Source of the DNA: an uncultured bacterium
GTDB taxonomy: Bacteria; Planctomycetota; UBA1135; GCA-002686595
DNA length: 64,000 nucleotides
Direction: 5' to 3'
Assembly: GCA_943787795.1 (NCBI GenBank)
Contig: CALSNU010000002.1
Span: forward strand, 544,001 to 608,000
In this document: in pieces, positions 1 to 64,000 of the stretch
Numbering within the stretch: the first letter of the stretch is position 1
Layout: each line of letters begins with the position of its first letter
Notes under the pieces: model-generated
Told to the model about the DNA's origin: nothing
Database searches by the model: none
What the model saw: the letters and a program-made list of their open reading frames with translations, nothing else
Made by a program: the position numbers and the translations under genes

Positions 1-16
1 CCTCGTCACCGCCGAC

Positions 17-589
17 GTGCACCACTGGACCGGCGCCTACGAAGCCGCATTCATCGGGGGGGTCGCGGCCATGGCCATGAGCCTCTCCCCGCTCCATGAG
101 CTCAGCTGGCTCATGCGCCCCCTCGGACCCACCGGGCGGATCTTCGTGCAGGCCGGCAGCATGCTGCTCGTGAGCGCCTGCGCGGGGACGCTCGCGCTGG
201 TTCCCGCCCACCTGTTCCACGACTGGCAGCTCGTGTCCTTCCGGGCGGGCGACTCGCTTCCGGCGCTCCTCCTCGCCTGGGCCCACGCTGCGGCCATCGG
301 CGCGGTCCTCCTCCAAGTTCCGCTGGAGCGGCACCTCCGCGCCGCGATCGCCGTGGGCCTCGTCACTCTGGTTCCCGGGCTCGTAACGGGCGAGACACCT
401 GCGGGGCACGCGCTCCTTGCCTGGTTTGATGCGGGAGAGACCCTGAGGGAGTCGTTCGAATTCTCACCCACCCGCGCTCACTGGATCGGGGCTGCGCTGC
501 CGATGACAGGTTGGATCGCGGGCGCCCTGGCCCTCGCGGCTCCGGGAACCGACGGGCGACCCGCTCATGCAATACGCAATCCTAGGTGA
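17..589 (+). CDS. Hypothetical multi-pass membrane protein (may start upstream of the window)
   Basis: Several hydrophobic segments; frame is open to the window edge; 3' end overlaps the next gene. Confidence 0.55.
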   Translation: MHHWTGAYEAAFIGGVAAMAMSLSPLHELSWLMRPLGPTGRIFVQAGSMLLVSACAGTLALVPAHLFHDWQLVSFRAGDSLPALLLAWAHAAAIGAVLLQVPLERHLRAAIAVGLVTLVPGLVTGETPAGHALLAWFDAGETLRESFEFSPTRAHWIGAALPMTGWIAGALALAAPGTDGRPAHAIRNPR

Positions 590-1301
590 CATTCACGCCA
601 ACCTCGCTGCGCTTGAGGCCGTGCTCGAGTCGCTCGAGAACGAGGTCATCGACCAGATCCTCCAGGTCGGGGATGTCGTCGGCTACGGCGCGGCACCCGC
701 CGAGTCCATCGAGCTGCTCCGTGAACGCGACGCCATGGTCGTGAAGGGCAACCATGACGCGGCTTGCGCGGGCGAGCTCGACACCAGGCTCTTCAACCCC
801 AACGCCAGGGCCGCGGTGGACTTCACCCGAGCCGAGCTCTCTCGAGACGATCTCCAGTGGCTCGCGAACCTGCCGCTCCTGCATGCGACGGATGACTGCG
901 TGCTGGCCCACAGCACGCTGCCCGACCCCGACCGCTTCGACTACATCCAGAGCACCTCCGAGGCGGACCCCTCCCTCGACACCCTCGACCGTCCGGTCGC
1001 CTTCCTCGGGCACACGCATGTCCCCGTCACGATCATGCGGCTCATCGATTCCCCGGAGAGGACGTCCTACACCATCGACCGCGAGATCGACCTCGAGGAG
1101 ACCACGGTGGCGCTCGTGAACGTCGGGAGCGTGGGACAGCCCAGGGACGAGGATTGTCGGGCGGCCTACGCCATCTACGACACAGCAACCCAGCGGGTCC
1201 AGTTGCGCAGGGTCGACTACGACATCGAGCGGGAAGCAGACCGAATCGTCCGCGCTGGACTCCCGAAGATGCTCGCGGACCGCCTCTTCCTCGGGATTTG
1301 A
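567..1301 (+). CDS. Calcineurin-like metallophosphoesterase
   Basis: Motifs GDIHAN, GDVVGYG, GNHD, GHTH, NVGSVGQPRD. Confidence 0.92.
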   Translation: MQYAILGDIHANLAALEAVLESLENEVIDQILQVGDVVGYGAAPAESIELLRERDAMVVKGNHDAACAGELDTRLFNPNARAAVDFTRAELSRDDLQWLANLPLLHATDDCVLAHSTLPDPDRFDYIQSTSEADPSLDTLDRPVAFLGHTHVPVTIMRLIDSPERTSYTIDREIDLEETTVALVNVGSVGQPRDEDCRAAYAIYDTATQRVQLRRVDYDIEREADRIVRAGLPKMLADRLFLGI

Positions 1302-1311
1302 GCCCGCCAGC

Positions 1312-2613
1312 TCACCTGCGCTGCCGCAGGTAGTTGAGGCTCACGGGGAGGTCCTCGAGCCCGGCCTCGCCCAGGTCAGCGGCGAACAACTGCTCGAGGT
1401 CGAGGAGGGTCCGCTCGTCCCCATGGGCGACGAAGGTCCGCTGCTCCGGGTTGGATCCGATCGCCACCATGAGCTCGAGGATCGAGCCGGCGTTGCACCT
1501 TGAACCTGCGACCTCCAGCTCGACGGGCGTGCCGTGGTGCTGGACGATCGCCACGATCAGCGACGCTGGCCTGGCATGGAGGAAGATGCCCTCCCTCAGG
1601 CAGAGTTCGACGCTGGAGACACGGGTGTAGCTCGGGAGCAGGGACGACGCGATCTCCCCGCCGCTCCGAATGAACGCCTGCGCGCTGACCAGCAGGCGGT
1701 TCAGCGTCACATCCCGGACCTGCGAGCGCGGCACCAGCCGCTGCAGGACCGAATCGGCCATGTCGGAGCGCAGACCGCGCTCGTGCCGCTCGACGAAGTG
1801 CGTCAGGTAGGTCACCGCGCCGAGGGTATGCAGCGCCGCCGAGGCGTGACCGCGGAGGTCGGGCAGGCGCGGGTCCCCGGTCTCCAACACCGTGTTCTTG
1901 ACGTACGTGTCGTAGCTCGACTGGAGGTTGTGGACGGTGGCTTCCCAGACGCGCGCCGTCTCCTCACTGCACTTGGCGCGCAGGAACTCCTCCCGGCGGT
2001 CGGCCTCGAGCATCGGCTCAATGCCCACGTCCTCGAGCATCTTGAGGGCAGAGAGGTAGCTGGTCGCGACCTTCGCGATGCGGTGGTCGTCGTCGTCAAT
2101 GCGGTCGAGGTCGACGTTGTTGGCGAGCCTCGGCGGCGCCTCCATGGCATCGTCCGGCCGCTGCCCCTGCCCCAGCTGCAGCTCGGAGACGCCGCGTTCC
2201 CTGGCCTCCTCGAGCAAGGCCCCCATCAGCAGCGCGGTGCGATCCTGCACGAAGCTGAGCGCCTCCCGCATGTGCCCGAGCACCTCCGCGCCCCCCCCAG
2301 GCAGCCGCTCGGCGACTCCGTACGAATCAACCCGGCGATCCAGGTGAGCGAGCTGCATTCCGGCAAGGGCGAATCCCCGGACCGAGGCGACGAGCTCGGT
2401 GAACGCCGAGAATGTTCGGTTGGTTCGGGCGCCGTGGTCGTCGAGGAATGACTCCAGCTCATCCGCGCTGGCCGAGACCTCGAAGAAGCGCCGCTTGGAC
2501 CAGCGCGTCCCCGAGGGCACCGCGCAGCTCGTCAGGAACCCCTCGGCGCGTTCCCGAAGGAGAACGCCGAAGTCCTGTTCAGAGACAACCGGCTTGTTGG
2601 TGGACGATCCCAT
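1312..2613 (-). CDS. HPr-family phosphocarrier with a ~340-aa uncharacterised N-terminal domain
   Basis: C-terminal LHARPAS (His15-like) and NAGSILELM (Ser46-like) motifs; start placed at MGSSTNK. Confidence 0.8.
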   Translation of the reverse strand: MGSSTNKPVVSEQDFGVLLRERAEGFLTSCAVPSGTRWSKRRFFEVSASADELESFLDDHGARTNRTFSAFTELVASVRGFALAGMQLAHLDRRVDSYGVAERLPGGGAEVLGHMREALSFVQDRTALLMGALLEEARERGVSELQLGQGQRPDDAMEAPPRLANNVDLDRIDDDDHRIAKVATSYLSALKMLEDVGIEPMLEADRREEFLRAKCSEETARVWEATVHNLQSSYDTYVKNTVLETGDPRLPDLRGHASAALHTLGAVTYLTHFVERHERGLRSDMADSVLQRLVPRSQVRDVTLNRLLVSAQAFIRSGGEIASSLLPSYTRVSSVELCLREGIFLHARPASLIVAIVQHHGTPVELEVAGSRCNAGSILELMVAIGSNPEQRTFVAHGDERTLLDLEQLFAADLGEAGLEDLPVSLNYLRQRR

Positions 2614-2772
2614 GACCCGGGCGGGAGGGTAGCACGATCTCCGTTGCGAGACCGTGTTCCAGGATCGACCTCGGGGCTCAAGACCGAGCCAACAAGAGTC
2701 CGAATCCATGGGAAGAGGGGGCCTCACGGGGCGCCCTGATCACGCATTCCCCCTGCGACACGGAGCACCACC

Positions 2773-3579
2773 ATTTCTGCCGAACGCTGTCTCGAGACCT
2801 ATCTCCATGAGATCAACGAGGTCCCCCTCCTCACCGCGGACGAGGAGAAGGTGCTCGGTGCCCGGGTCCAATCCGGTGACCTCGAAGCGCGGGAGCACCT
2901 GATCCGGGCCAACCTCCGGCTCGTGGTGTCCATCGCCAAGATGTACAACGATCGAGGTCTGAACCTCCAGGACCTCATCGCAGAGGGAAACATCGGCCTG
3001 ATGAAGGCCGCGGAGAAGTTCGACCCCGAGGCTGGCTGCCGCTTCTCGACCTACGGTACGTGGTGGATCAAGCAGTCGATCCGACGCGCGCTGACCAACA
3101 CGGTCAAGTCGGTGCGCGTCCCCGGATACATGACGGAGATGATCTCCAAGTGGAGGAACGTCGCTAACGAGCTGCGCTACATGCTCGGGCGCATGCCCAC
3201 GGTCGAGGAGGTCGCGATGGAGCTCGGAATCCCCCGCGAGTCCTGGCCCCTCCTGAAGCGCACCATCGAGTCCAACCAGGCCGGGCAGGTCTCACTGGAT
3301 GTGATGACCCAGACCCAGGACACCGTCGAGGACGAGAAGGCCGTCGACCCGGAGGAGTCCATGCTCCACCGCGACCTGCTCTCGCGGCTCGACGAGCTCC
3401 TCGGGGTGATCGACGAGCGTGAGGCGCAGATCCTGCGGCTCCGCTACGGCCTCGGGGATGGAGCCGAGCCGATGACCCTGAAGGAGATCGGGAAGGTCGT
3501 TGGCCTGACCCGTGAGCGCGTTCGCCAGATCGAACGCGAAGCCCTCCGAAAGCTCTACGACGTCATGGCTGGGGACTGA
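2773..3579 (+). CDS. RNA polymerase sigma-70 factor (RpoD/RpoS-like, regions 1.2-4)
   Basis: LETYLHEINEVPLLTADEE (region 1.2), ANLRLVVSIAK, DLIAEGNIGLMKA, RFSTYGTWWIKQ, TLKEIG..TRERVRQIE; start inferred at ATT 2773 after GGAG. Confidence 0.92.
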   Translation: MSAERCLETYLHEINEVPLLTADEEKVLGARVQSGDLEAREHLIRANLRLVVSIAKMYNDRGLNLQDLIAEGNIGLMKAAEKFDPEAGCRFSTYGTWWIKQSIRRALTNTVKSVRVPGYMTEMISKWRNVANELRYMLGRMPTVEEVAMELGIPRESWPLLKRTIESNQAGQVSLDVMTQTQDTVEDEKAVDPEESMLHRDLLSRLDELLGVIDEREAQILRLRYGLGDGAEPMTLKEIGKVVGLTRERVRQIEREALRKLYDVMAGD

Positions 3580-3638
3580 GTCCCAACGGAAGCGACCTGT
3601 GCCCCCAGACGTGCCAGGCCGCCCCGAGGAAGTGAATC

Positions 3639-4526
3639 ATGAGCAGCAAGAAGAACGCCGACGCGCAGGACAACCGCTCAAGGTCGGATCGGGACCTCGG
3701 CCAGCGCCTGATCAGCGCCGTCGAGCGCGGCGACCTCGAGGCGATCGGAGGCCGTGACCTGCAGGAGGCCCTGGTCTCCACCGTGGATACCCGCCCCGCG
3801 ACCTCGGGTTGGACCCCCCTCATGCTGGCAGCGGCGAAGGGTGACGCCGACATCACAGGCTCCCTCCTGGAGGCCGGAGGCGACCCGGGCGAGGCCCTGC
3901 TGATCGCCTGCGCGCTCGGCCACACCAAGGTCGCCAGCAAGCTCATCGACGGCGGAGTGGACGTGGAGTTGCAGGACCGAGGCGGCCGCAACGCGCTCTC
4001 CTTCGCCGCCCAGACCGGAGATGAGGGGCTCATCGACGCGCTGCTCGCGGCCGGGTTGCCCGTCGATCTGCCCGAGCGCGAGTCCGGCATGACGGCCCTC
4101 TCACGCGCGGCCCTCGCCGGTCGGTCCGAGGCCTGCGGCGCGCTCCTCAAGGCCGGCGCCGGCATGGGCCACGTCGACCACGAGGGCTTCACTCCCCTCC
4201 TGTACGCCGCGAGCTCCGCGCACGAGTCGGTCTGCAGGGTCCTCCTCGAGGCCGGCGCCGACCCCAATGACCGATCACCTGACGGGTGCGGCGCGCTCCT
4301 CGCAGCGATCTCCGCCCGCGCCTACTTCAGCCTCGAGGGAGACGCCCACGAGGTCCGGCCCTTCGACGAGGCTCAGCTGCTCCCGATCGTGGAGCTCCTG
4401 GCCCGCTGGGGAGCGGAGGTCGAACTCGACGGCGAGGCGTGCCGTCGTGCGCGAAGCTTGGGATACGACGCCATCGCCAGGAGCCTCGCGGAGTACGCCT
4501 GCGAGCCCCTCCGAGCAGCCAGCTGA
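3639..4526 (+). CDS. Ankyrin repeat protein
   Basis: Repeats GWTPLMLAA, GRNALSFAA, GMTALSRAA, GFTPLLYAA. Confidence 0.9.
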   Translation: MSSKKNADAQDNRSRSDRDLGQRLISAVERGDLEAIGGRDLQEALVSTVDTRPATSGWTPLMLAAAKGDADITGSLLEAGGDPGEALLIACALGHTKVASKLIDGGVDVELQDRGGRNALSFAAQTGDEGLIDALLAAGLPVDLPERESGMTALSRAALAGRSEACGALLKAGAGMGHVDHEGFTPLLYAASSAHESVCRVLLEAGADPNDRSPDGCGALLAAISARAYFSLEGDAHEVRPFDEAQLLPIVELLARWGAEVELDGEACRRARSLGYDAIARSLAEYACEPLRAAS

Positions 4527-4572
4527 GCTTCCCAGGTCGACGTAGCCTCCGCCTTCGGTGACACTGGGCGGC

Positions 4573-5676
4573 ATGCGGGCTCCCCACCGGATCATCCCCG
4601 CCGCCATGACCCTCGCGGCCCTGACGGTTCTCGGCTGGACGATCTTCGGAGAGCCCAGCCCACGGGAGTCCCCATCAAAGGTGACGGGGCTGACCCTGCC
4701 CGAAGCACCGGACCCCATCCAGGAGGCTGCCGACCCGCTGATGGCGCCAGCCCTCGCCGAGGACAGCCCGGGGATCGAACCCGGCGGCCGCTCCGGCGCT
4801 GACACCACCCCCTTCGTCGAACGCCTCAGGCCCTTCGAGGGTGAGGCCCTGCTGCAGGTCAAGGGCGCCCCCCTCCCGTCCCCGGTGAGGTCAGGGTCCT
4901 TCCAGCTGGAGATCCTGACCCAGGGCGCATCACAGCTGACCGAGGTCAAGGTCGGCAGCGGTCGCTTCAAGCTGGAGATCCCCGATCGCTCCCGGGTCAA
5001 GCTGCTGGGGGGCATGTTCAACGGCCAGCGCGTTCGCTTCGAGGGGCTCGGTCACGCGTTCACGCCGGTCGACAGCCCCTATGTCCTCGTGGGTTCGCCC
5101 TTTCCCCTGAACCGACTCATTGTGCGGGACGGCCCCACTGGCGCGCACCTCTCCGGGCTGCGCGTCACCCAGGCCTCGGGAATGAGCCCGCTCACCCTGC
5201 GGGATCAAGCCGCCGGTGAGGAGCTCGTCCTCAAGGACGCGAGCTCTCCCGTTGACCTGCCCTGGATCGAGTCTCGCACCCCCCTGTGGCTTCGGGTTGA
5301 GGCGGACGGCTACGCGCCGGCGACCGCGTGGGTTGACCCGGATCAGGAACGAACACGAGAGCTCCTCCTGTGGCCCGCAGCGGAGCTCGAGGTCCGCGTC
5401 ATCGGCGACGCCCGAGAGGCCCTGAAGATGATCGCGCTGTTCCACGACGCGCCCGAGGGTCGCACGATCGCCGGCGGAGTCATCGAGCGACGGGCCGCAG
5501 GGGTGACCTCGGATGGGGAGGCGTGGGTCTTCGACCTCGTCGGCTTGCCCGCGCTGCCGACCCAGGTCGTCGCCAAAGGCATCGACCTCAAGGCGCAGCC
5601 CGTGGACCTCTCGACGGCCAACATCACGCTCGAACCCGGCGGTCGCCAGACCGTGGTGCTACGCCTCAGGCGCTGA
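4573..5676 (+). CDS. Hypothetical exported or anchored protein with a carboxypeptidase-regulatory-like beta-sandwich
   Basis: N-terminal hydrophobic segment; LRVEADGYAPA motif; beta-rich C-terminus. Confidence 0.6.
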   Translation: MRAPHRIIPAAMTLAALTVLGWTIFGEPSPRESPSKVTGLTLPEAPDPIQEAADPLMAPALAEDSPGIEPGGRSGADTTPFVERLRPFEGEALLQVKGAPLPSPVRSGSFQLEILTQGASQLTEVKVGSGRFKLEIPDRSRVKLLGGMFNGQRVRFEGLGHAFTPVDSPYVLVGSPFPLNRLIVRDGPTGAHLSGLRVTQASGMSPLTLRDQAAGEELVLKDASSPVDLPWIESRTPLWLRVEADGYAPATAWVDPDQERTRELLLWPAAELEVRVIGDAREALKMIALFHDAPEGRTIAGGVIERRAAGVTSDGEAWVFDLVGLPALPTQVVAKGIDLKAQPVDLSTANITLEPGGRQTVVLRLRR

Positions 5677-5756
5677 GCCCGACGCCGTGGCGCCCCAGGC
5701 GGAGCCTCCGCGCTGGTGACCCCTTAGGCCTCGAGCGCCACCCCCCCACGCCCCCT

Positions 5757-7030
5757 ATGACCGGTCCCAAGCGCAGCCAAGCCCACATGGAAGAGCACCA
5801 GCAGCGGGTCGAGGACGAGCCGACACCGAACTCCAGGCGTGACACCCCCAGGGTCTCCGCGCCGCCCCAGGCGCTGGAGGGCACCGCCCTCTACGTGCAT
5901 CTGCCCTTTTGCGCCGCCAAGTGTCACTACTGCGACTTCTTCTCGGTGCCCGACGAGGGTCAGGACATCGACGGGATGATCGCCGCGATCCTGCGAGAGG
6001 CCGAGCGCCGTGCCCCTGCGCGGCCAGCCACGCTCTTCCTGGGTGGGGGGACGCCGTCCTTGCTCAGCGCAGGGCAGCTGAAGACCCTCCTCGACGGGCT
6101 CCACGAGATCTCGGGCTGGCGAGAGAGCGCCAAGGAGGTCACCGCGGAGTGCAACCCCGAGAGCCTGGACGTGGACAAGGCGCGCTGCCTGCTCGACCTC
6201 GGCGTCCCCCGCCTCTCCATTGGCTTCCAGTCCCTGGATGACGAGACGCTCAAGCTGTTCGGCCGGGTCCACACGGCCGCGGAGTCGTTCCGAGCCTACG
6301 AGTCCGCGCGCACCGCGGGGATCGAGCACGTCAACGTGGACCTGATCTACGCGATCCCAGGACAGACGGCTGATGGATGGAGCTCCGACCTCGGCCGGGT
6401 CCTCGACCTGGGCCCGGACCACCTCTCTGCGTACAACCTCACCTTCGAGGAGGACACGCGCTTCAAGCGCTGGCTCGACCGGGGGCGCCTGGAGGCCGCA
6501 GAGGAGGAGGTCGAGCTCGAGATGTTCCACGCCACCCGGGACCTCGCGTCGTCGAGCGGGCTCATCGCCTACGAGATCTCCAACCACGCCCGCCCCGATG
6601 AACAGTGCCGCCATAACGTCAACTACTGGCGGAACGGCGAGTACGTGGGCATTGGCCCCGGAGCGGTCAGTAAGGTCGCGCAGACACGATCGGGCAACCC
6701 TCGATCGATCAGCCCGTACCTGCACCGGATCCGCGGACACGGCCACGCGACCGAGTGGAGCGAGGTGCCCGAGGAGGTCGCCCGCGTCGCCGAGTGCTGG
6801 TGGCTGGGCCTCCGTCTGAAGGAGGGCGTTGACCCCCGCCGAGGTGGCCAAGACAGCGTCCGCGTCCGAGGCCGCCATCGAGGCCTCCGTCGCGCTGGCC
6901 ACGAGGCTCGTCGGCGACGGGCTCCTCGACCGCTCAGGAGACCGATTCCACCTCAGCGACCGGGGGCCTCCCGCTCGCAGACGGCGTGGCCCGGGAGTTC
7001 CTGCAGCGGCTCTCGCAAGACACCAGGTGA
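5757..7030 (+). CDS. hemW: Radical SAM heme chaperone HemW (HemN-like), with two apparent frameshifts near the 3' end
   Basis: LYVHLPFCAAKCHYCDF, GGGTPS, YEISN, HNVNYW; C-terminus restored by removing one base at ~6835 and ~6964 (…GDRFHLSDRGLPLADGVAREFL…TGA 7030); start could be 5787. Confidence 0.88.
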
Positions 7031-7261
7031 GGACGCGCCTCAGCACCACGCCCCAGATCGAGATGTGGCGCGTTGTCGCGGTGCGTCAAATTGCCTGACT
7101 CGTTTCGGCGCAACGAAGGGCTGCTCTCGCTGATGAGGGCGCCGGCCTTGCGTTTGGAGGGATAACTTTGGACCTAAGGCGAGACCCCATCATCGTCGGC
7201 ACAAGTCCGCTGCTCGCCCTTCCTGACCCACGCTTCGCTCACTAGCAACGACTCTCTCCAG

Positions 7262-9360
7262 ATGAATCTCTCTCGATCTCTCCTCACCACAGCAGCCTTT
7301 GCTGCGCTCGGCTCCGTCGCCAGCGCACAGCTGCAGGTCCGCTCCATCGACTTCGAGTCCGCTGACCCGGCTTCGCCTGGACCCGGGGTCAGTGACCTTG
7401 GCTTCGGGAACTTCGTGACGGTCTTTGACCCCTCCGGCGGCTACCTCTTCGGCTACGGCGTCTTCCCGCCGAACAACACCGAGGGCGAATGCGCCCTGCT
7501 CGTGTCCGGCCTCGGCACGCCGAGCAACGGCCAGTCGCTGCAGACCAACAGCAACTACAACAACACCACCGAGCACGGCAACGGCAACATCCTCGAGACG
7601 AACACGTTCTTCGAGCAGAACATCACCGCCGACAGCTTCGGGGACACCTGGACGCTTGACTTCGACTACCTGAAGGCCAACTGCGACGCCAACCCCGCGG
7701 GGACGACGACGGCCGCCTTCATCAAGGTCCTCGATCCCGCGAGCGGCTTCGCCACGGTGTACTACGACCCGATCGACACCACCGGCGCGGACTGCGTGAA
7801 CTGGACCAGCGCGAGCACCAGCGTCACGATCGACTCCGCCTGGGGCGGTCACATCCTCCAGGTCGGCTTCACCAACCGCTGCTCCAATAACGATGACTCG
7901 CGGCGCGTGTACGACAACATCGAGTGGCAGGGCCCCCCGCCCCCGCCGCCCACGATGAACGAGTACGCCCAGGACTTCGACGGCCCTGGACATCACCAAC
8001 GGCGACGCGCTCTCAAACGAGGGCTGGATCATCTTCGCCAACGTCTTCGACCCCGCCGGTGGCTACCTCTACGGCTACGGCACCTTCCCGGCGCCGAACC
8101 CCGGGATCGGCTTCTCCGCCATCACCGACACCCAGCAGGCCGCCGACCAGGGCTCCCAGAGCCTCGTGGTCTACAGCGACTACAACAACGGTGATCACGC
8201 CAACGGCAACTACATCGAGGCCTCGGTCTTCAAGGAGCAGACCGTCGAGGCGGCCAACATCGGCCAGACCGCGATCTTCTCGTTCGACGTGAAGAAGAGT
8301 GACTTCGTCGGCAACGGCCAGGGCGACGCCCAGATGTTCGCCTTCATAAAGATCCTCGACCCCTCGGCCCGGCTTCGCGACCATCCGCCAGACGCGCCTC
8401 GACGTGACCGACAACAGCATCCGCAACTGGGAGAACGCCACGCTGACGATGGCGCTCGACCCGGGCACGGAAGGCAAGATCTTCCAGATCGGCTTTGGTA
8501 GCTACGCCAGCAACTACGACGACACCGGCGTCCTCTACGACAACATCGAGCTCTCCTTCCTCGACATCGACAACTCCCCTTCGACGAATCTCTACACCGT
8601 GGTCGAAGACGGCGTCACGCTCTTCAACCCCGAGTTCGCCACGGACTCTGGTGTCGCCATGTGCACCATGCTGGGCGGCAACAACGACCTCTGGTTCGCC
8701 TACTTCGCCGAGGCCGACGCTAACATCAACTTTGACCTCTGCGGCTCTGACTTCGACACGGTCATATCCGTGTATGACGGATTCACTGGCCAAAACGTCG
8801 GCTGCAACGACGACTCCTGCGGACTCCGGAGCGCTCTCACGATCTCGGGCACCGCGGGAACTCCTTACGTCATCCAGGTGAGCGGTTGGGGTACCACCCC
8901 TGAGTTCGGCAACGGCGTGCTCACGATCTCCGAGGGTCTCGGCTCCACGATCTGCTCCGCGCAGGCCAACGAGTCCGGCGGTGGAGCAGTGATCACGGCC
9001 ACCGGTAGCCCGGTCGCCACAGACAACACGCTGACCCTCGCCGTCCGGGACCTCCCGGCCAACACGATGGGTTACTTCCTGACGTCGAGCGACGCGACGT
9101 ACCTGGCGAACCCCGGCGGTTCGGCGGGCAACCTCTGCATCGCAAGCCTCAGCATCGGTCGCTACGCGGGCGCCGTCCAGACCTCCGACGGAGCTGGCGC
9201 GGTCAGCTTCCCGGTGGACCTGACGGCCATCCCCGGCCCGACCGGCCCGTCGTCCGTGATGGCTGGTGATACGCGCTTCTTCCAGTACTGGTCGCGCGAC
9301 TCTGCCGGTGGCAACCCGACGTCGAACTTCTCGACGGCCGTGAGTATCACCTTCCAGTGA
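7262..9360 (+). CDS. Secreted protein (~700 aa) with two internal repeats and a conserved C-terminal domain; split by two apparent frameshifts
   Basis: Signal peptide MNLSRSLLTTAAFAALGSVASA; ORFs 7262-8194, 8166-8501 and 8404-9360 join after removing a C at ~7985 and ~8369; C-terminus similar to 31251-32543. Confidence 0.8.
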
Positions 9361-9394
9361 TCGCTCGCCCACGCCCTCGGGCGTGACTGGAATC

Positions 9395-9431
9395 AGAGAG
9401 CCCCCTCGGCGAGCTGCCGGGGGGGCTCTCT
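9395..9431 (+). terminator. Stem-loop, probable terminator
   Basis: agagagccccctcggc-gagct-gccgggggggctctct inverted repeat 35 nt after the stop codon; no strong U tract. Confidence 0.6.
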
Positions 9432-9532
9432 CAATTCTCCGGGCAGCCGTGGCGTCCGGACCTCACCGGTGGCAACAGATTGGCCCCCTCTCCGTCTGAA
9501 AGCCCCGGCGCTCTCCGGTAGGCTCTGCTGCG

Positions 9533-10561
9533 ATGGCACCCGACGAGTCGAAGAAGCTGACGCGCGCCGCCAAGCGGCAGCTCAAGCGCGAGAAGAAGGC
9601 GTCGAAGAAGAAGAGGAACTTCTTCGTCCGGGGGCTCGTGGTCCTGCTCCCCGCCGTGCTGACGATCTTCGTCTTCGCCACGGTGGTGCAGTTCGTGAAC
9701 ACGTACCTCACGAAGCCCATCAACGCGACCATCCTCACCGTCCTCGACGGGAACTCCCTGGGGTGGCAGGCCCTGGGCCTGATGGACGTGGACCCGCGGG
9801 CACAGCAGTTTGTCGACTTCGACCAGCTCCCCATCGACCTCCAGGCCCGGATCGGGCAGGGGCGGGAGCTCGGAGAGCTCGGCTCTCAGGCCGCTCAAGC
9901 CGCCATCGAGAACTTCCGCACGGACCGCTACACCTGGATCCGGAACCTGGAGAAGCTGGCCATCGACCGGGAGAAGCTGCGGTCGGCGACACCGGTCCCG
10001 GAGTGGATCGGGATCCTGCTCGCCGCGGTCATCGTGCTCTTCCTGGGGTACCTGGCGAGCGGCTTCCTGGGCCGTGGCCTGATCGCGAGCTTCGACAAGG
10101 CCCTGACCCGGATCCCCATCGTCCGGTCGGTCTACCCGTACACCAAGAAGCTGGTGGACTTCTTCCTCTCGGACAACGAGCTGGAGTTCGACACCGTGGT
10201 CGCCGCTCCGTACCCGAGCGAGGGCGTCTGGGCCATCGGCTTCGTGACCGGCGGGGGGCTCAAGAGCATCCACGCGGAGCTGGGTGGCAACTTCCTCTCG
10301 GTGTTCATTCCCACCTCGCCCATGCCGATGACCGGGTTCACCGTCTTCATCGAGGCCGAGCGCCTCATCCCGCTCGACATCTCCGTGGACGAGGCGCTAC
10401 GCGTGACGGTCTCTGCCGGTGTGCTGGTCCCCGAGAGCGAGCAGGTCTCCACCCTCGACGAGACCCACGAGCGCTGGCAGGCGTTGGGCATGGACAGCGC
10501 GACGGGCAAGCCCAAGGCCCGCAAGGGCTCCAGCGACCCCAAGGACCCCGAGGACTCCTGA
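9533..10561 (+). CDS. DUF502 family membrane protein
   Basis: FVRGLVVLLPAVLT, RIPIVRSVY, VFIPTSPMPMTGF, SVDEALRVTVSAG. Confidence 0.88.
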   Translation: MAPDESKKLTRAAKRQLKREKKASKKKRNFFVRGLVVLLPAVLTIFVFATVVQFVNTYLTKPINATILTVLDGNSLGWQALGLMDVDPRAQQFVDFDQLPIDLQARIGQGRELGELGSQAAQAAIENFRTDRYTWIRNLEKLAIDREKLRSATPVPEWIGILLAAVIVLFLGYLASGFLGRGLIASFDKALTRIPIVRSVYPYTKKLVDFFLSDNELEFDTVVAAPYPSEGVWAIGFVTGGGLKSIHAELGGNFLSVFIPTSPMPMTGFTVFIEAERLIPLDISVDEALRVTVSAGVLVPESEQVSTLDETHERWQALGMDSATGKPKARKGSSDPKDPEDS

Positions 10562-11478
10562 TGCGGCCCTTCGGCGACCGACTTCACGACGCCGTCGAAC
10601 GGGTCGGGAACCCCTGCGTCGTCGGGCTCGACCCCCACCTCGCCCACCTCCCCGACGAGTACGCGGTGGCCCGCGACCCGTCGGCCTCGAGGGCGGAGCG
10701 CGCCCGAGCCATCGGGGACTTCCTGTGCGAGATCATCGACGCCGCGGCCGGCAAGGTGCCCGCGGTGAAGCCCCAGTCGGCGTTCTTCGAGGTCTTCGGG
10801 GCGGACGGCGTGGCGGAGTTCGAGCGCGTGGTCGCCGCCTCCAAGGACGCGGGCCTGCTCGTCATCGGCGACGTCAAGCGTGGGGACATCGGGAGCACGG
10901 CGGCGGCTTATGCCCAGGCGTTCCTGCGGGGGATCGAGGGACAGGACCCGAGGACCCTCTGCGACTCCATCACGGTCAACCCCTACCTCGGGTCAGACTC
11001 CGTCGCCCCCATCGTCGACGAGTGCAGGGCCACAGGAGGCGGCATGTACGTCCTGGTGCGGACCTCGAACCCCTCCAGCGCCGAGTTCCAGGCCCTCTCC
11101 ACCGAGGGCTGCGAGGGTGGACCGGCGCTCCTGGCCGACCGCGTCGCGGGGGCCGTGGAGCGCTGGGGTCAGGACCTGGTGGGCGACAGCGGCTGGAGCT
11201 CGGTGGGCGCCGTGGTGGGGGCGACTCACCCCGACGAGCTCGCGCGGCTGCGCCGCCTGATGCCCCAGACCCCCCTGTTGCTGCCCGGCTATGGAGCCCA
11301 GGGCGCGGGCGCCGCGGACATCGTGGGCGGCTTCGGGGACGGGCTGCAGGGCGCCCTGGTGAACTCCTCCCGAGGCATCCTCTTCGCGGGCAAGAATCAG
11401 CCAGAGAAGCACTGGAAGGACGCCGCAGCCGGGGCCATGGACGCGATGGCGGCTGAGCTCCGCGCCGCGCTCCTTTGA
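10561..11478 (+). CDS. pyrF: Orotidine 5'-phosphate decarboxylase
   Basis: CVVGLDP, KPQSAFFE, DVKRGDIGST, VRTSNP, GAVVGAT, LLPGYGAQG, NSSRGI; TGATG coupling to the upstream gene. Confidence 0.95.
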   Translation: MRPFGDRLHDAVERVGNPCVVGLDPHLAHLPDEYAVARDPSASRAERARAIGDFLCEIIDAAAGKVPAVKPQSAFFEVFGADGVAEFERVVAASKDAGLLVIGDVKRGDIGSTAAAYAQAFLRGIEGQDPRTLCDSITVNPYLGSDSVAPIVDECRATGGGMYVLVRTSNPSSAEFQALSTEGCEGGPALLADRVAGAVERWGQDLVGDSGWSSVGAVVGATHPDELARLRRLMPQTPLLLPGYGAQGAGAADIVGGFGDGLQGALVNSSRGILFAGKNQPEKHWKDAAAGAMDAMAAELRAALL

Positions 11479-13163
11479 TGAAGACCCGAGTCCAGCACCT
11501 CCCCGCCGACGTCCACGGGCTCTCGGCCCTGGCGCGTGAGGGCATCTCATCCGGCGCGGCCTTCAGCCCGGTCCCCGTGATCGCCCGGCTGGAGGACATC
11601 GGGGAGCCCGACGAGCGCCTCGGCGTGGAGGAGCGCGGCGCCCTGGTGGAGCTCCTCGATGGCGGCCTCCTCGAGGCCCAGCTCGCCCTCGCACCCGCGG
11701 CCCGGGACAACCTCGAGTCGCTGCGGCGCGAGGGCGTGCCCTGCGTCCTCACGGGTCAGCAGCCGGGCTTCCTCACCTCGCCGCTCTACTGCCTCTACAA
11801 GGCCCTGCAGGCGTGCAAGGTGGCCCAGGAGCTCTCCCGCCGCTGGGGAGTCCCCGTGGTCCCCGTCTTCTGGAATCACGCCGACGACCACGACATCGCC
11901 GAGGTGCATCACGCCTGGCAGCTCAACCGGAACCTGGACCTCCAGAAGGTGGGGCTCGCCGGGCTCGCCTCGGGGCGCACCCCGGTGGGCGAGCTGCCCA
12001 TCAGCGCCGAGGCCCAGAGGCTCGACGCGGTCAGAGCCCAGCTACGGGGCGTCGTCGAGGAGCACGCCGGGGCGGACGCCGCCCTGGACCTGTTCTTGCC
12101 GCGGGATGGAGAGACCCTTGCGCGGGCCTTCTCGAGGACCCTCAACGAGCTCGCCGGCCACCACGGCCTCGTCGTGTGCGAGCCCGCCTGGATCCGCCCG
12201 ACCCTCTCCAGTGAGATGGCTCGGCTGGTGTCGGGACCCGGTGCCTCGATGGGCCTGGCGGACGCCCTGCGCGCAGGCGAGGCCGAGCTCGCCGACCTGG
12301 GGCTCGCGACCGCGATCCCCGTGGACGGCCGAGACCGAGACCCGGGCGCTGCGCTGGTCTACCAGCACCTCGACGCCGAGGGAGCTTCGCGGGCGGAGCG
12401 CACCGCGCACCGCGCGAGCCCCGGTGGCTTCCTGAGGGACGGGGACGCCGGCGAGCGGACCGCGGCGGAGGTCGGCAGCCTGATCGTGGGTGAGCCGGGA
12501 CGCTGGTCCGCGGGCGCGCTGGTCCGCCCCCTGGTCCAGGACGCCGTCTTCCCCACCTGCGCCTACATCGGCGGACTCGGCGAGCTCGCCTACCACGCCC
12601 AGCTCGGACCCGCCCGCGACCGCGCGGGGCAGCCCAGGACCCCCTTCGTGCCGCGGGTCTCCCTGACCCTCGTGGATGGGGACACCCGCTATGCCCTCGG
12701 CCGGGTCGAGGCCGGGGTTGAGGAGGTGCTGCGTGCCTCGGGCTCCTTCACGCCCGCGACCGAGGAATACGGCGAGCCCGAGGTCATCAGCGCCCTCCGC
12801 CGGGTCAGCGAGGAGGCCTCGGCCGCCCTGACCGCCCACCGCTCGGAGCTCGCGGAGCTCGAGCCAGCCCTCGGCATCACCCTCAAGAAGACCGCCGAGC
12901 ACGTGCGCAGCTCCATCGGCAAGGTGATCGACAAGGCCACCCGCGTGCACCAGAACCGCGCCGGCAAGGGCGCGCGCCAGGTGCGTCGGGTCAACCACAC
13001 CCTCATGCCCCGCGGCGTGCCCCAGGAGCGCGTCGTCGGGCCGTTCCAGTTCGTGGCGCGCTTCGGGCCCGACTTCGTGGACGCCCTCTGGCGCGAGCTC
13101 CCTCCCGCCGCCACCGAACACCTCGTCCTCCATCTGGAGGACGACGAAGGAGACCCGCAATGA
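11478..13163 (+). CDS. bshC: Bacillithiol biosynthesis cysteine-adding enzyme BshC
   Basis: TGQQPGFLTSPLYCLYKAL, VPVFWNHADDHDIAEV, RPLVQDAVFPT, GLGELAYHAQL, PQERV. Confidence 0.9.
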   Translation: MKTRVQHLPADVHGLSALAREGISSGAAFSPVPVIARLEDIGEPDERLGVEERGALVELLDGGLLEAQLALAPAARDNLESLRREGVPCVLTGQQPGFLTSPLYCLYKALQACKVAQELSRRWGVPVVPVFWNHADDHDIAEVHHAWQLNRNLDLQKVGLAGLASGRTPVGELPISAEAQRLDAVRAQLRGVVEEHAGADAALDLFLPRDGETLARAFSRTLNELAGHHGLVVCEPAWIRPTLSSEMARLVSGPGASMGLADALRAGEAELADLGLATAIPVDGRDRDPGAALVYQHLDAEGASRAERTAHRASPGGFLRDGDAGERTAAEVGSLIVGEPGRWSAGALVRPLVQDAVFPTCAYIGGLGELAYHAQLGPARDRAGQPRTPFVPRVSLTLVDGDTRYALGRVEAGVEEVLRASGSFTPATEEYGEPEVISALRRVSEEASAALTAHRSELAELEPALGITLKKTAEHVRSSIGKVIDKATRVHQNRAGKGARQVRRVNHTLMPRGVPQERVVGPFQFVARFGPDFVDALWRELPPAATEHLVLHLEDDEGDPQ

Positions 13164-13891
13164 CAACGCTCGACGTGCTCGTGATCGCCGCTCACCCGGA
13201 CGACGCGGAGATCTCCGCCGGCGGGACCATCCTCCGGCTCGTCGACGCCGGCGCGCGCGTCGGCGTGCTCGACGTGACCCGCGGCGAGATGGGGACGCGC
13301 GGGACCCGTGATGACCGCGACGCCGAGACGGCCCGCGCCACCGAGGTGCTGGGGCTCGCCTGGCGCGGCAACCTGAACCTGCCGGACGGCAGGGTCCAGG
13401 CCGCGCCCGAGGCCCGCGAGGAGGTCGCTCGCCACCTGCGGGAGCTCGCGCCCGACCTCGTCCTCGCGCACCACGCCCACGACCCCCACCCCGACCACGA
13501 GGCGAGCGCCCTGCTCGCCCGCCAGGGGTGGTACCTCTCGGGACTCGGTCAGCTGGCCAAGCAGGCCGGCGGGCCCGCCGCGCGTCGCCCCGCGCAGCTC
13601 GCGCACTTCATGTCCCACGTCCCCTTCGAGCCGACCTTCATCGTCGACATCGAACCGGTCTGGGAGCGCAAGCGCGAGGCCATCCTGGCCTACGCCACCC
13701 AGCTCGAGCGGTCCGACGAGGGCGACGAGGGCAAGCACCTGCTCTACGGGGCCGACATCCTCGAGCGCGTGGAGACCAAGGCTCGCACCTACGGCGAGCG
13801 GATCCGCCGCCGCTACGGGGAGCCGCTGCTGACCACCGAGCCCGTCGCGCTCGACTCGCCGTTGATCCGCTGGCTTGGCGCCCGGCGCTGA
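13160..13891 (+). CDS. bshB1: N-acetylglucosaminyl-malate deacetylase BshB1 (PIG-L family)
   Basis: AAHPDDAE, TRGEMGTRG, HPDH; overlaps bshC. Confidence 0.88.
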   Translation: MTTLDVLVIAAHPDDAEISAGGTILRLVDAGARVGVLDVTRGEMGTRGTRDDRDAETARATEVLGLAWRGNLNLPDGRVQAAPEAREEVARHLRELAPDLVLAHHAHDPHPDHEASALLARQGWYLSGLGQLAKQAGGPAARRPAQLAHFMSHVPFEPTFIVDIEPVWERKREAILAYATQLERSDEGDEGKHLLYGADILERVETKARTYGERIRRRYGEPLLTTEPVALDSPLIRWLGARR

Positions 13892-14024
13892 GCGAGCCCC
13901 CCCTTCCGGCGCCCCCCCGCACCGCACCTCCCCTGCAGCCTCTGGCCACGTTCCACGCCCCGCAGCCGTGGGAACTGGGTCCAATTGCGCCTATCCTCTG
14001 AGCCCAAGCCTTCCGAGAGCCACC

Positions 14025-14801
14025 ATGCAGAACACCTCCAACAACCCCGTCCTGAAGGATTCCGTCTTCAGCGGGACCTCGTTCCAGTCGCAGAGCGGCG
14101 CCGTCGCGACCCAGATGACCGTGCAGGGCACGATGGCGAAGACCGCCTTCCTGCTGCTCGCCGTCATGCTGTCGGCGGCCTACACGTGGAAGCTCGCCAT
14201 CGACGACCCCGGCAAGGCCATGCCCTGGATGATCGGCGGCGGACTCGTCGGCTTCATCGTCGCCATGGTGATCAGCTTCAAGCCGAGGTTGGCGCCTTCG
14301 CTGGCGGTCCCCTACGCCCTCCTGGAGGGCCTCTTCCTGGGGGCCATCTCCGCGTTCATCGCCCAGAGGGTGCCCGCCGACTCCGGCATCGGGGGCGGCA
14401 TCGTCTTCCAGGCCGTGGTGCTGACCTTCACCACCGCGCTCTCGATGCTCGCGCTCTATGCCTTCCGTATCATCCGCGTCACCGAGAAGCTGCGCTCCAT
14501 CGTCATGGCGGCCACGGGCGCGGTGATGCTGTTCTACCTCGTCTCGTTCGCGCTCAGCCTCTTCGGCGTGCAGATGGCCATGCTGCACGGCTCAGGAACC
14601 CTGAGCATTGGCATCTCCCTCTTCGTCATCGGGCTGGCCGCCTTCAACCTGCTGCTCGACTTCGACTTCATCGAGCGGGGGGCCCGCCACGGGGCGCCCA
14701 AGGCCATGGAGTGGTTCGGCGCCTTCGCGCTGATGGTCACCCTGGTCTGGCTCTACCTCGAGATTCTGCGCTTGCTCGCGAAGTTCAGCCGACGAGACTG
14801 A
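14025..14801 (+). CDS. Bax inhibitor-1/YccA family membrane protein
   Basis: MTVQGTMAKT, YALLEGLFLGAIS, NLLLDFDFIE, TLVWLYLEILRLL. Confidence 0.92.
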   Translation: MQNTSNNPVLKDSVFSGTSFQSQSGAVATQMTVQGTMAKTAFLLLAVMLSAAYTWKLAIDDPGKAMPWMIGGGLVGFIVAMVISFKPRLAPSLAVPYALLEGLFLGAISAFIAQRVPADSGIGGGIVFQAVVLTFTTALSMLALYAFRIIRVTEKLRSIVMAATGAVMLFYLVSFALSLFGVQMAMLHGSGTLSIGISLFVIGLAAFNLLLDFDFIERGARHGAPKAMEWFGAFALMVTLVWLYLEILRLLAKFSRRD

Positions 14802-14837
14802 CCCCTGCGCGGGACGGCGAGGTGGAGGACCGGCCGG

Positions 14838-15452
14838 CTAGTGGTCGGTGAACAGGTACCACCAGCCGTCCCGGACCGGCGCCGCCAGCAGCAGGTCGAC
14901 GCCGGGGGGGCTGCCCTCCTTCATCCGGGTCGGGCCCCGTTCGAGCAGGACGTGCTCCACGGGTTCCTCCGTCGAGAGGGGGAGCGCAGCGCGCTCATCC
15001 GTGGAGCGCGCCGGATCCTCGAGCACGAAGCGGCCGTGACCGTTGAGGCTGCGGTCGCTCTCGATCGGGACGATCGCCGCGCCCTGCCCCGGGGGGTCGA
15101 GCCGGGCGAAGGCTCGCTCCACCGGCCCGTCCAGGAAGCGCAGCGAGGAGAGGCGGGCGGTGCCGAACAACAGCGCGAGCCCGAGGACCGAGCAGGCGAG
15201 GAACACGCCCGCGATGCGCCGCCGTGGATAGGAGACCGACATCCGGACGAACGCGAACATCAGCCCGCAGGCGAGCCAGGTCGGCACGAAGACCAGGAAC
15301 AGCGTGCCGAGTCCCCACTGCTCCCCCGGCAGGAGCTGGAGCCGGAAGTAGAGGGACAGGCCGCCGGGGACGAGGGCCCAGGCCATGAAGGTCAGCACCG
15401 AGAGCCGGTTCGCGGCGGCGGGCCGGAGGCCGATCCTGTTCGTGGGTTCCAT
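14838..15452 (-). CDS. Hypothetical membrane protein
   Basis: Three hydrophobic segments followed by a soluble domain ending DGWWYLFTDH. Confidence 0.6.
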   Translation of the reverse strand: MEPTNRIGLRPAAANRLSVLTFMAWALVPGGLSLYFRLQLLPGEQWGLGTLFLVFVPTWLACGLMFAFVRMSVSYPRRRIAGVFLACSVLGLALLFGTARLSSLRFLDGPVERAFARLDPPGQGAAIVPIESDRSLNGHGRFVLEDPARSTDERAALPLSTEEPVEHVLLERGPTRMKEGSPPGVDLLLAAPVRDGWWYLFTDH

Positions 15453-15576
15453 GGGCAACGGGCGGGCCGAGCGGCGCTCGAAGAACCCTAATTCGAAGTG
15501 CGTGGAGAAACCAACGCCATCCCCCCCCGGCTCCCGGCGCGGGCGAGCCCCCGGGGGTAGACTGCGGGCCGAGCTC

Positions 15577-17229
15577 ATGCGGCGAATTGCGATCATCAAC
15601 CAGAAGGGCGGAGTCGGAAAGACCACCACCGCCGTCAACCTCGGCGCGGCCCTGGCGCGCCTGGGCCGCCGGGTCCTCGTGGTCGACATGGACCCCCAGG
15701 CGAACGCGTCCCAGAACCTGGGCGCCGAGCTCGAGCCGGGCGAGCCCTCGACCTACTCCCTCCTGACCCAGGCGGGGAGTGTCGCTGACACCGTCCGGGG
15801 CACCTCGACGCCCGGGCTCTCGGTGCTACCCGCCCACCTCGATCTGTCGGGCGCCGAGCTCGAGCTGGCGAGCGCCATCGGGCGGGAGAGCATCCTCAAG
15901 GACGCGCTCGACGACTGGGAGAACGAGGAGCTGGAGCGCAGCGGCCGATCGCCCGCCGACATCGTGCTCATCGACAATCCCCCGAGCCTTGGGCTCCTGT
16001 CGGTGAACGGGCTGACGGCCTCGAGCGAGGTCCTGATCGCCGTGCAGACCGAGTTCTTCGCTCTCCAGGGGCTGAGCAAGCTGGTCGAGATCGTCCAGCT
16101 CTTGCGGCGTCGGATGAAGCCCGATCTCGAGATCACCGGCGTGCTGGCGTGCATGTACGACAGCCGCCTGCGCCTCGCGCGGGAGGTGCTCGGGGAGCTG
16201 CGATCGCACTTCCCAGAGCAGCTCTTCAAGCGGCCCATCGCCCAGAACGTGAAGCTCGCCGAGACCCCGAGCTTCTCCCGGACCATCTTCGAGTACGCGC
16301 CTGAGTCCAAGGGCGCAGAGGACTACCTGGCTGTGGCCCGGGAGTTCCTCGAACGAGAGGGTGCTGAGTCCGAGGACGAGAGCCGCTCCGTCGAGGCCCC
16401 ACCAGGCGCGCGGCCGAGAGGGCCGCACCTGGACTGGCTGGCCGCCCAGACCCTGATCGCCGCCCCCGCAGACCCGAGGGGTCTCCCGGCCGACGATGTC
16501 CCGGGCCCGTCCCCCGCGGTGGCCGGAGCCGCGCCCCCGTCTACCGCGCCCCCATCTACCGAGGTCGTGGGCGATGAGGGTCCAGCGGCCGAGCCCGCGG
16601 CGACCGAGCCCGTTCCGGCAGCGGCTCCCTCCCTTGGAGCTCCGACCGATGAGCCCCCGGCTGCTGAGGCTCCGGCTGCTGAGGCCCTGACCGCTGAGAC
16701 CTCGACAGCCGAGAATCCGGCAAGCGAGGAGCCGACCGCCCAGACCGTGACGTCCGGCGTACTCGTCGACTCCCGGGGCAGCCTTGGAGACGAGGCGGCT
16801 CCACCCGACGGCTGCCGGCCTGAGCCGGAGCCTGAGCCTGAGAGCAGGGTCAGGATGAGCGCTGAGCCTGGGGCCGAAGAAGAGGACCCCGTCGTGGCTG
16901 AAGCGCTCGCGCCACGGGCCGCTGAAGACCCCGATAGCGGCCCCCCAGGGGAGATCGAAGGAACGGCCCAAGCCGCTGAAGGGAAACCTCTTACGGCCGC
17001 CAATCCTGACGCGGGCGCGCCGGCGCAGCCTCCGGAGAGGCCGGTCTACGCCAAGGGCTCGCGGGCCGCGGAGCGGGGCCTTGAGCGGGCGCCCTGGACG
17101 TCGGGGTCCACTGAGAAGTCCACTTGGAGGTCCACCGCGGAATCCACCGCGGCATCCACTGAGGGGTTCTCTGAGGGGTCCGCCGTGGACCCCTCAGGGG
17201 CATCGCCGGTGGAGCCTGCGACCCGGTGA
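15577..17229 (+). CDS. parA: ParA/Soj family ATPase with a long low-complexity C-terminal extension
   Basis: NQKGGVGKTTT deviant Walker A, DMDPQANAS, IDNPPSLG, EFFALQGL; core ends ~16350, then ~290 aa rich in Pro/Ala/Glu/Ser. Confidence 0.88.
   Translation: MRRIAIINQKGGVGKTTTAVNLGAALARLGRRVLVVDMDPQANASQNLGAELEPGEPSTYSLLTQAGSVADTVRGTSTPGLSVLPAHLDLSGAELELASAIGRESILKDALDDWENEELERSGRSPADIVLIDNPPSLGLLSVNGLTASSEVLIAVQTEFFALQGLSKLVEIVQLLRRRMKPDLEITGVLACMYDSRLRLAREVLGELRSHFPEQLFKRPIAQNVKLAETPSFSRTIFEYAPESKGAEDYLAVAREFLEREGAESEDESRSVEAPPGARPRGPHLDWLAAQTLIAAPADPRGLPADDVPGPSPAVAGAAPPSTAPPSTEVVGDEGPAAEPAATEPVPAAAPSLGAPTDEPPAAEAPAAEALTAETSTAENPASEEPTAQTVTSGVLVDSRGSLGDEAAPPDGCRPEPEPEPESRVRMSAEPGAEEEDPVVAEALAPRAAEDPDSGPPGEIEGTAQAAEGKPLTAANPDAGAPAQPPERPVYAKGSRAAERGLERAPWTSGSTEKSTWRSTAESTAASTEGFSEGSAVDPSGASPVEPATR
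17107..17190 (+). repeat. 12-bp degenerate tandem repeat (x7) in the ParA tail
   Basis: tccactgagaag/tccacttggagg/tccaccgcggaa/tccaccgcggca/tccactgagggg/ttctctgagggg/tccgccgtggac. Confidence 0.75.
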
Positions 17230-17302
17230 ACCCGTCTCAGGTCGCGGGATTTCGCAGCACGCGGACCCTCGACGAACGGCGGCCGCCGACCATGATCGTC
17301 CC

Positions 17303-18448
17303 ATGCGTATCGGGATCCTCTGTCACCCCACCTACGGCGGCTCCGGCGTCGTGGCGAGCGAGCTCGCCCTGTCCCTCGCGGAGAACGACCACCGGGTGCA
17401 CCTGTTCTCGCACGACATGCCCCCACGCCTCGCGCGGGCCCCGGGCCCCGTCGAGGTGCACGTGGCCCAGGGCAGCCCCTACCCCCTCTTCCACTCCACG
17501 CCCCACGACCTCGCGATCATGTCGAGGGTTCTGGACCTCCATCGCAGCGAGGGGCTCGACGTGCTCCACGCTCACTACGCGCTCCCCCATGCCGTCAGCG
17601 CGCTCCAGGTTCGCTCGGCAGCCGTCGAGGCTGGGCTCGAGCCGCTGAAGGTGGTGACCACCCTGCACGGAACGGACATCACCCTTGTGGGAAACGACCC
17701 GAGCTACGCGCCGCTCACGCGCTACGCCATCGCGGCCTCGGACGCGGTGACGGCGGTCTCGGAGGACCTGCGGCAGCGCACGACGGATAACTTCGACGGC
17801 GTCCCGCCCTGTGGGATCGAGGTGATCCCGAACTTCGTGGACCTCGAGGAGTTCTGCCCTGGCGCGCCACGCTCGGCGCGGCCGACGGCTGTTCACGTGA
17901 GCAACTTCCGAAAGGTGAAGCGTGTCCCGTGGCTCGTCGAGGCCTTCGCCATGGCCCTCGAGCAGCTCGCCGCCCGCGGCGCCAACGCCGACGCCGAGCT
18001 CATCCTGGTGGGGGATGGGCCGCAGCTGGGCGAGGCGCGACGCGTCGCCCAGCAGCGCAACCTCGAGGGACATGTGAAGTTCCTCGGACTTCGAGACGCT
18101 CTCCCAGACCTCCTCAGCCCGGCCGACGCCTTCTGCGTGGCGAGCACCGAGGAGTCCTTCGGGCTCTCCGCACTCGAGGCCATGGCCTGCGGCACGGCCG
18201 TCATCGGGACGTGCGTCGGGGGCCTACCCGAGGTGGTCGAGGACGGCGTGTCGGGGCTGCTCTCGCCCGTCGAGGACCTGGAGGGGTTCGCCGGGCACCT
18301 CGCCTCCGTCCTCGAGGACCGGGAGCGCTCGGCCGCCATGGGCGCGGCGGCACGGGAACGCGCCATGGGCATGTTCGACCGCCGCCGGGTCGTCCGGCTC
18401 TACGAGCAGCTGTACCGGCGGCTGATCAACGGCGACTGCGACCGCTGA
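17303..18448 (+). CDS. bshA: N-acetyl-alpha-D-glucosaminyl L-malate synthase BshA (GT4)
   Basis: MRIGILCHPTYGGSGVVASEL, HAHYALPHA, TTLHGTDITLVG, HVSNFRKVKR, ESFGLSALEAM. Confidence 0.95.
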   Translation: MRIGILCHPTYGGSGVVASELALSLAENDHRVHLFSHDMPPRLARAPGPVEVHVAQGSPYPLFHSTPHDLAIMSRVLDLHRSEGLDVLHAHYALPHAVSALQVRSAAVEAGLEPLKVVTTLHGTDITLVGNDPSYAPLTRYAIAASDAVTAVSEDLRQRTTDNFDGVPPCGIEVIPNFVDLEEFCPGAPRSARPTAVHVSNFRKVKRVPWLVEAFAMALEQLAARGANADAELILVGDGPQLGEARRVAQQRNLEGHVKFLGLRDALPDLLSPADAFCVASTEESFGLSALEAMACGTAVIGTCVGGLPEVVEDGVSGLLSPVEDLEGFAGHLASVLEDRERSAAMGAAARERAMGMFDRRRVVRLYEQLYRRLINGDCDR

Positions 18449-18454
18449 GGGGCC

Positions 18455-19594
18455 ATGAATCGCATCCACCTGGACTACAACGCCACCACCCCCCTGCGCC
18501 CTGAGGCCAGAGAGGCGCTCCTCGGGGCCGTGGACGGAGGGCTGGGCAACGCGTCGAGCGTCCACGGCGCGGGCCGCCGGGGCCGCGCGGCGGTGGATGA
18601 GGCCCGTGAGCGAGTCGCGGCCGCACTCGAGGTGCCAGAGGACAGCGTGGTCTTCACCAGCGGCGGAACCGAGTCCAACAACCTGGCCATCTTTGGCGCC
18701 CTCCGGGCCGGCCCCGCCGACATGTGCCTGGTGACCTCGACCATCGAGCACGCCGCCGTTCAGGGTCCCGCCCTCCACCTCGAGTCCCGCTCGCGCGAGG
18801 TGCGCTGGATCGGGGTCGACGCGCAGGGCGCCCTCGACCTGGACGCCCTCGGAGCGGCGGTCGCCGGCCGCCCTGCGCTGGTGTCCGTGATGGGCGCCAA
18901 CAACGAGATCGGCTCGACGACCGATCTGCGAGAGGTCCGGGCCAGAATCGGAGAGGACGGAGTTTTCCACAGTGATGTCGTGCAGTTGCTGGGCAAGAAA
19001 CACCTCGACCTGACGGGGTCTGGCGTCGACCTCGCGAGCCTCTCTGCCCACAAGGTTGGAGGCCCCATCGGCGTAGGAGTTCTCTTCCGCCGACCCGGCG
19101 CGCCCATCGCCCCGACGACCTTCGGCGGCTCCCAGGAGGCCGAGCTTCGCCCGGGCACAGAGAACGTCCCCGCGATCGCCGCTGCGGCCGTGGCGATCGA
19201 GCTCGCCGTGAAGGAGACCGAGGCCTTCCAGCGCGAGACCAGCCGCCTCACGGCGCTCCTGTGGGATGGCCTGCGCTCCAAGGTCCCGGGCATGAGCCTC
19301 AACGGCCCCCCCATTGAGGACCCGACCCGACTTCCCAACACCGTCAATGTCTCGGCTCCTGCGGGCGACGCGCGGACCCTCGTCGCACGCCTCGACCTCG
19401 CGGGGCTGGAGGTCTCCGCCGGCTCTGCCTGCGCGAGCGGCTCGCTCGAACCATCCCACGTGCTCAGCGCCCTCGCTATTGACCCCGAGCGCGCGAGGAG
19501 CGGCCTCCGGCTGTCCCTCGGCAAGGCCTCCCTGGAGCAAGATATCCACACCTGTGTGGAGCGTTTGGGGAGAACTTTGGGGGGAGCGCCGTAA
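18455..19594 (+). CDS. Cysteine desulfurase (IscS/NifS family)
   Basis: LDYNATTP, FTSGGTESNN, SAHKVGGP (PLP lysine), SAGSACAS. Confidence 0.93.
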   Translation: MNRIHLDYNATTPLRPEAREALLGAVDGGLGNASSVHGAGRRGRAAVDEARERVAAALEVPEDSVVFTSGGTESNNLAIFGALRAGPADMCLVTSTIEHAAVQGPALHLESRSREVRWIGVDAQGALDLDALGAAVAGRPALVSVMGANNEIGSTTDLREVRARIGEDGVFHSDVVQLLGKKHLDLTGSGVDLASLSAHKVGGPIGVGVLFRRPGAPIAPTTFGGSQEAELRPGTENVPAIAAAAVAIELAVKETEAFQRETSRLTALLWDGLRSKVPGMSLNGPPIEDPTRLPNTVNVSAPAGDARTLVARLDLAGLEVSAGSACASGSLEPSHVLSALAIDPERARSGLRLSLGKASLEQDIHTCVERLGRTLGGAP

Positions 19595-19610
19595 GTCTCG
19601 GTTCTCCACC
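19542..19610. promoter_or_regulatory. DnaA-box-like cluster upstream of dnaA
   Basis: ATATCCACA 19542, TGTGGAGCG 19555, TGGGGAGAA 19566, TTCTCCACC 19602 versus consensus TTATCCACA. Confidence 0.5.
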
Positions 19611-19849
19611 GCCGCCCAAGGTCTCAGGGGACACCTGAGCGACCGGAGCCGTTGACGGGTTCTTGAATCGCGCGTGTAATCAGGGGCCGCGACCCAGGTC
19701 CGCACTCGGCGTCCCCACCGCCCCGCACCGAGGTCCCGGGCCCCGCCCCCCCTGCCCCCTGCCCCGCTCGCTGTCGGGCAAGCGGGCGCCCTTCCCCCCT
19801 CACGCCGCCTGCTCGCGGCCTGCCGCAAGGCATCGTTCGCACCGCACGG

Positions 19850-21499
19850 ATGGACGACTCCACCCTTAACACCAGCTTGCCCCCTGCACGGGAGGAGCTC
19901 CCCCAACGGCCGAGCGCCCGGGTTGTCCGGACCGCCTCCCCGCGGCCGGAGCGAGCCGAAGGTTCCGGGCGAGGCCTGTTCGACGCCGAGGAGGCGCCAG
20001 CGCCCCCTGAAGCCACGGGGGCCGTGGCCGAGGGAGAGCAGGTCGAACACCTCGCCAACAGCCTCCGAGACGCCCTCGTGGCAGCCCTCGCGCCCGAGCA
20101 GTTTCAGACCTGGTTCAAGCGGTCGAAGCTCATTCGAATCGACGACGAGAGCGCGGTGATCGCCGTCCCGAACAGCTTTGCGAAGGAGTGGATCGCGAAG
20201 TACTACCTCGACGTCCTGCAGCGCGCCGTGGACTCCATCCTCGGCGCCGACCGGCAGGTGGTCCTCGTCGAGCAGCCGGAGAGCCTCGTGGTGGAGTCGG
20301 CCCCCAGGGACCGCGACGAGGCGAGCACTGGTCCGGCGGCGGCCCCTCGGGAGGGCGCCGGCGGCGGAGATGCCCGGGGGCCCGAGGCCGCGCCACTGGC
20401 GGCACCTGCGGCCCCGGCGCGTCGCGAACAGCAGCCGATTCGCCGCAGCCAACTGGACGCCGCCAGCGACTTCGTCCTGAACCCCAAGTGCACCTTCGAG
20501 AGCTTCGTCGTCGGCCCCTGCAACCGCTTCGGGCACGCCGCCTCGCTGGGCGCAGCCGAACAGCCGGGCAAGTCCTACAACCCCCTCTTCCTCCACGGCC
20601 GGGTGGGCGTGGGCAAGACGCACCTGCTCCAGGCCTTCTGCTACTCCGTCCTCGATCGGTTCCCCGACTCTCGCATCCTCTACCTGTCCTGCGAGACGTT
20701 CGTGAACCACTTCATCGACGCCCTCGAGAACGGCGACATGATGTCCTTCCGGGATAAGTACCGGAACATCGACGTGCTCGTCGTGGACGACATCCAGCTG
20801 CTCGCCAACAAGGAGCGGACCCAGGAGGAGTTCTTCCACACCTTCAACTCGCTCTACAACGCGGGCAAGCAGATCGTCCTCTCCTCGGACAGCCCGCCGA
20901 AGGACATCCCGACCCTGCAGGACCGGCTCGTCTCACGCTTCAAGTGGGGCATGGTCACCGAGATCGAGCCCCCGTGCTTCGAGACCCGCATGGCGATCGT
21001 GAAGCGCAAGGCTCGCGAGCGCGGCACCGAGCTCCCCGACGATGTCGCGCAGTTCATCTCCGAGAACATCGAAGAGAACGTCCGCGAGCTGGAGGGCGCG
21101 GTGACCCGCCTCTTCGGGTACACGCGACTGACCAACGCGAAGATCTCCGTGGACCTCGCGAGAGAGGCCCTCGCGGGCCTGATCGAGGTGCGCGCGGGCG
21201 TTCCCACCGTCGACGACATCATCTCGCTGGTCACCGAGCACTATCAGGTCAAGCTCTCCGAGCTTCAGTCCAAGAGGCGCACCAAGGCCATCGCCTTCCC
21301 CCGACAGGTCGCCATGTACCTGTCTCGAAAGGTCACGCGACACTCCCTCGAGGAGGTCGGGGGCTTCTTCGGCGGCCGAGACCACACGACGGTGCTCTAC
21401 GCCGTGGAGAAGATCGAGAAGGAGATCGCCGCCGACCGAGAGTTCTCCCGGCGCATCCAGCACTTCCTCGACCGCCTCGGGACTGGTGGGCGCTCCTGA
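19850..21499 (+). CDS. dnaA: Chromosomal replication initiator DnaA
   Basis: TFESFVVG, YNPLFLHGRVGVGKTHLL, DDIQ, QEEFFHTFN, RELEGA, FGGRDHTTV; true start may be slightly downstream. Confidence 0.97.
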   Translation: MDDSTLNTSLPPAREELPQRPSARVVRTASPRPERAEGSGRGLFDAEEAPAPPEATGAVAEGEQVEHLANSLRDALVAALAPEQFQTWFKRSKLIRIDDESAVIAVPNSFAKEWIAKYYLDVLQRAVDSILGADRQVVLVEQPESLVVESAPRDRDEASTGPAAAPREGAGGGDARGPEAAPLAAPAAPARREQQPIRRSQLDAASDFVLNPKCTFESFVVGPCNRFGHAASLGAAEQPGKSYNPLFLHGRVGVGKTHLLQAFCYSVLDRFPDSRILYLSCETFVNHFIDALENGDMMSFRDKYRNIDVLVVDDIQLLANKERTQEEFFHTFNSLYNAGKQIVLSSDSPPKDIPTLQDRLVSRFKWGMVTEIEPPCFETRMAIVKRKARERGTELPDDVAQFISENIEENVRELEGAVTRLFGYTRLTNAKISVDLAREALAGLIEVRAGVPTVDDIISLVTEHYQVKLSELQSKRRTKAIAFPRQVAMYLSRKVTRHSLEEVGGFFGGRDHTTVLYAVEKIEKEIAADREFSRRIQHFLDRLGTGGRS

Positions 21500-22224
21500 G
21501 CCCCAACCGCAGCGCTCGAGCGGCCCCGTTCCCGGGCCGCAGCCAGGCCGCCGTCAGAGCCCTTGCTCTGCCGGCGGCTTTGCTGTTCCAGGACGCCTTG
21601 CTCGCGGCGCCCGCCCCCCGCTTGGCGTTGTGGACAGCTCTGGGGAAGAGCTGTCGAAAGGACCTTGGCCGACCGTGCACCAGCGCACCTCTTGGGTGGA
21701 GTGTTGTGGGCCTCTCGGGGAACAAGTCGGTGAGCCATTGTGAGTAGGTCGGGGAGTCTGGTCGCCCGCATCTCCTCCCCCGGGGGCCCCTGTTGATAGG
21801 CGTGGACAAGCGTCCCGTTTTCCACCGCCGCCCCACCGGCTCGCCCGCACTCCCCACATCCCAACCAAGCCCATAAGCCGCCAAATCAAAATGACTTAGG
21901 TCGCCCATCGCGGCGCTTTGAACGATAGACAGGGGCCCCTATTAAGACGAAGATATCAATACAGGAGAGAGGCCTGGAAAACCTGTCCTCCCGCCTGTGA
22001 TGCGCGCCTCTTGGCCGCTCCGCATCTCCCGCACGAACCCCTGACCTGGGTCGCTGACCCTGGCGACGACAGGCGTCTGACCCTTCGGGCCGCCTGTCGT
22101 CCGAAGACTCCTCTGCCACGGACCTCGTGCAGGCACTTGCAGCGCGTCACCGGTGCGCTCCACCCCACCCCTCGCTTCTTCGTCCCGGGCCACCCCGGGG
22201 GCGCAACAAGGAACAAGATCAATC
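21500..22224. other. Probable replication origin (oriC)
   Basis: 725-bp dnaA-dnaN spacer with DnaA-box-like TGTGGACAG 21629, TGTCGAAAG 21652, TGTTGATAG 21791, CGTGGACAA 21801, TTTTCCACC 21818, CTCCCCACA 21850, then AT-rich stretches at ~21872-21900 and ~21940-21980. Confidence 0.7.
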
Positions 22225-23325
22225 ATGAAGGCCACCTGCGATCGAGACGCTCTGCGTGAGGGACTCGCCATCATCTGCGGCGTCATCCCGACCAAGAGCC
22301 CCAAGCCGATCCTCTCCAACGTCTGCCTCGTCGCGACCGACGACTTGGTCGAGCTCGTGGGCACAGACCAGGAGGTCTCGGTTCGCTTCAAGCTCGACAA
22401 GGTCGACGTCGCCGAGCCGGGCCCCGTCGTGATCCCGGCTCGGACCGCCTTCGACTTCGTCCGCGATCTCTCGGGCGAGACCGTCACGATCTCCACGGAT
22501 GAGTCTCGCTGCACCATCACAAGCGGTGAGGACTCCTGTGAGCTCGTTGTGGCCGATGTGGACGAATTCCCGGTGGTTCCCCGCTTTGACGACCAGGGTT
22601 CCGTCAGCGTCCAGGGAGGGAGCTTCTCGCGCCTTGTGGGAAGGACCGCCTTCGCAGCGGCTCGTGAGCCCGGGCGCTACGCCATGCACGGCGTGCTGAC
22701 CGAGCTCGACAACGACCAGCTGCGGCTCGTGGCCACGGACGGTCGGCGCCTCTCCATGGCATCGATCCCCGTTGAGATGGCGGGCGCGGAGAAGACCAGC
22801 GCCATCATCCCCACCAAGGGCATGCAGCTCTTCTGCCGGGTGATCCCCGACCCTCTCGACCAGATCCGTCTCTCGCTCAAGGATGGCCAGGTGGGCCTGC
22901 GCTCGAAGAACGCCGAGATCTTCGCCCGGCTGATCGACGGGGACTTCCCCCAGTACTCCGCCGTGATCCCCGCGGAGTGCGGCAACGCCATCGAGGCCGA
23001 CGCAGAGCAGTTCACGCGCAAGCTCCGGCTGGTCTCCAACGTCTCGGGTGACGAGACCCGCGCCGTTCGCTTCCGGGTGAAGGGCGAACAACTCGAGCTG
23101 TTTGGCCACTCCGCTGATCGGGGTGAGGCCACAGCTCACATGGAGGTTGCATTCAAGGGCGAGGAGGCGGAGATCGCCTTCAACGCGGATTACGTCCTCG
23201 ATGGCCTGAAGAATGGCGCTCCCGAGCGCGTGATCCTCGAGTTCGGTCAGAAGACCAGCCCGGGCAAGTTCACGCTTGGAGAGAACCACATCTACATCGT
23301 CATGCCCATCACGCTGGACGCCTGA
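22225..23325 (+). CDS. dnaN: DNA polymerase III beta sliding clamp
   Basis: GTDQEV, VATDGRRL, ARLIDGDFPQY, IAFNADY, YIVMPI. Confidence 0.96.
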   Translation: MKATCDRDALREGLAIICGVIPTKSPKPILSNVCLVATDDLVELVGTDQEVSVRFKLDKVDVAEPGPVVIPARTAFDFVRDLSGETVTISTDESRCTITSGEDSCELVVADVDEFPVVPRFDDQGSVSVQGGSFSRLVGRTAFAAAREPGRYAMHGVLTELDNDQLRLVATDGRRLSMASIPVEMAGAEKTSAIIPTKGMQLFCRVIPDPLDQIRLSLKDGQVGLRSKNAEIFARLIDGDFPQYSAVIPAECGNAIEADAEQFTRKLRLVSNVSGDETRAVRFRVKGEQLELFGHSADRGEATAHMEVAFKGEEAEIAFNADYVLDGLKNGAPERVILEFGQKTSPGKFTLGENHIYIVMPITLDA

Positions 23326-23332
23326 GTCCGAG

Positions 23333-23713
23333 ATGGCTGCCGCTCGTCGCCGCCCCTCCCGGCGCCGGGGACGCTCCGGGCGACCGGGACGAACCGGCGC
23401 TGAGCCCGAACGCGGGCTACTGATGCCGCTCGGCGACGCCCTCAAAGAATACCTCGATGATTCCCGTGTCCTGCAGCGCAAGAAGGCCGGTCCGGCCCTC
23501 GCTGCCTGGGACGCGGCCGTTGGTCCGGACCTCTCCAGCCGCGCCACCGCGGTCTCGTTCCGGCGCGGCGAACTGATCATCGAAGTCGACAACTCATCCC
23601 TGCTCTCCGAGCTCCGGGGGTTCGCCTCCGAAGACCTACGAACGCGCGCGGACGCCCTCCTCGAGGGCGCCACGATTCGCAAGCTCTCCTTCAAGTTGAA
23701 ACGCCGCTCATGA
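23333..23713 (+). CDS. dciA: DciA/DUF721 family helicase loader
   Basis: AWDAAVG..LSSRATAVSFRRGELIIEVDNS; typical position between dnaN and gyrB. Confidence 0.8.
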   Translation: MAAARRRPSRRRGRSGRPGRTGAEPERGLLMPLGDALKEYLDDSRVLQRKKAGPALAAWDAAVGPDLSSRATAVSFRRGELIIEVDNSSLLSELRGFASEDLRTRADALLEGATIRKLSFKLKRRS

Positions 23714-26157
23714 GCGACATGGACCAGACCGCCGACGCCGCCAGCCCGACCTACGGCGCAGACTCGATCACCATCCTCGAGGGCCTCGAGGCCGTTCGGG
23801 TTCGTCCCGCGATGTACATCGGGGACACGGATACCCGGGGTCTCCACCACCTCATCTGGGAGGTTGTGGACAACGCGGTGGATGAGGCGCTCGCCGGTCA
23901 CGCCAGCCACTGCCGAGTCATCCTCCGGGCGGACGGCTCGGTCTCCGTCGAGGATGACGGCCGGGGCATTCCCGTGAGTATGCACCCGACCGAGGGCGTC
24001 CCCGCCGTCGAGGTCGTGCTCACCAAGCTCCACGCCGGCGGCAAGTTCGATGACCAGGCTTACAAGGTCTCCGGCGGCCTCCATGGCGTCGGCGTCTCCT
24101 GCGTCAACGCGCTCTCGACGCTGCTCACCGTTCAGGTGCACAAGGACGGCGAGGTCCACGAGATGTCGTTCGAGCGCGGCGACAAGTCCACCGACCTGGC
24201 GGTCGTCGGCACGACCGACCGCACCGGGACCACGGTGACCTGGTTCGCCGACCCGGAGATCTTCTCCACCACCGAGATCGAGTACGACGTCGTCGAGAAG
24301 CGGCTTCGGGAGACGGCCTACCTGATGGGCACGCGAGGCCTTCGGATCGAGCTCGAGGATGAGCGCACGGGCGCCTCCGAGGTCTTCGAGTATCCCGACG
24401 GACTGAAGACCTTCGTCACCCACATCAACAAGAACAAGTCGGTCCTCCACGACGGCGTCGTTCACTTCTCGAAGGCGGTTCCCTCCACCGATGACCCGGG
24501 CGCCGAGTACGAGGTAGAGCTCGCGCTCCAATACTCGGACTCCTATCAGGAGAACGTCTTCACGTTCGTCAACAACATCAATACGCACGGCGGAGGCACG
24601 CACCTCGCCGGCCTCCGCGGCGCGATCTCGAGGACCCTCGGCGCCTATGCACGCGCCGGTAAGCTGGTCAAGGAGAACCAGGACCTGCCCTCTGGCGACG
24701 ACTGGCGTGAGGGGCTCACCGCCGTGCTCTCTCTGAAGGTCCCCGACCCTCAGTTCGAGGGACAGACCAAGGACAAGCTCGGCAACCGCGAGGCCCAGGG
24801 GATCGTGGAAGCCGCGGTCAACGACCTCTTCGGGACCTACCTCGAGGAGAACCCGGGACCGGCCAAGTCGATCGTCGGCAAGGCCGTGCGGGCCAAGGAG
24901 GCGCGCGACGCAGCGCGCAAGGCGCGCGACCTCGTGCGGCGCAAGTCCGCGCTGGCCAGCGGCAACCTGCCCGGCAAGCTCGCGGACTGTCAGAGCAAGA
25001 ACCGCGACGAGACCGAGATCTACATCGTCGAGGGTGACTCGGCCGGCGGGCCGGCCAAGCAGGGCCGGGACCGGCGCTATCAGGCGATCCTCCCGATCAA
25101 GGGCAAGATCCTGAACGTCGAGAAGGCGCGCCTCGACAAGATGCTCGGGCACCAGGAGATCCAGCTGATCATCTCGGCGCTCGGCACGGGCATCGGCGCC
25201 GAGTTCGACATCGAGAAGCTGCGCTACGGCAAGATCATCATCATGACGGACGCTGATGTGGATGGCTCCCACATCCGCACGCTGCTCCTGACGTTCTTCT
25301 TCCGGCAGATGCCGGAGACCATCGAGCGGGGCCACCTCTACATCGCGCAGCCGCCTCTCTACAAGCTGACGGTGGGCAAGAAGAGCCAGTACATCGTCGA
25401 CGACCCCTCGCTCCGCAAGGCGTTGCTCGAGCGTGGTGTGGAGCAGATCACCGTCGAGGATCGTGCCGCCAAGAAGGAGTGGACCGGCGCAGAACTGAAG
25501 ATGCTCTTGGATCAACTCCAGGAGCTTCAGAACCTCGTGGACGGGGCCGTCCCGGCCTGGTCAGAGACGACGTTCACGGAGTTCCTCGAGCGCTGGGACG
25601 GGTCGAACCTGCGGCCCATTCACGCTGCGCGGGGGGCGAACGCGGAGTTCTTCAACACGAAGGAGGAGCTCGACCGTTGGCTTGAGCTCCAGGGGGTGGA
25701 CGGGGACCTGAAGGTCTATCGTGGCCCCGACAGCAACGTCCTCCGCCAGGACGCGGACGTCGTGGTGACCTTCCTCCGACAGCAGCAGGAGATCGAGGCT
25801 GTTCTCGGGTCCATCGCTGAGGGTGGCCTGCAGTTCCAGGGCGGCGGCAACTTCCTGGTCCGTACGTCGAAGGGTGCCGAGCAGGAGTGCGGGAACCTGA
25901 TGGACCTCGCGAAGGAGGTTCAGAAGGGAGCGCAGTCCGACGTGGACATCCAGCGCTACAAGGGCCTTGGTGAGATGAACCACGACCAGCTCTGGGAGTC
26001 GACCATGGACCCCACGACGCGAAGCCTCTACCAGGTGACGCTCGACGACGCCCTGGGGGCCGACGAGATCTTCACCATCCTGATGAGTGAGGGCGTCGAG
26101 GCCCGGCGCGAGTACATCGAGCAGCACGCCCTCGAGATCACCAACCTCGACGTCTGA
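23710..26157 (+). CDS. gyrB: DNA gyrase subunit B
   Basis: EVVDNAVDE, SGGLHGVGVSCVNALS, EGDSAGG, MTDADVDGSHI, QRYKGLGEM. Confidence 0.97.
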   Translation: MSDMDQTADAASPTYGADSITILEGLEAVRVRPAMYIGDTDTRGLHHLIWEVVDNAVDEALAGHASHCRVILRADGSVSVEDDGRGIPVSMHPTEGVPAVEVVLTKLHAGGKFDDQAYKVSGGLHGVGVSCVNALSTLLTVQVHKDGEVHEMSFERGDKSTDLAVVGTTDRTGTTVTWFADPEIFSTTEIEYDVVEKRLRETAYLMGTRGLRIELEDERTGASEVFEYPDGLKTFVTHINKNKSVLHDGVVHFSKAVPSTDDPGAEYEVELALQYSDSYQENVFTFVNNINTHGGGTHLAGLRGAISRTLGAYARAGKLVKENQDLPSGDDWREGLTAVLSLKVPDPQFEGQTKDKLGNREAQGIVEAAVNDLFGTYLEENPGPAKSIVGKAVRAKEARDAARKARDLVRRKSALASGNLPGKLADCQSKNRDETEIYIVEGDSAGGPAKQGRDRRYQAILPIKGKILNVEKARLDKMLGHQEIQLIISALGTGIGAEFDIEKLRYGKIIIMTDADVDGSHIRTLLLTFFFRQMPETIERGHLYIAQPPLYKLTVGKKSQYIVDDPSLRKALLERGVEQITVEDRAAKKEWTGAELKMLLDQLQELQNLVDGAVPAWSETTFTEFLERWDGSNLRPIHAARGANAEFFNTKEELDRWLELQGVDGDLKVYRGPDSNVLRQDADVVVTFLRQQQEIEAVLGSIAEGGLQFQGGGNFLVRTSKGAEQECGNLMDLAKEVQKGAQSDVDIQRYKGLGEMNHDQLWESTMDPTTRSLYQVTLDDALGADEIFTILMSEGVEARREYIEQHALEITNLDV

Positions 26158-26311
26158 GGCGCGGCCCGCCCCGAGGGGCGAACGCGCCTAATTGCAAGAT
26201 TGTACGTTTGGGGTGGGTGGCTCCTGGGTCACCCCCAAACCGTTCAAGGCTCAGGCTCAAGGGGTCGATAAGCAACTCCAGTCCCGGGCCCCTCGTGGAC
26301 GGAGATCCCCC

Positions 26312-26977
26312 TTGAAGTATTCGCAACGACTGGACTACGCACGCCTCGCAGAGACCCTGCTCGAGCGAGGCCTCGTAGCCCCTGAGCCGGTTCGCGAGCT
26401 TCTCCAGCTGAGCCGCGAGGGCGGCATGGGGTTCTGTGAGGCGCTGGTGACCTCGAGCCTGGTGGCGGACTGGGAGCTCGCGCGGCTGATCAGCGAGACC
26501 TTCCAGCTCCCGTTCCTGCCGGTCGAGCTCCTGGTTCCCAACCCTGCAGCTCAGGAGGGGATCGACAAGGACTTTTTCATCCAACACAACCTCGTCCCCG
26601 TCGACACCTTCGGACAGATCCTCACGGTGGCGATGCCGGGCCTGGTGCCGGCCGAGGTCCTCGCGCAGGTCTCTGCGCACACGGACTACGAGGTGCTGCC
26701 CCTTGTCGGGTCAGTGGAATCGAACCGCCGCTGGGTCAGTGACAACCTCGAGGCTCGGGTGGTCCCCGAGCGTGAGGGCGGCTGGGGCTCGATCTTCGAC
26801 GAGGCTGACGCCGAGGTGTTGGCGGGCCTGGACGACGAGACCGGCTTTGTCGCGCCGGATCCGCTCCCGCTGGAGATGGGCGAGACGCTGGACCTCGGCT
26901 CGATCGAGGCCCAGGTCGTGGAGCCCAACGAGCTCCCCCCGATGCCGGAGTTCGGCGACGCTCAAGAGGGCCGCTAG
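26312..26977 (+). CDS. Stand-alone GspE/PilB N-terminal (MshEN/T2SSE_N-like) domain protein
   Basis: RLAETLLERGLV…, LVPVDTFGQILTVAMP; acidic tail; no ATPase motifs; GGAG then TTG start. Confidence 0.65.
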   Translation: MKYSQRLDYARLAETLLERGLVAPEPVRELLQLSREGGMGFCEALVTSSLVADWELARLISETFQLPFLPVELLVPNPAAQEGIDKDFFIQHNLVPVDTFGQILTVAMPGLVPAEVLAQVSAHTDYEVLPLVGSVESNRRWVSDNLEARVVPEREGGWGSIFDEADAEVLAGLDDETGFVAPDPLPLEMGETLDLGSIEAQVVEPNELPPMPEFGDAQEGR

Positions 26978-27780
26978 GTCCGACTCCTGGGCACGCGCCA
27001 GTCGCCGCCGAGGCGGCGAACGAGGGCGTGATCGGCGAGCCGCGGAGAGAGGATCGAGAGGATCCCCAGTAGCCGCCACTTCCACCGCAGCGAGACCTCG
27101 GGCTTCGGGGTTCGGTCGAGGGCGAGGATGGCCTGGGCGACCTCGCTGGCCGGGCGCGCCTCGTCCAGGTCTGGATCTGGCAGCCCCTGGGGGTTCAGCT
27201 GGTTCTGGAAGAAGCCGGTCGCGGTGAGGGCAGGGTTCAGGGTGCTGACGGCGATGTCCTCTTCGGCCCACTCGACACGCAACGCCTCGCCGATGGAGCA
27301 GACCGCCGCCTTGCTCGCCGAGTAGCCAGCTTGGCCCGGAATGCCCCGGCGCCCGACGACGCTCGAGACGTTCACGACCACGGGGCGCTCCCCGCGGACC
27401 AGCAGCGGGTAGCAGGCCTTGCAGGTCAGGAGTAAGGCAAAAACGTTGGTGTCGAAGACCCGACGGAGGGGCTCGGGATCGAGCTCGCTCACGCGGGCCC
27501 GATACCCGATGCCAGCGTTGTTGACCAGCAGGTCCAGGCCGCCGAAGGCGCCCTCGAGGGAGCGAACCGCACCCTCAATCTCCTCGACCCGGGTGAGGTC
27601 GCAGGGGAGGACCAGGTGGTCGCCCTCTGCCGGGCGGGGGAGCTCCGCGGCGACGGCTTCCAGCCGAGCCCGGTTCCGGGCGAGGAGCGCCACGCGGTAT
27701 CCCTCTGCGGCGAGGAGCCGCGAGACCGCCTCGCCGATGCCGGAGGAGGCGCCGGTCACGAGGGCGCGTCGGCCCCTCAA
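26974..27780 (-). CDS. SDR family oxidoreductase
   Basis: TGASSGIG, NNAG, YSASK. Confidence 0.93.
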   Translation of the reverse strand: MRGRRALVTGASSGIGEAVSRLLAAEGYRVALLARNRARLEAVAAELPRPAEGDHLVLPCDLTRVEEIEGAVRSLEGAFGGLDLLVNNAGIGYRARVSELDPEPLRRVFDTNVFALLLTCKACYPLLVRGERPVVVNVSSVVGRRGIPGQAGYSASKAAVCSIGEALRVEWAEEDIAVSTLNPALTATGFFQNQLNPQGLPDPDLDEARPASEVAQAILALDRTPKPEVSLRWKWRLLGILSILSPRLADHALVRRLGGDWRVPRSRT

Positions 27781-28337
27781 CGAGCACCACTCACTTTGCG
27801 GACCTTCCTTCGGGCTCGGTCCCAGCGCTGAAGCTCTCGCTCCACCCGTGCGACCTGCTGGTCGTTGGGGTAGAGGTCCTGGATCTCGAGCACCCAGTCA
27901 CCAACGCGTTCGAACGCCACGTCCAGCTTGGCCCTCCCGACGGCGCCCGTGCGCTGGAAGGTGTCTTCATCTCCGGCCTTGCGGGCCTTCTCCGCCTCGT
28001 TCACGAGGGTGATGCCCTCCGACGCCAGGGCACATGCGGCCAGGTAAGCGGGGTTCTGGAGGAGGCCAACGGGCGCCCGGTTGGAGTGGACGGTCCGCGT
28101 TCCGGCGGTTCCACCCGGACTGTTGTCGATGTCGGCGAAGGGGTTCGGCCCGCTCGGCAACGTCTCGGCCGCCGGCGCCGCGGGGCTTGCCTGCTGCGGG
28201 GACTCCTTCTTCTTCTTGTTGGTCACCACGGCAACGGCGAGCGCAGCGAGCGGAATCGCGGCGATCAGGAGGACAACCGGTAGGAGGTTGATTCCATTCT
28301 GGGGCCTTTGGTGGTCCCTCTCGGAGCGGCGTGCCAT
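27777..28337 (-). CDS. Hypothetical single-pass membrane protein
   Basis: TM segment followed by a poly-Lys stretch and a helical domain; overlaps the SDR start. Confidence 0.65.
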   Translation of the reverse strand: MARRSERDHQRPQNGINLLPVVLLIAAIPLAALAVAVVTNKKKKESPQQASPAAPAAETLPSGPNPFADIDNSPGGTAGTRTVHSNRAPVGLLQNPAYLAACALASEGITLVNEAEKARKAGDEDTFQRTGAVGRAKLDVAFERVGDWVLEIQDLYPNDQQVARVERELQRWDRARRKVRKVSGAR

Positions 28338-28454
28338 GGGGAGAGCTTAGCGGGGTAGAGCGGCGATGGGGCCCCGGCGACGGGACGCGGCGACGGGACG
28401 TGGCGAAGGGAGACAGCGAGGGCAGACCCGGTGGTGCGGGTCGGCGAAGAGCGG

Positions 28455-29789
28455 CTAGGCAAGCGGGGCTCGAAGCCGCGCGGCATAGCCGCCGTCCGCA
28501 GGTCCCCCCGCGTCGAGAGCCGCGGGTGCGGACCGGCGCTCCTCCTCGAGGGTCCACCCGGTGTGCTCCTCGAGGAAGCCGCGGACCTGCTGCTCGTTCT
28601 CTTCGTTCTCGAGGCTGCAGGTGGAGTGGACCAGGACCCCCCCCGGCTCGACGTGCCCGCTGGCCGAGCGGAGCAGCTCTCGTTGAAGCTCGACCAGGGC
28701 GCGCTGGCTCTGTGGGCCATGGCGCCACTTGGCCCCGGGGCGCTGCGCGAGGACGCCGGTGTTACTGCAAGGCGCGTCGACGAGGACGGCGTCGAACCGG
28801 GCCGCGGGGCCCAGCCCGCGCGCCTGATCCATCGCAGCCAGCTCGGGGACTGGGAGGCCGAGGCGCTGGAACCCGGTGCGGATCCGCTGGAGCCGGTGCG
28901 GGGACAGATCGCAGGCGACGAGGCGTTGGGGCCCGGACTCCAGTATCGCCGCGGTCTTCCCCCCGGGCGCAGCGCAGAGGTCGAGGACCCGGAGACCTTC
29001 GACCTCGCTCAGCATCTGCGCCGCGCCGAAGGCGTGCTCTCCCTGCACGGTGAGCTCCCCGTGGTGGAAGAGCGGAGAGGCGAGGGCCGTTGAAGCGTCT
29101 TCGGGAGCGACGAGGAGGAACCGCGCGTGCCGGCCGTTCGTGCACCCCACGCCGGCCGCCTCGAGCGTGGCCCGCACCTCCTCTCTGGGCCGCGCCGAGC
29201 GGATCCTGAGGGAGAGCGGCGGCTCCTCGAGGGCCAGCGCGGCGAGTCGGTCCGCCTCCTCACGGCCCACCCGCTGGGTCCACCGCTTGTGCAGTGCGCT
29301 GGGAAGAGAGAGGGCGTCTTCTGCCCACAGGTGGGGGTGCTCCTCGGGGTCACGGAAGACAGGGAATTCGAAGCGGAGGTTCGTACCGACGACGTCGCGC
29401 GAGGGGTCGCCCGACGCGCCGGGGAGCACCGCGCGCTGAACGCTGCGCAGCACCGCGTTCGCGGTGCGCCCCTTCCCTAGACCGAGGTGGTCGGTCACAC
29501 AGCGGACGGTCTCCGAGACCGCCGCGTGGTCCGGGACGCGGTCGAGGAACAAGAGCTGCGCGATCCCGAGCCGAAGCAGCGCCGCGAGGTCCGCCTTGGG
29601 CTTGGCGTGGACAAATGCCCCGAGCACCGCGCGGAGCGTTCCTCGGCGACGGATCTCGGTCCCCACCAGGCGCCTCGCCAGGGCCGTGTCCCTCGGGTCG
29701 AGGCCCCGGAGGGAGGCGTACCGGTCGACTTCCCGCAGCGGCGTGGGGGAGCCGCTTCGCAGGCACATGTATGCGGTCTGGCGGGGCAT
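28455..29789 (-). CDS. rsmB: 16S rRNA m5C methyltransferase RsmB/Sun with NusB-like N-terminus
   Basis: LRLGIAQLLFLDRVPDHAAVSETV, DLCAAPGGKT, DAPCSNTG, STCSLENEEN. Confidence 0.92.
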   Translation of the reverse strand: MPRQTAYMCLRSGSPTPLREVDRYASLRGLDPRDTALARRLVGTEIRRRGTLRAVLGAFVHAKPKADLAALLRLGIAQLLFLDRVPDHAAVSETVRCVTDHLGLGKGRTANAVLRSVQRAVLPGASGDPSRDVVGTNLRFEFPVFRDPEEHPHLWAEDALSLPSALHKRWTQRVGREEADRLAALALEEPPLSLRIRSARPREEVRATLEAAGVGCTNGRHARFLLVAPEDASTALASPLFHHGELTVQGEHAFGAAQMLSEVEGLRVLDLCAAPGGKTAAILESGPQRLVACDLSPHRLQRIRTGFQRLGLPVPELAAMDQARGLGPAARFDAVLVDAPCSNTGVLAQRPGAKWRHGPQSQRALVELQRELLRSASGHVEPGGVLVHSTCSLENEENEQQVRGFLEEHTGWTLEEERRSAPAALDAGGPADGGYAARLRAPLA

Positions 29790-29883
29790 TCGGCGGATCC
29801 TACCCGGCCCAGCTCTCCGTGCCTCCGGGACAAAGCTCCCGCTTTCCACACCCGGTGGAGAGTCCTGTGGAGAGACTGCGCCC

Positions 29884-31095
29884 ATGGGGACCAGGGGAGC
29901 GGGCGGGGTACGACCGAAGGTGGTGGTGGTGGCGGGATGTCTGGTGGCGATGTTCATCACCGCCCCCGGCCAGACCTTCGTGATCTCCACCTTCAGCGAG
30001 GCGCTCTCTCGAGACCTGGGCCTCACGCTGGACCGCCTCGGCTTGGCCTACCTCATCGGGACCTTGTCCTCGGCGATTTGCCTGACCGGGATCGGCGGCG
30101 TTGCAGACCGCATCGGGCCAAGGGCGATGATCGGCGTCGCGTCGATCGGGCTCGCGGGGGCGGGCCTCGCGCTCCAGTCGGCCACGGGCTTCGTGACCCT
30201 GACGCTGGCGTTCTTTCTGCTGAGGCTGACGGGCCAGGGCGCCATCTCGCTCGCGTCCAGCCACGCCCTCGCCCTTCGGTTTGACGCCACCCTTGGGCGA
30301 ATGGAGGGGCTTCGTGGGGCGACCGTGGCGCTCGCCATCGCGACGGTCCCCCAGCTCTCCGTCGCGCTGATCGCGAGCGAGGGGTGGCGCTTCTCGGCGG
30401 TGGCCCTGACGGCCTCAGCGGGGGCGCTCGGCCTTGTCGCGTCCACGGTCATGATGGACCGAGACCCCAGCGCCCGCTCGGGGGGAGCGAACGAGGGGGA
30501 GGGGTGGTCCCGGTCCTTCGACCTCGCTGCTGCGCGGAGGACTCCGGTCTTCTGGGTGCTGATCGCGCTGGTTGCTGCGCAGGCGGCGATCGTGACCGCC
30601 GTGCACTTTCACCTTCTGCCGATCCTCGCGGAGTCTGGGACGGGCGCCAAGGAGGCCGCGCGCACGTACATGACCTACGCCGCGGCTGGGCTTGGGGCGA
30701 CCCTGCTGGGCGGTGTGCTCGCGGACAGGGTCCGGCCGGGACCGCTCCTTGCCGCGTCCATGATCCTGCTTGGCCTTGGGGCCGGGACGCTGGAGCTCTG
30801 GGCCGGCGGCCTCGGCTCCCACGTGGCGATGGGGATCCTCGGGATCGCCCAGGGGATTGGCGCAGCAACCCACGGGCCGACCCTCGCGCGCTACTTCGGC
30901 CGGCGCCACCACGGCGCGATCCGAGGAGCCGCCGGGACCGCCGCGGTGGCGGGCTCAGCGGTCGCGCCGTGGGCGACCGCGGCGCTCATGGAGCGCTCGG
31001 GGTCGTTTGGGGCGCCGCTTCTCATGATGGGACTCGCGGCCGGGGGGCTCGGCCTGCTCTGCGTGATGGTCCGGCGGCCCGAGCCGCGGGCATGA
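29884..31095 (+). CDS. MFS transporter
   Basis: About 12 TM segments; APGQT, GGVADRIGPR, ARYFGRRHHGAIRG. Confidence 0.9.
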   Translation: MGTRGAGGVRPKVVVVAGCLVAMFITAPGQTFVISTFSEALSRDLGLTLDRLGLAYLIGTLSSAICLTGIGGVADRIGPRAMIGVASIGLAGAGLALQSATGFVTLTLAFFLLRLTGQGAISLASSHALALRFDATLGRMEGLRGATVALAIATVPQLSVALIASEGWRFSAVALTASAGALGLVASTVMMDRDPSARSGGANEGEGWSRSFDLAAARRTPVFWVLIALVAAQAAIVTAVHFHLLPILAESGTGAKEAARTYMTYAAAGLGATLLGGVLADRVRPGPLLAASMILLGLGAGTLELWAGGLGSHVAMGILGIAQGIGAATHGPTLARYFGRRHHGAIRGAAGTAAVAGSAVAPWATAALMERSGSFGAPLLMMGLAAGGLGLLCVMVRRPEPRA

Positions 31096-31250
31096 GGCCG
31101 CTCTGCGGGCGGGGCGGTCCGTGTGAATCACCTGCAGGATCCAAGAGACCTGCCATGATGGAGGGCGGTACACCTTCGCGCCCACGGCTCACCTGCCTTT
31201 CCGATTCAGGCGAGCGCCGCGCCCCCTTCCCTTGCCCTGAAGACTCACCC

Positions 31251-32543
31251 ATGAATGCCAAGACACTCCTTCTTGGAGCCAGCCTGCTCTTCATCGCCCC
31301 GACCCTCGCGGCCGCCCAGTCGAATGACGACTGCAGCGGCGCGACGTCGATCACGGGCTTCAACACCTTCAACTTCGACAACTCGTCTGCGACCGCGAGC
31401 GGGGTGAACGACTGCAACGGGCTGCCGGTGCGGAAGGACCTCTGGTACGAGTGGACCGCGCCCGCGACCGGCTCCGTCCGCTTCGAGACCTGCGGGACGA
31501 ACACCGGGTTCGAGACACGGATCGCCGTCTACACCTCGAGCTCCAGCTGCGGCTCGCTCAACCTGCTCATCTGCGGCGCGGCCAACTGTGGGGCGAACGG
31601 GCTCTCGCGCGTGGCGTTCCCCGCCGTTCAGGGACAGTCCTACCTGATGCGTGTGGGCTCCCGTCAGGTCGGCGCAGGGAACAACGGGGCGGGCCAGTTC
31701 GTGCTCAGCCCGGACCCCTGCGATCCGGCCCAGGACGACGTGCTGGAAGACAACGACGACTGCGCGTCCGCCAGGCCGATGACTGACGGGACGACGAACG
31801 ACCTCTGGTGCTCCAAGTCCGACCCGGACTGGTACAGCTTCTGCGTGGACGCGGGCGGCACCATGTCGATCGACGTGCTCTTCGCCACGACCCCCGGCGA
31901 CATCGACATCTTTGCCTTCGACGCTTGCGGGGGCGGGAGCCTCGGCATCGGAGGTTCAGCGAGCGACAACGAGAACCTCCTGATTGACAACTCGGCGGGC
32001 CTCAGCCCGCTGAACGTGCTGCTCCGTGTGGAGCTTTGGCAGGGCGACCCGGACTTCGACTGCAACGATTACTCGATGGTGATTGGTGGGTCCGGCTGTA
32101 GCGGCGGCGGCGGCGGCGTTGGCACCCCTTACTGCACGGCGAACGTCAACTCGACCGGCTCCATCGCCAACACGACGGGCTCTGGCTCGGACGTCGCGGC
32201 TGACAACAACCTGACGCTCAGCACGTCGAGCCTGCCGGCGAACTCCTTCGCCTTCTACCTCGCCAGCACGACGCAGGGCTTCGCGCCGAACCCCGGTGGG
32301 AGCCAGGGCAACCTCTGCCTGTCGGGCTCCATTGGCCGGTATGTCGGCCCTGGCCAGATCCAGCAGGCGAACGCGGTGGGGGCCATCAGCCTCGCGCTGG
32401 ACCTGACCCAGATTCCCCAGCCCACGGGCTTTGTGACCGCCATCGCCGGTGACACCTGGAACTTCCAGGCCTGGTACCGTGACGCGGTCGGCGGCTCGGC
32501 GACGTCCAACTTCACGGACGGACTCTCGGTCACATTCCAGTGA
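31251..32543 (+). CDS. Secreted Cys-rich protein with PPC-like domains and the shared C-terminal domain
   Basis: Signal MNAKTLLLGASLLFIAPTLAAA; NDDC..A..I, DLWYEWTAP, EDNDDC; poly-Gly linker; C-terminal domain ending SNFTDGLSVTFQ. Confidence 0.85.
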   Translation: MNAKTLLLGASLLFIAPTLAAAQSNDDCSGATSITGFNTFNFDNSSATASGVNDCNGLPVRKDLWYEWTAPATGSVRFETCGTNTGFETRIAVYTSSSSCGSLNLLICGAANCGANGLSRVAFPAVQGQSYLMRVGSRQVGAGNNGAGQFVLSPDPCDPAQDDVLEDNDDCASARPMTDGTTNDLWCSKSDPDWYSFCVDAGGTMSIDVLFATTPGDIDIFAFDACGGGSLGIGGSASDNENLLIDNSAGLSPLNVLLRVELWQGDPDFDCNDYSMVIGGSGCSGGGGGVGTPYCTANVNSTGSIANTTGSGSDVAADNNLTLSTSSLPANSFAFYLASTTQGFAPNPGGSQGNLCLSGSIGRYVGPGQIQQANAVGAISLALDLTQIPQPTGFVTAIAGDTWNFQAWYRDAVGGSATSNFTDGLSVTFQ

Positions 32544-32558
32544 TCGCCAGGTGACTCG

Positions 32559-32630
32559 GTGGCCGGTTTCTTCGGTGACCGGGTCATTCGGTGACTGGGT
32601 CATTCTGTGACCGGGTCATTCTGTGACCGG
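32559..32630. repeat. 16-bp tandem repeat (~4.5 copies) with an internal palindrome
   Basis: gtggccggtttcttcg/gtgaccgggtcattcg/gtgactgggtcattct/gtgaccgggtcattct/gtgaccgg. Confidence 0.85.
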
Positions 32631-32740
32631 GGGCCGCGAGGCCTCAGGCAGCGCCCCGCCCCGGCAAGTCCGGAGCGGGGCGCTTGCTGTACAGGGCCCG
32701 AGTGGGGTGCCCGGCTCTTGGGGGCTCGGCCAGTGGAGGC

Positions 32741-33703
32741 TCAGCTGGGGCCCGGACGGAGTGGGCCCTCGCCGAGTCGCTGGCCAGGCTCGAGCCGCGC
32801 GCCGTTGAGGAAGGCCTCGTCATCCATGGCCCCCTTGCCCGCAGGTTTCAGCCGGCGGAGGCGAACCGCGCCACCCTCCGCCTGAACGACCAGGCCGCGC
32901 CCGGCCAGCAGGGTCCCGGGCTCTGCGTCGGGCACTCGGGGGGCGACCTCGACCGGTGCGGCCTCCAGGACGACGAGGTCTCGTCCATCCGGGAGGCGGG
33001 TGCGGGCGCCAGGCCAGGTGGTCATGGCCCGGACGTGTCGGGAGACGGCCGCGGGCGGCAGGCTGAAGTCGATCCGGCCGTCCTCTTTGGTGAGCTTGGG
33101 GGCGAGGGTGATGAGGGAGGCGTCCTGTGGCGTGTATTCGGCAGCGCCCGACTCGATCTGGTCGAGGGCCTCCACGGCTGCCTGGGCGCCGAGGGCGGCG
33201 AGTCGTTCGAACAGGTCCGCGGAGGTCTCATCGGGACCAATCCTGGTCGGGCGAGCCAGCAGGACATCGCCCGCGTCGAGGGCCAGGACCATGCGCTGAA
33301 TCGATACGCCGGTCTCTTCATCCCCAGCGGCGACGGCGCGCTGGATCGGTGAGGCGCCGCGCCAGCGGGGCAGGAGCGACCCGTGGACGTTGAGGGCTCC
33401 GTGGGGGCAGAGCTCGAGGATGTCCGTGCGGAGGATCTCCCCGTAGCTGGCGACCATGAGCGCGTCGGCGCCGAGCGCCGCGAGCGCGGCCACGAAGTCG
33501 GCGTCCTTCGTGGAGGCCGGCTGGAGCACGGGGAGGCCGGCCTCATCCGCGAGGATCGCCAGCTCGGACCGAGAAACACCGCGCCCCCGACCGCGGGGGC
33601 GATCGGGGGGCGTGACGAGGCCGAGGACCTCGTGTGGGCTCTCGAGGAGCCGGCGAAGGATCGGCGTCGCGAAGGGCGGCGATCCCAGGAATACGACGCG
33701 CAT
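32741..33703 (-). CDS. fmt: Methionyl-tRNA formyltransferase
   Basis: MRVVFLGSPPFA, PDRPRGRG, NVHGSLLPRWRGASPIQ, LDAGD, APKLTKEDG. Confidence 0.96.
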   Translation of the reverse strand: MRVVFLGSPPFATPILRRLLESPHEVLGLVTPPDRPRGRGRGVSRSELAILADEAGLPVLQPASTKDADFVAALAALGADALMVASYGEILRTDILELCPHGALNVHGSLLPRWRGASPIQRAVAAGDEETGVSIQRMVLALDAGDVLLARPTRIGPDETSADLFERLAALGAQAAVEALDQIESGAAEYTPQDASLITLAPKLTKEDGRIDFSLPPAAVSRHVRAMTTWPGARTRLPDGRDLVVLEAAPVEVAPRVPDAEPGTLLAGRGLVVQAEGGAVRLRRLKPAGKGAMDDEAFLNGARLEPGQRLGEGPLRPGPS

Positions 33704-33742
33704 GGGCGGTCAGTGGAGGGGGCGCAGCGCGCCGCCTTGCCC

Positions 33743-34069
33743 TCAGACGTGCGGGTCGACGAGGCCCTTCAGGCCGTCGTACTTGAGCGCACCGATCACC
33801 TGCTCCTGCACCTCACCGCCCTTGACGACGACGAAGGTCGGGATGGAGGTGATGCCGTACTTCGAGGCCGTCTCCATGTTGTCCTGGGTGTTGAGCTTCA
33901 CGACCTTGATCTTGCCTGCGTACTCCTCGGCGAGCTTCTCCACGTAGGGGAGCATGGCCTTGCAGGGTCCGCACCAGGGCGCCCAAAAATCGACGAGGAC
34001 GGGCTGATCGGAGCCGAGGACGTCGGTGTCCCAGCTGGCGTCGGAGGTTTCGGTGAGGGTGCTGCTCAT
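33743..34069 (-). CDS. trxA: Thioredoxin
   Basis: DFWAPWCGPCK, SIPT. Confidence 0.95.
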   Translation of the reverse strand: MSSTLTETSDASWDTDVLGSDQPVLVDFWAPWCGPCKAMLPYVEKLAEEYAGKIKVVKLNTQDNMETASKYGITSIPTFVVVKGGEVQEQVIGALKYDGLKGLVDPHV

Positions 34070-34222
34070 CTTTCGGTGTGGGGCGAGCGAGGGGTGAACC
34101 TCGCGGGCTTCGGTGGGGTCCGGCCGCGCCGGTGGGGCTGCGCCGTTGGGCAAGAGAGGATCGTCGCTCGACCCCGTCGGCTCAAGGGTCGATGGTCCGG
34201 TCAGAGCGATGAGGGGAGCTTA

Positions 34223-35359
34223 TCAGTCCGCGGTGGACGAGGAGCCCGTCGAGAGCGGCTCTTCCGGCTCAGCGGGGTCGTTGGCGGCCTCTTCATTGGA
34301 CTCGTCGCTGGGAGGGGCCTCTTCGCCGGCCTTCTCATCGGCGGAGTCCAGGGCCTGGTCCAACTCCTCGGAGTCCTCGTCCATGAAGCGCGAGGCCTTG
34401 ATCAGGTCGTCGAGGTCGCTCTCCCCGTCCTCGGGGGCGGACCACTTCAGGGTGATGTCCTCCCCCTGGGTGTCCTGGTGGGCAGACACCAGGCCGATCT
34501 TCATCAGCTCGAGGAGGGCGCAGAAGGCGCCGACCATTCCCTCGCGGGTCGGCACGTCGCCCATGGCGTCCACGAGGTCCTGGAGGGTCGCGCCGCCAGG
34601 GCGACTGCGGACGGCGGACCCGATGGACTGTACGTACCAACGAAGGGGTCGAGGGTCGCCCTTGATGGTGTGCGGCCGGCCCGCCAGGGTCTCCCGCATC
34701 AGCCGCGAGAAGGTGGCGAGCAGGTCCCAGGAGCTGACCTCTCCGAGGTCGTAGCTGCGCTCCGGCTCGTTATCGGTGACCTCGCGGCGATACCCCCGGG
34801 AGTGCTCCAGGGTGCGCCGGTGGAAGCGGTCCTCAAGATCGTCGGAGGCGCCCTTGAAGCGGCGATACTCGATCAGGCGCTGGATCAGCTCGTCCTGGGG
34901 ATCGAGGTCGTCTTCCAGCTCGACCTCCTCGCGGGGCAGGAGCGACCGTGACTTGATCGCCATGAGCGTCGCGGCGATGACGAGGTACTCGCCCGCCACC
35001 TCGATATCGAGGCCCTTGAGGGCCTGGACATGATCCATGTAGGACTTGGCCACGTCGGCGAGCCGAATGTCCTGGATCTCGACCTCCTGCTCCTTCACAA
35101 GGTGCAGGAGCAGGTCGAGGGGCCCCTGGAAGACCTCTTCGAGCGACACGGTGAAGTCCTCGGTGCGCCGCGCGTCGGCGCCTGCCGCGCTGGAACCGCT
35201 CTCTGCTCTGGACCCGGTGTCTGCGACGGAACCCGTGTCCCCGGCGGGCTCTGTGTCCGCGGCGGGCTCTGCCTCCGCAGGCCCCTCGGCCTCTTGCTCC
35301 GCACTCTCGTGCTGGGCCGGATCGTCTTGGGCCGGGTCGGTCATCTCGGTGCTCGTCAT
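34223..35359 (-). CDS. scpA: Segregation and condensation protein A
   Basis: FQGPLDLLL, EYLVIAATLMAIKSRSLLP, FCALLELMK; acidic termini. Confidence 0.92.
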   Translation of the reverse strand: MTSTEMTDPAQDDPAQHESAEQEAEGPAEAEPAADTEPAGDTGSVADTGSRAESGSSAAGADARRTEDFTVSLEEVFQGPLDLLLHLVKEQEVEIQDIRLADVAKSYMDHVQALKGLDIEVAGEYLVIAATLMAIKSRSLLPREEVELEDDLDPQDELIQRLIEYRRFKGASDDLEDRFHRRTLEHSRGYRREVTDNEPERSYDLGEVSSWDLLATFSRLMRETLAGRPHTIKGDPRPLRWYVQSIGSAVRSRPGGATLQDLVDAMGDVPTREGMVGAFCALLELMKIGLVSAHQDTQGEDITLKWSAPEDGESDLDDLIKASRFMDEDSEELDQALDSADEKAGEEAPPSDESNEEAANDPAEPEEPLSTGSSSTAD

Positions 35360-35363
35360 GGAA

Positions 35364-36056
35364 TCAGCCTGCGCCGAGGAGGCTGAAGATCCCCTCGACC
35401 GCGCCGGCGAGCCAATCGTAGAGGGCGCCCATCCCGCCGAGCAAGGCATCCTGCCCGCCCGGCACGAAGAAGAGCAGCGCGAAGAGGATCGGGATCCCCA
35501 GGGGCGTCAAGGCGTTGAACGGCACCCGGAGGCGGTCGGGCAGGAGGAAGGTCAGGACCCGCGACCCGTCCAGGGGGGGGATCGGGATCATGTTGAACAC
35601 GGTCAGCAGGATGTTGAACTGCACCGCGCCCCTCAGGATCTCCGCGCCCATGTCCTGGGGCCCGAGAGCTCCCGCGATCAGGAGGCTCTTGAGGGCGACC
35701 ATGGCCAGGAAGGCCAGGATCAGGTTCGTGACCGGGCCCGCGAGCGCGACCCACATCATGTCCCGGTAGGGGTGCCGCAGCCGGCCCATGTTGACCGGCA
35801 CGGGCTTCGCGCCGCCGAACATGAACGGCCGCGTGTCCAGCACCGCGGGGAGTACGAAGAAGAGCATCCCCGGCAGCAGGATGGTGAGCACGGGGTCGAT
35901 GCTCTTGATCGGGTTGAGCGTCACGCGGCCGAGGCGCTTCGCGGTGTCGTCTCCACACCAGTTGGCGACGGCGGCGTGGGCCGCCTCGTGGAGGGCCAGG
36001 GCGAAGATCAGGATCGCGACGAGCGCGGCTCCGACGATGTATTTCTCAGGGGGCAC
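35364..36056 (-). CDS. Site-2 protease (M50) family protein
   Basis: HEAAH, GDDTAKRLGRVTLNP, ALAGP, NMIPIPPLDG. Confidence 0.93.
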   Translation of the reverse strand: MPPEKYIVGAALVAILIFALALHEAAHAAVANWCGDDTAKRLGRVTLNPIKSIDPVLTILLPGMLFFVLPAVLDTRPFMFGGAKPVPVNMGRLRHPYRDMMWVALAGPVTNLILAFLAMVALKSLLIAGALGPQDMGAEILRGAVQFNILLTVFNMIPIPPLDGSRVLTFLLPDRLRVPFNALTPLGIPILFALLFFVPGGQDALLGGMGALYDWLAGAVEGIFSLLGAG

Positions 36057-36086
36057 GGGCGCATCCTAGTCCGCTCGACCCGCGGC

Positions 36087-36560
36087 TCACCCAAGACAGT
36101 CCTCGAAGAGCGTCTCGTCGAGCTCTCCGTGGGCATCCAGGGCGTCGGCAACCCGCGCCACCAGCTCCTCCACGCCAGGGTCGAGGAGCAGCGTTCGCAC
36201 CTCCCGAGCCCAGCGCTCCACCACGCGCTTCTGGCCCTCCTCTTCCCGCTCGAGGACCCCAGCGCAGCGCTCGATCTCCTGCCAGTCCGCCTCCCAGGCG
36301 GCCAGGACGTGCATGTCGTCGAGGTCGTGGCCCCCGAAGCGCTCCACCTCGGCGATCGGCCCCGCAAGGGCCACGCGCCCGGAGAGGCTGGCAACGGAGG
36401 CCTCGTCTGACGCGCCCCATTCGATCGCCGAGCGAGCTCCGTATCCGTCTTCTTCGGGCTCGAGGCTGACGCTGACGACCCGGCCGCCAAGCAGGTGGGC
36501 GATCACCGCGTGTCCGGCTTCATGCCAGGCTTCGATTTCGGTGGGGTCGGGGCTCGCCAT
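36087..36560 (-). CDS. Small HEXXH metallopeptidase-like protein (M41/M50-like)
   Basis: AWHEAGHAVIA, ALAGPIAE, VADAL…GEL. Confidence 0.7.
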   Translation of the reverse strand: MASPDPTEIEAWHEAGHAVIAHLLGGRVVSVSLEPEEDGYGARSAIEWGASDEASVASLSGRVALAGPIAEVERFGGHDLDDMHVLAAWEADWQEIERCAGVLEREEEGQKRVVERWAREVRTLLLDPGVEELVARVADALDAHGELDETLFEDCLG

Positions 36561-36600
36561 GGCCCCAGGATATCGCTCTGATCATTCCCCGAGCGAGCCC

Positions 36601-37368
36601 ATGGCACCCACCCAAGAATCATCCCGGCCGGCAGAGCGACCGGAAGATCACCGGCCGGCCGCCCCCCGAGCTGCGCTGGGGCCCCTTCGGGTGGCGCTGC
36701 GCTGCGCGGTTGTCCTGCTGGCGCCGATCGGCCTCTACCTGCTCACGGCGGAGCTGGCGATGCGCGTGCCCGTCCACTCGGGGGCGGATCCGGACGGCGG
36801 CGAGGTGGACGTCTACCTCGTGACCAACGGGGTCCACGTCGCCGTCTGGCTTCCCACCGTCCGGCCCGAGCGGGATTGGTCAAGGTGGCTCCCACCCGAG
36901 GTTCCGGCGCGCGCGGGCGGGTACGTGGAGTTCGGGTGGGGGGACCACGACTTCTACCTCAAGGTGCCCACATGGGAGGACCTCACCGCGGGCGTGGCCC
37001 TGCGCGGGGCGCTGCTCCCGACGCGCTCCGCCATGCGCGCCACCGCCTACAGGGGGCCCCCGATCCCCGGCGAGCACGTCCACCGGTTGTCCGTCGACGG
37101 GGACGGCTACCGGTCGCTGGTCAGATTCGTGGACCGCGGGTTTCAGCTCGATGACAGCGGCCGACCGATCCTGCTGGCGGCGCCGGGCTATGGAAGCTCG
37201 GATCGCTTCTTCGAGGGCCGCGGGAGCTACCACCTCTTCACGACGTGCAACACCTGGGCGAACGGGGCGGTGAAGGCCATGGGGCAGCGAGCGGCGCTGT
37301 GGACCCCGTTCGAGCGGGGCGCGCGCCACCACCTGCCGCGGAACCTGGGCGAGGATCGTCCGCGCTGA
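36601..37368 (+). CDS. DUF2459/TIGR02117 family protein
   Basis: NGVHV, FGWGDHDFY, YHLFTTCNTW. Confidence 0.85.
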   Translation: MAPTQESSRPAERPEDHRPAAPRAALGPLRVALRCAVVLLAPIGLYLLTAELAMRVPVHSGADPDGGEVDVYLVTNGVHVAVWLPTVRPERDWSRWLPPEVPARAGGYVEFGWGDHDFYLKVPTWEDLTAGVALRGALLPTRSAMRATAYRGPPIPGEHVHRLSVDGDGYRSLVRFVDRGFQLDDSGRPILLAAPGYGSSDRFFEGRGSYHLFTTCNTWANGAVKAMGQRAALWTPFERGARHHLPRNLGEDRPR

Positions 37369-37381
37369 GCGGGCAGTGGGC

Positions 37382-37508
37382 CCCCTTGTTGGAGGGACCC
37401 CTGCTTGGAGGGACCCCTGCTTGGTGGGCCCAGGGCCGGAAAGCCCAGATGCGGTGGGCCCAGGTGCGGTGGGCCCAGATGCAGCTGGCGCAGCGTCGGT
37501 GGGCGCAG
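37382..37508. repeat. Two adjacent tandem arrays (16 bp x3 and 15 bp x~4.5)
   Basis: cccctgcttggaggga-type at 37382-37429; gcccagatgcggtgg-type at 37443-37508. Confidence 0.85.
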
Positions 37509-37518
37509 GGGATGGGGC

Positions 37519-38088
37519 TCAGCGTGGACGTCGCAGGTTCACGGGTTCGCGGGACCGCTCGACCAGGTAGCGGTCAATCTCCGCCCGTGGGGGGAGCGGC
37601 GTGCCCCGTAGGCTGTCCATGAACCAGCGCGCCTCGGGCAGGGCCATGCGGCGGATTCCTCCGACCGAGGAGCCTCCGACCTTGCGCCGGAACAGCACGC
37701 GTGAACGCACGCGGTGGGGGGTGTACCCGCCATCCCCGGGGGCGGCGTAGACGTACGCGCTCTGGAGCGGCGGGGCGGCGTCCGGGCGGGCTCCGGGCGG
37801 ATGGATCGCGTGCCGGCTGAGGTCGATGGTCAGGGCGCCTTCCCGGAGGCGCTCGTCCTCTGCGGCGAGGAAGGCCCTGACCAGGGTGTCGCCGAGCCTG
37901 GGGTCTCTGCTGGTGGCGCGGTTCGCCGCGACGTGGGCAGCCCACAGTCGCTCATCGGTGGAGGCCTCGTCATCGAAGGCGATGCGCAGCGCCTCCTCAG
38001 TGGACGTGTGCTTCAACGCCGCGACGAGGACCATCCCGAGCGCGGTGGCCACGAGGAGGATGTGGGGGGCCCAGCTGCGCGCCTTCAA
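37519..38088 (-). CDS. Hypothetical anchored protein
   Basis: Possible TTG start a few nt after the upstream gene's 3' end; N-terminal hydrophobic helix; start uncertain. Confidence 0.55.
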   Translation of the reverse strand: MKARSWAPHILLVATALGMVLVAALKHTSTEEALRIAFDDEASTDERLWAAHVAANRATSRDPRLGDTLVRAFLAAEDERLREGALTIDLSRHAIHPPGARPDAAPPLQSAYVYAAPGDGGYTPHRVRSRVLFRRKVGGSSVGGIRRMALPEARWFMDSLRGTPLPPRAEIDRYLVERSREPVNLRRPR

Positions 38089-39611
38089 GGCGTCACCCCG
38101 AGGGCCATCTGGGCCGCGGCCACGGTCTCGGGCCAGGAGATCCACCAGAGTCCAGCGAGGACCGTCAGCGTCAGGGCGAGACCCACGGCTCGCGGCCGGG
38201 ATCGAACCTGCAGCCCGTGGGACAGGAACCCCGCGGACAAGGCGATCAGGACGGGCTCGAGGGGCACCCGGAAGCGCGACATCGCCACGAGGAGCGACGT
38301 CAACACGACGTAGCCGATGAGCACGGAGAAGACCGTGCGGCACGGACCTCGACGTAGCGTGAGGAAGTAGCCGGCGGCGCCGAGGGCCATCGTGAGCGAC
38401 GAGATCAGGAGGGCAAGGAGCACCAGGGGGACGCGCAGGGCTCCGTGGACCGCGCCGCCTTCTGGGTACATGCCCATGGCCTGGTGGCGGGTGAAGAAGG
38501 AGAGCGGGGTGACGAGCTCGCTCCACTTCTTGAGGCGCGTTCGGAGGGTCCAGGCGGGGTGTTCCACGGCGAAGGCGAGTCCGGCGCGGAGCTGACTGGA
38601 GTGACGGTCGATCGCGTGGATGGACTCGAACTCCCGGTCCCATCCCGCATCCCTCACCTCGATCTCGCCGTTGCCATCTCGGTCCACCGGCGTCCAGCCG
38701 GCGGGGACCTCGGTGAAAGAGCTCCTGGCCAGGGTCTCGATCTGTGGGAGGCCCAGGTCCGCCCTTCGCTTGCGGAGGGGGAGGACGTCAAAGTTCATGG
38801 AGCGCGCATTCAGCCCCACGTAGACGTTCTCGCCCAGCGTGGCGCCACCGACGACGGTCCGACCGTAGACCTCATGGTTGCGCAGCGTCCAGGGGAGGGT
38901 GACCACAGCCACCGCGAGGAGGGGCAGCGTCGCGCGCCGCAGGGCCTCACCCAGCCCTGCTCCGCGGGATCGCCACGCCATCACGGCGGCGAGGATCGGC
39001 ACAAGGAAGAGGACGTACTCCTTGATGTAGAGCGCGAGTCCGAAGAGGACTCCGCTGAGGAGGAGTCGGAGAGTCGCCTCGTGATCCTCTCCCTCATCCG
39101 CGCGATCCAGGGCGCGGACGAAGTGCCAGAGCGCGGGGAGCAGCAGCGACAGGAAGACCGTCTCCGTCCAGAGGAAGTGGGTGTACGCGCCGAGCGGTAG
39201 GTCCACAGCCCAGAGCGCCCCCGCGATGATCGCTGCGCGTCGCGAGAACAGGCGCCACGCGAAGAGCATGGTGGTCACCCCGATGACGCTGGAGAGCGCC
39301 ACCTGGAGCGCCCGGAGCACGTTGAGCCCGTCGATCCCGAAGGCGTGGATCGACTTGGAGATGAGCCACGGATAGCCCGGCGGCCAGAAGTAGCGGTGCT
39401 GGTCGAGGTAGATCCCCAGGCGCTCCTTCACCAGGGCCAGGTAGAGGTAGTTCGCCTCGTCCGACTGGATATCAAGCGGCAGTACGAGCCACAGCAGGAT
39501 CCCCCGCAAGGCCACCCCGACAAGGGCGATGATGGCGATCGCCCTCCAGGGCACGCGCGCCAGCGGGCTCGCGGGCCTCGGGCTGTTGGCGTCGGTGGAG
39601 GCGGCGTTCAT
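38085..39611 (-). CDS. ArnT/PMT-like (GT-C fold) membrane glycosyltransferase
   Basis: SDEANY, WPPGYPW, WTETVF, PWTLRNHEVYG, SRFRVP; many TM segments. Confidence 0.82.
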   Translation of the reverse strand: MNAASTDANSPRPASPLARVPWRAIAIIALVGVALRGILLWLVLPLDIQSDEANYLYLALVKERLGIYLDQHRYFWPPGYPWLISKSIHAFGIDGLNVLRALQVALSSVIGVTTMLFAWRLFSRRAAIIAGALWAVDLPLGAYTHFLWTETVFLSLLLPALWHFVRALDRADEGEDHEATLRLLLSGVLFGLALYIKEYVLFLVPILAAVMAWRSRGAGLGEALRRATLPLLAVAVVTLPWTLRNHEVYGRTVVGGATLGENVYVGLNARSMNFDVLPLRKRRADLGLPQIETLARSSFTEVPAGWTPVDRDGNGEIEVRDAGWDREFESIHAIDRHSSQLRAGLAFAVEHPAWTLRTRLKKWSELVTPLSFFTRHQAMGMYPEGGAVHGALRVPLVLLALLISSLTMALGAAGYFLTLRRGPCRTVFSVLIGYVVLTSLLVAMSRFRVPLEPVLIALSAGFLSHGLQVRSRPRAVGLALTLTVLAGLWWISWPETVAAAQMALGVTP

Positions 39612-39893
39612 GGGGAGGCTGTGGACCGTGTGGTCGCGCGGTCGTGGGAGAGGATAGCACCGGGCCGGGTCCCTCCATCGTTCGAGCCGCGACCCGTGGA
39701 GCGCGGGGCCGGGTGCGAACCTCGCGCGCAGGCGGCATGATAGGGCCATGAAGTGGACGACACTCTCCGGGCCCGCAGGGCTCTGGTCTGACCCCGGCCA
39801 CACCGATGGGCACGTGGCGCTCGTCAGGTCGGCTGAACTCGGACCGGCGCCTGACCCCGGCGCGAGTCAGGCCGCGGCGGGAGTGAATTGGAC

Positions 39894-40349
39894 ATGAGTA
39901 TGGATGGGGAGCCGACGGCGTCCGGTGCGCCGGATCTCGTGCACCGGCACGTGCGAGTCGGGTGGCTGGCGCTGCTGGTCTTCCTTGCGGGCGGCATCGC
40001 GCTTGAAGCTCTCCACGGCTTCAAGGTGGACGCCTACCTGGGCGTGGATAACGAGACCCGGAAGCACCTCTGGACCCTCGCTCATGCCCACGGGACGCTG
40101 CTCGGCCTCGTGAACCTCGCCTTCGCGTGGACCCTGACGCGCGCCCCGGGGTTCTCCGCCGGAGCGCGATCAGTGGCCTCTCGCTGCATGATCGGCGCCA
40201 CGGTGCTGATGCCCGCAGGGTTCTTCCTGGGGGGGGTCGTCTTCTACGGCGGCGACCCTGGTGTGGGGATCTTGCTGCTCCCGATCGGCGCCGTGCTCCT
40301 GCTGGTCGCCGTGGCGCTGACGCTGCGCGGGACCCGGGTGGCGGGCTGA
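39894..40349 (+). CDS. Four-TM hypothetical membrane protein with His motifs
   Basis: LEALHG, LAHAHGTLLGLVN; four hydrophobic helices. Confidence 0.7.
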   Translation: MSMDGEPTASGAPDLVHRHVRVGWLALLVFLAGGIALEALHGFKVDAYLGVDNETRKHLWTLAHAHGTLLGLVNLAFAWTLTRAPGFSAGARSVASRCMIGATVLMPAGFFLGGVVFYGGDPGVGILLLPIGAVLLLVAVALTLRGTRVAG

Positions 40350-40368
40350 TAAGGCCTCCGCGGGCGGG

Positions 40369-42372
40369 TCACTCTGACAGGTACACCGGGGTCAGGTCAC
40401 GCTCCCGGAGCAGGCGGTTGTGCAGGGCGTCGGGGATGTCGACGCCGCTGCCCTGGGCTCGCCAGCGCTCGAGGATCTGGTCCCGGACCCGCTCGCGGTC
40501 TGCCTCGTCCGCAAGGAAGTCCACGTCCATCGATTCATAGCCCGGCTGGAGCCGGAGGGCGCGCATGGCGTTGAAGCGCACGGCGTCGTAGGTGTCGAGC
40601 ATGAGGGTGGCCAGCAGGCGCTCCATCCACCCGCTCACAGACGCCTCCAGAGCCGGCTCCCAACCCATGGCCCAGGCGACGAGGCCGCGTTGACCCGCGT
40701 CACCGCGGAGCGCCGCCACGACGCCGACGGGGATGTCTCGATCGTCGGCTCCCATGGGTACCGGGTCGGCGCCGAACCCCTCCACGAGGGCCTCGTTGAC
40801 CCACCCGAGGGAGCGGTCGAGGTGGCACATGCTGCATGCGTTGGGGCGGCCCGTTTCGAGCTGGACCTGAACGCTGGGCGATGAGATCTCGTGGGAGCGT
40901 GTCGCCTTCATCAGGCCCCAGCTCGTGTGGGGCATGTGGCAGTTGGTGCACGAGCTACCGCTCGAGTCGACGGGGTGGCGCGTGTGGCTCGCGAGGGCGC
41001 GGTCGCCGCTGTACTCCTCGTGGCACTGCAGGCACGACGCGTTGGAGCGCATATCCGGCGCGAGCTGATCGTCGGTCCACTCCTCGATCGGCTGAGCGGG
41101 CCGCTCACCGTCACCGGTGAAGCGGTGGGCGGAGTGACAGGACGAGCAGGTCATGATCCCTCGTTCGGGGTCCCCGTGGGCGTAGCACGGGGAGCGCTGG
41201 AGGCCGTTGAACTCGCGCCCACCCACCCGGATCATCCCGTCCGACCAGAAGTGGTTCCGGACGAACCCTGGTTTGGAGCGGGCGAGCTCCTCGGTCCCTC
41301 GCTTTCGCCGTCCGCCGTAGACGATCTGGCTCGCCTCGAGGTCCCCGCCGGGCCGGTAGGGGTTGCCGTATTCCTGCGCGTCTTCGAACTGCTTGGGCAC
41401 CAGCGCGTGGACCGAGTGGCACTGGGCGCAGACGTGGGCTGACGCCTTCGCGTCGAGCCGGGTGGGGAGGACGATCGACTCATCCGCCGTGTCGGTGAGG
41501 TGCTGCTGGTACCGGCGCAGGGGGTTGCGGTTCAGGCTAGCGTGCACGTCGCCGGGCCCGTGGCAGGCCTCGCAGGAGATCCCGTACTCCCCGACCTCGG
41601 TCTCCGCGGCGGCCGTCGCGGCCGGCGTCATCGCCAGCATGCGTGAGCGAGCGTCGGTGGTGTGGCACTTCACGCAGTGGGTGTTCCAGCGCCCCACGTC
41701 CTCCTTGGCGTGGAACTCCGGGCGCATCAGGAACACCGAGGACCAGGGGATCCAGCGCTGCTCCTCGATGTGGAAGTAGAGGGGAAACATGCCGAGGCCG
41801 CGCTGGTCGCCGAAGCTGTACCAGAACACCTGCATGTGGTGGCTGCCGGTGACCTGGGTGAGGCGCACGGTCTTCACCTGCGAGCTCTCCCCGTCCGACG
41901 AGTCGAGGGGGAACGACCCGAAGTACTCGTCGCCCCGCCGCTCGAGGCGGTAGTCCCGGCCCCGCACCTTCAGGTCGCCCTCGAAGGTGGCCTGCACGGT
42001 CGCAGGCTCGACGACCTGGGTCATGGTGCTGTGGTACGACTCGTGCCACGTGGCGTACTGGCCGGGGTGGCACGCGCGACAGTCGTTGGAGGTGAGGTAG
42101 CCCTCGCTGGGGCGCTCGAGGACCCGGTCTGTCGGCGGCTCGGGGGCGTGGAAGGGGAGGGACGGATCGCTCCCGAACCAGAACCCGGCTCCCGCGGAGA
42201 GGACCAGCGCCAGGGCTGCCGCCCGCATGGGAGAGGCCAGCCCTGCGGGCAGGAGGCACGCGAGGGCCGCGACGAGGCCGAGGACCACGGCCGCTGCCAG
42301 CACGCCGCCCGAGAGCGACGCCCCCGCGAGGGCCAGTGAAGCGGCCCCGCCCAGCACGCTCAGCGTGAGCAA
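40369..42372 (-). CDS. Membrane-anchored octaheme c-type cytochrome
   Basis: Eight CxxCH motifs (CRACH, CVKCH, CEACH, CAQCH, CSSCH, CLQCH, CTNCH, CSMCH); TTG start 6 nt after GGAGG; hydrophobic N-terminus. Confidence 0.88.
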   Translation of the reverse strand: MLTLSVLGGAASLALAGASLSGGVLAAAVVLGLVAALACLLPAGLASPMRAAALALVLSAGAGFWFGSDPSLPFHAPEPPTDRVLERPSEGYLTSNDCRACHPGQYATWHESYHSTMTQVVEPATVQATFEGDLKVRGRDYRLERRGDEYFGSFPLDSSDGESSQVKTVRLTQVTGSHHMQVFWYSFGDQRGLGMFPLYFHIEEQRWIPWSSVFLMRPEFHAKEDVGRWNTHCVKCHTTDARSRMLAMTPAATAAAETEVGEYGISCEACHGPGDVHASLNRNPLRRYQQHLTDTADESIVLPTRLDAKASAHVCAQCHSVHALVPKQFEDAQEYGNPYRPGGDLEASQIVYGGRRKRGTEELARSKPGFVRNHFWSDGMIRVGGREFNGLQRSPCYAHGDPERGIMTCSSCHSAHRFTGDGERPAQPIEEWTDDQLAPDMRSNASCLQCHEEYSGDRALASHTRHPVDSSGSSCTNCHMPHTSWGLMKATRSHEISSPSVQVQLETGRPNACSMCHLDRSLGWVNEALVEGFGADPVPMGADDRDIPVGVVAALRGDAGQRGLVAWAMGWEPALEASVSGWMERLLATLMLDTYDAVRFNAMRALRLQPGYESMDVDFLADEADRERVRDQILERWRAQGSGVDIPDALHNRLLRERDLTPVYLSE

Positions 42373-42493
42373 GCTCGGCCTCCGAGTCGGACGAGGTGAT
42401 CCATCCCTTGAAGATAGGACGGGGGGCGGCGAGGCGGGAGCGATGGGGGAGCGGAACCCCTCCGCTCTCGGTCCGATGCCCCCCGAGTCCCTT

Positions 42494-42535
42494 TCGTGGA
42501 CGAGGAGACTCGTGGACGAGGAGACTCGTGGACGG
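42494..42535. repeat. 16-bp direct repeat (~2.6 copies) in a divergent intergenic region
   Basis: tcgtggacgaggagac x2 plus tcgtggacgg. Confidence 0.85.
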
Positions 42536-42678
42536 GGTTGCGACCCGTTGCCGCTGAGGCTGAACCGCCCCTCGGGCAGCGGGCTCCTGCTTTGCAATCA
42601 AGGCGAGTCGCGGCTCGGGGCCTGAGGGCTCCGCGCGCTCGGGGTAGGGTGGTGCCCTCCCCAGCCCTGAAGTTCGCC

Positions 42679-44280
42679 ATGAAGACCCACGCTCCCAGCT
42701 CCGCCCGACCCACAGCTGCGACCGTCCTCCTCCTTTGCCTTGCCGGTGCTCAGATGACGGGCCCGGGGGCCGCGGCGACCCAGGAGCCAGAGACTCCCCC
42801 GGCGGCGAGCCTCCCCACCGAAGACCCGGCCATCGAGCGGCTGCACCCGATGCTCGCCCCGGTCATCGAGCAGGGGCCCTTCGCGCCGTCCTGGGCCTCC
42901 CTCGTCACGCACCCGCTGCCTCGCTGGTTCCAGGAGTCCAAGGTCGGGATCAGCGCCCACTGGGGCCCCTACGCTGTGCCCGGGTGGACGCCGCGGAAGG
43001 ACTCCCCGTACGGCGTGGCCTACGCGGAGTGGTACTGGCAGTGGATGCAATCCAACCAGGCGGTCAAGGAGCACCACGCGCGGGTCTACGGGGGCGTGCC
43101 CTACGACGCCTTCATCGACGGCACGCCGAACCTCGAGACCGGGCTTGAGGAGGCCTTCACCACGGAGGCCTTCGACGCCGACGCGTGGATGGAGCTCTTC
43201 GAGCGGGCCGGCGCCAAGTACTTCTTCATCACGGCCAAGCACCACGACGGGTTCTGCCTCTTTGACAGCGCCTACACCGGGCGGGACGCGGTGGACTGCG
43301 GACCGAAGCGCGACCTCTACGGCGAGCTCGTCACCGCCGCGCGCAAGCGGGGGATCCGGGTTGGGCTGTACTATTCCTTCTACGAGTGGTTCAACCCGGC
43401 CTATACCGGCCGGCCCGAGCACGCGGGCTACCAGGGGTTCCAGACCCTGGAGGACCGCGACCTCGACGGGGACCCCTCCGAGTACGTGGACGACTTCATG
43501 ATCCCCCAGATCAAGGAGTTGATCGACCGCTACCACCCCGACAGCCTGTGCTTCGACGGGGAGTGGGAGCACGGCTACCCCCACTGGCGCGGCCGCCAGA
43601 TCATCGCCTACTACTACAACCAGGCCGCCGAGCGAGGCCAGCAGGTGGCGGTCAACGACCGCTTCGGCCAGGCCAAGGAGGGCGTCTCGGACACCCGCGG
43701 CGTGTACGGCGACTTCTACCACGTCGAGTACCACGCGGACATCGACCGCACCAAGCCCTGGGCCATGTGGCGCGGCTTCGGCAACAGCTACGGCTACAAC
43801 CGCAATGAGCACGAGGGCAACATCCTGACGCCGGTGGAGACCGTGCAGATGGTGGTGGACGTGGTCTCCGACAACGGGAACATCGAGTTCAACCTCGGGC
43901 CCAAGGCGGACGGCACCCTGGCGGCCTTCGAGGTCGAGCGGCTCGAGGCCATGGGCCGCTGGCTGGGCGTCAACGGCGAGGCCATCTACGGCGCGGCCAA
44001 GAGCCCCTTTGGCGCGCAGGCGTTCGGGCGCACCACCTGGAACCCAGGACGCCAGCGGCTCTTCGCCCACGTCTATCGCTGGCCGGAGGCTGGCGTGATC
44101 GTGCTGAAGGGGGCCAAGATCGAGCCCACCGCCGCCTCTCTCCTGGCCCGTCCGGCCGACCCGGTGGCCTTCAAGGTGACCGATGAGGGCCTCGAGCTCC
44201 GGCTCACCGGGGCCGCCCCCGACCCCGCGGTCAGCGTCATCGCCATCGACTTCGAGGGCACCATCGAGCCCCTCGACTGA
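42679..44280 (+). CDS. Alpha-L-fucosidase (GH29)
   Basis: HWGPYAVP, AEWYW, TAKHHDGFCLF, FDGEW, VNDR, NLGPKADG, WLGVNGEAIYG; signal-like N-terminus. Confidence 0.93.
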   Translation: MKTHAPSSARPTAATVLLLCLAGAQMTGPGAAATQEPETPPAASLPTEDPAIERLHPMLAPVIEQGPFAPSWASLVTHPLPRWFQESKVGISAHWGPYAVPGWTPRKDSPYGVAYAEWYWQWMQSNQAVKEHHARVYGGVPYDAFIDGTPNLETGLEEAFTTEAFDADAWMELFERAGAKYFFITAKHHDGFCLFDSAYTGRDAVDCGPKRDLYGELVTAARKRGIRVGLYYSFYEWFNPAYTGRPEHAGYQGFQTLEDRDLDGDPSEYVDDFMIPQIKELIDRYHPDSLCFDGEWEHGYPHWRGRQIIAYYYNQAAERGQQVAVNDRFGQAKEGVSDTRGVYGDFYHVEYHADIDRTKPWAMWRGFGNSYGYNRNEHEGNILTPVETVQMVVDVVSDNGNIEFNLGPKADGTLAAFEVERLEAMGRWLGVNGEAIYGAAKSPFGAQAFGRTTWNPGRQRLFAHVYRWPEAGVIVLKGAKIEPTAASLLARPADPVAFKVTDEGLELRLTGAAPDPAVSVIAIDFEGTIEPLD

Positions 44281-44330
44281 ACCCCTCGACTGAACCACTC
44301 GCCTGAACCACTCGACGGACCCACTCGCAC
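44269..44330. repeat. 13-bp tandem repeat (~4.7 copies) starting at the fucosidase stop codon
   Basis: cccctcgactgaa x2, ccactcgcctgaa, ccactcgacggac, ccactcgcac. Confidence 0.85.
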
Positions 44331-44351
44331 CCCAGAGCCACCCCCATCCCC

Positions 44352-45857
44352 ATGAACCCCTCCAGCAAGCCACTCCTCCGCCGCGACGTCCTCCGCGGGA
44401 CCACCGCCGCCGCGGGCCTCGTCGCCGCGCCGGGCCTCTTCCCTGCACCGGCCCTCGCCCTCGGGGGCCGTACCCAGGAAGGGGTCATCCGCGTCGGGGT
44501 CGTCGGGCTCAGGGGCCGCGGCGGCAACCACATCCAGGGCTTCTCACGGCTCGATGGCGTCGAGGTCGTGGCGCTGTGTGACGTGGACGCCGGCGTCCTC
44601 GAGCGGCGCGCCGCCGAGCTGGAGCCGGGCGTGAGCAAGGGGGACCGCAGGGTGGCCGTGTTCGAGGACGTCCGCGACATGCTCGCCCGCGACGACATCG
44701 ACGCGGTGTCCCTCGCGACCCCGAATCACCTCCACGCCCTCCACACCATCTGGGCCTGCGAGGCGGGCAAGGACGTGTACGTGGAGAAGCCGGTGAGCCA
44801 CAACATCTGGGAGGGGCGCCGCATGGTCGAGGTGGCCGAGCGGACGGGTCGCATTGTTCAGTCCGGCATGCAGAGCCGCTCCCACCGGGCCGTTCAGGAG
44901 TCCATCGCGTGGCTCGACGCCGGCGGGATCGGGGCTCCCCGTTACGCCCAGGGCCTCTGCTACAAGCCGCGCAAGAGCATCGGTCTCATCGACGGGCCGA
45001 AGGCGCCGCCCGCGGGCGTGAACCATGACCTGTGGTCGGGGCCCCGGGAGGCCGGGCCGGTCGAGCGGCAGCAGTACCACTACGACTGGCACTGGCAGTT
45101 CCCCTTCGGCAACGGAGACTTCGGCAACCAGGGCGTCCACCAGGTGGATCTGTGCCGGCGCATGCTCGGCGTGAGCAAGCTCCCGCGCCGGACGGTCGCC
45201 GTGGGGGGGCGCTTCGGCTACGAGGACGACGGCACCACGCCCAACTCCATGTTCGCTTTTTACGACCTCGATCCGGCGCCGATGATCTTCGAGGTCCGCG
45301 GGCTCCCCAGGGACCTCGAGGCCCAGACGAACGGGAAGTGGGGGGGCAGCATGGACCGTGAATTCGGGCTCACCATTGGCTCCCTGCTGCACGCCGAGGA
45401 CGGCCGCCTCGCCATCAGCTCCAACTACGGCCGCGCCATCGCCTACGACCGCAAGGGAGAGGAGATCCGCCGCTGGGAGGGTGGCGGCGACCACTTCGCG
45501 AACTTCATCGACGCGGTCCGCAAGCGCGATCCGGAGGTGCTCAACGCCGACGTGAACGAGGGGCACATCTCCGCCGCGTACTGCCACCTCGCCAACGACT
45601 CCTACATGCTCGGCTGCGAGGACTCCATGGGCTCCATCGAGCGGACCCTCGGCGGCGATCCCGAGGCCCAGGACGCGGCGCGGCGGTTCGCGGCGCACCT
45701 CAAGGCCAACGGGGTCAACCTCGATGAGCACCGCCCGACCTTCGGGCGCGTGCTGGCGGTGGACCGCGAGGAGGAGCGCTACGTCGGTGACGACGAGGCC
45801 ACCGCGCTCATGCGCGGCACCTACCGCGACGGCTTCGCCGTGCCTGGAAAGGGCTGA
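44352..45857 (+). CDS. Tat-exported Gfo/Idh/MocA oxidoreductase
   Basis: RRDVL Tat motif; GVVGLRGRG, ATPNHLH, VYVEKP, GNQGVH. Confidence 0.92.
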   Translation: MNPSSKPLLRRDVLRGTTAAAGLVAAPGLFPAPALALGGRTQEGVIRVGVVGLRGRGGNHIQGFSRLDGVEVVALCDVDAGVLERRAAELEPGVSKGDRRVAVFEDVRDMLARDDIDAVSLATPNHLHALHTIWACEAGKDVYVEKPVSHNIWEGRRMVEVAERTGRIVQSGMQSRSHRAVQESIAWLDAGGIGAPRYAQGLCYKPRKSIGLIDGPKAPPAGVNHDLWSGPREAGPVERQQYHYDWHWQFPFGNGDFGNQGVHQVDLCRRMLGVSKLPRRTVAVGGRFGYEDDGTTPNSMFAFYDLDPAPMIFEVRGLPRDLEAQTNGKWGGSMDREFGLTIGSLLHAEDGRLAISSNYGRAIAYDRKGEEIRRWEGGGDHFANFIDAVRKRDPEVLNADVNEGHISAAYCHLANDSYMLGCEDSMGSIERTLGGDPEAQDAARRFAAHLKANGVNLDEHRPTFGRVLAVDREEERYVGDDEATALMRGTYRDGFAVPGKG

Positions 45858-45890
45858 TCCGAGCCTCGCGTGGATGAACGGCCGGCGAGG

Positions 45891-47291
45891 TCAGGCGAGG
45901 ATGTCCCTCGCCACCTCGCCGTGCACGTCCGTCAGGCGGAAGTCCCGGCCGGCGTAGGGGTAGGTGAGTTGCTCGTGGTCGAGGCCGAGGATGTGGAGGA
46001 TCGTGGCGTGCCAGTCGTGGATGGACACGCGGCCCGCCACGGCCTCGATCCCGTTCTCGTCGGTGGCGCCGTGGGAGAAGCCCCCCTTCACGCCGCCGCC
46101 CGCCATCCAGGAGGTGAAGCCGCGGTTGTTGTGGTCCCGGCCGTCGCCGTTCTGCGCGTAGGGCGTCCGGCCGAACTCACCGCTCCACACCACGAGGGTC
46201 TCGTCGAGCATCCCGGAGCGGGCCAGGTCGGCGAGCAGGGCGGCGATGGGCCTGTCGATCTCGCGGCACTTGGCGGGCAGGTCCTCCCGCAGGTTGCGGT
46301 GGTGGTCCCAGCCCCCCATGCCCACCTCGATGAAGCGCACGCCCGACTCGGCCAGGTGCCGCGCGATCAGGCACTGGCGGCCGAAGGCGTCCGTCTCGGG
46401 CGTCCCGATGCCGTAGGCCTCAAGGGTCCTCTTCTTCTCCTTGGAGATGTCGAGCAGCTCAGGCAGCTCGCTCTGCATCCGGAAGGCGAGCTCGTAGGAC
46501 TGGATCACCGCGTCGATCTCATCGCTCCCGCGGCGCCGCTTCGCGTTCGTCTCGTTGAGCTTGCGCAGCAGGTCCAGCTGCGCGCGCTGCTGCTTGTCGG
46601 ACTGCCGCGGGTTGCGGATGTCGGACACCGGGTCCTTGGCCTGCCGGCCGCGCTGCCCGCCGCCCGAGACCTTGATCGGCATGCCCTGGAACGTGGCGGG
46701 GAGGAAGGAGCTCCCGTAGTTCTGGGCGCCGCCCTGGTTCCGGGGCGGGTTCAGGGTCACAAAGCCGGGGAGGTTCTCGTTCTCGGTGCCCAGCCCGTAC
46801 AGGGTCCAGGCGCCCATGGACGGCCGCACGAACTGGAAGCTCCCGGTGTGCAGCTTGGTGGTGGCCTGGGCGTGGGCGGGGACGTCGGTGTGCATCCCGT
46901 GCAGCAGGCACAGGTGGTCGGCCTGCTTGCCGATCTCGGGGAGCAGCTCGGAGATCATCAGCCCGCTCTTCCCGCCGGGCTTGAAGGCCCAGGGCGAACC
47001 CATCAGCTTGGCGCCGCGGCGGAAGCCCGAGAGGCTCGCGCCGTCGCGCTTGGTCAGCATGGGCTTGTGGTCGAAGGTGTCCACGTGGGACGGCGCGCCC
47101 GTCATGCAGAGGAAGATGACGCGCTTGGCCCGCGCGGGGAGCCGGCCGCCGGCGGCGACGGGGCTCCCGGCCGCGGCGACACCATTCAGGGCCAGCATGC
47201 CGAAGCCGGAGGAGAGCAGCCGGAGCGCGTCGCGACGGCTCGGGGTGGAGAACGGGTTCATCTGGATGTCCTGTTGCTGCGACCTGTTCAA
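45891..47291 (-). CDS. DUF1501 family protein
   Basis: SRRDAL, AKRVIFLCMTGAPSHVDTFD, GWDHH, GEFGRTP, GRDFRLTDVHG; start may be the second Met (MNPFS). Confidence 0.93.
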   Translation of the reverse strand: MNRSQQQDIQMNPFSTPSRRDALRLLSSGFGMLALNGVAAAGSPVAAGGRLPARAKRVIFLCMTGAPSHVDTFDHKPMLTKRDGASLSGFRRGAKLMGSPWAFKPGGKSGLMISELLPEIGKQADHLCLLHGMHTDVPAHAQATTKLHTGSFQFVRPSMGAWTLYGLGTENENLPGFVTLNPPRNQGGAQNYGSSFLPATFQGMPIKVSGGGQRGRQAKDPVSDIRNPRQSDKQQRAQLDLLRKLNETNAKRRRGSDEIDAVIQSYELAFRMQSELPELLDISKEKKRTLEAYGIGTPETDAFGRQCLIARHLAESGVRFIEVGMGGWDHHRNLREDLPAKCREIDRPIAALLADLARSGMLDETLVVWSGEFGRTPYAQNGDGRDHNNRGFTSWMAGGGVKGGFSHGATDENGIEAVAGRVSIHDWHATILHILGLDHEQLTYPYAGRDFRLTDVHGEVARDILA

Positions 47292-50155
47292 TAGAGGGTC
47301 CGGAACTCGGCGGTCTGGAAGAGGGACTGCGCGAAGGCGGCCCAGGCCGCGAGCTTGGGGTCCTGGGGCTTCAGGTCGGAGGACGGAGGGCGGCTCTGGC
47401 CTCGCCCCCTTCGGCGACCCCGCGGCTTGGGCGCGGGCTCCGGGGTCATGTCCTCGTACTGGCGGAGGAAGCGCGAGACGGCCTGGGCCTCCGACGAGGA
47501 GGGCGCGCGCCCGAGGGTGAGCCGGTAGGCGTGCTCGATCCGATCACGATCGCTCCCCTCCATGGCGATCAGCGCGCTGGCCATCGCATCCGAGACCCTC
47601 AGGACGTCCTCGTTGTTCATCATGAACAGCGCCTGGGTGGCGACGCTGGTCTCGTCGCGGTCGCCTTCCACGGTCGCCGCATCCGGCGCATCGAAGACCC
47701 CTAGCGCCCCGACGGTGGCCCCGCGCAGGCTCGGCAGGTACACCGACCGAACGGGCTGCTCCGAGGTCAGGAAGCCAGAGAGCTGCTCACGGCGGAGGAC
47801 CCCCTCCACCGTGCCAACCTTGGAGCCCAGCGGGCGCCGACGGTCCAGCTCGCCCGCGGCCTGGAGCATCGCGTCACGGATCGCCTCGGCCTCGAGCCGC
47901 CGCTCGGGCATGCGCCAGAGCGTCACCACGTCCGGGTCCACCCGGTGGTGGTTCGCGTTGTGCTTGCTATCGAGCCGGTACGCGTGGGACAGGACGATCT
48001 CGCGGACCAGGGACTTCGTCGACCAGCCAGACTCCACGAACTCCGACGCGAGCCAGTCCAGGAGCTCGGGGTGGTCAGGGCGCTGTCCGCCGCTCCCGAA
48101 GTTGTCGGGGGTGCGGACGATGCCGCTCCCGAAGAGGTGGAGCCAGACCCGGTTGGCCCAGACGCGAGTGGTGAGGGGGTTCTGCTCTGAGGCGACCCAC
48201 TCGGCGAGCTCGAGCCGGCCGCTGCCTTCGCCGATCTCGACGGGGGTGAGGTGGCTGAAGACCTGGGGGATCCCCCGCTCCACGACCTGGCCGGGCTGGT
48301 CGAGCTCCCCGCGGCGCAGGACGGCGATGTCCCGGGCTGTCCCGTCGCTGGCGGTCATGGCCAACCGGTTGGAGCTCAGCGCCTTCCCGTTCTCCCCGAA
48401 GCGGCCGAGCAGGTCCTCGATCATGTCGACCTGCTGTTGCTGTTGCCTGCTCCTGCGCGCAGCGGCGCGGTCCTCGGCGCTCATCTGGCCGGCTCGCATG
48501 CGCCCACCGCCGCTCATGGGCGGCGTCGGCTCGGGCTCCAGGCGGTCGACCAGCCGCTCGAGGGTCTGGCGGAGCTCGGGGCCGAGCCGAGGTCCGTTGA
48601 CCACGTCCGCCTCGGCGGGCAGCGCGGTGAGCTCCGCGGTGTGGTTGTTCCCCGGGCCGGGGTAGGTCCCGAAGCGCGTCTCCGTGCTGAGGAAGATGCC
48701 GGCGAGGGCGTAGTAGTCCTCGATGGGGATGGGGTCGAACTTGTGGTCGTGACAGCGGGCGCAGGAGACCGTGAGACCGAGCATGCCCTGGGACATGGCG
48801 TCGATCTGCTCGTCGACCAGGTTCAGACTGAACTGCCTGGGGTCGCGGCTGTTATGGCTCTTTTGGCCCAGCGCCAGGTAGCCGGTCGCGATCAGGTTCT
48901 CGGCGCGTTCATCGGGCCCGTCGTGGTCCAGGAGGTCCCCAGCGAGCTGCTTCACGAGGAAGTCGTTGAAGGGCATGTCCGCGTTCATGGCGTCCACCAC
49001 GAAGTCGCGGTAACGCCAGGCGTGGGGGTACAGGACGTTGCTCTCCATGCCGCTGGACTCGGCGAACCTGGCCACGTCGAGCCAGTGCCGTCCGAAGCGC
49101 TCGCCGAAGGCGGTCGACGCGAGGAGCCGGTCCACCACCGCCTCGTGAGCGCCGGGAGAGCGGTCGCGCTCGAAGGCCTCCTGCTCCTCGGGGGTGGGTC
49201 CCAGCCCCGTGAGGTCGAAGGTCACCCTCCGAAGCCAGGTCAGCCGGTCGGCGTCGCCCACAGGGCGCACCCCCTGCGCGTCCATGGCCGAGCGCAGGAA
49301 GTGGTCCACCTCGGTCCAGGACCAGCGGTCGCCCTCCAGGGCGGGCACCTCGGGGCGCGTGATCGGTTGGAAGGACCAGAACTCCCGGGCCTCCTCCATG
49401 TCGATCTCTCGATTCAGAGACTCCCCGCCAGCGGAGTCACCGGTTGAGCCGCCGACGGAGACCATGGTCATCGAGGGCTCAGGGCCCTCCGGCCAGGGGG
49501 CCCCCATGGCCACCCAGCGCTCCAGGTCACGGATCTGATCGTCCTCCAGCTTGCCGCTGGGGGGCATCGCGAAGGTCGGGTCCTCGTAGCGCACGGCCTC
49601 GATCAGGGCGGACCCGTCCACGTCTCCGGGGACGAGAGCGGGGCCGGAGACGCCGCCCTTCAGGAGGGACGCCAGCGAGTCGACCTTGAGCCGGGCCTTG
49701 ATCCTGGGTGAGGTCTCGGCGTGGCAGGAGTAGCAGGCCTCGGCGAGGACCGGCCGGACCCGGGTCTCGAAGAACTCAATCTCCTCATCGGTGGGGGGCC
49801 GCTGCTCGGCGGGAGCTCCCCCGGCGTCCGGGCCAGAGGTAGGGCCAGAGGTCGGGCCAGACGTCGGTTCGGGCGTGGCCCCGGTCTCCAGGTCCTCTTG
49901 GGTCAGGAAGCCGTCGCCGTCACGATCGAAGCGACGGAAGGCCCGAGCGCTGCGCGGAAACTCATCGCGGTCGATCTTCCCGTCGAGGTTGGCATCAAAC
50001 CGGACCAGCATCCCCTTGAGGAGCCGGCCAGAGACCTCCTGTGTGGGGGAGGCCGCCAGGGTGCTCGGTGCGAGCGCCAGGGCGCTGACGGCCAGGGCGG
50101 CCAGGGGCAGCGCCGGGCGCCGGATAGCTCTACGGGTGGTGGGCATGGGCGTCAT
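47288..50155 (-). CDS. Planctomycete cytochrome c / PSCyt2 (DUF1549) / PSD1 (DUF1553) protein with EF-hands
   Basis: CYSCH, RRVTFDLTGL, HWLDVARFAES, CARCHDHKFDP, HPELLDWLA, RLEAEAIRD; DANLDGKIDRDE and DRDGDGFLTQED. Confidence 0.93.
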   Translation of the reverse strand: MTPMPTTRRAIRRPALPLAALAVSALALAPSTLAASPTQEVSGRLLKGMLVRFDANLDGKIDRDEFPRSARAFRRFDRDGDGFLTQEDLETGATPEPTSGPTSGPTSGPDAGGAPAEQRPPTDEEIEFFETRVRPVLAEACYSCHAETSPRIKARLKVDSLASLLKGGVSGPALVPGDVDGSALIEAVRYEDPTFAMPPSGKLEDDQIRDLERWVAMGAPWPEGPEPSMTMVSVGGSTGDSAGGESLNREIDMEEAREFWSFQPITRPEVPALEGDRWSWTEVDHFLRSAMDAQGVRPVGDADRLTWLRRVTFDLTGLGPTPEEQEAFERDRSPGAHEAVVDRLLASTAFGERFGRHWLDVARFAESSGMESNVLYPHAWRYRDFVVDAMNADMPFNDFLVKQLAGDLLDHDGPDERAENLIATGYLALGQKSHNSRDPRQFSLNLVDEQIDAMSQGMLGLTVSCARCHDHKFDPIPIEDYYALAGIFLSTETRFGTYPGPGNNHTAELTALPAEADVVNGPRLGPELRQTLERLVDRLEPEPTPPMSGGGRMRAGQMSAEDRAAARRSRQQQQQVDMIEDLLGRFGENGKALSSNRLAMTASDGTARDIAVLRRGELDQPGQVVERGIPQVFSHLTPVEIGEGSGRLELAEWVASEQNPLTTRVWANRVWLHLFGSGIVRTPDNFGSGGQRPDHPELLDWLASEFVESGWSTKSLVREIVLSHAYRLDSKHNANHHRVDPDVVTLWRMPERRLEAEAIRDAMLQAAGELDRRRPLGSKVGTVEGVLRREQLSGFLTSEQPVRSVYLPSLRGATVGALGVFDAPDAATVEGDRDETSVATQALFMMNNEDVLRVSDAMASALIAMEGSDRDRIEHAYRLTLGRAPSSSEAQAVSRFLRQYEDMTPEPAPKPRGRRRGRGQSRPPSSDLKPQDPKLAAWAAFAQSLFQTAEFRTLY

Positions 50156-50355
50156 TCTCTCAGGATTCTCATCGGGTGTCGGTCGGCCTGCCCTTCACCC
50201 CTTGCGCGGTCGGCTCTCGGTCCGACCCTCCCAGTCAACACGAAGCCACCAACGAGGTTCCTCCTGTTCTTGTTCCACGTCTCGTCTCGTCCGTAGAATC
50301 GTGTCCTGCGGCCCCCCTATCGGATGCCGCGCCGGGCCCCGCGCCCGAATGCTGC

Positions 50356-51360
50356 ATGACGCACGATGATCAGAGGGCGCCTTCGGGGCGTGGTGCCGAG
50401 GTGCTCCGTCAGGAAGCCCGGGCGATCGCAGGGCTTGCAGAGCGCCTCGGGGGCGACGTCGGAGGGGCGGGGGATGCCTTCGGCGCGGCCGTAGCGATGG
50501 TCTTGTCGTGCCGCGGGCAGGTGGTCGTCACGGGGATGGGGAAGGCCGGCCTGATCGGTCAGAAGATCTCGGCCACCCTCGCCAGCACCGGGACTCCCTC
50601 CTTCTTCCTGCACCCCGCGGAGGCCCTCCACGGGGACCTCGGCCGGGTTCGGCAGGGGGACGTGGTCCTCGCCATGTCGAATTCAGGGGAGACGGCCGAG
50701 GTCAACATGGTCATGGGCGCCGTGCGCAAGCTGGGGATCCCGCTGATCGGCCTGACCGGCCGGGCCGACTCGACCCTGGGCCGCTACGCCGACTGCCTGC
50801 TCGACATCGGTCGAGTGGAGGAGGCGGGCCCCATGCGGCTCGCGCCCACCGCCAGCACGACCGTGATGCTCGCCCTGGGAGACGCCCTGGCGATGGCGGT
50901 GCTCGAGGAGCGAGACTTCGGGCCCCGGGACTACGCGATCTTCCATCCCGGGGGCAGCCTCGGTCGGAGCCTGCTCCGCGTGGACGAGGTCATGCGCAAG
51001 GGAGAGAGCCTCCCGCTGGTGAACGCCGGGACCAGCGTCGCGGACGCGCTCATCCAGACCTCGAAGACTCCGGGGCGTCCAGGGGCCTCGCTCGTGATCG
51101 ACGCGGACGGGCGCCTCGCGGGCATCTTCACCGACGGCGACCTGCGCCGGCTCCTGGAGCGCGGCGACTTCGGTCACCTTGAGCGTCCGATCGACGAGTT
51201 CATGGCCAGCGAGCCCAAGGTCCTCGGGCCGAGCGATCTGGCGGTGGACGCCCACCGACTCCTGCGCGAGAACCGGATCGATAACGCCCCCGTGATTGAC
51301 TCCGAGCGGCGCCCGGTGGGCCTGCTCGATGTCCAGGATCTGATCGAGGTCGGGATCTGA
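50356..51360 (+). CDS. kdsD: Arabinose 5-phosphate isomerase (KpsF/GutQ family; SIS plus CBS domains)
   Basis: TGMGKAGLIG, HPAEALHGDLG, SNSGET, APTASTT, FHPGGSLG, GIFTDGDLRR. Confidence 0.93.
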   Translation: MTHDDQRAPSGRGAEVLRQEARAIAGLAERLGGDVGGAGDAFGAAVAMVLSCRGQVVVTGMGKAGLIGQKISATLASTGTPSFFLHPAEALHGDLGRVRQGDVVLAMSNSGETAEVNMVMGAVRKLGIPLIGLTGRADSTLGRYADCLLDIGRVEEAGPMRLAPTASTTVMLALGDALAMAVLEERDFGPRDYAIFHPGGSLGRSLLRVDEVMRKGESLPLVNAGTSVADALIQTSKTPGRPGASLVIDADGRLAGIFTDGDLRRLLERGDFGHLERPIDEFMASEPKVLGPSDLAVDAHRLLRENRIDNAPVIDSERRPVGLLDVQDLIEVGI

Positions 51361-51367
51361 CCCAGTC

Positions 51368-54300
51368 GTGCGCCGACTGATCATCTTTGCCCTGGTCTTC
51401 GGCCTGGGTGCCTCGCTTCTCTGGTACCTCGAGTCCGAGCGGCTGAGGTCGGACTCCGATCGCACGGGGTCCCTCGACCTGGATCGCACGAGCGAGACGT
51501 CGATCCCGCCCTTCGTGCCGCCTTCGCCGGAGGCCGAGGATGAAGCCGTCGGATCAGAGACCGAGAGCACTGGATCCGACGGAAGCGGGTCCCGCGGCAG
51601 CGGGTCCGGGGGTGCGGGCCCCGACGAGGCTGTGGGCGGCGCTGCGGCCGCCGACGATCGCAACACTCTCCTCAAGGGGGAGCGGGTGGTCACCAGCGGC
51701 GCCCAGAAGACGAACCTGCCCCCGCGGCGGGCGGGCGAGCCTCGCATCGTGTTGGTCACGTCCGACATGCAGCCCACTGACGATCAGGGCACGCAGTATG
51801 AGCTGACAGGAGTCGAGGTCGACTCCTTTGTCGTGACGGGCGCGCCGCGGAATGAGGAGCCAAAGAGCAGCAGTATCCGGGCCGCGAAGGGGTACCTGGA
51901 GCTGGTCACAGAGGACCTCGGGCTGGAGTTCGACGATGACATCAACGTCCTCCTCGAGGGCGTCGTCGTCCAGCAGCTGATGAACACGCCTCTCGCCCCC
52001 TTGACGCTGGAGGCAGAGCGGCTCGACGCCAAGCTCGCCCTGGAGGAGCTCCGGTCCGTGGGCGACGATCTGGTGAGCTTCGCCTCCCGGGACTTCCGCG
52101 GCACAGGTCGCGGGCTGGTCGGCCTGGGAGGGATCGGCAGCCTCTCCTTCGAGGGTGGTGCGGATGTGGTCGTGGAGCTTGGCGCGGATCGCTCGGCGCG
52201 AATTCGTTCCAAGGAGGGGGGGCAGCTCAACGTCGTCTCAGTTCTCGGGCCGGATGGCGCGAGTCGCCGAGTGGTCCGGGTGCGTGCAGAGGGCGGCGTG
52301 GTGCTGGTCTTCGGTGACGCCTCCGGTGAGACCGCCGACGGCGACTCGATCTCGGTGGAGGCTGGCGCCGTTGACGTGGACATCGAGCTCGGCGGAGAGG
52401 GCGTTGCCAATCGAATCCTCGACGCCCGCGCTGGCGCTGGAGTCGAGGTTCGACGGGGGCGGGACCGCTTCAGCGGGCAGGAGGGTCGTATCGAGTTCGA
52501 CGGCGCGCGGCCGCGACGGGTGACCCTGCGCGGAGAGCCGAGCGTCGCCTATGTGGTGGAGGAGGCCGACGGCGAGCTCCGGCTGGAACTGACCGGCGTC
52601 GGCCCCCTCACCGCGAACCTCGAGCCCGCCGCAGGCGCCCCCGACGAGTATGGAGCCCAGCGCTTCGTCTTCCTCGGTCCCGGCACGCTCGCCGCCGCCG
52701 ATCGGGGTGGCACCATCACGTTCCAGAACGAGGCCCAGGGCCGCGCGTCCATGGATCGGTCGAGCGCGGTGGTCCTCCTCAGTGGATCGGTCCGCGCCGA
52801 CTCCGCCGAGGGGGCGCTCGAATCCGAGTCTGTCCTGGCGACCTACCGCGGCGAGCGAGGGGTGCAGCTCTCGGCCGAGGGGCCCTCCACCCTCAGGGCG
52901 CGGCGAGCCGACGGTCTCTACCGGGCGGAGGCGAGGGGCGGGCTGACCGCACGTCTCGAGGGCGAGCGTTGGTTCATTGACGAGGCCCGAAGCTTCGAGG
53001 CGGAGGCCCTGGGGGAGGAGCCGCATCGGCTCACCGCCGGGGTGGTCCGTGACGTGGATGTTGCGGGAGAGACCTTGGTGGCCTCGGGTGGCGTTCGCTA
53101 TCAGTCCCTTTGGGGCGAGGCCCGTTCGACCTCAGCCAGGCTACATGGCGGCGCCGAGATCGACCTCGAGGGCACCGTCGAGGAGCCGGTGATGCTCAGC
53201 CTGGTCCCGGAGAGCCAGGGTCTGAGGGACGAGGCCGAGGATGTTGCTGGAGTGAGGACGGGCGTTGTGAGCTCGCTCTCCATGGCCCTCTCTCGCGACG
53301 CCTTCACGGCCCAGGGTCAGGCCATGGCCGAGCTTGAGGGTTCGGAGGGGCAATGGCAGCTCGACAGCGACCGGATCCGAGGTCTGAGGGAGGCCGCCGG
53401 CAGCGACGGCAGCTCACCCTTCCAGTTCGAGGTGACGGGGGTCCGCGAGCTGCGCTTGGAGAGCGCCCTCGAGCGCAGCACCTTCTCGGCGGAGAAGGTG
53501 TGGGTGGACGGGGTGGTCCTCGGGGAGGGGGGGGCCAACCTGGCGATGGATGAGGCGCGGTCCATCGAGGTTCGTGCCGAGGGCAACGTCAGCGTCAGGA
53601 TCGAGAGCCTCGCGCCGGAGGGGCCCTTGGACCTCCTCGCCTCATGGAGCATGGAGGCTGCCGCCGCCACCCTGCGGCGTGGAGCGCAGGGCGACGACCT
53701 CCGGGCGCCGTTCACGCTCGTCGCCGAGCAGGTGACGCGCGGTCACTTCGAGGGGGCCGGTGTGAGCGCCGACCTCTCGGCGGACCAGGTCGAGGTCGAC
53801 GGGGTGGTCGGCTCGCGGGTCGCGCTCTCGGCCGAAGATCGGGATCAGGCTCTGGTTGGCTCATCCCTCACAGCGACCGGGAAGGTGGAGACCTCCTTCG
53901 CGATGAACCCGGGCAGACCTCCGATCCAGGGGAGAGGGGACCACTTCATGCTCGTGGATGGTCAGCGCGGTCAGCTCGGTGCGGACCCGGGTAAGCGGGT
54001 GCGAGCGCGGGGGTTGCTGCCGGACCGGGAGGAGCCCTTCGTGCTCACGGCTCGCTCCGTGGACTTCTCGCGGGCCGAGCTACGGGCGGTCGAGCCTGTG
54101 CTGGAGGTCCAGGGCGCGAGGCCGCTGATGGACTTTGGCGGTATCCGCCTCAAGCGGATCTCCGGTGAGTACCTCGAGGCCACGCGCCAGCGGGCCGTCC
54201 TCGCGGGGACCCAGGAGGACCCGGTGCTGGGCGTGGGAGTCAACGACAGGGGGGAGCCCATCTCCATCCGCGCTCGTCGAGTGGAGATTCCCCTGGGCGA

Positions 54301-56957
54301 GCTCGGGGACGCGAACGTCGACCCCGGCGCGCCCAGCCGCACCCTGGGGCCGTTCGATCCGGTGCCCGCTGTTCAGGAGGATGACGACGATGGCGTCGAG
54401 ATGGTCGGCTTCGAGCTCGACCTCGGCGGCGGAAGACTCCTCAGGGGAGAGACCGGTGAGTTTGACGGAGACCGGCTGCGGCTCGAGGGCAAGCCCGCCA
54501 CGCTCCGCGTCGCAGGGCTCGAGGTGGCGGCCGACTTCATCGAGCTTGACCTCGTGGACTACCTCCTCCATACCGGGCGCGGTTCGATCCGAAGTCCGGG
54601 TGTCGAGGGGGAGCCTCCTTACTCGGTCGAGTTCGCCGGGATCGAATCCCAGCTCGTCGGGGACGAGGTCCTGGTCACGGTCAACGCACCTTCTTTCTCG
54701 GCGGGCGCGGACAGCGCCCGCGCGGACTTCTTGGCCCTCTTTCTCGATCGCGCCCGCTGGCGGGCGCGGGGCGACAGCGCCTACCGGGGGATCCCTGAGC
54801 CCGAGCTGGAGGCGCCTCTGGTGCCGGACTTGGCGAGCAAGCCCAACTTCCTGGCGGAGCTCCTCTTCGAGCTCCAGACCCGCGAGTTCGGCAAGTACTT
54901 GCGATCGATCTACATCGAGGGGGGCTTCGAGGTCCTCAGGGGAGACAACCGCTCAGCCACAGGCGAGCGCGTGTACGTCGACCTCCCGCGAGCCGTCACG
55001 TGGGCAGAGGGGTTCGAGCTCTCTTACCCCCTGGAGACTCGAGGGCAGAACGTTCCCCTGCGGATCAAGACGGAGCGCATCGAGTCGAATGAGGAGGGTG
55101 CTCTCGTGGCTGATGGCGCGACCCTGACCACCTGCAGCCATCAGGAGCCGCACTTCGTGGTGAGGACCCGGAAGTTCTCGCTCTCCCCACGCGACGATGG
55201 CCGCTGGCGGTTCGCGGCCCGCGGTAACCGGATCAAGTTCGAGGGCGGCTTCGGCATGCCGCTGCCGTCCATCGGCAACGTCGTGCTGGACGAGGAGTTC
55301 GGGGTCGAGGGGTTCGAGGATGAGGCAGGAGAGGTCACCCCCCTCAGCGATATCGCCGTGGCCCAGACCGCGCGCTTCGGCGCGACGCTGGGAGCGGCCT
55401 TCCGCTTCGATGTCGGCGGCGTGGGCTCATGGATCGGCGAGCGGCTGGGCATGAACCCTGACCAGATCGAAGGTAAGTGGGACACCTCGGCGAGCTACCT
55501 CTGGGATCGTGGTCCGCTCCTGGGCCTTGGCCTCAGCCTCCGCGAGCATGAGCCCGGCGACGATGCTGGTGAGGACTTCCGCGTCGACGCGTTCGTCGGA
55601 GGCATCCCCGATAGCGGCATGGACCGTGGCACGGTTCGCGTGCCGGAGGACGAGCGGGACACCCTCCGCGTCTTCGGCTACCTGAGGAGCCGCTACCCGA
55701 TCGTCCGCGGTGAGTGGATCGACGTCGCCGTTGCCTCTCAGACGGACGCCGGCGTGCAGTCCGAGTTCTATGAGAACGACTACCAGCGCTTCGACCAGCG
55801 GGACACCTTTGTTCGCTGGCGTAAGTCGCTCGGCGCAGACTACCTCGCCGCCGGGGCACAGAAGCGGATCAACTCGTTCCGCAGTCAGAAGGAGGAGCTG
55901 CCCTCCTTCCAGGCCTACCGGGGAGAGCGCGCCGTGGGCGAGGTCGCCGGGCTCCCCTTGCTCTATGGCGGGTCATTCGAGGCGGGCTACTTCCGACGTC
56001 GCGAAGGGGTGGCGAAGGATGACCTGTTCTCGGACCTCCCCGGCGGCGCTCAGCTCCCCATCGGCGACGGGGACTCTGGGCGAGCGGACCTCATTCAGCG
56101 GGTCGCGCTCCCCCTCCGGACGGGGGTCGGCGGAATCAAGGCAACGCCCTTCGCCGAGGTGCGCGGCACGGCGTGGACCGAGTCGCTCGACGATGACGGA
56201 GAGGACCCGCTGCGGGGCGCGGCCATCGCGGGCATGGAGCTCTCCACGACCCTCCACAAGGTCACCGACAGCGGATACCTGCACGCGCTAGCGCCGCGCA
56301 TCTCGGCGTCCAAGGACCTTTGGTACGAGGAGAGCGGCGGCGAGCTGATCCCCTTTGACCGGACCGAGGAGCCGATCGATGGCGATCGCTATGAGGCGGG
56401 TCTCCGGGCGCTCTGGCAGCGACCGAGCACCTTCGAGACTTTCGACCTCGACGTCCGAGCGACGCTCCTCAAGGACCGCTCAAGAGAGGACCTCGAGGAC
56501 CTGAGACAGGTCGCGACGTTGGGCCGGTACATCACGGGGTATGGCAGCGGCGAGGGGCTGATCGGCATCCTCCATGACGCCCGCTACGACGTCGAGAACA
56601 CCGAGACGACCTACACACGGAGCACCTTCGCGGTGCGGCCCGATGACGAGTACCTGTTCGAGGTCAGCTACGGTCAGGCGCGGGCGCTCGACCGGGCGGA
56701 GCTCTACGAGACGGCTGGCGTCGCCGGGCGCTGGATGGTGGACCCGAAGTGGGAGATCGAAGCGCGGTACTCCAGGGACCTGCGCGAGAGCGAGTCGTTG
56801 CTCACGGAGCTCGTCCTGCGGCGCTTCAGTCACGACTTCGTGCTCGACCTGATCTTCCAGGACCGGGCCGGTGAGGGCGGGACCACGATCGGGTTGAGCT
56901 TCAAGCCGCTCCTGGGCTGGACCCGAAGCCGTCCTGGGCCTGCTGGACCGGCGCTAG
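51368..56957 (+). CDS. Very large LptD-like LPS assembly protein with LptC/OstA-like N-terminal region
   Basis: N-terminal TM; LptC-like segment; LTTCSHQEPHF motif ~55125; alternating beta-strands to the C-terminus; stop at 56957 after removing one C at ~56933 (ORF track runs to 57097). Confidence 0.7.
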
Positions 56958-56961
56958 TCGC

Positions 56962-57723
56962 TCAGTTGCCCACGGGCGTCCACGTCATCCCGTCCTGGGC
57001 GGTGAGGCCAGCTGCGGCCAGCGCCACATCCGAGCTCATGTCATCGGTCACCGAGAAGGCTGCGTCGAACTCTGGCGAGCGGTTCAGGCCGTCGTAAGCA
57101 CCCCCCGATGCCCCGATGTTGTTCCGGGTCGCCACGACGTCCCCGATCTCGTTGATCATGAAGGCCCTGCGGCCGGTGCGATTGATCTGCTTGGGCCACG
57201 CGTAGCAGCACCACATCAACTCGCAGTTCTGGCTGTCCGGGTAGGCGCCGGGGTTCGCTCCGCCGCTACCACGCTCGGGGAGGCCACCGACGACGCCGCC
57301 TGTGCCTCTGTTGGGGAGGAAGATCTTGAAGTAGTAGCCGTTGCGCTCGATGGTCCCTTCACCTGCGTTGTCGAAGACGTCTGAGAACTGCTTGGACAGG
57401 AAGGACGGCTGGGCGCTGTCGCCCGCAGCGCCGATGCCGATCCCGAGCGCGGACCAGACTCGGACGGGGGTGCCTCCAGAGAGCTCTCCGAAGTAACCCG
57501 CTTCACCACCACCGTCGAGATCCGTGTCGATGGTGACGCTCGAGATCATGTTCTGCTGAGCGGTGGCGATCGACCGGAGGGTCGAGATGGTGGCGTTCTC
57601 GTTGGCCGAGATCCGCGCGCTCACCAGCTTTGGGATCGCGATGGCCGCGACGATCGCGATGATCGCGACGACGATCATCAACTCGATGAGGGTGAAGCCG
57701 GACTGCTTGTTGGGACGGGGCAT
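56962..57723 (-). CDS. Type IV pilin-like protein (prepilin N-methylation motif)
   Basis: G|FTLIELMIVVAIIAIVAAIAIP, ANE..LRSI, GYYF, YAWP..TGRRAF. Confidence 0.88.
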   Translation of the reverse strand: MPRPNKQSGFTLIELMIVVAIIAIVAAIAIPKLVSARISANENATISTLRSIATAQQNMISSVTIDTDLDGGGEAGYFGELSGGTPVRVWSALGIGIGAAGDSAQPSFLSKQFSDVFDNAGEGTIERNGYYFKIFLPNRGTGGVVGGLPERGSGGANPGAYPDSQNCELMWCCYAWPKQINRTGRRAFMINEIGDVVATRNNIGASGGAYDGLNRSPEFDAAFSVTDDMSSDVALAAAGLTAQDGMTWTPVGN

Positions 57724-58000
57724 TGGAATCGTGCGCGAGATCAGGGCGCGGGGCGCCTGGCGGGTCGGCCGGTCCGGAGCGGACCTGCAATCGGCCCTAT
57801 CGACGTGATCCTCTGATTCCTTGACGGGTCCCGTAGCGCACCCGCAAAACACGGCTCAGGGGGCCTGCAGAGCCCCTTCAGGCCGCCACGGGAGGCGACC
57901 TGTGCCAGAAGAGGAGGGCAGCCCCCAGCGCTGACCTCTCCCCCGGGAGGGGCCAAGCGGGGGCCGCGCTGAGGGCTTCGGTGGTGACCCTGACGTGGGT

Positions 58001-59695
58001 CTAGAAGAGGCCGAGGATCTCGCCGTTCTCGTCGATGTCCACCTGCTTGTACGCAGGGGTGCGACCCAGGCCGGGCATGGTCATGATCGCTCCGGCGTAG
58101 ACGACGACGAAGCCCGCGCCGGCCGCCAGTCGGGCCTCCCGCACGGGGAACACGAACCCTTCGGGAGCCCCCTTGAACTGCGCGTCGTGGCTGAGGCTGT
58201 ACTGCGTCTTGGCCATGCAGATGGGGAGCTTGCCGTAGCCCTGCTCCTCAAGGCGCGCCAGCGTCTTCTTCGCGGCGGCAGAGAACTCCACCGACCCCGC
58301 GCCGTAGATCTTCAGGGCGAGTGCCTCCACCTTCTCGGTCAGCGGAGCTTCATCGGGATAGAGCAGCTTGAAGTCGGCTTCCCCGGACTCGGCAGCGTCG
58401 ATGATGGCCTGGCCGATCGCGGCGCCGCCTTCACCGCCCTTGGCGTGCACCTCGCTCACCTCGGCGGCGCGGGCGCCAGCCGCAAGGGCTCGCTCCTTGA
58501 CCACCTCGATCTCGGCTTCGGTATCTGTTGGGAAGCGGTTGATCGCCACAACCACCGGCACTCCGTAGCTCCGGACGTTCTTGACCTGGGCCTCCAGGTT
58601 CGAGCATCCCTTCAGCACGGCCTCGGTGTTCTCCTGGAAGAGCTCATCGGGGAGCGGGCGGCCCTGGCGGGTGGGGTAGTTCCCCGAGTGCACCTTCAGG
58701 GCGCGGATCGTGGCCACCAGCAGGACGGCGTCGGGGGTCATGCCCGAGGCGCGGCACTTGATGTCGAAGAACTTCTCGGCGCCCATGTCCGCGCCGAAGC
58801 CAGCCTCGGTCACGAGGTAGTCCACGTGACCCTGGGCGACGCGGTCCGCGACGATGGACGAGTTGCCGTGGGCGATGTTGGCGAAGGGGCCTGTATGGAC
58901 GAAGGCGAGGGTGCCCTCGGTGGTCTGCATGATGGTCGGGTCGATGGCCCGCTGCAGGATGGCGGCCATGGCACCCGCCACCTCGAGCTCATCCGCCGTG
59001 ACCGGGTCGCCCTTGCGGTTGGCCCCGATCACGATGCGTCCCAGCCGGCGCCGCACGTCCGCGAGGTCGTTGCTCATCCCGAGGATGGCCATGACCTCGG
59101 ACGCCGAGGTGATGTCGAAGCCGGTCTCGCGCGGGACGCCGTTCTTCGGCCCGCCGAGGCCAGACGTGACCTGGCGCAGGGCCCTGTCGTTCACGTCGAG
59201 GACGCGCCTCCAAGTGACCGTCGCGGGGTCGATATCGAGGGGGTTGTCCAGCAGGATCGAGGCGTCGATGGCGGCTGCCAGGAGGTTGTTCGCCGCCGTG
59301 ACGGCGTGGAAGTCCCCGGTCAGGTGGAGGTTGAAGTCCTCCATGGGGACGACCTGGCTGTATCCGCCCCCGGCGGCGCCGCCCTTGATCCCGAACACCG
59401 GGCCCATGGACGGCTGCCGGATGGCGCAGGCGGCCTTCTTGCCGAGCTTGTTGAGGGCCAGGGAGAGCCCGACCGTGTGGACGGTCTTGCCCTCGCCCGC
59501 GGGCGTGGGGGTGATGGCGGTGACCACCACGTAGCGAGACTTGCTCGCTCCGGGCTCCGCGGCCAGCTTGTGGTCCAGCTTGGCCATGTAGCGGCCGTAG
59601 GGCTCGAGTCCCTCGGGGTCGAAGCCGTACTCACCGGCGACGTCCTGGATGGGGCGGAGGGTGACGTCTCTGGCGATATCTAGGTCGGAGCGCAT
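58001..59695 (-). CDS. fhs: Formate-tetrahydrofolate ligase
   Basis: TPTPAGEGKT, GIKGGAAGGGYSQV, GPFANIAHG, TEAGFGADMGAEKF, CMAKTQYS, MTMPGL. Confidence 0.97.
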   Translation of the reverse strand: MRSDLDIARDVTLRPIQDVAGEYGFDPEGLEPYGRYMAKLDHKLAAEPGASKSRYVVVTAITPTPAGEGKTVHTVGLSLALNKLGKKAACAIRQPSMGPVFGIKGGAAGGGYSQVVPMEDFNLHLTGDFHAVTAANNLLAAAIDASILLDNPLDIDPATVTWRRVLDVNDRALRQVTSGLGGPKNGVPRETGFDITSASEVMAILGMSNDLADVRRRLGRIVIGANRKGDPVTADELEVAGAMAAILQRAIDPTIMQTTEGTLAFVHTGPFANIAHGNSSIVADRVAQGHVDYLVTEAGFGADMGAEKFFDIKCRASGMTPDAVLLVATIRALKVHSGNYPTRQGRPLPDELFQENTEAVLKGCSNLEAQVKNVRSYGVPVVVAINRFPTDTEAEIEVVKERALAAGARAAEVSEVHAKGGEGGAAIGQAIIDAAESGEADFKLLYPDEAPLTEKVEALALKIYGAGSVEFSAAAKKTLARLEEQGYGKLPICMAKTQYSLSHDAQFKGAPEGFVFPVREARLAAGAGFVVVYAGAIMTMPGLGRTPAYKQVDIDENGEILGLF

Positions 59696-59775
59696 GCGAC
59701 AAAAGGTAACGCTTCGTCGCGCTCAGGAGGGGCTGGGGATACAGCCCTCGCCAGAGGTCTCGTAATCCGAGCCTC

Positions 59776-60804
59776 TCAGCTCGTCCGCCGGCGGCTCCGG
59801 AAGCCGTCCAGGGTCACCGCGCCCACGATGATGGCCCCGACCAGGATCTCCTGGACGAAGTTCGGCACCCCTGAGAGGTTGCAGCCGTTGGCGAGGGTGG
59901 CCATCAAGAACGCCCCGATCATGGCGCCGAGGATGGTCCCGGTGCCCCCTGAGAGCGACGCGCCGCCGATCACCACCGCGGCGATGACGTCCAGCTCCTT
60001 GCCCATGGCGGTGGTCGGGTCGCCGACCGTCAGGCGGCCGAACTGGAGGACACCGGCGAGCCCCGCCATGGCGCCGGCGAAGACGTAGATCGCAAACTTG
60101 GTCCGCTCGACGGGCACCCCGCAGAGGCGGGCGGTGGGCTCGTTGGAGCCGATCGCAGTGGTCCAGGTGCCGAACACCGTTCGGCGCAGGAGGAAGGCGG
60201 CGGCGACGGCGGAGAGGCCCATGAGCCAGACCCCGGGGGCGAGCACCAGCCAGTCCGGCACGTTCTCGCGGATGACCCCAGGCAGCCCGGACAGGTCGGG
60301 GTTCTTGGACATGAACTGCTTCAGCCACCCGCTCGGGGCGTCCACCTTCTGCTCGTCGGCGAGCCACTTGGCGGCTCCTCGGGCCGCGCCGAGCGTCCCC
60401 AGGGTGACGATGAAGGGGGGCAGCTTTAGGAGGGTCACGAGGCCGCCGTTGACCGCGCCCACGGCGGCGCCTGCCACGACACCGAGGAGCGCCGACGGGA
60501 GCTCGCCGAGGCCCGCCTTCATGGCGAGGGCGGTGACCACGGAGGCCAGTGCGATGGCGGATCCCACGGAGAGGTCGATGCCCCCGGAGCGAATGATGAA
60601 GGTGGCGCCGATGGCCGCGAGCCCGACGATCACGGTCTGGGTCGCGATGGTCTTGGCGTTGAAGACCGAGAGGAACCCCTCTGGCGCGACCGCGCCGAAG
60701 AGCGCCACGACGACGATCAGGCCGAGGAACGGGCCCAGGATGTCGGCGACCTGGCGGGCGGCGGCGGTGCCACGGCCGGGGGGCGTTGGGTCTTCGGCTT
60801 CCAT
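59776..60804 (-). CDS. Sugar ABC transporter permease (RbsC-like)
   Basis: GGIDLSVGS, PPFIVTLG, IGSNEPTARLCGV, ELDVIAAVVIGG. Confidence 0.93.
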   Translation of the reverse strand: MEAEDPTPPGRGTAAARQVADILGPFLGLIVVVALFGAVAPEGFLSVFNAKTIATQTVIVGLAAIGATFIIRSGGIDLSVGSAIALASVVTALAMKAGLGELPSALLGVVAGAAVGAVNGGLVTLLKLPPFIVTLGTLGAARGAAKWLADEQKVDAPSGWLKQFMSKNPDLSGLPGVIRENVPDWLVLAPGVWLMGLSAVAAAFLLRRTVFGTWTTAIGSNEPTARLCGVPVERTKFAIYVFAGAMAGLAGVLQFGRLTVGDPTTAMGKELDVIAAVVIGGASLSGGTGTILGAMIGAFLMATLANGCNLSGVPNFVQEILVGAIIVGAVTLDGFRSRRRTS

Positions 60805-62327
60805 CAAGCGGTTCCTCCTGTCGCGGCGGCGAGCGCCGCGTCCTCGGTCCATTCCTCGCGGGGCCGAGCGGCCCCGAGGACGCCCCGGTGCATCACGGCG
60901 ATGCGATCACAGGTTCCCAGGAGCTCTGGCAAGTGGCTGCTGACCATCAGGATAGCCTTGCCTTCCACGGCCAGTCGGTCGAGCAGCCGGTACACCTCGA
61001 CCCGCGCGCCCACATCGATGCCGCGGGTGGGCTCATCGAGCAGCAGGACCTCCGCCCCGCACTCCATCAGGCGCGCGATGGCGACCTTCTGCTGGTTCCC
61101 ACCCGACAGGTCCCGCACCGGCTGGCGGGTGGAGCTCGCACGGAGGGAGAGCCGCTCACGCCAGGGCTCCGCCGCGGCCTCCCGCGCCATCCGGGTCAGC
61201 GCGCCCACACGGTTCGCGAGGCGGCGGACGCTGGAGAGGGTGACGTTGTCCGCGATGGAGAGCTCGAGGGCGACCCCCTCTCGCGCGCGGTCCTCGCTGA
61301 GCAGCCCCACGCCGAGCTCCACCCAGCGGGGGGGGCGGGGGCGCTCGATCGTAGCTCCCCGGAGCTCGACCTCGCCGGAGACCATGGGGTCGAGCCCGTA
61401 CAGGCTGCGGAGCATCTCCGTGCGCCCTGCACCCACGAGGCCGAAGACGCCGAGGATCTCGCCGGCCCGCAGCTCGAAGCTGGCGTCCCGCGGGGCCGAG
61501 GCGCCCGCGAGCCCCTGGACGGAGAGCACCGCGGCCCCGGGATTCCTCGGGGACCTCGGGTAGGCCTCCGAGACCGAGCGCCCCGCCATCGTCGTCACCA
61601 TCTCATCGGTGCTCGTATCCGACACCTCGCCGCGGCCCACGGTCTCGCCGTCGCGGAGCACGGTGAAGCGGTTCCCGATGGCCTTCACCTCGTCGAGGAA
61701 GTGGCTGATCCAAAGCACGGTCACGCCGCCGTCGACCAGGCGCCGGGTCACCCTGAACAGGCGCTCGACGTCCGGCGCGGAGAGGGAGCTGGTGGGCTCG
61801 TCGAACACGATGATCGTGGCGTCGAGGCAGAGGGCGCGGGCGATCTCGACCAGCTGCCGGTCGCCGGGGCCGAGTCCGCTGACCAGCGTGTCGGCGCTGA
61901 AGCTGGTGACCTCGAGGTCCGTGAGGACCTGGCTCAGCCGCTCCCGGGCGGCGTCGAGCCGCTTCACGCCGAGGCGCGAGGTCTCGCGTCCGAGGGTGAC
62001 GTTCTCCAGGACCGAGAGGTGGGGGCAGAGGTTGAGCTCCTGGTAGATCATCGCGACCCCGCGCTCCCGGGCCTCCCGGGGCGACGACGGCGCGAAGGGG
62101 GCCCCGTCGATCCAGAGCGCTCCCGAGTCCGGCGGCTGGGCCCCGGCCACGACCTTCATGAGGGTGCTCTTGCCCGCTCCGTTCTCCCCGAGCAGCGCGT
62201 GGACCTCACCCACGTCGGCCTCGAGGTCCACGCCGCGGAGGGCATGGACACCGCCGAAGCGTTTGGTGACCCCTTTGATCAGGAGTCGCGGCGGCCGCTG
62301 CCGCCGGAGGACGGCGCCGGTCTCCAT
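60804..62327 (-). CDS. Sugar ABC transporter ATP-binding protein (RbsA-like, two domains)
   Basis: GENGAGKST, DEPTSSL, LSGGNQQK, DEPTRGIDVG. Confidence 0.94.
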   Translation of the reverse strand: METGAVLRRQRPPRLLIKGVTKRFGGVHALRGVDLEADVGEVHALLGENGAGKSTLMKVVAGAQPPDSGALWIDGAPFAPSSPREARERGVAMIYQELNLCPHLSVLENVTLGRETSRLGVKRLDAARERLSQVLTDLEVTSFSADTLVSGLGPGDRQLVEIARALCLDATIIVFDEPTSSLSAPDVERLFRVTRRLVDGGVTVLWISHFLDEVKAIGNRFTVLRDGETVGRGEVSDTSTDEMVTTMAGRSVSEAYPRSPRNPGAAVLSVQGLAGASAPRDASFELRAGEILGVFGLVGAGRTEMLRSLYGLDPMVSGEVELRGATIERPRPPRWVELGVGLLSEDRAREGVALELSIADNVTLSSVRRLANRVGALTRMAREAAAEPWRERLSLRASSTRQPVRDLSGGNQQKVAIARLMECGAEVLLLDEPTRGIDVGARVEVYRLLDRLAVEGKAILMVSSHLPELLGTCDRIAVMHRGVLGAARPREEWTEDAALAAATGGTA

Positions 62328-63307
62328 CAGTCGTCGAGGATGGAGAGGTCAGGCTTCAGGAGGGCCTGGACCGAGGGGTCGTCGATGGACGAGGAGGGGA
62401 CGACCACCACGCCGGTGTCGATCCTGGAGTCCACGGCCTCACCGCGCACCGCGGCGACGCAGGCGCGCACGGAGAGCGCTCCCATCCGGACCGGGTCCTG
62501 GAGCACCAGGGCGTCGATCTCTCCGGCGCGGAGCGCCTCGACGAGCTTGTCGCTGGCGTCGAAGCCCACAAAGGCCACGTCCTCGGTGCGCCCGGAGTCT
62601 TGCAGAGCCCGCAGCATCCCGAAGGCCGCGGACTCGTTCGGGCAGAAGATGCCGTCCACTTCCTTGAAGCTGTTCAGGAGGTTCTCGGACGCCTGGTAGG
62701 CGCCCTCGTTCGTGGCCCCCGCGTACTGGTTCGAAGAGATGACCTCGATGCCGGCGGCCTTACCGATGGCCTCGAGGAAGCCCTCCTCACGCTCGAAGGT
62801 GCTGGCGGAGCCCTCCTGGTAGCGCAGCAGGATCACCGACCCCTCGCCGCCCATCATCTCCGCGAGAGCCTCCCCCGCGAGCTCTCCGCCGCGCCGGTTG
62901 TCGGTGGCGACGAAGGAGGTGCGCCCCACCCAGTCGAGGTCGCTGTCCGCGACGACGACGGGGATACCCTGCCCGCCGGCCTCCTCGGCCGGGGTAACGA
63001 GGGCCTTGCGGTCCATGGGCATGAGGACGATCCCGTCCACGCCCCGGACGACGAAGTTCTCGACGATCTGGATCTGCTCCGCGCGGTCGTCTTCGCGGAT
63101 GGGCCCCTTCCAGATGATCTCGACGCCGAGGTCCCGGGCGGCGGCCTCGGCGCCGGCGTGCACAGACTTCCAGAATTCGTGGGTCGTGCCCTTGGGCACG
63201 ACAGCGATCTGCAGCGTGTCGTTGGCAGCGTCGCTGTTCGGGGCGCCCCCGCACGCGGAGAGCGCGAGGAGGGAGAGGGCAGCGGTCAGTCGAAGTCGTT
63301 GATTCAT
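62327..63307 (-). CDS. Sugar ABC transporter substrate-binding lipoprotein (RbsB-like)
   Basis: Lipobox LSAC; PKGTTHEFWKSV, VATDN, REEGF, VGFD. Confidence 0.93.
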   Translation of the reverse strand: MNQRLRLTAALSLLALSACGGAPNSDAANDTLQIAVVPKGTTHEFWKSVHAGAEAAARDLGVEIIWKGPIREDDRAEQIQIVENFVVRGVDGIVLMPMDRKALVTPAEEAGGQGIPVVVADSDLDWVGRTSFVATDNRRGGELAGEALAEMMGGEGSVILLRYQEGSASTFEREEGFLEAIGKAAGIEVISSNQYAGATNEGAYQASENLLNSFKEVDGIFCPNESAAFGMLRALQDSGRTEDVAFVGFDASDKLVEALRAGEIDALVLQDPVRMGALSVRACVAAVRGEAVDSRIDTGVVVVPSSSIDDPSVQALLKPDLSILDD

Positions 63308-63373
63308 GACGATGGGGGAAGTCGCGGTCGAACCAGCCTAACCGCTCGGGCTCTCTTGCTACGTTGGCGGGCC

Positions 63374-64000
63374 ATGCCCATCGACGCTCATCAGCACTTC
63401 TGGACCTACGACGAGGCGCAGTACGGCTGGATCGCCGAAGGCGGCCTGAAGGCCCTCCAGCGCGACTTCCTCCCCGGAGATCTCCGCCCCCTGCTCGATC
63501 AGCGGGGCATCGACGGCACCGTCGCCGTCCAGGCGCGCCAGGACCTGGAGGAGAGCGAGTGGCTCCTGGGTCTCGCGGATGAGCACCCCTGGATCCGCGG
63601 CGTGGTCGGCTGGGTGGATCTCGCCGCGAGCGACGTCGAGGCGCAGCTGGACCGGCTGGCGGCCGCCCGGGGTGGAGCGCACCTGGTGGGGATCCGGCAC
63701 GTGGTACAGGACGAGGCCGCGGGGTTCCTGGACGGGGCGGAGTTCCGCCGCGGCGTCACGGCCTTGGGAGCTCGAGGGCTCGCCTACGACGTGCTGATCC
63801 TCGAGCATCAGCTGGAGGAGGCGGTCCGCTTCTGCGGAGCCATGTCTGGCCAGCGCCTGGTCCTCGACCACCTCGCCAAGCCCCGTATCGCGGACGGGGA
63901 GATCGACCGCTGGGCTGCGCTGATGCGAGAGCTCGGCGCCATGGAGCACGTGACCTGCAAGGTCAGCGGCATGGTCACCGAGGCGGACCACGGGGCGTGG
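63374..64000 (+). CDS. Amidohydrolase family 2 protein, likely a sugar (L-fucono-) lactonase; 3' partial
   Basis: Read by hand (absent from the ORF track): MPIDAHQHFW…VAVQA…GVVGWVDL…GIRHVVQ…LDHLAKP…CKVSGMVTEA; runs off the window. Confidence 0.85.
   Translation, partial: MPIDAHQHFWTYDEAQYGWIAEGGLKALQRDFLPGDLRPLLDQRGIDGTVAVQARQDLEESEWLLGLADEHPWIRGVVGWVDLAASDVEAQLDRLAAARGGAHLVGIRHVVQDEAAGFLDGAEFRRGVTALGARGLAYDVLILEHQLEEAVRFCGAMSGQRLVLDHLAKPRIADGEIDRWAALMRELGAMEHVTCKVSGMVTEADHGAW

Follow-up and report, generated by a model that had tools for sequence, protein, structure and literature searches.

A fused LptC-LptA-like-LptD gene beside kdsD in a planctomycete: a probable single-polypeptide bridge for lipopolysaccharide transport

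The stretch of DNA analysed here (the window) comprises 64,000 nucleotides from an uncultured member of the Planctomycetota. On its forward strand, a kdsD gene is followed 7 nt downstream by the start of a very long gene on the same strand, with the following features:

50176..51360, forward strand: kdsD, arabinose-5-phosphate isomerase of Kdo synthesis (TIGR00393 KpsF/GutQ, 294.4 bits; Pfam SIS and CBS)
51368..56957, forward strand: fused lptC-lptA(n)-lptD gene, ~1,862 aa without the unsupported base 56932
51377..51430, forward strand: N-terminal hydrophobic helix, aa 4-21 (hydrophobicity pattern, AF2 helix)
51461..51676, forward strand: disordered acidic, Gly/Ser-rich linker, aa 32-103 (pLDDT < 50)
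51686..52153, forward strand: LptC-like beta-jellyroll, aa ~107-262 (VIA-align, Pfam in homologues)
52154..54577, forward strand: LptA-like beta-jellyroll chain of unbroken beta strands, aa ~263-1070 (AF2, VIA-align)
54302..54385, forward strand: low-confidence Pro/Asp-rich loop within the bridge, aa 979-1006 (pLDDT < 50)
54575..54583, forward strand: fusion junction, aa ~1070-1072 (alignment to the Engelhardtia gene pair)
54578..55147, forward strand: LptD N-terminal periplasmic part, aa 1071-1260 (AF2, Foldseek, hhalign)
55127..55156, forward strand: TTC...PHF motif, aa 1254-1263 (translation)
55148..56917, forward strand: LptD-type outer-membrane beta-barrel, aa ~1261-1850 (Foldseek, DSSP)
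56932..56932, forward strand: extra base, unsupported by contigs X3, X6, X10 and X16
56955..56957, forward strand: conserved stop codon TAG (homologue tails)

The original prediction described one continuous frame of about 1,860 codons after kdsD, and translation bears this out: GTG 51368 opens a frame that runs through the predicted range without a stop (1,863 codons). In the uncorrected window this frame continues to 57097, giving 1,909 aa, while 51368-56957 is 5,590 nt long (not divisible by 3) and ends in a TAG in the +1 frame. The representative homologue P0003 (1,862 aa) agrees with the window protein to aa 1855 and then terminates in ...TRSRLGLLDRR; an RLG(L/M)LDR-type tail is present in nearly all of 48 homologues. 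Base 56932 is absent from the contigs of all four sequencing runs (three DNA studies and one RNA library), and is the sole indel listed in these contigs between 51300 and 57200. It puts the last seven conserved codons out of frame and adds a spurious 54-aa tail, which overlaps the convergent gene at 56962..57852. As all four runs lack the base, the real product is about 1,862 aa long and the true stop is TAG 56955-56957. A convergent pilin-like gene starts 11 nt beyond this TAG in the six closest loci. An alignment of 46 full-length homologues shows conservation down to 26-30% identity, so the gene is not a chance open reading frame.

The protein starts with MRR, followed by 18 uncharged residues that abut charged residues, with no polar c-region; this run (aa 4-21) is the hydrophobic helix expected from the original prediction. 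Nearly all aligned homologues (61 of 64) share the pattern M-(R/K)-x, an uncharged run of 15-22 residues (median 18) and charged residues directly after it. The AF2 model places a helix at aa 2-34, and model residues 5-262 align with LptC 6mjp_C in VIA-align, the aligned range there beginning at residue 2. The run is probably an uncleaved signal-anchor, predicted to form an LptC-type transmembrane helix. The disordered linker, also anticipated, follows at aa 32-103.

The AF2 model of aa 1-1100 has a mean pLDDT of 83.1, and its beta strands extend over aa 111-1089, so that about 960 aa of continuous periplasmic beta structure precede the LptD module. With this model as the query of an unbiased VIA-align structural search of 48,161 chains, ranks 1-9 were all Lpt proteins (LptC, LptD, LptH/LptA and LptG). 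An LptC-like segment had been placed near the N-terminus, and the fold is found at that position: aa ~107-262 match LptC 6mit_C (Z 14.4, rmsd 2.6, 148 residues) as well as the LptG jellyroll 8frl_G (Z 8.9). The N-terminal model also gave a second LptC match (Z 13.3) and three LptD matches (Z 12.3, 11.1 and 10.9). Further along the chain, aa 271-477 match LptA 2r19_A (Z 8.8), aa 549-699 match LptH 4uu4_A (Z 10.1, rmsd 2.5) and aa 941-1096 match LptC 9dor_C (Z 10.5). In homologues, Pfam LptC matches at the place equivalent to the LptC-like segment (P0048, 29.7 bits; G071, 24.3; Engelhardtia ORF1, 22.1, which is above the cut-off), and the best PDB sequence match of the N-terminal profile (A2) is a weak one to LptH (E 0.046). 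The expected jellyroll nature of this region is thus upheld by the nine top-ranking Lpt chains, except at residues ~700-940, where VIA-align returned no convincing structural match and the long strands gave only porin-like ones (Z ~6). For aa 640-940, the one lead is from a language model and points toward LptD_N/LptC clusters. Foldseek with the whole N-terminal model mainly returned long, all-beta proteins that are unrelated.

The remainder of the protein, aa ~1071-1862, is a complete LptD module. Modelled with AF2, aa 1050-1855 (pLDDT 84.0) show strands, a helical insert (aa ~1128-1176) and then a jellyroll within aa 1071-1260, followed by the predicted C-terminal barrel, for which a rough DSSP count gives about 26 long strands, starting at model residue 277. 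Among the Foldseek matches listed to rank 38, all are LptD chains, the best being 5iv9_A (E 5.9e-26, TM 0.61/0.65). Between the two parts lies the TTC...PHF motif, which had been noted some 1,250 aa into the frame and falls at aa 1254-1256 (TTC) and 1261-1263 (PHF). Its C1256 is the sole cysteine of the protein, and A1251, T1254 and P1261, in or beside the motif, are invariant or almost so in alignment A1. The C-terminal family alignment matches nine ordinary planctomycete LptDs with 100% probability (hhalign, E 2.8e-51, 668 columns), and these in turn match solved LptDs (E 1.4e-15). The whole protein has no match in Pfam or NCBIfam, its C-terminal piece reaches 19.6 bits against Pfam LptD (cut-off 22.4), and a search of PDB sequences with the C-terminal profile (E <= 1) retrieves nothing. 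Across 26 diverse homologues, Pfam LptD matches six (two above cut-off), LptD_N three (one above cut-off) and LptC three (one above cut-off).

The original prediction also proposed that these parts are fused in a single polypeptide, and the folds, the conserved frame and the comparison with two-gene relatives all support this. All but one of the 48 homologues span 1,583-1,972 aa. One continuous frame is kept in 67 of 80 related loci, including the complete genome of Saltatorellus ferox Poly30, and contigs X3 (51300-56614) and X10 (53682-57200) span the junction, which is free of indels in contigs from three DNA studies. A true two-gene form occurs at four loci (Engelhardtia mirabilis Pla133, L065, L081 and L082), in which an anchored LptC/LptA-like bridge gene is followed by a separate lptD that encodes its own signal peptide. 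The alignment of Engelhardtia ORF1 reaches aa 1072 of the window protein, and the mature Engelhardtia LptD (from residue 50, after a signal-peptide-like stretch ending TSAFA) aligns from aa 1071. As both genes of the split form line up end to end along the window protein, the two-gene loci back a functional link between its halves.

The genomic context fits lipopolysaccharide (LPS) transport. Of 80 related loci, 67 have a kdsD homologue immediately ahead of the gene and in the same orientation. Elsewhere in the same genome we found LptF and LptG (173.3 and 155 bits), LptB (336.6 bits, beside lepB rather than near the fusion gene), LpxC (290 bits) and WaaA (152.2 bits); LptE was undetected. Searches of the genome with Pfam models and the family profile found no separate LptA, LptC or LptD: there was no further Pfam LptD, LptD_N or LptC match, and the A2 profile recovered only the fusion gene. 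As the genome is an estimated 84.9% complete, missing separate LptA and LptC genes are no proof of absence. In the complete genomes of two relatives, Pfam likewise found no stand-alone LptA or LptC except the upstream ORF of the Engelhardtia pair.

We propose that this one polypeptide probably makes up the entire periplasmic and outer-membrane portion of the LPS transport (Lpt) pathway. Its N-terminal helix, probably of the LptC membrane type, leads through the flexible linker to an LptC-like jellyroll; an LptA-like jellyroll chain of ~800 aa comes next, and a complete LptD, with its periplasmic jellyroll and a barrel of some 26 strands, closes the protein. The E. coli bridge has its parts arranged head to tail in this same order, which makes the fusion topologically natural. 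LptB2FG, encoded elsewhere, would pull LPS out of the inner membrane and hand it to the first jellyroll, from where it would slide through one continuous, covalent and presumably hydrophobic groove into the LptD barrel and on to the cell surface. Soluble LptA would then be dispensable, and the bridge would need no subunit assembly. Judging from ~73 strands plus the LptD N-domain, the bridge may be about twice as long as the minimal E. coli bridge, the E. coli side being a rough estimate; as originally suggested, such extra length could suit a wide periplasm. We found no earlier report of such a fusion in the literature searched.

If the N-terminal helix stays uncleaved, as seems likely, a single chain would sit in both membranes. 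The same architecture could instead carry a cleaved Sec signal peptide, leaving a mature LptD in the outer membrane whose very long periplasmic arm reaches LptFG without embedding in the inner membrane. An 18-residue run is borderline for a membrane helix, this one contains the small residues G12, G14, A15 and S16, and E. coli LptC is functional without its transmembrane helix. However, the run abuts charged residues, with neither a polar c-region nor a small-x-small site downstream, and 61 of 64 homologues retain G14, L18 and the placement of the run, a conservation that is unusual in signal peptides. The LptD signal peptides of the two-gene forms also look quite different (e.g. ...TSAFA|RG), and the alignment to LptC 6mjp_C includes the helix. 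We therefore consider cleavage unlikely.

Periplasmic processing of a single precursor, releasing a separate bridge protein and LptD that function as in the two-gene relatives, seems less likely still. Such relatives exist and presumably work, and the Pro/Asp-rich loop at aa 979-1006 is modelled with low confidence, but the junction at aa ~1071 lies outside this loop, within confident strands (pLDDT 82-94 in both models), and neither a protease site nor a processing signal is evident. It is equally improbable that the machine carries something other than LPS, such as another glycolipid or surface lipoproteins. Published work on an LptD homologue in Borrelia and on LptDE of E. coli ties LptD to surface lipoproteins, LptE was not detected and the sequence has diverged strongly from that of model LptDs; against this stand the recurrent kdsD pairing (67 of 80 loci), the presence of LpxC, WaaA and LptB/F/G in the genome, and the fusion gene being the only LptD-like gene found there. 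That the long frame is an artefact joining two genes has next to no likelihood and is already contradicted: the window does hold one unsupported base (56932) and locus L020 has a break at another position, but the frame recurs in 67 of 80 independently assembled loci (one a complete isolate genome), no contig of three DNA studies has an indel at the junction, and the ORF1 tail and LptD signal peptide of the split forms are absent from the fused proteins.

The single-chain bridge shares its folds and their order with the E. coli LptB2FG-LptC-LptA(n)-LptD/E system (helix and jellyroll, jellyroll(s), jellyroll and barrel), as judged from the matches to 6mit_C, 6mjp_C, 2r19_A, 4uu4_A and 5iv9_A, and both have the kdsD linkage and an LptB/F/G motor. 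In contrast to E. coli, all non-ABC parts lie in one polypeptide, a disordered linker of ~70 aa follows the helix, lptB is not adjacent and LptE is undetected. The periplasmic part (~960 aa) is longer than E. coli LptC plus one LptA, which together comprise roughly 350 aa, and similarity to known Lpt proteins is below Pfam thresholds. E. coli LptD has interdomain disulfide bonds, which the window protein cannot form with its single cysteine.

Closer to home, the kdsD context recurs in the two-gene Planctomycetota, as does an anchored LptC/LptA-like bridge protein, ~940-1,100 aa in length, and their LptD has 31% identity with the C-terminal module across 788 residues. Their genes overlap, and they have a cleavable LptD signal peptide and a short C-terminal bridge tail; both extras are gone in the window protein. 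Pfam LptC matches in 38 of 121 sampled Planctomycetota genomes, and 27 of the 38 matching frames are at least 560 aa long, many of them ~650-1,200 aa (stop-to-stop lengths, hence upper bounds), so LptC-LptA-type elongation looks common in this phylum. LptD frames in other Planctomycetota are of ordinary length (601-1,264 aa), and at least one genome (G008) has its LptD and LptC-domain genes at separate loci. Among the sampled genomes, frames of at least 1,400 aa with an LptD module occur only in the window's own family (4 of 4 genomes) and in one sister-family genome.

Among other envelope bridges, TamB/AsmA-like proteins combine an N-terminal anchor, a long beta-rich periplasmic lipid conduit and an outer-membrane barrel partner. 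No TamB/AsmA chain is among the 50 best VIA-align matches, the top nine being Lpt proteins, and the barrel of the window protein is of LptD type and lies in the same chain. MlaD of Veillonella parvula is a single polypeptide (transmembrane domain, MCE domain, helix and beta-barrel) proposed to lie in both membranes as a bridge for lipid traffic, which fractionation supports (PMC10665443). The same paper reports no barrel-bearing MlaD from the PVC group. The V. parvula protein differs from the window protein in its fold (an MCE hexamer and helical tunnel), its phospholipid cargo and its small 10-strand barrel.

The window protein is encoded directly downstream of kdsD, and its gene and neighbours are arranged as follows:

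47288..50155, minus strand, divergent from kdsD: a 955-aa planctomycete PSCyt1/PSCyt2/PSD1 (DUF1549/DUF1553) protein with an N-terminal EF-hand, its gene kept upstream in eight close loci
50176..51360, plus strand: kdsD, a KpsF/GutQ/KdsD-type arabinose-5-phosphate isomerase with SIS and CBS domains (TIGR00393, 294.4 bits)
51368..56957, plus strand: the fused gene
56962..57852, minus strand, convergent: a 296-aa pilin-like protein that matches the prepilin-type N-terminal methylation motif (PF07963, E 3e-11) and, weakly, DUF2950; the gene is kept in the six closest loci, starting 11 nt past the conserved end of the fused gene
58001..59695, minus strand: formate-tetrahydrofolate ligase (PF01268, 822.5 bits)

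The original prediction of a single continuous frame after kdsD is borne out: from the GTG at 51368 (+), 7 nt beyond the kdsD stop, no stop occurs over 1,863 codons, spanning the whole range 51368..56957. Position 56957 is the end of a TAG in the +1 frame, not in the window's frame, which as written stays open to 57097 (1,909 aa). The cluster representative P0003 (1,862 aa) matches the window protein up to aa 1855 and then ends ...TRSRLGLLDRR, and nearly all of the 48 homologues returned by a protein search have a tail resembling this one. Base 56932 is absent from the contigs of four out of four public sequencing runs (three DNA studies and one RNA library), and these list no other indel between 51300 and 57200. 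The extra base is probably an assembly or consensus error; it puts the last 7 conserved codons out of frame and lengthens the ORF by 47 codons, a spurious extension that reaches into the convergent gene at 56962..57852. Since the P0003 tail is conserved and all four runs lack the base, the true product is ~1,862 aa, with TAG 56955-56957 as its stop. Contigs from the RNA library cover 24 of 30 bins, to which DNA carry-over possibly contributes.

Of the homologues, 47 are 1,583-1,972 aa long, and the remaining one (1,213 aa) lies on a 5.9-kb contig. All named homologues belong to the Planctomycetota, and the naming sources label them hypothetical. Pfam and NCBIfam name no family for the whole window protein, so routine annotation would also give "hypothetical".

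A frame of this size could be an assembly error, with the orthologues split into separate genes. We scanned one genome per species (137 relatives), keeping 80 loci. A single unbroken frame of 1,550-2,100 aa with LptD-like motifs occurs in 64 of these, and three more (L041, L052 and L074) are also unbroken from just past kdsD through the LptD end. The one-frame total is thus 67/80, with Saltatorellus ferox Poly30 (L014, Poly30_00480; complete chromosome) among them. Eight loci are interrupted by contig ends or Ns (L017, L035, L040, L047, L054, L060, L062 and L070). In one MAG locus (L020:9935-15620), frames of 676 and 1,340 aa overlap by ~360 nt, with the break away from the LptD junction and no signal peptide on the second frame; this is probably a frameshift, and a frameshift or pseudogene is the likely range of explanations. 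Two overlapping genes are found in the last four loci (L046, from the complete genome of Engelhardtia mirabilis Pla133, and L065, L081 and L082). In the window's population, public-run contigs X3 (51300-56614) and X10 (53682-57200) cross the junction, and neither has an indel there. The LptC-LptA-LptD fusion is real. In 67 of the 80 loci, kdsD is the immediate upstream neighbour, on the same strand. Two MAGs labelled Glaciecola sp. (L021) and Paracoccaceae (L031) hold the kdsD and giant-gene pair on contigs of 11.7 and 9.6 kb, respectively; since they carry this pair, they are probably planctomycete contigs in the wrong bins.

The two-gene loci show where the fusion was made. Engelhardtia ORF1 (944 aa) has a hydrophobic anchor at its start and is the sole Pfam LptC match in the complete genome (22.1 bits, over the cut-off). 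Overlapping it by 43 nt is ORF2 (817 aa), in which a signal-peptide-like stretch (...LVALAATLAATTGTSAFA, then RGP) precedes LptD; the LptD ORFs of L065, L081 and L082 have hydrophobic signal-like heads too. ORF2 aligns with the window protein at 31% identity over 788 residues (BLASTP, E 2e-109). By BLASTP, the end of ORF1 (residue ~928) corresponds to window aa ~1072, and ORF2 residue 50, right past the signal-peptide-like stretch, to aa 1071. The window protein is therefore ORF1 less its tail, joined to mature LptD. Whereas LptD of the split relatives has its own signal peptide, the LptD module of the window protein has none, nor a free N-terminus for LptA docking, and directly continues the bridge at aa ~1071. 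The junction region consists of confident strands in both AF2 models (pLDDT 82-94). By analogy with E. coli, the join would be placed where the final bridge unit docks on the LptD N-terminal domain.

A second possibility is that the N-terminus is a cleaved signal peptide. Of 64 aligned homologues, 61 begin with M-(R/K)-x and then have 15-22 uncharged residues (median 18), which in the window protein form a hydrophobic run at aa 4-21, with G14 and L18 at least 90% conserved. The uncharged run stops right at charged residues, with no polar c-region or small-x-small site after it, and it is dissimilar to the signal peptides on split-form LptDs. Because the run is conserved, lacks these cleavage features and is unlike the split-form signal peptides, we favour an LptC-type signal-anchor that stays uncleaved.

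The C-terminal module is LptD. When the window protein was searched as five overlapping pieces, the lone Pfam or NCBIfam match was LptD in the C-terminal piece, at 19.6 bits against a cut-off of 22.4. Among 26 diverse homologues, Pfam LptD (PF04453) matches six, two of them over the cut-off. For comparison, we gathered nine ordinary planctomycete LptDs (781-932 aa; genomic matches over the Pfam LptD cut-off). The family C-terminal profile matches these with 100% probability (profile-profile, E 2.8e-51, 668 columns), and they in turn match solved LptDs (E 1.4e-15; 15 of 16 PDB matches are LptD). Searched directly against PDB sequences, the C-terminal profile returned nothing at E <= 1, and the whole-length profile returned the designed beta protein 8bl6 alone (E 7e-4), which is uninformative.

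In an AF2 model of aa 1050-1855 (63 sequences, pLDDT 84.0, pTM 0.63), strands and a helical insert lead into a jellyroll and a large barrel. This is the jellyroll and large barrel layout of LptD, with ~26 strands by a rough DSSP count. In a Foldseek search of the PDB with this model, the rows listed as far as rank 38 are LptD chains without exception, the top ones being the full-length LptDs 5iv9_A (E 5.9e-26, TM 0.61/0.65) and 9kn3_A (TM 0.62/0.66). The TTC...PHF motif that had been noticed in the sequence is indeed present at aa 1254-1263, and A1251, T1254 and P1261, in or beside it, are invariant or nearly so across the family. E. coli LptD has interdomain disulfide bonds, although these are not universal. 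The window protein lacks them, having C1256 as its lone cysteine over 1,862 aa, which sets it apart from enterobacterial LptD but not from the LptD family. LptE (PF04390) has no match in the window's own, 84.9% complete genome at E <= 1, with a model that is weak outside a few phyla, matching only E. coli, Caulobacter and Bacteroides among 14 control genomes.

In its N-terminal part, the window protein itself has no match to Pfam LptC (PF06835) or LptD_N (PF03968, OstA/LptD_N). LptC matches three of the 26 homologues at aa ~137-206 (P0048 with 29.7 bits, cut-off 21), and it also matches in a genome of the same family, G071 (24.3 bits, over the cut-off of 21); the matches of P0048, G071 and Engelhardtia ORF1 are all at the equivalent N-terminal place. 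LptD_N matches three of the 26 at aa ~325-360 (P0032 with 21.8 bits, over 20.4, at aa 325-361, and two others weaker). The best PDB sequence match of the N-terminal family profile (A2) is LptH, which is weak (E 0.046).

An AF2 model of aa 1-1100 (64 sequences, pLDDT 83.1, pTM 0.60) begins with a helix (aa 2-34) and a disordered stretch (aa 32-103), followed by 73 strands within aa 111-1089, among which the only interruptions are short helices and a single low-confidence loop (aa 979-1006). In Foldseek, LRP2, DDB1 and teneurin predominate at low probability, an uninformative outcome, and only LptD rows reach a probability of 0.89-0.99. Because of its length (1,100 aa), the model does not suit a global search, and we used VIA-align wide instead, comparing it with each of 48,161 representative chains. 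The original prediction of jellyrolls in the N-terminal region stood up well, with places one to nine occupied exclusively by Lpt proteins.

VIA-align matches of the N-terminal model to Lpt chains
6mit_C, LptC: Z 14.4, aa 107-350, rmsd 2.6, 148/175 residues
6mjp_C, LptC: Z 13.3, aa 5-262, aligned range of the chain from residue 2
5iv9_A, 8h1r_A and 7omm_A, LptD: Z 12.3, 11.1 and 10.9
9dor_C, LptC: Z 10.5, aa 941-1096
4uu4_A, LptH: Z 10.1, aa 549-699, rmsd 2.5, 124/143 residues
8frl_G, LptG jellyroll: Z 8.9, aa 109-224
2r19_A, LptA: Z 8.8, aa 271-477

The LptA chains 8onu and 7qs6 also align at aa ~123-266 (Z 7.8 and 7.7). The LptC layout of an N-terminal helix plus one beta-jellyroll is thus seen in the aa 4-21 run together with the 6mit_C and 6mjp_C alignments, and a ~16-strand jellyroll superposing on LptA in those of 4uu4_A, 2r19_A, 8onu and 7qs6. 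Unusually long strands with only porin-like matches (Z ~6) occur at aa ~700-940 and at aa 645-845 (nt ~53300-53900; strands of 13-17 residues); at aa 645-845 the conduit may be wider or have another shape. A language-model search with aa 640-940 found LptD_N, LptC and OstA_2 clusters (score 0.94), which is a lead only. A TamB/AsmA protein was set aside, as there is no DUF490/AsmA Pfam match and no such chain in the best 50 VIA-align rows, although the latter absence would not by itself decide against that family. From the predicted structure, the N-terminal 1,070 aa are best described as an LptC-LptA-type chain. LptA is a soluble secreted protein, whereas the LptA-like structure of the window protein lies within a single chain and would work like LptA without being a stand-alone LptA.

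The rest of the pathway was sought in the window's own genome (4.71 Mb, 8 contigs, estimated completeness 84.9%). LptF and LptG adjoin at C4:362446-364658 (173.3 and 155 bits), and LptB is encoded on another contig (G000:C1:129340-130125, locus L099; 336.6 bits), next to lepB (signal peptidase I), the ETF alpha and beta genes and lepA. No lptA or lptC lies beside lptB, as none of the eight ORFs scanned there has an Lpt-family match. With LptB, LptF and LptG as well as LpxC (290 bits) and WaaA (152.2 bits) encoded, the organism very likely makes LPS. The only Pfam LptD match in this genome is the window gene, as is the only match of the A2 profile, and Pfam LptC has no match at this level of completeness. 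A weak LptD_N match at C3:322827 is a false positive inside a GAPDH gene. A stand-alone LptA or LptC, which would have spoken against the predicted fusion, was accordingly not found by Pfam or the A2 profile in this 84.9% complete genome. The complete S. ferox and E. mirabilis genomes hold no LptD_N match at E <= 0.1, and their sole LptC match is Engelhardtia ORF1. A complex prediction of the own LptF-like and LptG-like proteins with window aa 100-270 scored 0.45, compared with 0.26 for one control, an outcome that counts neither for nor against binding.

Taken together, the architecture of the window protein is established with high confidence. Its best-supported reading, which we consider very probable, is a one-piece LPS bridge. 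LPS would be pulled out of the inner membrane by LptB2FG, and the first jellyroll (aa ~107-262) would take up the lipid as LptC does. It would then travel along ~800 aa of LptA-like groove, over the covalent junction and into the LptD N-domain, and exit via the LptD barrel. The domains follow each other from N to C as the parts of the E. coli bridge do from head to tail, so the fusion would have come about without rearrangement. With somewhat less assurance, we lean towards an uncleaved chain residing in both membranes, with a helix in the inner membrane and the 26-strand LptD barrel in the outer one, forming a covalent LPS slide of fixed length. The model, with 73 strands plus the LptD N-domain, suggests a bridge about twice the minimal E. 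coli length, for which the E. coli side is a rough estimate. The original prediction linked the extra length to a wide periplasm, which is plausible as an idea only.

To see how widespread this arrangement is, we surveyed 121 Planctomycetota genomes, sampled evenly. The C-terminal profile has matches in 88. LptD-module frames of at least 1,400 aa occur in all four genomes of the window's family (1,917, 1,947, 1,772 and 1,720 aa) and, outside it, only in one sister-family genome (1,438 aa); elsewhere in the sample these frames are 601-1,264 aa. Pfam LptD is over the cut-off in 60/121 genomes, nearly all with ordinary-length frames. Pfam LptC matches in 38/121, and 27 of these 38 frames are at least 560 aa, many of them ~650-1,200 aa (e.g. 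L122 and L123), where lengths are stop-to-stop and hence upper bounds. One genome (G008) has a frame with two separate LptC matches. As the LptC frames are mostly long and the LptD frames of at least 1,400 aa confined, long LptC-LptA-type bridge proteins look common across the phylum, and the additional joining of LptD looks restricted to a single lineage. The genes may plausibly have gone from unlinked to adjacent to fused.

In model bacteria, the Lpt bridge is built from separate LptC, LptA and LptD, and its LptA copy number, its stability and the fit of its length to the periplasm are hard to pin down. In a single-chain bridge, stoichiometry and length would both be set by the gene. It would provide independent evolutionary support for the model of a continuous head-to-tail bridge, as well as a one-protein target for the structure of the intact bridge. 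It also poses a puzzle of biogenesis, as the helix must be kept in the inner membrane while BAM inserts the barrel of the same chain in the outer membrane. If this is true, LPS is exported over a permanent bridge of genetically fixed length that makes soluble LptA dispensable, and the bridge could double as a molecular ruler that sets the spacing of the envelope, or as a tether. This would also be the first Lpt system with the whole route past the ABC motor in a single protein. S. ferox Poly30 has a complete genome and is a cultured, non-pathogenic isolate, and experiments are therefore feasible.

The window protein is a new variant of the Lpt system and a natural experiment for the Lpt field; the literature searched, whose coverage was outside subscription journals, held no description of an LptC-LptA-LptD fusion. 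Speth et al. 2012 (PMC3422733) reports LptD in planctomycete genomes by BLAST and does not mention LptA or LptC, and the Planctomycetes Lpt system is termed 'largely reduced' in PMC8871954. The nearest conceptual precedent is Veillonella MlaD, which, as described in PMC10665443, has an anchor in the inner membrane and a barrel at its C-terminus and has been proposed to span the envelope; its fold and cargo differ from those of the window protein.
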